The notes: generated from the sequence alone by a model not told the origin. A DNA stretch of 11,701 nucleotides from a virus (IMGVR_UViG_3300043418_000226), one strand, 5' to 3'; shown: positions 1-11,701, counted from the first letter of the stretch. Numbers and translations are program-made.

Positions 1-35
1 TACAAATTTATTTACACTTTTTTTTAATTTATTTT

Positions 36-127
36 TTGAATCTAATTTCCATCTCAGATGTTCACGGGATTACGATACATTACTGGTATAATTGCCACCA
101 ATAAAAAACCCCGAACTTAATCGGGGT
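36..127. repeat. 92-bp exact direct repeat, copy 1 (inter-cassette element E1 plus terminator)
   Basis: TTGAATCTAATTTCCATCTCAG...CCCCGAACTTAATCGGGGT at 36-127 is identical to 569-660 (offset 533); contains the CATTACTGGTAT half-site (TTACTGG at 80-86). Confidence 0.97.
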
Positions 128-131
128 TTTT
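103..131 (-). terminator. Intrinsic terminator T1
   Basis: AAAAACCCCGA-acttaa-TCGGGGTTTTT hairpin, 2 bp after the stop of 133..477; T-run on the minus strand (symmetric, possibly bidirectional). Confidence 0.85.
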
Positions 132-132
132 G

Positions 133-477
133 TTACTTTACTCTTAAGGTAGTGAAATGATAACCTTTACCAATCATTCCCTTTGCATCATGGTAAGCCA
201 ATGACATTGCTTGGTGTCTTTCACTTGATGTTTCAGAATCTTTACAACCAAAGTTAATACCCCACGTTAACATACATTCAATACCATAGTCAACCTCGAA
301 ATACTCTCTTGTCTTTTGTAGTGAATCTTGGTGTCTACCTTTTTTCTCGTTCCAACTACTTGGTCGGTGTGATAGATAAACAAAAAACATATTTAATGAA
401 TTTTGTGTAGGTCTACCTTTAGTTGACCAAAACCCCTTAGGGAAACTTTTTTTGTTACAATCTAATAAATTTTCCAT
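133..477 (-). CDS. Hypothetical phage protein (114 aa), single-gene cassette
   Basis: ORF bounded by its own Bacteroidota-type promoter (508-537) and terminator; no recognisable motif. Confidence 0.85.
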   Translation of the reverse strand: MENLLDCNKKSFPKGFWSTKGRPTQNSLNMFFVYLSHRPSSWNEKKGRHQDSLQKTREYFEVDYGIECMLTWGINFGCKDSETSSERHQAMSLAYHDAKGMIGKGYHFTTLRVK

Positions 478-507
478 TGTGTAAATGTGTTTGTGTTAAT
501 GATGGTA

Positions 508-537
508 CAAAGATATAACATTAATTTCGTTATACAA
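508..537 (-). promoter_or_regulatory. Bacteroidota-type sigma70 promoter
   Basis: Minus strand TTG (537-535)-N19-TATCTTTG (515-508), matching the -33/-7 TAnnTTTG consensus. Confidence 0.85.
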
Positions 538-568
538 TAATATTAACATTTATTTAACATTTATTTTC

Positions 569-660
569 TTGAATCTAATTTCCATCTCAGATGTTCACGG
601 GATTACGATACATTACTGGTATAATTGCCACCAATAAAAAACCCCGAACTTAATCGGGGT
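569..660. repeat. 92-bp exact direct repeat, copy 2 (element E2 plus terminator)
   Basis: Identical to 36-127; TTACTGG at 613-619. Confidence 0.97.
636..660 (-). terminator. Intrinsic terminator T2
   Basis: ACCCCGA-acttaa-TCGGGGT with an A-run on its left (U-run on the minus strand), just after the stop at 669. Confidence 0.8.
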
Positions 661-668
661 CATATAAA

Positions 669-884
669 TTACTTAAAGAACAAATCGTGTAGGGTTAACC
701 AAAACCCTCTCGTTACTTGTGTTGAATCGGGAACTCCACAACTCGGGTTTCCTTTAAAGTATTTTGTCGGTTCAATGTATCGACTACTTACTTGGAACTT
801 CGCCGACCATTCGTTAAAGGTCAAAGGTTTTTCAAAATTACTCAATTGTACACTCAATTGTTTTTGTGATGTTTCTACTGACAT
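669..884 (-). CDS. Hypothetical phage protein (71 aa, MSVETSQKQ...)
   Basis: The track start at 911 overlaps the promoter -7 element, so the second ATG (884) is used; it has a G-free leader and a downstream terminator. Confidence 0.75.
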   Translation of the reverse strand: MSVETSQKQLSVQLSNFEKPLTFNEWSAKFQVSSRYIEPTKYFKGNPSCGVPDSTQVTRGFWLTLHDLFFK

Positions 885-908
885 AATGTTAATGTTTAAA
901 TGATAGGA

Positions 909-934
909 CAAATGTACAAATTAATATAATACAA
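909..934 (-). promoter_or_regulatory. Bacteroidota-type promoter (variant)
   Basis: Minus-strand TACATTTG at 916-909; the TTGTA that aligns with the other -33 boxes lies only 15 nt away (short spacer), so the -33 assignment is uncertain. Confidence 0.6.
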
Positions 935-960
935 TCCTAATTTTATTTAACTTTTTTTTT

Positions 961-1078
961 CTGAAGACAACGCCCTGATCCAGCACGGTGCATGGTAGAT
1001 ATAATACTGGGATAACAGACATCCCCACAAATACCAGTAACATTTTCTCCATGCAGCACGGTCAAGATTCTTTTGGGC
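961..1078. repeat. Inter-cassette element E3
   Basis: ATACTGG (1004-1010) ... CCAGTAA (1034-1040), 23-bp spacer; shares CGCCCTGATCCAG with E5 and a 28-bp block with E6. Confidence 0.85.
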
Positions 1079-1106
1079 AAAAAAAACCCTCACATTTCTG
1101 TAAGGG
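1079..1106 (-). terminator. Intrinsic terminator T3
   Basis: Minus strand CCCUUACA-GAAA-UGUGAGGG-U-run; the G.U wobble works only on the minus strand. Confidence 0.85.
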
Positions 1107-1130
1107 AATTTTCTATCAACATAACATTCA

Positions 1131-1343
1131 CTAATTCATTATTTCGTATTGGTCTTCTTCGGGTATTACCGACAACTTTCTTCCGTTGTCCCACAATACT
1201 CCAATTTGTCCCATATCATCAACAAAGTTAATCGTTCCCATTTCGTTGGGTTCGACCGCATATTTGTCGTTCATTAAAATCATTTTGATTCTTTTACCTA
1301 CAAGTGGGTGACTTTGTCCACGTTTTAAAAAATTGTCTAACAT
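1131..1343 (-). CDS. DUF4314-family small protein (70 aa)
   Basis: Motif GKRIKMILMND...MGTINFVDDMGQIGVLWDNGRKLSVIPEED matches the recognisable DUF4314 pattern (GTV..VDD.G.I.V.WDNG..L.VI...D); by eye only. Confidence 0.8.
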   Translation of the reverse strand: MLDNFLKRGQSHPLVGKRIKMILMNDKYAVEPNEMGTINFVDDMGQIGVLWDNGRKLSVIPEEDQYEIMN

Positions 1344-1374
1344 AGTATAAATGTGTTAATGGTTAATGATGGTA

Positions 1375-1404
1375 CAAAGATATAACAATATTTCAATTAT
1401 ACAA
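1375..1404 (-). promoter_or_regulatory. Bacteroidota-type sigma70 promoter
   Basis: (T)TTG-N19-TATCTTTG on the minus strand. Confidence 0.85.
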
Positions 1405-1433
1405 ATTAAATGTTACTTTTTTTTGAATTATTT

Positions 1434-1556
1434 TCGAGTCAGATTCTGATGGGAAAACATATTACTGGTGTAAGACAACCCACGTGTAGTGTAAGACAAA
1501 TACCAGTAATGTATTAGGATACCGGCGACTCAAGATGGTGCCGAAATTCTATGGAC
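1434..1556. repeat. Inter-cassette element E4
   Basis: ATTACTGGT (1461-1469) ... ACCAGTAAT (1502-1510), 34-bp GG-to-CC spacer; left block TTATTTTCGAGTCnGATTCTGAnGG shared with E6. Confidence 0.85.
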
Positions 1557-1588
1557 AAAAAAAATCCCCACCCTTTCGAGTGAGGACT
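1557..1588 (-). terminator. Intrinsic terminator T4
   Basis: Minus strand GUCCUCACUC-GAAA-GGGUGGGGAU-U-run, with G.U wobbles valid only on the minus strand. Confidence 0.85.
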
Positions 1589-1611
1589 TTCCCCTTTGTA
1601 ACCTTTCAACC

Positions 1612-2136
1612 TTACCCCTCAACTATATATCTTGTTCCGTTTAAAGATAATTCCTTGATGTTTTCGATTTTCGGTGTGATAACCATTACTTTTTTGTCTT
1701 GGTCTTGTCTTGATGTTTCCGATACCTTAACCATATAACTTTCAAAAAGTTGTTTCTCGATTTCGTTACCCTCGAAAATAAATTCAGTGGTTGGTTTGAT
1801 TTCGTCAAAACGTTCAACCATTAGGTAGTGAGTGTTTTCGGTTTTGGTGTCTACTAATACACATTTTGAAATATGTTTTTTACCACTTGGAGCCATTGAT
1901 ACAAAATCCCCCTCTAAACCTTCTTTTTTCTCGTTTGAGTTTACTCTTGTTTCGTAGTCGTTACCGATTAGGAAATTAGTTTTTGAACGTTTTGTAATAA
2001 GGTTAAAATAAGGATTACCTGTTTTGTTCATTCTAACTTTTGTTTCCATTACGATATTAACAAAGGTAGATTTTTCTACATTGTTTAATAATTCGATTAA
2101 TTCAGTTTGTCCGATTGTTAAAACTTGATTTTTCAT
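1612..2136 (-). CDS. Hypothetical phage protein (174 aa)
   Basis: Long ORF with own promoter and terminator; TFVNI..ETKVRMNKTGNPY...G.DYE.RVN...KEG looks like a conserved phage family of unknown function (not verified by search). Confidence 0.9.
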   Translation of the reverse strand: MKNQVLTIGQTELIELLNNVEKSTFVNIVMETKVRMNKTGNPYFNLITKRSKTNFLIGNDYETRVNSNEKKEGLEGDFVSMAPSGKKHISKCVLVDTKTENTHYLMVERFDEIKPTTEFIFEGNEIEKQLFESYMVKVSETSRQDQDKKVMVITPKIENIKELSLNGTRYIVEG

Positions 2137-2175
2137 TTTGTGAGTGTTTTAAGTGTTATTGTTATTTTGATAGGT

Positions 2176-2207
2176 CAAAGATATAACATTAATTCCATTC
2201 CACCAAA
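2176..2207 (-). promoter_or_regulatory. Bacteroidota-type sigma70 promoter
   Basis: TTTG-N20-TATCTTTG on the minus strand. Confidence 0.88.
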
Positions 2208-2237
2208 TATTATTTAGTTTTTTTTTATTTTTTTTTT

Positions 2238-2346
2238 CGCCCTGATCCAGTTTTTTATTTACTGGGTTTTGGGGTCGGGTGTTTACCAAAGTAAAATACC
2301 AGTAACGTTTCCACCATGCAGCTCTGCGGAAGATTCTCCACTCCAT
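2238..2346. repeat. Inter-cassette element E5
   Basis: TTACTGG (2259-2265) ... CCAGTAA (2299-2305), 33-bp spacer; CCATGCAGCTCTGCGGAAGATT (2314-2335) is identical to 3227-3248. Confidence 0.85.
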
Positions 2347-2372
2347 AAAAAACCCCCGATAAAATCGAGGGT
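2347..2372 (-). terminator. Intrinsic terminator T5
   Basis: Minus strand ACCCUCGAU-uuu-AUCGGGGGU-U-run, 7 bp after the stop at 2380. Confidence 0.8.
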
Positions 2373-2379
2373 CTTTAAA

Positions 2380-2544
2380 TTATTCTTCGTTAATACATTC
2401 TTCACAGGCGTTACAACTGAAACAACCCGAACAACCGCAACCACTTTCGTCACGTGTCCCACAATCACAACAATCGTACATACTACCGCAATCGTATTCG
2501 TTGCCGTTTCTGTCTGTACCTAAATGTCCTTTATTTTCGCACAT
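2380..2544 (-). CDS. Cys-rich small protein (54 aa, 11 Cys), metal-binding candidate; not in the ORF track
   Basis: Hand translation MCENKGHLGTDRNGNEYDCGSMYDCCDCGTRDESGCGCSGCFSCNACEECINEE*; starts 4 nt after the stop of 2549..2773 and ends 7 nt before T5. Confidence 0.85.
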   Translation of the reverse strand: MCENKGHLGTDRNGNEYDCGSMYDCCDCGTRDESGCGCSGCFSCNACEECINEE

Positions 2545-2548
2545 AATA

Positions 2549-2773
2549 TTAGTCTTTACAATATTCCCATTTGATTACTTGGTCGAGTTTTATATGGTCA
2601 CCACCCCATCCGTTAGGTAATAATCTACCATTGAATTTTTGATAACTTGGAGGAATTGCCACGTTACCAAATAGGTCGGAATAGAACCCACGTTTGGTAA
2701 TAGTTTCAATCTTACCACGTATTTCTTTTTTAAATGTTACCATTATATCGACAAAAGGTGTAGGTGTTTCCAT
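2549..2773 (-). CDS. Hypothetical phage protein (74 aa)
   Basis: Third gene of a tightly packed 4-gene operon (TAA-T-ATG junction with 2775..2945). Confidence 0.85.
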   Translation of the reverse strand: METPTPFVDIMVTFKKEIRGKIETITKRGFYSDLFGNVAIPPSYQKFNGRLLPNGWGGDHIKLDQVIKWEYCKD

Positions 2774-2774
2774 A

Positions 2775-2945
2775 TTATCCGTGTATTAATTCTATTATAC
2801 TACTTTCACAAAGACTACATTCGTGTTCCACTGAACCCCCTTGTTCTATTTCGTCCAAACATAGTTGGTAAAATTCCATAATCTCACTTTTGTATTCGGG
2901 ATATAACCAAATTTGTTCATCCACGTATTTTTTTAAACGTTCCAT
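2775..2945 (-). CDS. Hypothetical acidic protein (56 aa); not in the ORF track
   Basis: MERLKKYVDEQIWLYPEYKSEIMEFYQLCLDEIEQGGSVEHECSLCESSIIELIHG*; fills the operon gap exactly. Confidence 0.8.
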   Translation of the reverse strand: MERLKKYVDEQIWLYPEYKSEIMEFYQLCLDEIEQGGSVEHECSLCESSIIELIHG

Positions 2946-2954
2946 AGTGTTAGA

Positions 2955-3047
2955 TTAAAAGGTTACTGAATAAATGATGTACCCAAAGATTAGGATTGAT
3001 ACTACTTTTAAAATGTTTGCAACTTGTTGTAAGGTTAATTTTTTCAT
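2955..3047 (-). CDS. Small membrane peptide (30 aa); not in the ORF track
   Basis: MKKLTLQQVANILKVVSILIFGYIIYSVTF*; first ATG after promoter 3077-3106 and its G-free leader; hydrophobic C-terminal half. Confidence 0.75.
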   Translation of the reverse strand: MKKLTLQQVANILKVVSILIFGYIIYSVTF

Positions 3048-3076
3048 AGTGTTTAAGTGTTTGATTAATGTGAGTA

Positions 3077-3106
3077 CAAAGATATAATTTTATTTTGATT
3101 ATACAA
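3077..3106 (-). promoter_or_regulatory. Bacteroidota-type sigma70 promoter
   Basis: TTG-N19-TATCTTTG on the minus strand. Confidence 0.85.
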
Positions 3107-3133
3107 GTTAAATTACAATTATTTTTAATTTAT

Positions 3134-3256
3134 TTTCGAGTCTGATTCTGAAGGAAGTGGTGTCGTTTTTTCAGGGTTACATTACTGGGACCGCCGATAC
3201 GAGAACGAATACCAGTAACATTTTCTCCATGCAGCTCTGCGGAAGATTATCAACAT
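3134..3256. repeat. Inter-cassette element E6
   Basis: TTACTGG (3182-3188) ... CCAGTAA (3212-3218), 23-bp spacer; shares blocks with E3, E4, E5 and E7. Confidence 0.88.
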
Positions 3257-3286
3257 AAAAAAACCCCTTACTTTCGTAAAGGGTTT
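3257..3286 (-). terminator. Intrinsic terminator T6
   Basis: Minus strand AAACCCUUUAC-GAAA-GUAAGGGGUUU-U-run; identical to T7. Confidence 0.88.
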
Positions 3287-3514
3287 AATATATGAATACA
3301 AATCGCTCAGTCTTTCCTGATGTCAATCTTGATATAGGATTAGGTTAATGATAATTTAAGGAACCCCACCTATTCCATTTATGTGTATATAACAATTTTA
3401 AAGGGAGAAACACATAAACTTATCCTATTCGTCAGACTTGAAGATATCCAAGTACCATATAAGGGATTCCTCCCCTCAAAAAAAAGAATGATTCAGAAAA
3501 TCATCTCAATTGTA

Positions 3515-3805
3515 TCAATTTAGACACAAATGGTTTTGTACTTCCACGTATTCGGTGTACTCTCCATTTATCTCTACTACTTTTTTATCGTTAAAATCGT
3601 TAACAAATCTCTCACGTGAATAGTCGCCCTCTCCACTCTCCATACATTTGTACATTAACCCCTCACGTATTTGGTAACTCGATGTTATTAGTCCGTTAGG
3701 TATTCCACCTATCTTTTCAAACGAGGTTAATTGAATGTCAACAGACAACAATGTTAACTCGTCAAAATTCATTTCTTTCAAAGGTACTCCGTAAAATGTT
3801 TTCAT
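3515..3805 (-). CDS. Hypothetical phage protein (96 aa)
   Basis: First ATG after promoter 3838-3869; the only called gene ending in TGA (see findings). Confidence 0.8.
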   Translation of the reverse strand: MKTFYGVPLKEMNFDELTLLSVDIQLTSFEKIGGIPNGLITSSYQIREGLMYKCMESGEGDYSRERFVNDFNDKKVVEINGEYTEYVEVQNHLCLN

Positions 3806-3837
3806 AGTGTGAATGTGTTATTGATTATTTGATGGTA

Positions 3838-3869
3838 CAAAGATATAACATTAGTTTCATTATACCAAA
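3838..3869 (-). promoter_or_regulatory. Bacteroidota-type sigma70 promoter
   Basis: TTTG-N20-TATCTTTG on the minus strand. Confidence 0.88.
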
Positions 3870-3899
3870 TTTATTTTCACTTTTTTTTAATTTATTTTT

Positions 3900-4009
3900 C
3901 TGAAGTGGACCGGCGACGGGGTCAGGGAACATATTACTGGTATTTGTTTTAGGTGTGAGGAATACCAGTAATATAAATGCGGTGATCAGGTGCGGAAGAT
4001 TCTCTTCAT
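3900..4009. repeat. Inter-cassette element E7
   Basis: Perfect 14-bp inverted repeat ATATTACTGGTATT (3931-3944) / AATACCAGTAATAT (3961-3974); 24 bp between GG and CC. Confidence 0.9.
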
Positions 4010-4041
4010 AAAAAAACCCCTTACTTTCGTAAAGGGTTTTT
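4010..4041 (-). terminator. Intrinsic terminator T7
   Basis: Same hairpin as T6, 8 bp after the stop at 4049. Confidence 0.88.
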
Positions 4042-4048
4042 GTGGTTT

Positions 4049-4837
4049 CTAATTAAAACACATACTTCGGGTAGTGTTTCTAATGTAGTGAGTTTTGATA
4101 AATTCCTCAATGAATATAAGTTTAGTTTCAATTAAACCCTTTCCGTATCGTTGTAGTCTAAAGTGTCCACTAACATTGAAACTACCTACTCCGATGTGTT
4201 TAACATTCCAAAGACTATCTACTCGGTACACTCCTAAATCGGTTTCATTCTTAATTAATGAACCTTTGATTACTGAACCACTTTTAGTGTTCGGATGGAT
4301 GTAAGTATATTCAACTTTGTCCTTTGATAAATCTAAATAAACTACCATAGGTAAAAGGTTATTCATAACTTTCATACTTAATAAGTAAATCAAAGGAATA
4401 TTCGGAACTTGACCATTAACGTATTCTTGTTTGAACCCATCACGAATTAAACCCTCCAAATGTAATGGTATATCTCTATTGAAACAAGGTGTTACCACAA
4501 ACCCCTTACCAACTTCAAAAATCCAACCGAAAGTGTATATCTCTCCTCTATATCCAATGTGATAAAATATCTCGAATATACCATTTGACTTCTTTACTTC
4601 GATAACTGAATTGTCAATATTAGGATAAAACAAAAGATACTTTCTATCACTTAACAATTTAACCACCTCATTTAATGAAGACGTTAATGTCTTATCATTT
4701 GTTGGGTCAATGTTTAACTTAACATTTCTTGAATACTTTTGTGATTTGTCAGATAGTACTAATTTTTTGTACTCGTTTAATCTCTCAGGATATTGATTAA
4801 TTAAATCGATAATCATGTGTGTGTTTTTGATTTTCAT
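4049..4837 (-). CDS. Hypothetical phage protein (262 aa) with C-terminal VSGHFRLQRYGKG...KLIFIEEF motif
   Basis: The track start (4897) lies inside the promoter, so ATG 4837 after the G-free leader is used. The C-terminal motif resembles a V.GH(W/F)R.Q..G...K.I.I motif I recall from phage proteins of unknown function. Confidence 0.85.
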   Translation of the reverse strand: MKIKNTHMIIDLINQYPERLNEYKKLVLSDKSQKYSRNVKLNIDPTNDKTLTSSLNEVVKLLSDRKYLLFYPNIDNSVIEVKKSNGIFEIFYHIGYRGEIYTFGWIFEVGKGFVVTPCFNRDIPLHLEGLIRDGFKQEYVNGQVPNIPLIYLLSMKVMNNLLPMVVYLDLSKDKVEYTYIHPNTKSGSVIKGSLIKNETDLGVYRVDSLWNVKHIGVGSFNVSGHFRLQRYGKGLIETKLIFIEEFIKTHYIRNTTRSMCFN

Positions 4838-4867
4838 AATATAAGTGTTTTGTGTTATTTGATGGGT

Positions 4868-4897
4868 CAAAGATATAACAATTATTTTATTATACAA
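4868..4897 (-). promoter_or_regulatory. Bacteroidota-type sigma70 promoter
   Basis: TTG-N19-TATCTTTG on the minus strand. Confidence 0.85.
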
Positions 4898-4930
4898 TAC
4901 AAATATTAATTTATTTTAATATTTTTTTTA

Positions 4931-5030
4931 CTGATGGTGAAGATCATCCACAGTGGGACGGGGTATATGTTACTGGGACTCCCCTACATAGAGTACCCCC
5001 TCCCCCCTGCCTGTATCCCCCCTTAAATAG
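4931..5030. repeat. Terminal inter-cassette element E8 (half-site only) merging into C-tracts
   Basis: GTTACTGGGA at 4969-4978, at the same position relative to the promoter as in the other elements; no CCAGTAA partner. Confidence 0.65.
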
Positions 5031-5177
5031 GTCAAAAACCCTATGTCAAAAGGGGGGGACACTTCCGTGAGTGAAATTTTTTCTGGTTTTTGTTCCCGTA
5101 TTGGACTTTTGTCTCCATTAAAAACTTATAAAAACTTTTTATCCCCCCTAAACAGAAAAAAAAATTTTCTATATTTT

Positions 5178-5209
5178 TTTGGAAAATTGGTATTTTTTTG
5201 TTAAATTTG
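5178..5209 (+). promoter_or_regulatory. Bacteroidota-type sigma70 promoter of the HNH gene
   Basis: TTTG (5178-5181)-N20-TAAATTTG (5202-5209). Confidence 0.75.
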
Positions 5210-5213
5210 CACC

Positions 5214-6674
5214 ATGGGACTAATACAATATAACACACTGTTTTATAAGACCGACCACAATAAGGTTTTAGAACTACACTCACGGAAGAATACTAATAAA
5301 GAAATTAGTGACAAACTTAATATAACTCTTTATATGGTGGAAAAGATTCTATCCTATTATAACCTCACTCCTGCGAAGAGGATGGACAAGATTGACCATC
5401 GAGTTGTAATCGACTTATATGATAAACATAAAAAGATATCTAAGGTTGCAAAGATTTTGGAGATAGAGGAATATATGGTCGATAAGATTTTAATCCATAA
5501 TAACATTACCAAAAGGTCGGTAACCCTTAAGCTCGATTCAATAGAGGTTATTAGGGATTACTTGGAGTGTCGGGACGTTAATGTGGTTGCACAAAAGTAC
5601 AATGTATCTGTATCTCCCATTATTAAGATTCTAAAAGATAATGGAATTAAAAGAAAGAAAAATCCCGACGCACATAAACGAATTATTAAGAATGGTCATG
5701 GGGTTAAAGTAGAGGTTAATCATGTAATTCAACTATATAAGGAACTCGGTACCATTGTTAGTGTCGGTAAAGAATTAAAGATTAGATCTAGTAAAGTTCG
5801 TTCTATTCTTTTGGGTAATAACGTGGAGTTAAATGTTACTCTCAAATATATTGAGATTGGAGATGTGTTTGGTTATCTTACGGTCATCAAAGAAATCGAA
5901 CCCAAATATAGCACAAGTGGTGTTAGTAAGAAGATGTTATTATGTGAATGTAAATGTGGGAACACTGTGGAACGTGCATCTTCTACACTTAGAAAAATGA
6001 GTGGGTTGAAATCCTGTGGGTGTTATTTGGAAGAACGTAAACAGAAGACTGAGGAATTAAGGATTAGGAAGAAACTTGAACACGAAAAGAAATTAAAAGA
6101 ACGGGAGATTGTTCGTATTGAAAAAGAGAGAAAGAAAAATGAGTATAAACAAAAACACGGATATAAAAAATATAATATTGGTGATAAGAAAAACAGATTT
6201 ACCATTACGGGTATTGAAGGTAAACATCCCAATAAGGTGATATCCGTTATATGTGAGTGTGGGACCGAGAAGGCGTTGAAATATCAATCATTTTTTCAAT
6301 CTAAGTCCTGTGGATGTCTTCAGGTAGAACGTTCAACCACACACGGACACTCAAGTAAAAAAAATCCAGAAAGACGTAGGTGGCACGATAGATGGAAGGG
6401 AATGATGAAACGTTGTTATAACCCTAAAATGCACGCGTACTCAAACTATGGTGGAAGAGGGATTACAGTATGTGATAGATGGAAAGAACCAAATGGTGTG
6501 GGGAGTCAAAATTATTATGAAGATATTCATAATATACTGGGACCCCAACCAAGTTCCGAACATTCATTAGATAGAATGGATAATGATGGTATGTATGAAA
6601 TCACCAATATGAGATGGGCAACAAATAGTGAACAGACAAAAAACCAAAGGAGAAACATCAAGTCTAAAACCTAA
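5214..6674 (+). CDS. HNH-family (homing-type) endonuclease with four N-terminal HTH-like repeats and two Cys-rich Zn modules
   Basis: C-terminal WKGMMKRCYNPK...YGGRGITVCDRW...SLDRMDNDG.YE..N.RWAT..EQ..N.R is the typical phage HNH variant; two IGD..G.LT...C.C.CG....SCGC modules; four ~45-50-aa repeats ending MVEKIL / MVDKIL / PIIKIL / KVRSIL. Confidence 0.85.
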   Translation: MGLIQYNTLFYKTDHNKVLELHSRKNTNKEISDKLNITLYMVEKILSYYNLTPAKRMDKIDHRVVIDLYDKHKKISKVAKILEIEEYMVDKILIHNNITKRSVTLKLDSIEVIRDYLECRDVNVVAQKYNVSVSPIIKILKDNGIKRKKNPDAHKRIIKNGHGVKVEVNHVIQLYKELGTIVSVGKELKIRSSKVRSILLGNNVELNVTLKYIEIGDVFGYLTVIKEIEPKYSTSGVSKKMLLCECKCGNTVERASSTLRKMSGLKSCGCYLEERKQKTEELRIRKKLEHEKKLKEREIVRIEKERKKNEYKQKHGYKKYNIGDKKNRFTITGIEGKHPNKVISVICECGTEKALKYQSFFQSKSCGCLQVERSTTHGHSSKKNPERRRWHDRWKGMMKRCYNPKMHAYSNYGGRGITVCDRWKEPNGVGSQNYYEDIHNILGPQPSSEHSLDRMDNDGMYEITNMRWATNSEQTKNQRRNIKSKT

Positions 6675-6712
6675 ATAAAAATTTCTGGTATTTTTGGAAA
6701 AATTCGAAGGTG

Positions 6713-6719
6713 TATTTAT
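6713..6719 (+). promoter_or_regulatory. TATTTAT motif (candidate phage-specific late promoter); also at 6969, 7111, 7634, 9743, 10854, 10869
   Basis: Recurs 4-33 nt upstream of plus-strand start codons, often right after a terminator; the AT-rich background means enrichment needs testing. Confidence 0.5.
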
Positions 6720-6735
6720 TTCTAAAATTCAATCC

Positions 6736-6846
6736 ATGAGTAAATCAGTTAAAAAACAACCAAGAAAGAAAAGTGCACGTTCTCAGAAGAAAACAAAAAC
6801 ACTTATCGCCAAGAACGTAGAAATCCTACGTAGACTTTCGAACTAA
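6736..6846 (+). CDS. Small basic peptide (36 aa, 13 K/R); not in the ORF track
   Basis: MSKSVKKQPRKKSARSQKKTKTLIAKNVEILRRLSN*, bracketed by TATTTAT and a terminator. Confidence 0.7.
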   Translation: MSKSVKKQPRKKSARSQKKTKTLIAKNVEILRRLSN

Positions 6847-6850
6847 CAGG

Positions 6851-6875
6851 AACCTCCCCTTCGGGAGGTTTTTTT
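6851..6875 (+). terminator. Intrinsic terminator
   Basis: AACCTCCC-cttc-GGGAGGTT followed by a T-run. Confidence 0.85.
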
Positions 6876-6979
6876 AATGGAACCCTCTCAACGATATTTT
6901 TAATTATCCCCCTTCAACTATCGTTCAAACGTTATCGTAGATTTTTCTTATCTCACTGATATTCAGGATATTTATTAAT

Positions 6980-7078
6980 ATGAAAAGACTATTAGTAAAA
7001 CTCAGACAAATCTCAAGACTACACGGTTCATTGGGGAACATTATCCCACCAAGACATTGGAACAAATGTCCGTATTAA
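6980..7078 (+). CDS. Small basic peptide (32 aa); not in the ORF track
   Basis: MKRLLVKLRQISRLHGSLGNIIPPRHWNKCPY*; TATTTAT 4 nt upstream, terminator directly after the stop. Confidence 0.55.
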   Translation: MKRLLVKLRQISRLHGSLGNIIPPRHWNKCPY

Positions 7079-7106
7079 AAAATCCTTCCCTTCGGAAGGA
7101 TTTTTT
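7077..7106 (+). terminator. Intrinsic terminator
   Basis: AATCCTTCC-cttc-GGAAGGATT followed by a T-run. Confidence 0.85.
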
Positions 7107-7124
7107 GTTATATTTATTAACTGT

Positions 7125-7535
7125 ATGAAATTAACTGATATTATATTCGAAGCGGTTTCCGATTTGTTCTCCAATAAAGAACGTAAGGGAATCATGTCCG
7201 AAAAGGAGTGGAAGGACATTGACGATAAGAACAGTCCTGAGAACATTAAGAAGAAAATTAAACATGTCCGTGGACTCTCTGATGAATGTCGTCAGTACGC
7301 CATGGATAACCATAGTGATTGGGTTTCTTCTATTGGGAGTGGAAAGGTCTCTAATTTGGATTTACACCCCGATTTAAAGAAGAAAATCTCCGAGGAGGGT
7401 CTACCATCAGGTTTTAGTATGGGAGTCGATAAGAACGGTTATTTTATCCATACACACAGGGCTAGAAGTAAGTCTAATGAAAACCCTTCGGGTTTCACTC
7501 AGAAGGAAATTAAATTTGTGGATTCCACGGGATAA
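7125..7535 (+). CDS. Hypothetical phage protein (136 aa) with MKLTDIIFE leader
   Basis: TATTTAT upstream; C-terminal GYFIHTHRARSKS...IKFVDSTG looks like a conserved motif; function unknown. Confidence 0.85.
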   Translation: MKLTDIIFEAVSDLFSNKERKGIMSEKEWKDIDDKNSPENIKKKIKHVRGLSDECRQYAMDNHSDWVSSIGSGKVSNLDLHPDLKKKISEEGLPSGFSMGVDKNGYFIHTHRARSKSNENPSGFTQKEIKFVDSTG

Positions 7536-7645
7536 AATGAACCTCGTATGCCGGTATGAAAAACGGGGGTCGGGCGCCGGGAGAGGAAATTTGATAATGT
7601 CATTTATATTTTGTACATTTCATTGTTAATATATATTTATTTACT

Positions 7646-7990
7646 ATGGGATTGTTTAAATGGACTAAAGGTCGTCAGAAAGGTTGTCATTATGAAAAGT
7701 TTACCCTATGGTACTTTAGAGTATTGAAGTTTGGATTTGATTCGTATATCTTAAAATACGAACCGAAACAATATCTTCCTACACACACTGATCCCGTTGA
7801 AAATGGAAAACACTATAGAATGAACATCGGATTTGGTAAGTCCATCTTTGAATGTGAACAAATTATCCTTAAATTTAAAATAACGGATTACTTTACCGTT
7901 AATATCTTTCGACCTGACCTTTATAGACACAACCTGTTGTCCCAAACAAAAACCTTTAAACTATCCTTCGGTTTTGTAAAATACAATTAA
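7646..7990 (+). CDS. 2OG-Fe(II) oxygenase / cupin-like protein (114 aa)
   Basis: YILKYEP...LPTHTDPV..GKHYRMNI (HxD) and a distal His in FRPDLYRHNL, typical of the double-stranded beta-helix facial triad. Confidence 0.65.
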   Translation: MGLFKWTKGRQKGCHYEKFTLWYFRVLKFGFDSYILKYEPKQYLPTHTDPVENGKHYRMNIGFGKSIFECEQIILKFKITDYFTVNIFRPDLYRHNLLSQTKTFKLSFGFVKYN

Positions 7991-8012
7991 TTTAAAAATA
8001 AATTAAAAAATA

Positions 8013-8044
8013 TTTGGCAGTAACGATAATATTGTTTTACTTTG
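8013..8044 (+). promoter_or_regulatory. Bacteroidota-type promoter (near-consensus)
   Basis: TTTG (8013-8016)-N20-TTACTTTG (8037-8044), one mismatch to TAnnTTTG, followed by an A/C-rich leader to ATG 8072. Confidence 0.55.
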
Positions 8045-8071
8045 TACCCAACAAATAAAAACAATGTCTAT

Positions 8072-8656
8072 ATGTCAAAACTACTTGAAAAGGCTAACAA
8101 AAAACTCTTAGTAAGAAACATGTTTACCGAAGATGACATGGATTTACCAATGGGTAAATTTTTAATGAAGTCTTACACACAATGTACACCAAACAAATAT
8201 GGTGACCTATTCTCCAAAAAAGTTATTTACGATTCAAAAAACATTTTGAAGGGGTTATCGGCTTCCCTTAATAGAGGGGATTGTCATATGGGATTTGAGA
8301 AATACTTCGAATGTAAAGTATCTTACCTTAATAAATCGGGAAAATATTCAATTACCAATATTCGTAATTGGCAAGATTTCGATTACTTCATTTTATGTTT
8401 TGTGGATACGGGTGATAATTTTAAACCTTACTTTTATTGTGTTCCAAAAGAAACTATCACAAACAATCCTTGTATCACACTTACCGGTATGAACAATACG
8501 AGTGATATTAACAGTAAAAACACTTATGTTGGTACACGTACAAGTGTCAACAACGTCGACCTAAATTGGTTATTTAAAAACAGTTCAACATTAAAAGGAA
8601 CCTCATACAAACATTTAGAGGATTTCATTAAAAAATCACGTAAAAATTTAAAATAA
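8072..8656 (+). CDS. PD-(D/E)xK restriction-endonuclease-like protein (194 aa)
   Basis: NRGD...KYFECKVS (D...ExK) followed by NIRNWQDFDYFILC; the track TTG start at 8042 overlaps the promoter, so ATG 8072 is used. Confidence 0.65.
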   Translation: MSKLLEKANKKLLVRNMFTEDDMDLPMGKFLMKSYTQCTPNKYGDLFSKKVIYDSKNILKGLSASLNRGDCHMGFEKYFECKVSYLNKSGKYSITNIRNWQDFDYFILCFVDTGDNFKPYFYCVPKETITNNPCITLTGMNNTSDINSKNTYVGTRTSVNNVDLNWLFKNSSTLKGTSYKHLEDFIKKSRKNLK

Positions 8657-8663
8657 ATATATT

Positions 8664-9692
8664 ATGCCAACTAAACAATTAGTAAAGAAAACAACAAAAA
8701 AATCTGTTGTTACTACACCGTCAGTTAAAGTACCTACGGTAAAAAACACCACAACGAAAAAAACTAATAAGTACAATTTGAGAACCGAATCTTGGTCTTA
8801 TGAGAAATTTGCCAAATTGGAACCTTACGTAAGAAATCGTGACGTTGAACCTCGTATACCTAAAGTGGTAAAACTTCTTGCTAAGAAATACATACCAACA
8901 CACTCCATTGTTATTGTTGGTAATGTAACAAAACCATTTGCCAAATATAAAAAGGGAGATAAGTTTCGTTTAGATGGTAATACAAGAGCCGAAGCTTTTA
9001 AAATTCGACCTGAATTAATTCCTGAAGTCCCATTCCATGTGATTATGATGGATGTTTCTTCAAAAGAGGAAGCCGATGAAATTTATTATGCAATTGATAG
9101 TAGTGATTCGGTTGAGACTTCTTCACATAAAATTACCGGATACCTTAGAGAACGTGAATACACTGCATTAAGTAAGACAATCAAAGAAGGTAAATTCAAA
9201 ACTGCATTAGATAACGCGTGTCGTTACGGTCATAACAATGACGGGTTATATCTTCAAACTGCACCTTTTGAGGATAAATTAGACTTTTTCTGGAATGAAT
9301 TGATTCATATTGATAAATGGAAATTGGGGAACATGGACAATAGGTCTAAAACAAAAATGTCAGCAAATGTGCTTACATCACTTTTACTTGTTGCCAAGAA
9401 ATATGGGGTAAACCATAAACGTTTTGACCTCTTAATTGAAAACTTCAAAAATGAACTTACCGTAACTAACAATTCAACCGAGGTTGATGGTGTTCATTAT
9501 GTGAATACGACTTTATTTACCAAAAACGCTTTGGTTTGGAAAAACACCGGTAGAACCAATGCATTTACATTGATTCATTCCATATTGTATTCGTTCGATA
9601 AATTTATCTTAAACGAAAACATTAAGAAGGGTTCGAAATTACCTAATGAGAAAAAATTAACCGAGTTTTATCAAAATTATCGTTCAATATAA
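8664..9692 (+). CDS. ParB/Srx-like (DG-x-x-R) domain protein (342 aa)
   Basis: RNRD...RLDGNTRAEAF...EEADEIYYAIDS resembles the ParB/sulfiredoxin-fold DGxxR signature; K/T/V-rich disordered N-terminus; starts 7 nt after the nuclease stop. Confidence 0.6.
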   Translation: MPTKQLVKKTTKKSVVTTPSVKVPTVKNTTTKKTNKYNLRTESWSYEKFAKLEPYVRNRDVEPRIPKVVKLLAKKYIPTHSIVIVGNVTKPFAKYKKGDKFRLDGNTRAEAFKIRPELIPEVPFHVIMMDVSSKEEADEIYYAIDSSDSVETSSHKITGYLREREYTALSKTIKEGKFKTALDNACRYGHNNDGLYLQTAPFEDKLDFFWNELIHIDKWKLGNMDNRSKTKMSANVLTSLLLVAKKYGVNHKRFDLLIENFKNELTVTNNSTEVDGVHYVNTTLFTKNALVWKNTGRTNAFTLIHSILYSFDKFILNENIKKGSKLPNEKKLTEFYQNYRSI

Positions 9693-9700
9693 TTTCAAAG

Positions 9701-9730
9701 AAAACCCCACCCACCACGGTGGGGTTTTTT
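9701..9730 (+). terminator. Intrinsic terminator
   Basis: AAAACCCCACC ... GGTGGGGTTTT followed by a T-run. Confidence 0.88.
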
Positions 9731-9754
9731 ATTTTAAATCAGTATTTATATCAT

Positions 9755-10354
9755 ATGAAGATTCTAATAACCGAAAGTCAATTACAACGTGTCAGTGAAC
9801 AAGAAACGACTGAGGCGGTTCGTTATGACTTTAATGACCCGACCAAACAGAAGAAATCAAAGAAGAAAATGGATTACAAATTAATAATGGCTAACCCCAA
9901 TGAAAATGTATTCTATAAAAAAGTCGGGGGATTTAGTTACTTCTACAACGATTCTTCCGAAGAAGGGGAAATTATTATTAAGGTTGTTGATGATGTTAAT
10001 AAAATTGCTGCGGCTCACGGAGCTTTCTTTATGGTTGATGCCGATAATTTTGAAGCAACGTCTCCTTTTGTTTATCCCGAATATAGAAGACAAGGGATAG
10101 CAATTCAAATGTATAAAATGGCTTTGGACTTTGGTAATTTATTATCAGGTGAAGCACAATCACAGTATGCCGAGGCACTTTGGAAAAAATTATACGATGT
10201 GTTCCCTAATCATATGGTTGCGTACAATTCACAAACAAGAAAAGAATACGAAATAACTAAAGATGAGAAGGGTGACTTTATTATTCCATCTGAACCAGAA
10301 ATGGACATTTACGGTGAAAAAACTTTTATCCAACTCAAACTATATAAAAACTAA
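9755..10354 (+). CDS. GNAT-family acetyltransferase-like protein (199 aa) with MKILITESQL leader
   Basis: Acetyl-CoA motif A FVYPEYRRQGIAIQMYK and downstream LSGEAQSQYAEALWKKL; the track start (9719) is inside the terminator, so ATG 9755 after TATTTAT is used. Confidence 0.8.
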   Translation: MKILITESQLQRVSEQETTEAVRYDFNDPTKQKKSKKKMDYKLIMANPNENVFYKKVGGFSYFYNDSSEEGEIIIKVVDDVNKIAAAHGAFFMVDADNFEATSPFVYPEYRRQGIAIQMYKMALDFGNLLSGEAQSQYAEALWKKLYDVFPNHMVAYNSQTRKEYEITKDEKGDFIIPSEPEMDIYGEKTFIQLKLYKN

Positions 10355-10403
10355 ATGGAATCCCTGGTGAGGAGATTTAGGGGGTTAAATTGACAAATAG
10401 ACT

Positions 10404-10736
10404 ATGAAACTAATAAACATTTTAAACGAATCAGATAATTTTGACGAATTTGCGGAAAAACGTTTATCGGGGGCAACTAAAATAACCAATAACGCACACG
10501 AAAAAGGTGGAGTATCTATGTTGACCTATCACCATTTTAAAGTTAAACTTCCATATTATAAGAAAGCTTCCGAAGGAAAGTTTAATATTGAGGAGGGTAA
10601 AATTGAATTTGAGAAACAATTACAAAAACTTTGTAAATTAACTAAGAATATTAACATGGACCAAATCGATTTTCAAAAAACTATGGGTATAGTTGAAGTT
10701 TTGGGAGAATTAATTATTAAAAATAAATCGTTATAA
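10404..10736 (+). CDS. Hypothetical phage protein (110 aa) with MKLINILNE leader
   Basis: Clean ORF downstream of the GNAT; no functional motif recognised. Confidence 0.85.
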   Translation: MKLINILNESDNFDEFAEKRLSGATKITNNAHEKGGVSMLTYHHFKVKLPYYKKASEGKFNIEEGKIEFEKQLQKLCKLTKNINMDQIDFQKTMGIVEVLGELIIKNKSL

Positions 10737-10750
10737 CGATTATAAGATAC

Positions 10751-10835
10751 CCCCGGTTTGAAGACCGGACTTAGGACCGGGACTAGTTACATAATCCCGT
10801 TGGGACAAGAATTCGCTACTCTTGTCCCTTTTTTT
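10751..10835 (+). ncRNA. Candidate structured RNA ending in a terminator
   Basis: Three consecutive hairpins: CCGGT/ACCGG (10753-10768), CGGGA/TCCCG (10778-10799), GGGACAAGA/TCTTGTCCC plus T7 (10802-10835); a GC-rich island in AT-rich intergenic DNA. Confidence 0.4.
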
Positions 10836-10908
10836 ATTTAACGGATTAACTTATATTTATTTTCTATGTATTTATAGATAATAACAAAAAGATTTAAAAA
10901 GAATTATA

Positions 10909-11145
10909 ATGGTAAGTGCTTCAGCATCAAAAACAACTTCGGACAACGCTATCACAGGTTTAACCTATGTGAATAGTGTTATCACAGGGGCATCGGCAAA
11001 CGGTCTTTATAGTGTTATCATCGAAGGTAACTACATGAACGATACAGTGGCAGATATACTAAGAACAACATATGGTTACAAAGTGACACCTAAATCCGTT
11101 GACATGGGGTCATACGTAAGATATCAAATAAGCTGGTTAGACTAA
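10909..11145 (+). CDS. Hypothetical phage protein (78 aa)
   Basis: Two TATTTAT motifs upstream; small-residue-rich composition; no motif recognised. Confidence 0.8.
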   Translation: MVSASASKTTSDNAITGLTYVNSVITGASANGLYSVIIEGNYMNDTVADILRTTYGYKVTPKSVDMGSYVRYQISWLD

Positions 11146-11156
11146 ACAACATAAAA

Positions 11157-11372
11157 ATGGCAAACAAACTTAAAATTACAGAACAACAATTAAAAATGAT
11201 TACTGAAAGACGACACACCTATAAAAGTGACGTTGAGGAAGTTGAGGAACAAGAAACAATTAGTGTAGTTCCTGGTGAACCTAACGAAGAGGAGGAAGTT
11301 GCGGTAGAAGAAAACGTTGAGTTAAACGAAAGTATTTTAAAAATAAAATCAGAATTTAATAGATTTTTATAA
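11157..11372 (+). CDS. Small acidic protein (71 aa), possible head-assembly/core component
   Basis: MANKLKITEQQLKMITE leader, Glu-rich centre, amphipathic C-terminus LNESILKIKSEFNRFL. Confidence 0.75.
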   Translation: MANKLKITEQQLKMITERRHTYKSDVEEVEEQETISVVPGEPNEEEEVAVEENVELNESILKIKSEFNRFL

Positions 11373-11378
11373 ATTAAG

Positions 11379-11402
11379 ACCCTTCACCTGAAGGGTTTTT
11401 TT
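11379..11402 (+). terminator. Intrinsic terminator (plus strand)
   Basis: ACCCTTC-acct-GAAGGGT followed by a T-run. Confidence 0.85.
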
Positions 11403-11411
11403 ATGCCCATT

Positions 11412-11436
11412 AAAAAAGGGGACTAATGTCCCCCTT
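11412..11436 (-). terminator. Intrinsic terminator (minus strand, convergent)
   Basis: AAAGGGGAC-taat-GTCCCCTTT with an A-run on its left. Confidence 0.8.
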
Positions 11437-11462
11437 TCTAAAACCTTGTGATATATTTTTTA

Positions 11463-11701
11463 TTAGAATTTTGTTCCGCACTGAGGACAGAACTTATGTG
11501 TGTCTTTTTTTCTTTTTGATCCACACTCAGTACAATAAACTACTAAATCTTCTTTTACTAAAATCTTTTGTGATTGAGGTAGAATTTTCCATGTGTCAGT
11601 TGCAAATGGGTACGATTCAAAAGATGTACTGTCAGTTGTAAAAGATTGATTTGACGCTGACCCTTTCTCAACTCGACCCGTTTCCACTTCATTCGATAAT
11701 G
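11463..11701 (-). CDS. C-terminal fragment of a zinc-ribbon protein (5' end outside the window)
   Basis: The frame stays open to the window edge (...LSNEVETGRVEKG...); C-terminal YCTECG...KFCPQCG is a CxxC...CxxC zinc ribbon. Confidence 0.85.
   Translation of the reverse strand, partial: LSNEVETGRVEKGSASNQSFTTDSTSFESYPFATDTWKILPQSQKILVKEDLVVYCTECGSKRKKDTHKFCPQCGTKF

Follow-up and report, generated by a model that had tools for sequence, protein, structure and literature searches.

TTACTGG-bearing elements in the terminator–promoter gaps of an early-gene array of an uncultured, putative T4-type phage

What are the TTACTGG-bearing elements that separate the small early genes of an uncultured virus, and what might they do for the genes that they separate? 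The window, by which we mean the whole stretch of 11,701 nt analysed here, carries these elements in an array at its left end, which an initial annotation had described as autonomous, exchangeable cassettes bordered by candidate recombination or protein-binding sites. The region is read here as a hyperplastic early-gene array of a putative T4-type jumbo freshwater phage with a Bacteroidota host; a 287-kb relative, G002, is T4-type, with a match to the Gp23 capsid protein (E=1e-64). We find that the elements are real, and that they form the middle part of a terminator–spacer–promoter module repeated between the small early genes.

Anatomy of the array

The array consists of eight gaps and seven self-contained early units on the minus strand (Table 1), each unit having its own promoter and being closed by a minus-strand terminator hairpin with a T-run, so that the description as autonomous cassettes holds. 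In the direction of the genes, a gap is made up of an intrinsic terminator, a palindromic spacer with the words, an A-rich tract and a promoter; the element thus has, as had been annotated, its own place between the terminator and the A-rich tract. The spacer is an imperfect palindrome of 70-130 nt, GC-richer, enriched in GATC and strand-symmetric in composition. The early promoters are of the Bacteroidota type (TTTG-N19-TAnnTTTG), with six identical -7 boxes (the reverse complement of CAAAGATATAA, at 508, 1375, 2176, 3077, 3838 and 4868) and a variant at 909. All seven terminator–promoter gaps of the window hold an element, and none was found at gene junctions inside units or in the plus-strand gaps of the right half. 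Promoters lying directly behind a gene with no terminator have no element, and since such element-free promoters exist, promoter activity as such does not depend on the words. Probable late boxes (TATTTAT) precede the right-half genes and are unlike the words. No tRNA or tmRNA was found in the window, and a search of it against Rfam 15 returned only sub-threshold terminator-like matches, none over the words or interior of an element.

Exact copies of TTACTGG/CCAGTAA number 12 in the window (positions in Table 1), compared with 1.58 +/- 1.26 in shuffled sequences, none of 200 of which reached 12; the count had been given correctly at the outset, and the accompanying expectation of about 0.5 was somewhat low, the excess not being in doubt. 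Together with a 13th word, ATACTGG, all of them fall within the eight elements E1-E8, and no exact copy lies to the right of 4976, where the last word ends, in agreement with the reported lack of copies in the right half. Five elements (E3-E7) contain an inverted pair, as had been noted, in which the promoter-side copy is inverted relative to the terminator-side copy, and E1, E2 and E8 contain the promoter-side word only. The words are fixed while the interior varies, again as annotated, and the -7 box lies at a variable distance of 83-105 nt from the word. Each of the five terminator-side words is TTACTGGTATT, an extension of TTACTGG, with different bases in the opposite arm; because these flanks are kept while the opposite arm varies, base pairing cannot account for their conservation.

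Table 1. Features of the array in window coordinates
Feature	Coordinates	Strand	Basis
E1, half element, promoter-side word only (TTACTGG 80-86 on +)	36..107	-	sequence reading, motif count
Terminator of 114-aa gene	104..131	-	
114-aa gene; best-conserved array gene, neighbourhoods differ among relatives, no family match	133..477	-	
Host-type early promoter, TTTG-N19-TAtcTTTG	508..539	-	
E2, half element, word 613-619	569..640	-	
Terminator of 71-aa gene	640..661	-	
71-aa gene, no family match	669..884	-	
Variant early promoter, TTGT-N-TAcaTTTG	909..938	-	sequence reading
E3, full element, ATACTGG 1004-1010 and CCAGTAA 1034-1040	958..1078	-	
Terminator	1087..1106	-	
70-aa DUF4314 gene	1131..1343	-	
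Early promoter	1375..1405	-	
E4, full element, words 1462-1468 and 1503-1509, spacing 41	1430..1556	-	
Terminator; one G-U pair possible only in minus-strand RNA	1557..1588	-	sequence reading
174-aa gene; paralogues in relatives	1612..2136	-	
Early promoter	2176..2207	-	
E5, full element, words 2259-2265 and 2299-2305, spacing 40	2232..2348	-	
Terminator	2347..2373	-	sequence reading
Four-gene unit (54, 74, 56, about 30 aa), no elements inside	2380..3047	-	
Early promoter	3077..3108	-	
E6, full element, words 3182-3188 and 3212-3218, spacing 30	3130..3256	-	
Terminator	3261..3286	-	
96-aa gene	3515..3805	-	
Early promoter	3838..3869	-	
E7, full element, words 3934-3940 and 3965-3971, 14-bp perfect inverted repeat	3896..4010	-	
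Terminator; L122 homology stops inside	4011..4037	-	
262-aa gene, first cassette of array; unrelated 91-aa gene at its place in L122	4049..4837	-	
Early promoter of first unit	4868..4899	-	
E8, half element at strand switch, word 4970-4976, then C/G tracts	4925..5040	-	

Conservation of the words and exchange of the cassettes

A 92%-identical contig, L122, continues the array past base 1 of the window, as had been suspected, with a further promoter, two small genes, a terminator and a ninth element that is complete. All 12 exact words are unchanged between the two, except for two changes in flanking bases that were scored alongside, and identity is 90-99% in elements, 88-99.7% in coding DNA and 88-100% in promoters and terminators. 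Outside the words the elements drift about as fast as coding DNA, and by this comparison it is only the words that are under constraint; their invariance at 92% overall identity indicates purifying selection.

The claim that the cassettes are exchangeable is supported by observed recombination footprints. The 262-aa gene of the window is replaced in L122; the break, the only one that could be placed, lies in the A-run/stem of the terminator. Direct repeats, of 92 bp in the window (36-127 identical to 569-660, common to E1 and E2) and 69 bp in L122, lie on both sides of the 114-aa cassette and span a terminator plus a half element, and in the window E1 has taken on the E2 type in its left part by conversion. 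Between lineages (L125, L130, L131, L134) the genes stand in permuted order. Comparison of cassette order and breakpoints, a check that the initial annotation had suggested, thus shows permutation, and a break that does not lie at the words.

Several relatives share the 114-aa gene of the array, with the protein 70-81% identical. In these phages the gap layout is unchanged, and each lineage has its own words in place of the TTACTGG pair that had been expected, namely TTGTGTGGCA/TGCCACACAA, TTGTTTCGCA/TGCGAAACAA, TTCTGTGGC/GCCACAGAA, GTTATTGAGCA/TGCTCAATAAC and a mostly direct TTACTGGAAT, giving six related but distinct word types. Word number, orientation and spacing also differ: L125 has direct plus inverted triplets, and a single word at 1549-1748, where the layout of E8 recurs; L133 has 21 direct words and 1 inverted; and L133 and L134 have an extra word 10-15 nt upstream of the -33 box. 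GATC is enriched 12-20 fold inside the elements of five lineages and avoided elsewhere. In G002 the pattern is not scattered through the genome but restricted to one 23-kb array (142.9-165.8 kb).

These comparisons bear on whether the spacer has a function of its own. It might be palindromic DNA that is tolerated in untranscribed gaps, travels with the terminators and promoters when these are copied, and is homogenised by frequent gene conversion; such conversion would also keep the arms alike and make lineages look different. Such an origin would suit the near-coding rate of drift outside the words, the patchwork relation of the elements to one another, the conversion seen at E1/E2 and the occurrence of elements only where a terminator gives untranscribed space, and the uniform orientation would follow automatically from tandem copying. 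However, the words are invariant among varying neighbours and unchanged against L122, the layout persists in at least six diverged lineages, and the GATC enrichment is specific to the elements; we consider an absence of function unlikely.

Candidate roles of the words

The reading that we prefer, with a confidence a little short of even, is that the gaps are PeSL-type boundary modules (PeSL, promoter-early stem-loop) that would combine lineage-specific protein-docking words with homology for cassette shuffling. A spacer of 70-130 nt would have been added between the PeSL terminator and the A-rich tract, and the promoter would be read by the host sigma-A. A sequence-specific factor, phage-encoded or phage-adapted and differing by lineage, would dock on the words in duplex DNA, and, once bound, may tune the promoters of the strongly transcribed early units, or else mark or insulate the borders between these units. 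Independently of this, the repeated modules could act as homology patches for the T4-type recombination machinery, through which cassettes would be duplicated, converted, replaced and reordered. As for the words, they are most likely protein docking sites, in line with the protein-binding half of the initial proposal, both the binding and its effect being predicted; degenerate positions within the word types look like those of a binding motif. Against docking stand the lack of a fixed distance from word to promoter, the absence of DNA-binding families among the array genes, and the fact that both arms change together between lineages. G002, moreover, lacks a homologue of the neighbouring HTH-HNH gene.

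The words might instead be the arms of hairpins, either in RNA made by read-through or delayed-early transcription or in single-stranded or cruciform DNA, with a factor reading the stem and a loop motif, for example at a processing site, an exonuclease barrier or an antitermination site. The arms are complementary in every lineage despite their differing sequences. In G002, complementarity is kept in 11 of 15 copies at one variable position beside the stem (G-C 5, A-T 3, T-A 3; p=0.003), so that base pairing fits there at least as well as protein docking, and G-T exceeds A-C in the sense direction (21 vs 9). The loops of four lineages contain GTATTACA strictly in sense orientation (23/23 in the array), which points to a strand-specific process, and GGTATT, which follows the terminator-side word in the window, looks like its counterpart. 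In the L125 group, almost all compact palindromes retain a single mismatch inside the stem (position 4 or 5), and the fold of E7 has a z-score down to -7. On the other side, no promoter is present to transcribe the element, an efficient-looking terminator lies directly before it, and Rfam gave no match. The strand preference of folding energy flips among lineages, and overall covariation is not significant (109/500 shuffles as high). In half elements, and in L133 with its direct repeats, the partner arm is missing, and the possible stem in E3, E5 and E6, three of the five full elements, is only 6-7 bp with a loop of about 23-33 nt. Pooled G-T and A-C mismatches are balanced (67 vs 55), and this, with the symmetric composition, does not fit an RNA made from one strand. 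Hairpins are regarded as a rather unlikely explanation.

A dedicated site-specific system, in which attC-like folded recombinase sites or HUH-nicked stem-loop origins move the cassettes, corresponds to the recombination half of what the initial annotation had proposed. Inverted cores of 7-10 nt round a variable interior at every cassette border, the stem mismatch kept in relatives and the mobility of the cassettes would all suit it, and the loops of relatives offer a lead in nCGTATTAC, which we take to resemble the NANTATTAC nick motif of CRESS-type Rep origins. The loops of the window, however, have neither GTATTACA nor TATTAC. The window has no recombinase, as had been recognised, and no recombinase or nuclease family was found among 99 array proteins. 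Searches of G002 and G003 for tyrosine and serine recombinases and HUH nucleases were likewise negative: Phage_integrase (PF00589), Resolvase and Y1_Tnp (PF01797) had no match at E<=0.01, and Viral_Rep (PF02407) and Gemini_AL1 (PF00799) none above the family cut-off, the sole Viral_Rep candidate reaching 11.5 bits (E=0.08) where the cut-off is 26. One relative covered by this recombinase search is 86% complete and has about 20 elements. Furthermore, the one break located by comparison is within the terminator, the repeats on either side of the 114-aa cassette do not end at a word, and promoters and terminators belong to the individual cassettes. A dedicated integron-like or HUH site-specific system is thus not supported, and we regard it as highly improbable. 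Scarcely more probable is that the words, the sense-only loop motif and the stem mismatch are read on a folded strand by an unrecognised phage nuclease or recombinase; if so, this would be a virus-borne integron-like or rolling-circle-like system moving self-expressing anti-defence cassettes at defined sites.

It is also very unlikely, in our estimate, that the elements hold a second, later-acting promoter or operator, with the word and a GTATT box read by a phage-modified RNA polymerase. T4 early genes often have middle promoters upstream, the sense order of word, GTATT(ACA) box and inverted word is fixed, and in L125 some start codons have GTATTACA 22-33 nt upstream as well. However, word and box are just 1-8 nt apart, unlike in known two-part promoters, GTATTACA is confined to the array in G002, the MotA C-terminal domain was not detected in G002 (in a search run without a positive control), and the probable late boxes differ from the words.

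Comparison with known systems

The array shares with integron attC sites the inverted 7-nt cores, the variable interior, the presence at every cassette border and the one-directional arrangement. An integron (IntI with attC) is not supported: no IntI-type tyrosine recombinase was found in the window or in G002/G003, the cassettes are not promoterless but have their own promoters and terminators, the one mapped boundary is off the core, and half sites occur. A MITE was also rejected, as the inverted words are central rather than terminal and no flanking target-site duplication was seen, and a CRESS-type HUH origin is likewise not supported, the window having no TATTAC loop word and G002/G003 no Rep match above the cut-off.

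REP/BIME sequences are species-specific palindromic words in inverted pairs with variable linkers, found outside genes near terminators, for which roles in insulation, topoisomerase or nucleoid-protein binding and recombination have been proposed. REPs are individual hairpins with a conserved 5' tetranucleotide, spread genome-wide by the RAYT (Y1) transposase. The short inverted words described here are likewise outside genes and beside terminators with variable linkers, but they are restricted to one array, and the lack of a PF01797 match in G002/G003 speaks against REP/BIME with RAYT.

The KorB OB sites of RK2 and the p4 sites of phi29 are read by known proteins and are compact palindromes whose half-sites stand at a fixed spacing. 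There, one regulator reads many copies of one short site placed at variable distances upstream of a set of promoters, an arrangement that the array resembles, whereas the spacing of the words ranges here from 2 to about 45 nt.

The closest likeness is to the PeSL cassettes of T4-type phages, for which a mini-circle mechanism has been described (Arbiol et al. 2010 PMC2839356; Comeau et al. 2014 PMC4122927) and which were shown to mediate cassette shuffling (PMC2839356; PMC4122927). In both, a terminator stem-loop, an AT-rich tract and a host-type early promoter lie between small orphan genes; many copies are clustered in a hyperplastic region (eight within 5 kb here, and in G002 all within 23 kb of its 287 kb); the copies are tied to insertion, deletion and replacement of cassettes, for which short common homology suffices; and the motifs vary by phage group. 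The composite module is found in all seven gaps, is clustered and coincides with a replacement at the one mapped breakpoint. The differences are that the promoter is of the Bacteroidota -33/-7 type, that a GATC-enriched palindrome with 1-3 invariant words stands between stem-loop and AT-rich tract, and that closely related lineages differ in the whole set of words. Judged by its sequence features, the array is a PeSL-type variant, and the added lineage-specific words, putative recognition sites, are what sets it apart from the known PeSL.

Word-bearing elements between the transcription units

The finding reported in the initial annotation is real. With its complement counted in, the word TTACTGG has 12 exact copies in the window, where 1.58 would be expected; none of 200 shuffles contained as many as 12, and the excess over chance described in that annotation is upheld. 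All 13 copies (the 12 exact ones and ATACTGG at 1004) lie inside the eight intervals it had named (E1-E8, the elements of the minus-strand early array), and none occurs to the right of 4976. The genes of the left half are encoded on the minus strand, where each unit starts with a Bacteroidota-type promoter, TTTG-N19-TAtcTTTG in gene direction, and is closed by a GC hairpin with a T-run behind it. The proposal that the elements occupy the gaps between a terminator and the next promoter also holds, since an element is present in all seven such gaps, the eighth (E8) being a half element at the strand switch, ahead of the first promoter. No element was found at the intra-unit gene junctions of the array, nor in those gaps of the right half, on the plus strand, that contain a terminator. 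As had been supposed, the array runs beyond base 1: in L122, a metagenomic contig 92% identical to the window, it goes on with one more promoter, a pair of small genes and a terminator, together with a ninth element, which is complete. In the right half, (G)TATTTAT boxes upstream of several start codons (see the table of features below) form a candidate late or middle promoter motif of this phage.

Read in gene direction, the terminator T-run is followed by a short block related to AGAATCTTCCGC and by the terminator-side word, which is always TTACTGGTATT in the window elements; then come a variable interior of ~23-34 nt, the promoter-side word CCAGTAA(T), and a variable stretch, mostly ending in CTTCAG or CATCAG, which leads through an A-rich tract to the -33 box. 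The element is an imperfect palindrome with a GC content of 0.38, against 0.33 in its surroundings, and E1, E2 and E8 contain the promoter-side half only. The words of the window are spaced by 30/31 and 40/41, and the loops in G002, a 287-kb T4-type relative, fall into classes of 15-17 and 23-26 nt, ~8-9 nt apart; helical phasing of half sites was not adopted, since an inserted extra word accounts equally well for the bimodal spacing. Four of the seven GATC sites of the window lie within the elements (867 bp; Fisher p=9e-4). GATC is enriched 12-20 fold within the elements in five lineages, is under-represented outside them and scarce in genes, and is absent altogether from one related locus, L134 (whole 8,926 bp). 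GCGC was seen almost only inside elements.

Several simple identities for the element were rejected. A search of the window against Rfam gave no family over the words or the interior of any element, and no tRNA or tmRNA match was found in the window, which speaks against a known RNA or a tRNA-like element. A rut-like, C-rich Rho-loading spacer acting as a back-up terminator is contradicted by the lack of a C over G skew in the elements, and, by inspection, the GG-to-GC spacing within the words is too short for a sigma-54-like box.

In the comparison with L122 each of the 12 exact words is kept, and the only two differences scored with them fall in flanking bases; the elements are 90-99% identical, similar to coding DNA (88-99.7%), and the promoters and terminators are mostly 94-100% identical. 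As the words remain unchanged while the elements drift like coding DNA, purifying selection is visible only on the words, and perhaps also acts on small blocks at the element ends.

Features of the window and of related records (positions are those of the window unless a record is named)
Feature	Position	Strand	Observation
-7 boxes, letter-identical	508, 1375, 2176, 3077, 3838, 4868	-	
Variant promoter	909	-	
114-aa gene	133-477	-	Conserved Cys and His residues; no family match; neighbourhood varies between relatives
114-aa gene, two copies in L131	327-668, 2627-2899		
54-aa Cys-rich acidic protein	2380-2544	-	Lowest coding conservation against L122 (88% nucleotide identity)
Segment from E6-side terminator to stop codon of 96-aa gene	3291-3514		224 bp, no convincing ORF; least conserved segment against L122 (83% identity, gaps); may be a decayed cassette
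Strand switch by the first promoter	4981-5200; L125:1549-1748		Lone promoter-side word, with long runs of C and of G
HNH endonuclease gene, 486 aa	5214-6674	+	phrog_374, E=5e-48
(G)TATTTAT boxes	6700-10910	+	7-35 nt upstream of several start codons (~6713, 7105, 7633, 9742, 10868)
ParB/Srx-like gene	8664-9692		
Word-loop-word pattern in G002	142,967-165,833		~20 places
Early-array copies of GTATTACA in G002	142,446-165,284	sense	23 of 27 copies in the record
Tandem 22-bp units in L141 (Prevotella MAG contig)	1013-1135		Resemble TTGTTTGGCAATTGCCAAACAA; adjoin an HU-HIG DNA-binding protein gene

Related loci, word types and exchange of cassettes

No near-identical or close relative of the window was found among GenBank phages, and related loci were retrieved from IMG/VR and JGI metagenomes via the 114-aa protein and the ParB/Srx-like protein. 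A scan of this collection with the bare word pair returned >120 single chance matches, which were not informative, and a longer pattern built on E3/E6 had no match in it. The 114-aa proteins of the relatives are 70-81% identical to that of the window, which is far higher than for the neighbouring proteins. The layout of the gap is common to all relatives, including the post-terminator block (consensus CCACAGATTTC) and CTTCAG near the A-rich tract; the words themselves differ between lineages.

Word types in the window and related loci, in gene direction
Loci	Terminator-side word	Partner
Window, L122	TTACTGG(TATT)	Inverted, CCAGTAA
L125/L121, L130/L136, L138	TTGT[G/T/C]TGGCA	Inverted, TGCCA[C/A]ACAA
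L131	TTGTTTCGCA	Inverted, TGCGAAACAA
L126-129, L135, L137 (records G002, G003)	TT[C/T]TGTGGC	Inverted, GCCAC(AGAA)
L134	GTTATTnnGCA	Inverted, TGCTCAATAAC
L132/L133	T[T/A]ACTGGAAT	Direct in nearly all cases (21 sense, 1 inverted)

The words form a graded family: they start with TT, and T and G predominate in their sense strand. Over a short evolutionary distance both arms have changed, the words shifting as a set. Their arrangement varies as well: in L125 a distal word accompanies a compact palindrome, an arrangement mirrored in L134, and in L133 and L134 an extra word stands 10-15 nt upstream of the -33 box. At the strand switch of L125 a lone promoter-side word is followed by C/G tracts, as in E8, and this layout is kept despite just 50% protein identity nearby. 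Mimicry of a host repeat or a CRISPR repeat was considered, as the 22-bp palindrome of the L125 lineage has matches in seven bacterial contigs. L138, which is one of the seven, proved to be a mis-binned phage array, and within its MAG clusters of words occur only on the phage contig; in the others the matches are operator-like palindromes, single or in tandem, whose contexts are unrelated, and the idea was dropped. The tandem units of L141, to which single palindromes in other Bacteroidota contigs are similar, are probably unrelated operator or iteron sites.

G002, whose gene products include a capsid protein of the T4 Gp23 type (E=1e-64), was searched whole (286,785 bp, 86% complete). All of its word-loop-word places fall within its early array, and a control pattern occurred once. 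In this array, promoters that follow a terminator almost always have an element, whereas those directly following a gene have none. A second word, GTATTACA, is frequent in the hairpin loops, and all 23 of its array copies are on the sense strand; its sites also lie just past terminators and near gene ends, and it is found in L125, L130 and L131 as well. It is absent from the window, where the GGTATT after the terminator-side word may be its counterpart.

The exchange of cassettes suggested by the initial annotation, which had named PeSLs (the promoter-early stem-loop cassettes of T4-type phages) as an analogy, is supported by comparison of the relatives. L122 has an unrelated 91-aa gene in place of the 262-aa gene of the window, and the homology of the two stops within the terminator adjoining E7. 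The 114-aa cassette is flanked by an exact direct repeat comprising the terminator and half an element (92 bp in the window, 69 bp in L122), and the same gene is flanked by repeats of 26-45 bp in L131, L133 and L134. Homologous genes are ordered differently among L125, L130, L131 and L134, and the 114-aa gene, duplicated in L131, looks like a mobile, important early gene. Further towards the promoter the two repeat copies of L122 are not yet alike, so that in the window conversion has given E1 the E2 type. That the spacer is tolerated palindromic DNA homogenised by conversion seems improbable to us.

Possible recognition of the words and candidate readers

The words could be recognised as sequence on duplex DNA, or as a hairpin in folded RNA or DNA. 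The hairpin is a serious rival, to which we give roughly one chance in four. The arms are complementary within each lineage; in 11 of the 15 copies of G002 the variable base beside the stem finds a complementary partner, three types of pair being represented (p=0.003), and in that stem G-T exceeds A-C by 21 to 9; moreover, a single mismatch, at position 4 or 5 of the stem, is retained in nearly all compact palindromes of the L125 group. On the other hand, the overall covariation test was not significant (109 of 500 shuffles were as high), the pooled mismatches are balanced (67 G-T to 55 A-C), and the composition is strand-symmetric. The strand of lower folding energy differs by lineage, being the antisense strand in the window lineage and mostly the sense strand in L125/L126, which, with the balanced mismatches, led us to reject a strand-specific RNA. 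Furthermore, three of the five full window elements offer just a 6-7 bp stem around ~23-33 nt, the terminator-side word has a TATT extension that is kept although nothing pairs with it, words standing alone or in direct repeat are frequent, and the element sits behind a strong terminator without a promoter of its own. Because of this evidence against pairing, recognition on duplex DNA is favoured.

A dedicated recombination system, for which the initial annotation had named integron cassette arrays as an analogy, found no support. Among the 99 array proteins of the relatives, the only matches were to DUF4314, DUF932, DUF3846, DUF4241 and two marginal families, none of them a recombinase family, and the array genes of the window gave a DUF4314 match and no other convincing one. 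In the whole-genome searches, which covered the relatives G002 and G003 rather than the window phage's own whole genome, there was no match to Phage_integrase, Resolvase or Y1_Tnp, and Viral_Rep and Gemini_AL1 were not above the family cut-off. To the extent that these searches reach, the integron and HUH analogies therefore fail on their defining features, and a true site-specific exchange system is scarcely to be expected.

Two genes were considered as readers of the words and rejected. The HNH endonuclease adjoins the array boundary; its N-terminal part carries two Cys-rich repeats and about four HTH-like modules in tandem, and its gene has a host-type promoter and almost no leader. G002 lacks a homologue, and at the equivalent position of L121 the gene is missing, which makes a free-standing homing nuclease the probable identity. 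As for the ParB/Srx-like gene, it is a neighbour of the array in the window and L121 lineages only, and its product has no significant Pfam match, to an HTH or otherwise. That the element is a later-class promoter module is very unlikely; a search of G002 for a MotA-type activator, run without a positive control, gave no MotCF match.

Interpretation and comparison with known systems

Our leading reading, held tentatively and at somewhat less than even odds, is that the words are putative docking sites at which a lineage-specific DNA-binding factor would bind at the borders of the early units, and that the repeated modules would serve as a substrate for homologous cassette shuffling. The early-gene arrays of large phages are a place of gain and loss for host-takeover and anti-defence genes, and those studied here include DUF4314, DUF932 and DUF3846 proteins. 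If a lineage-specific factor does read the words, the entire early programme of a group of freshwater Bacteroidota jumbo phages could be reached through this one factor, and it would also exemplify a regulator and tens of sites shifting specificity together over short evolutionary distances. The modules also provide a simple sequence signature with which to find the plastic region in metagenomic contigs.

The description that fits the element set best is that of a PeSL-type boundary module, found in a T4-type jumbo phage of Bacteroidota and enlarged by a spacer that holds lineage-specific recognition words. PeSLs are exchanged via homologous recombination within the promoter/terminator composite, giving mini-circles (PMC2839356, PMC4122927), and the cassette replacement, flanking repeats and reordering seen here are the behaviour described for them. 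Even on a minimal reading, the PeSL shuffling model is thereby extended from the T4-like phages of enterobacteria and vibrios to Bacteroidota jumbo phages; the novelty lies in words that are split and spaced variably, and that change in concert between close lineages.
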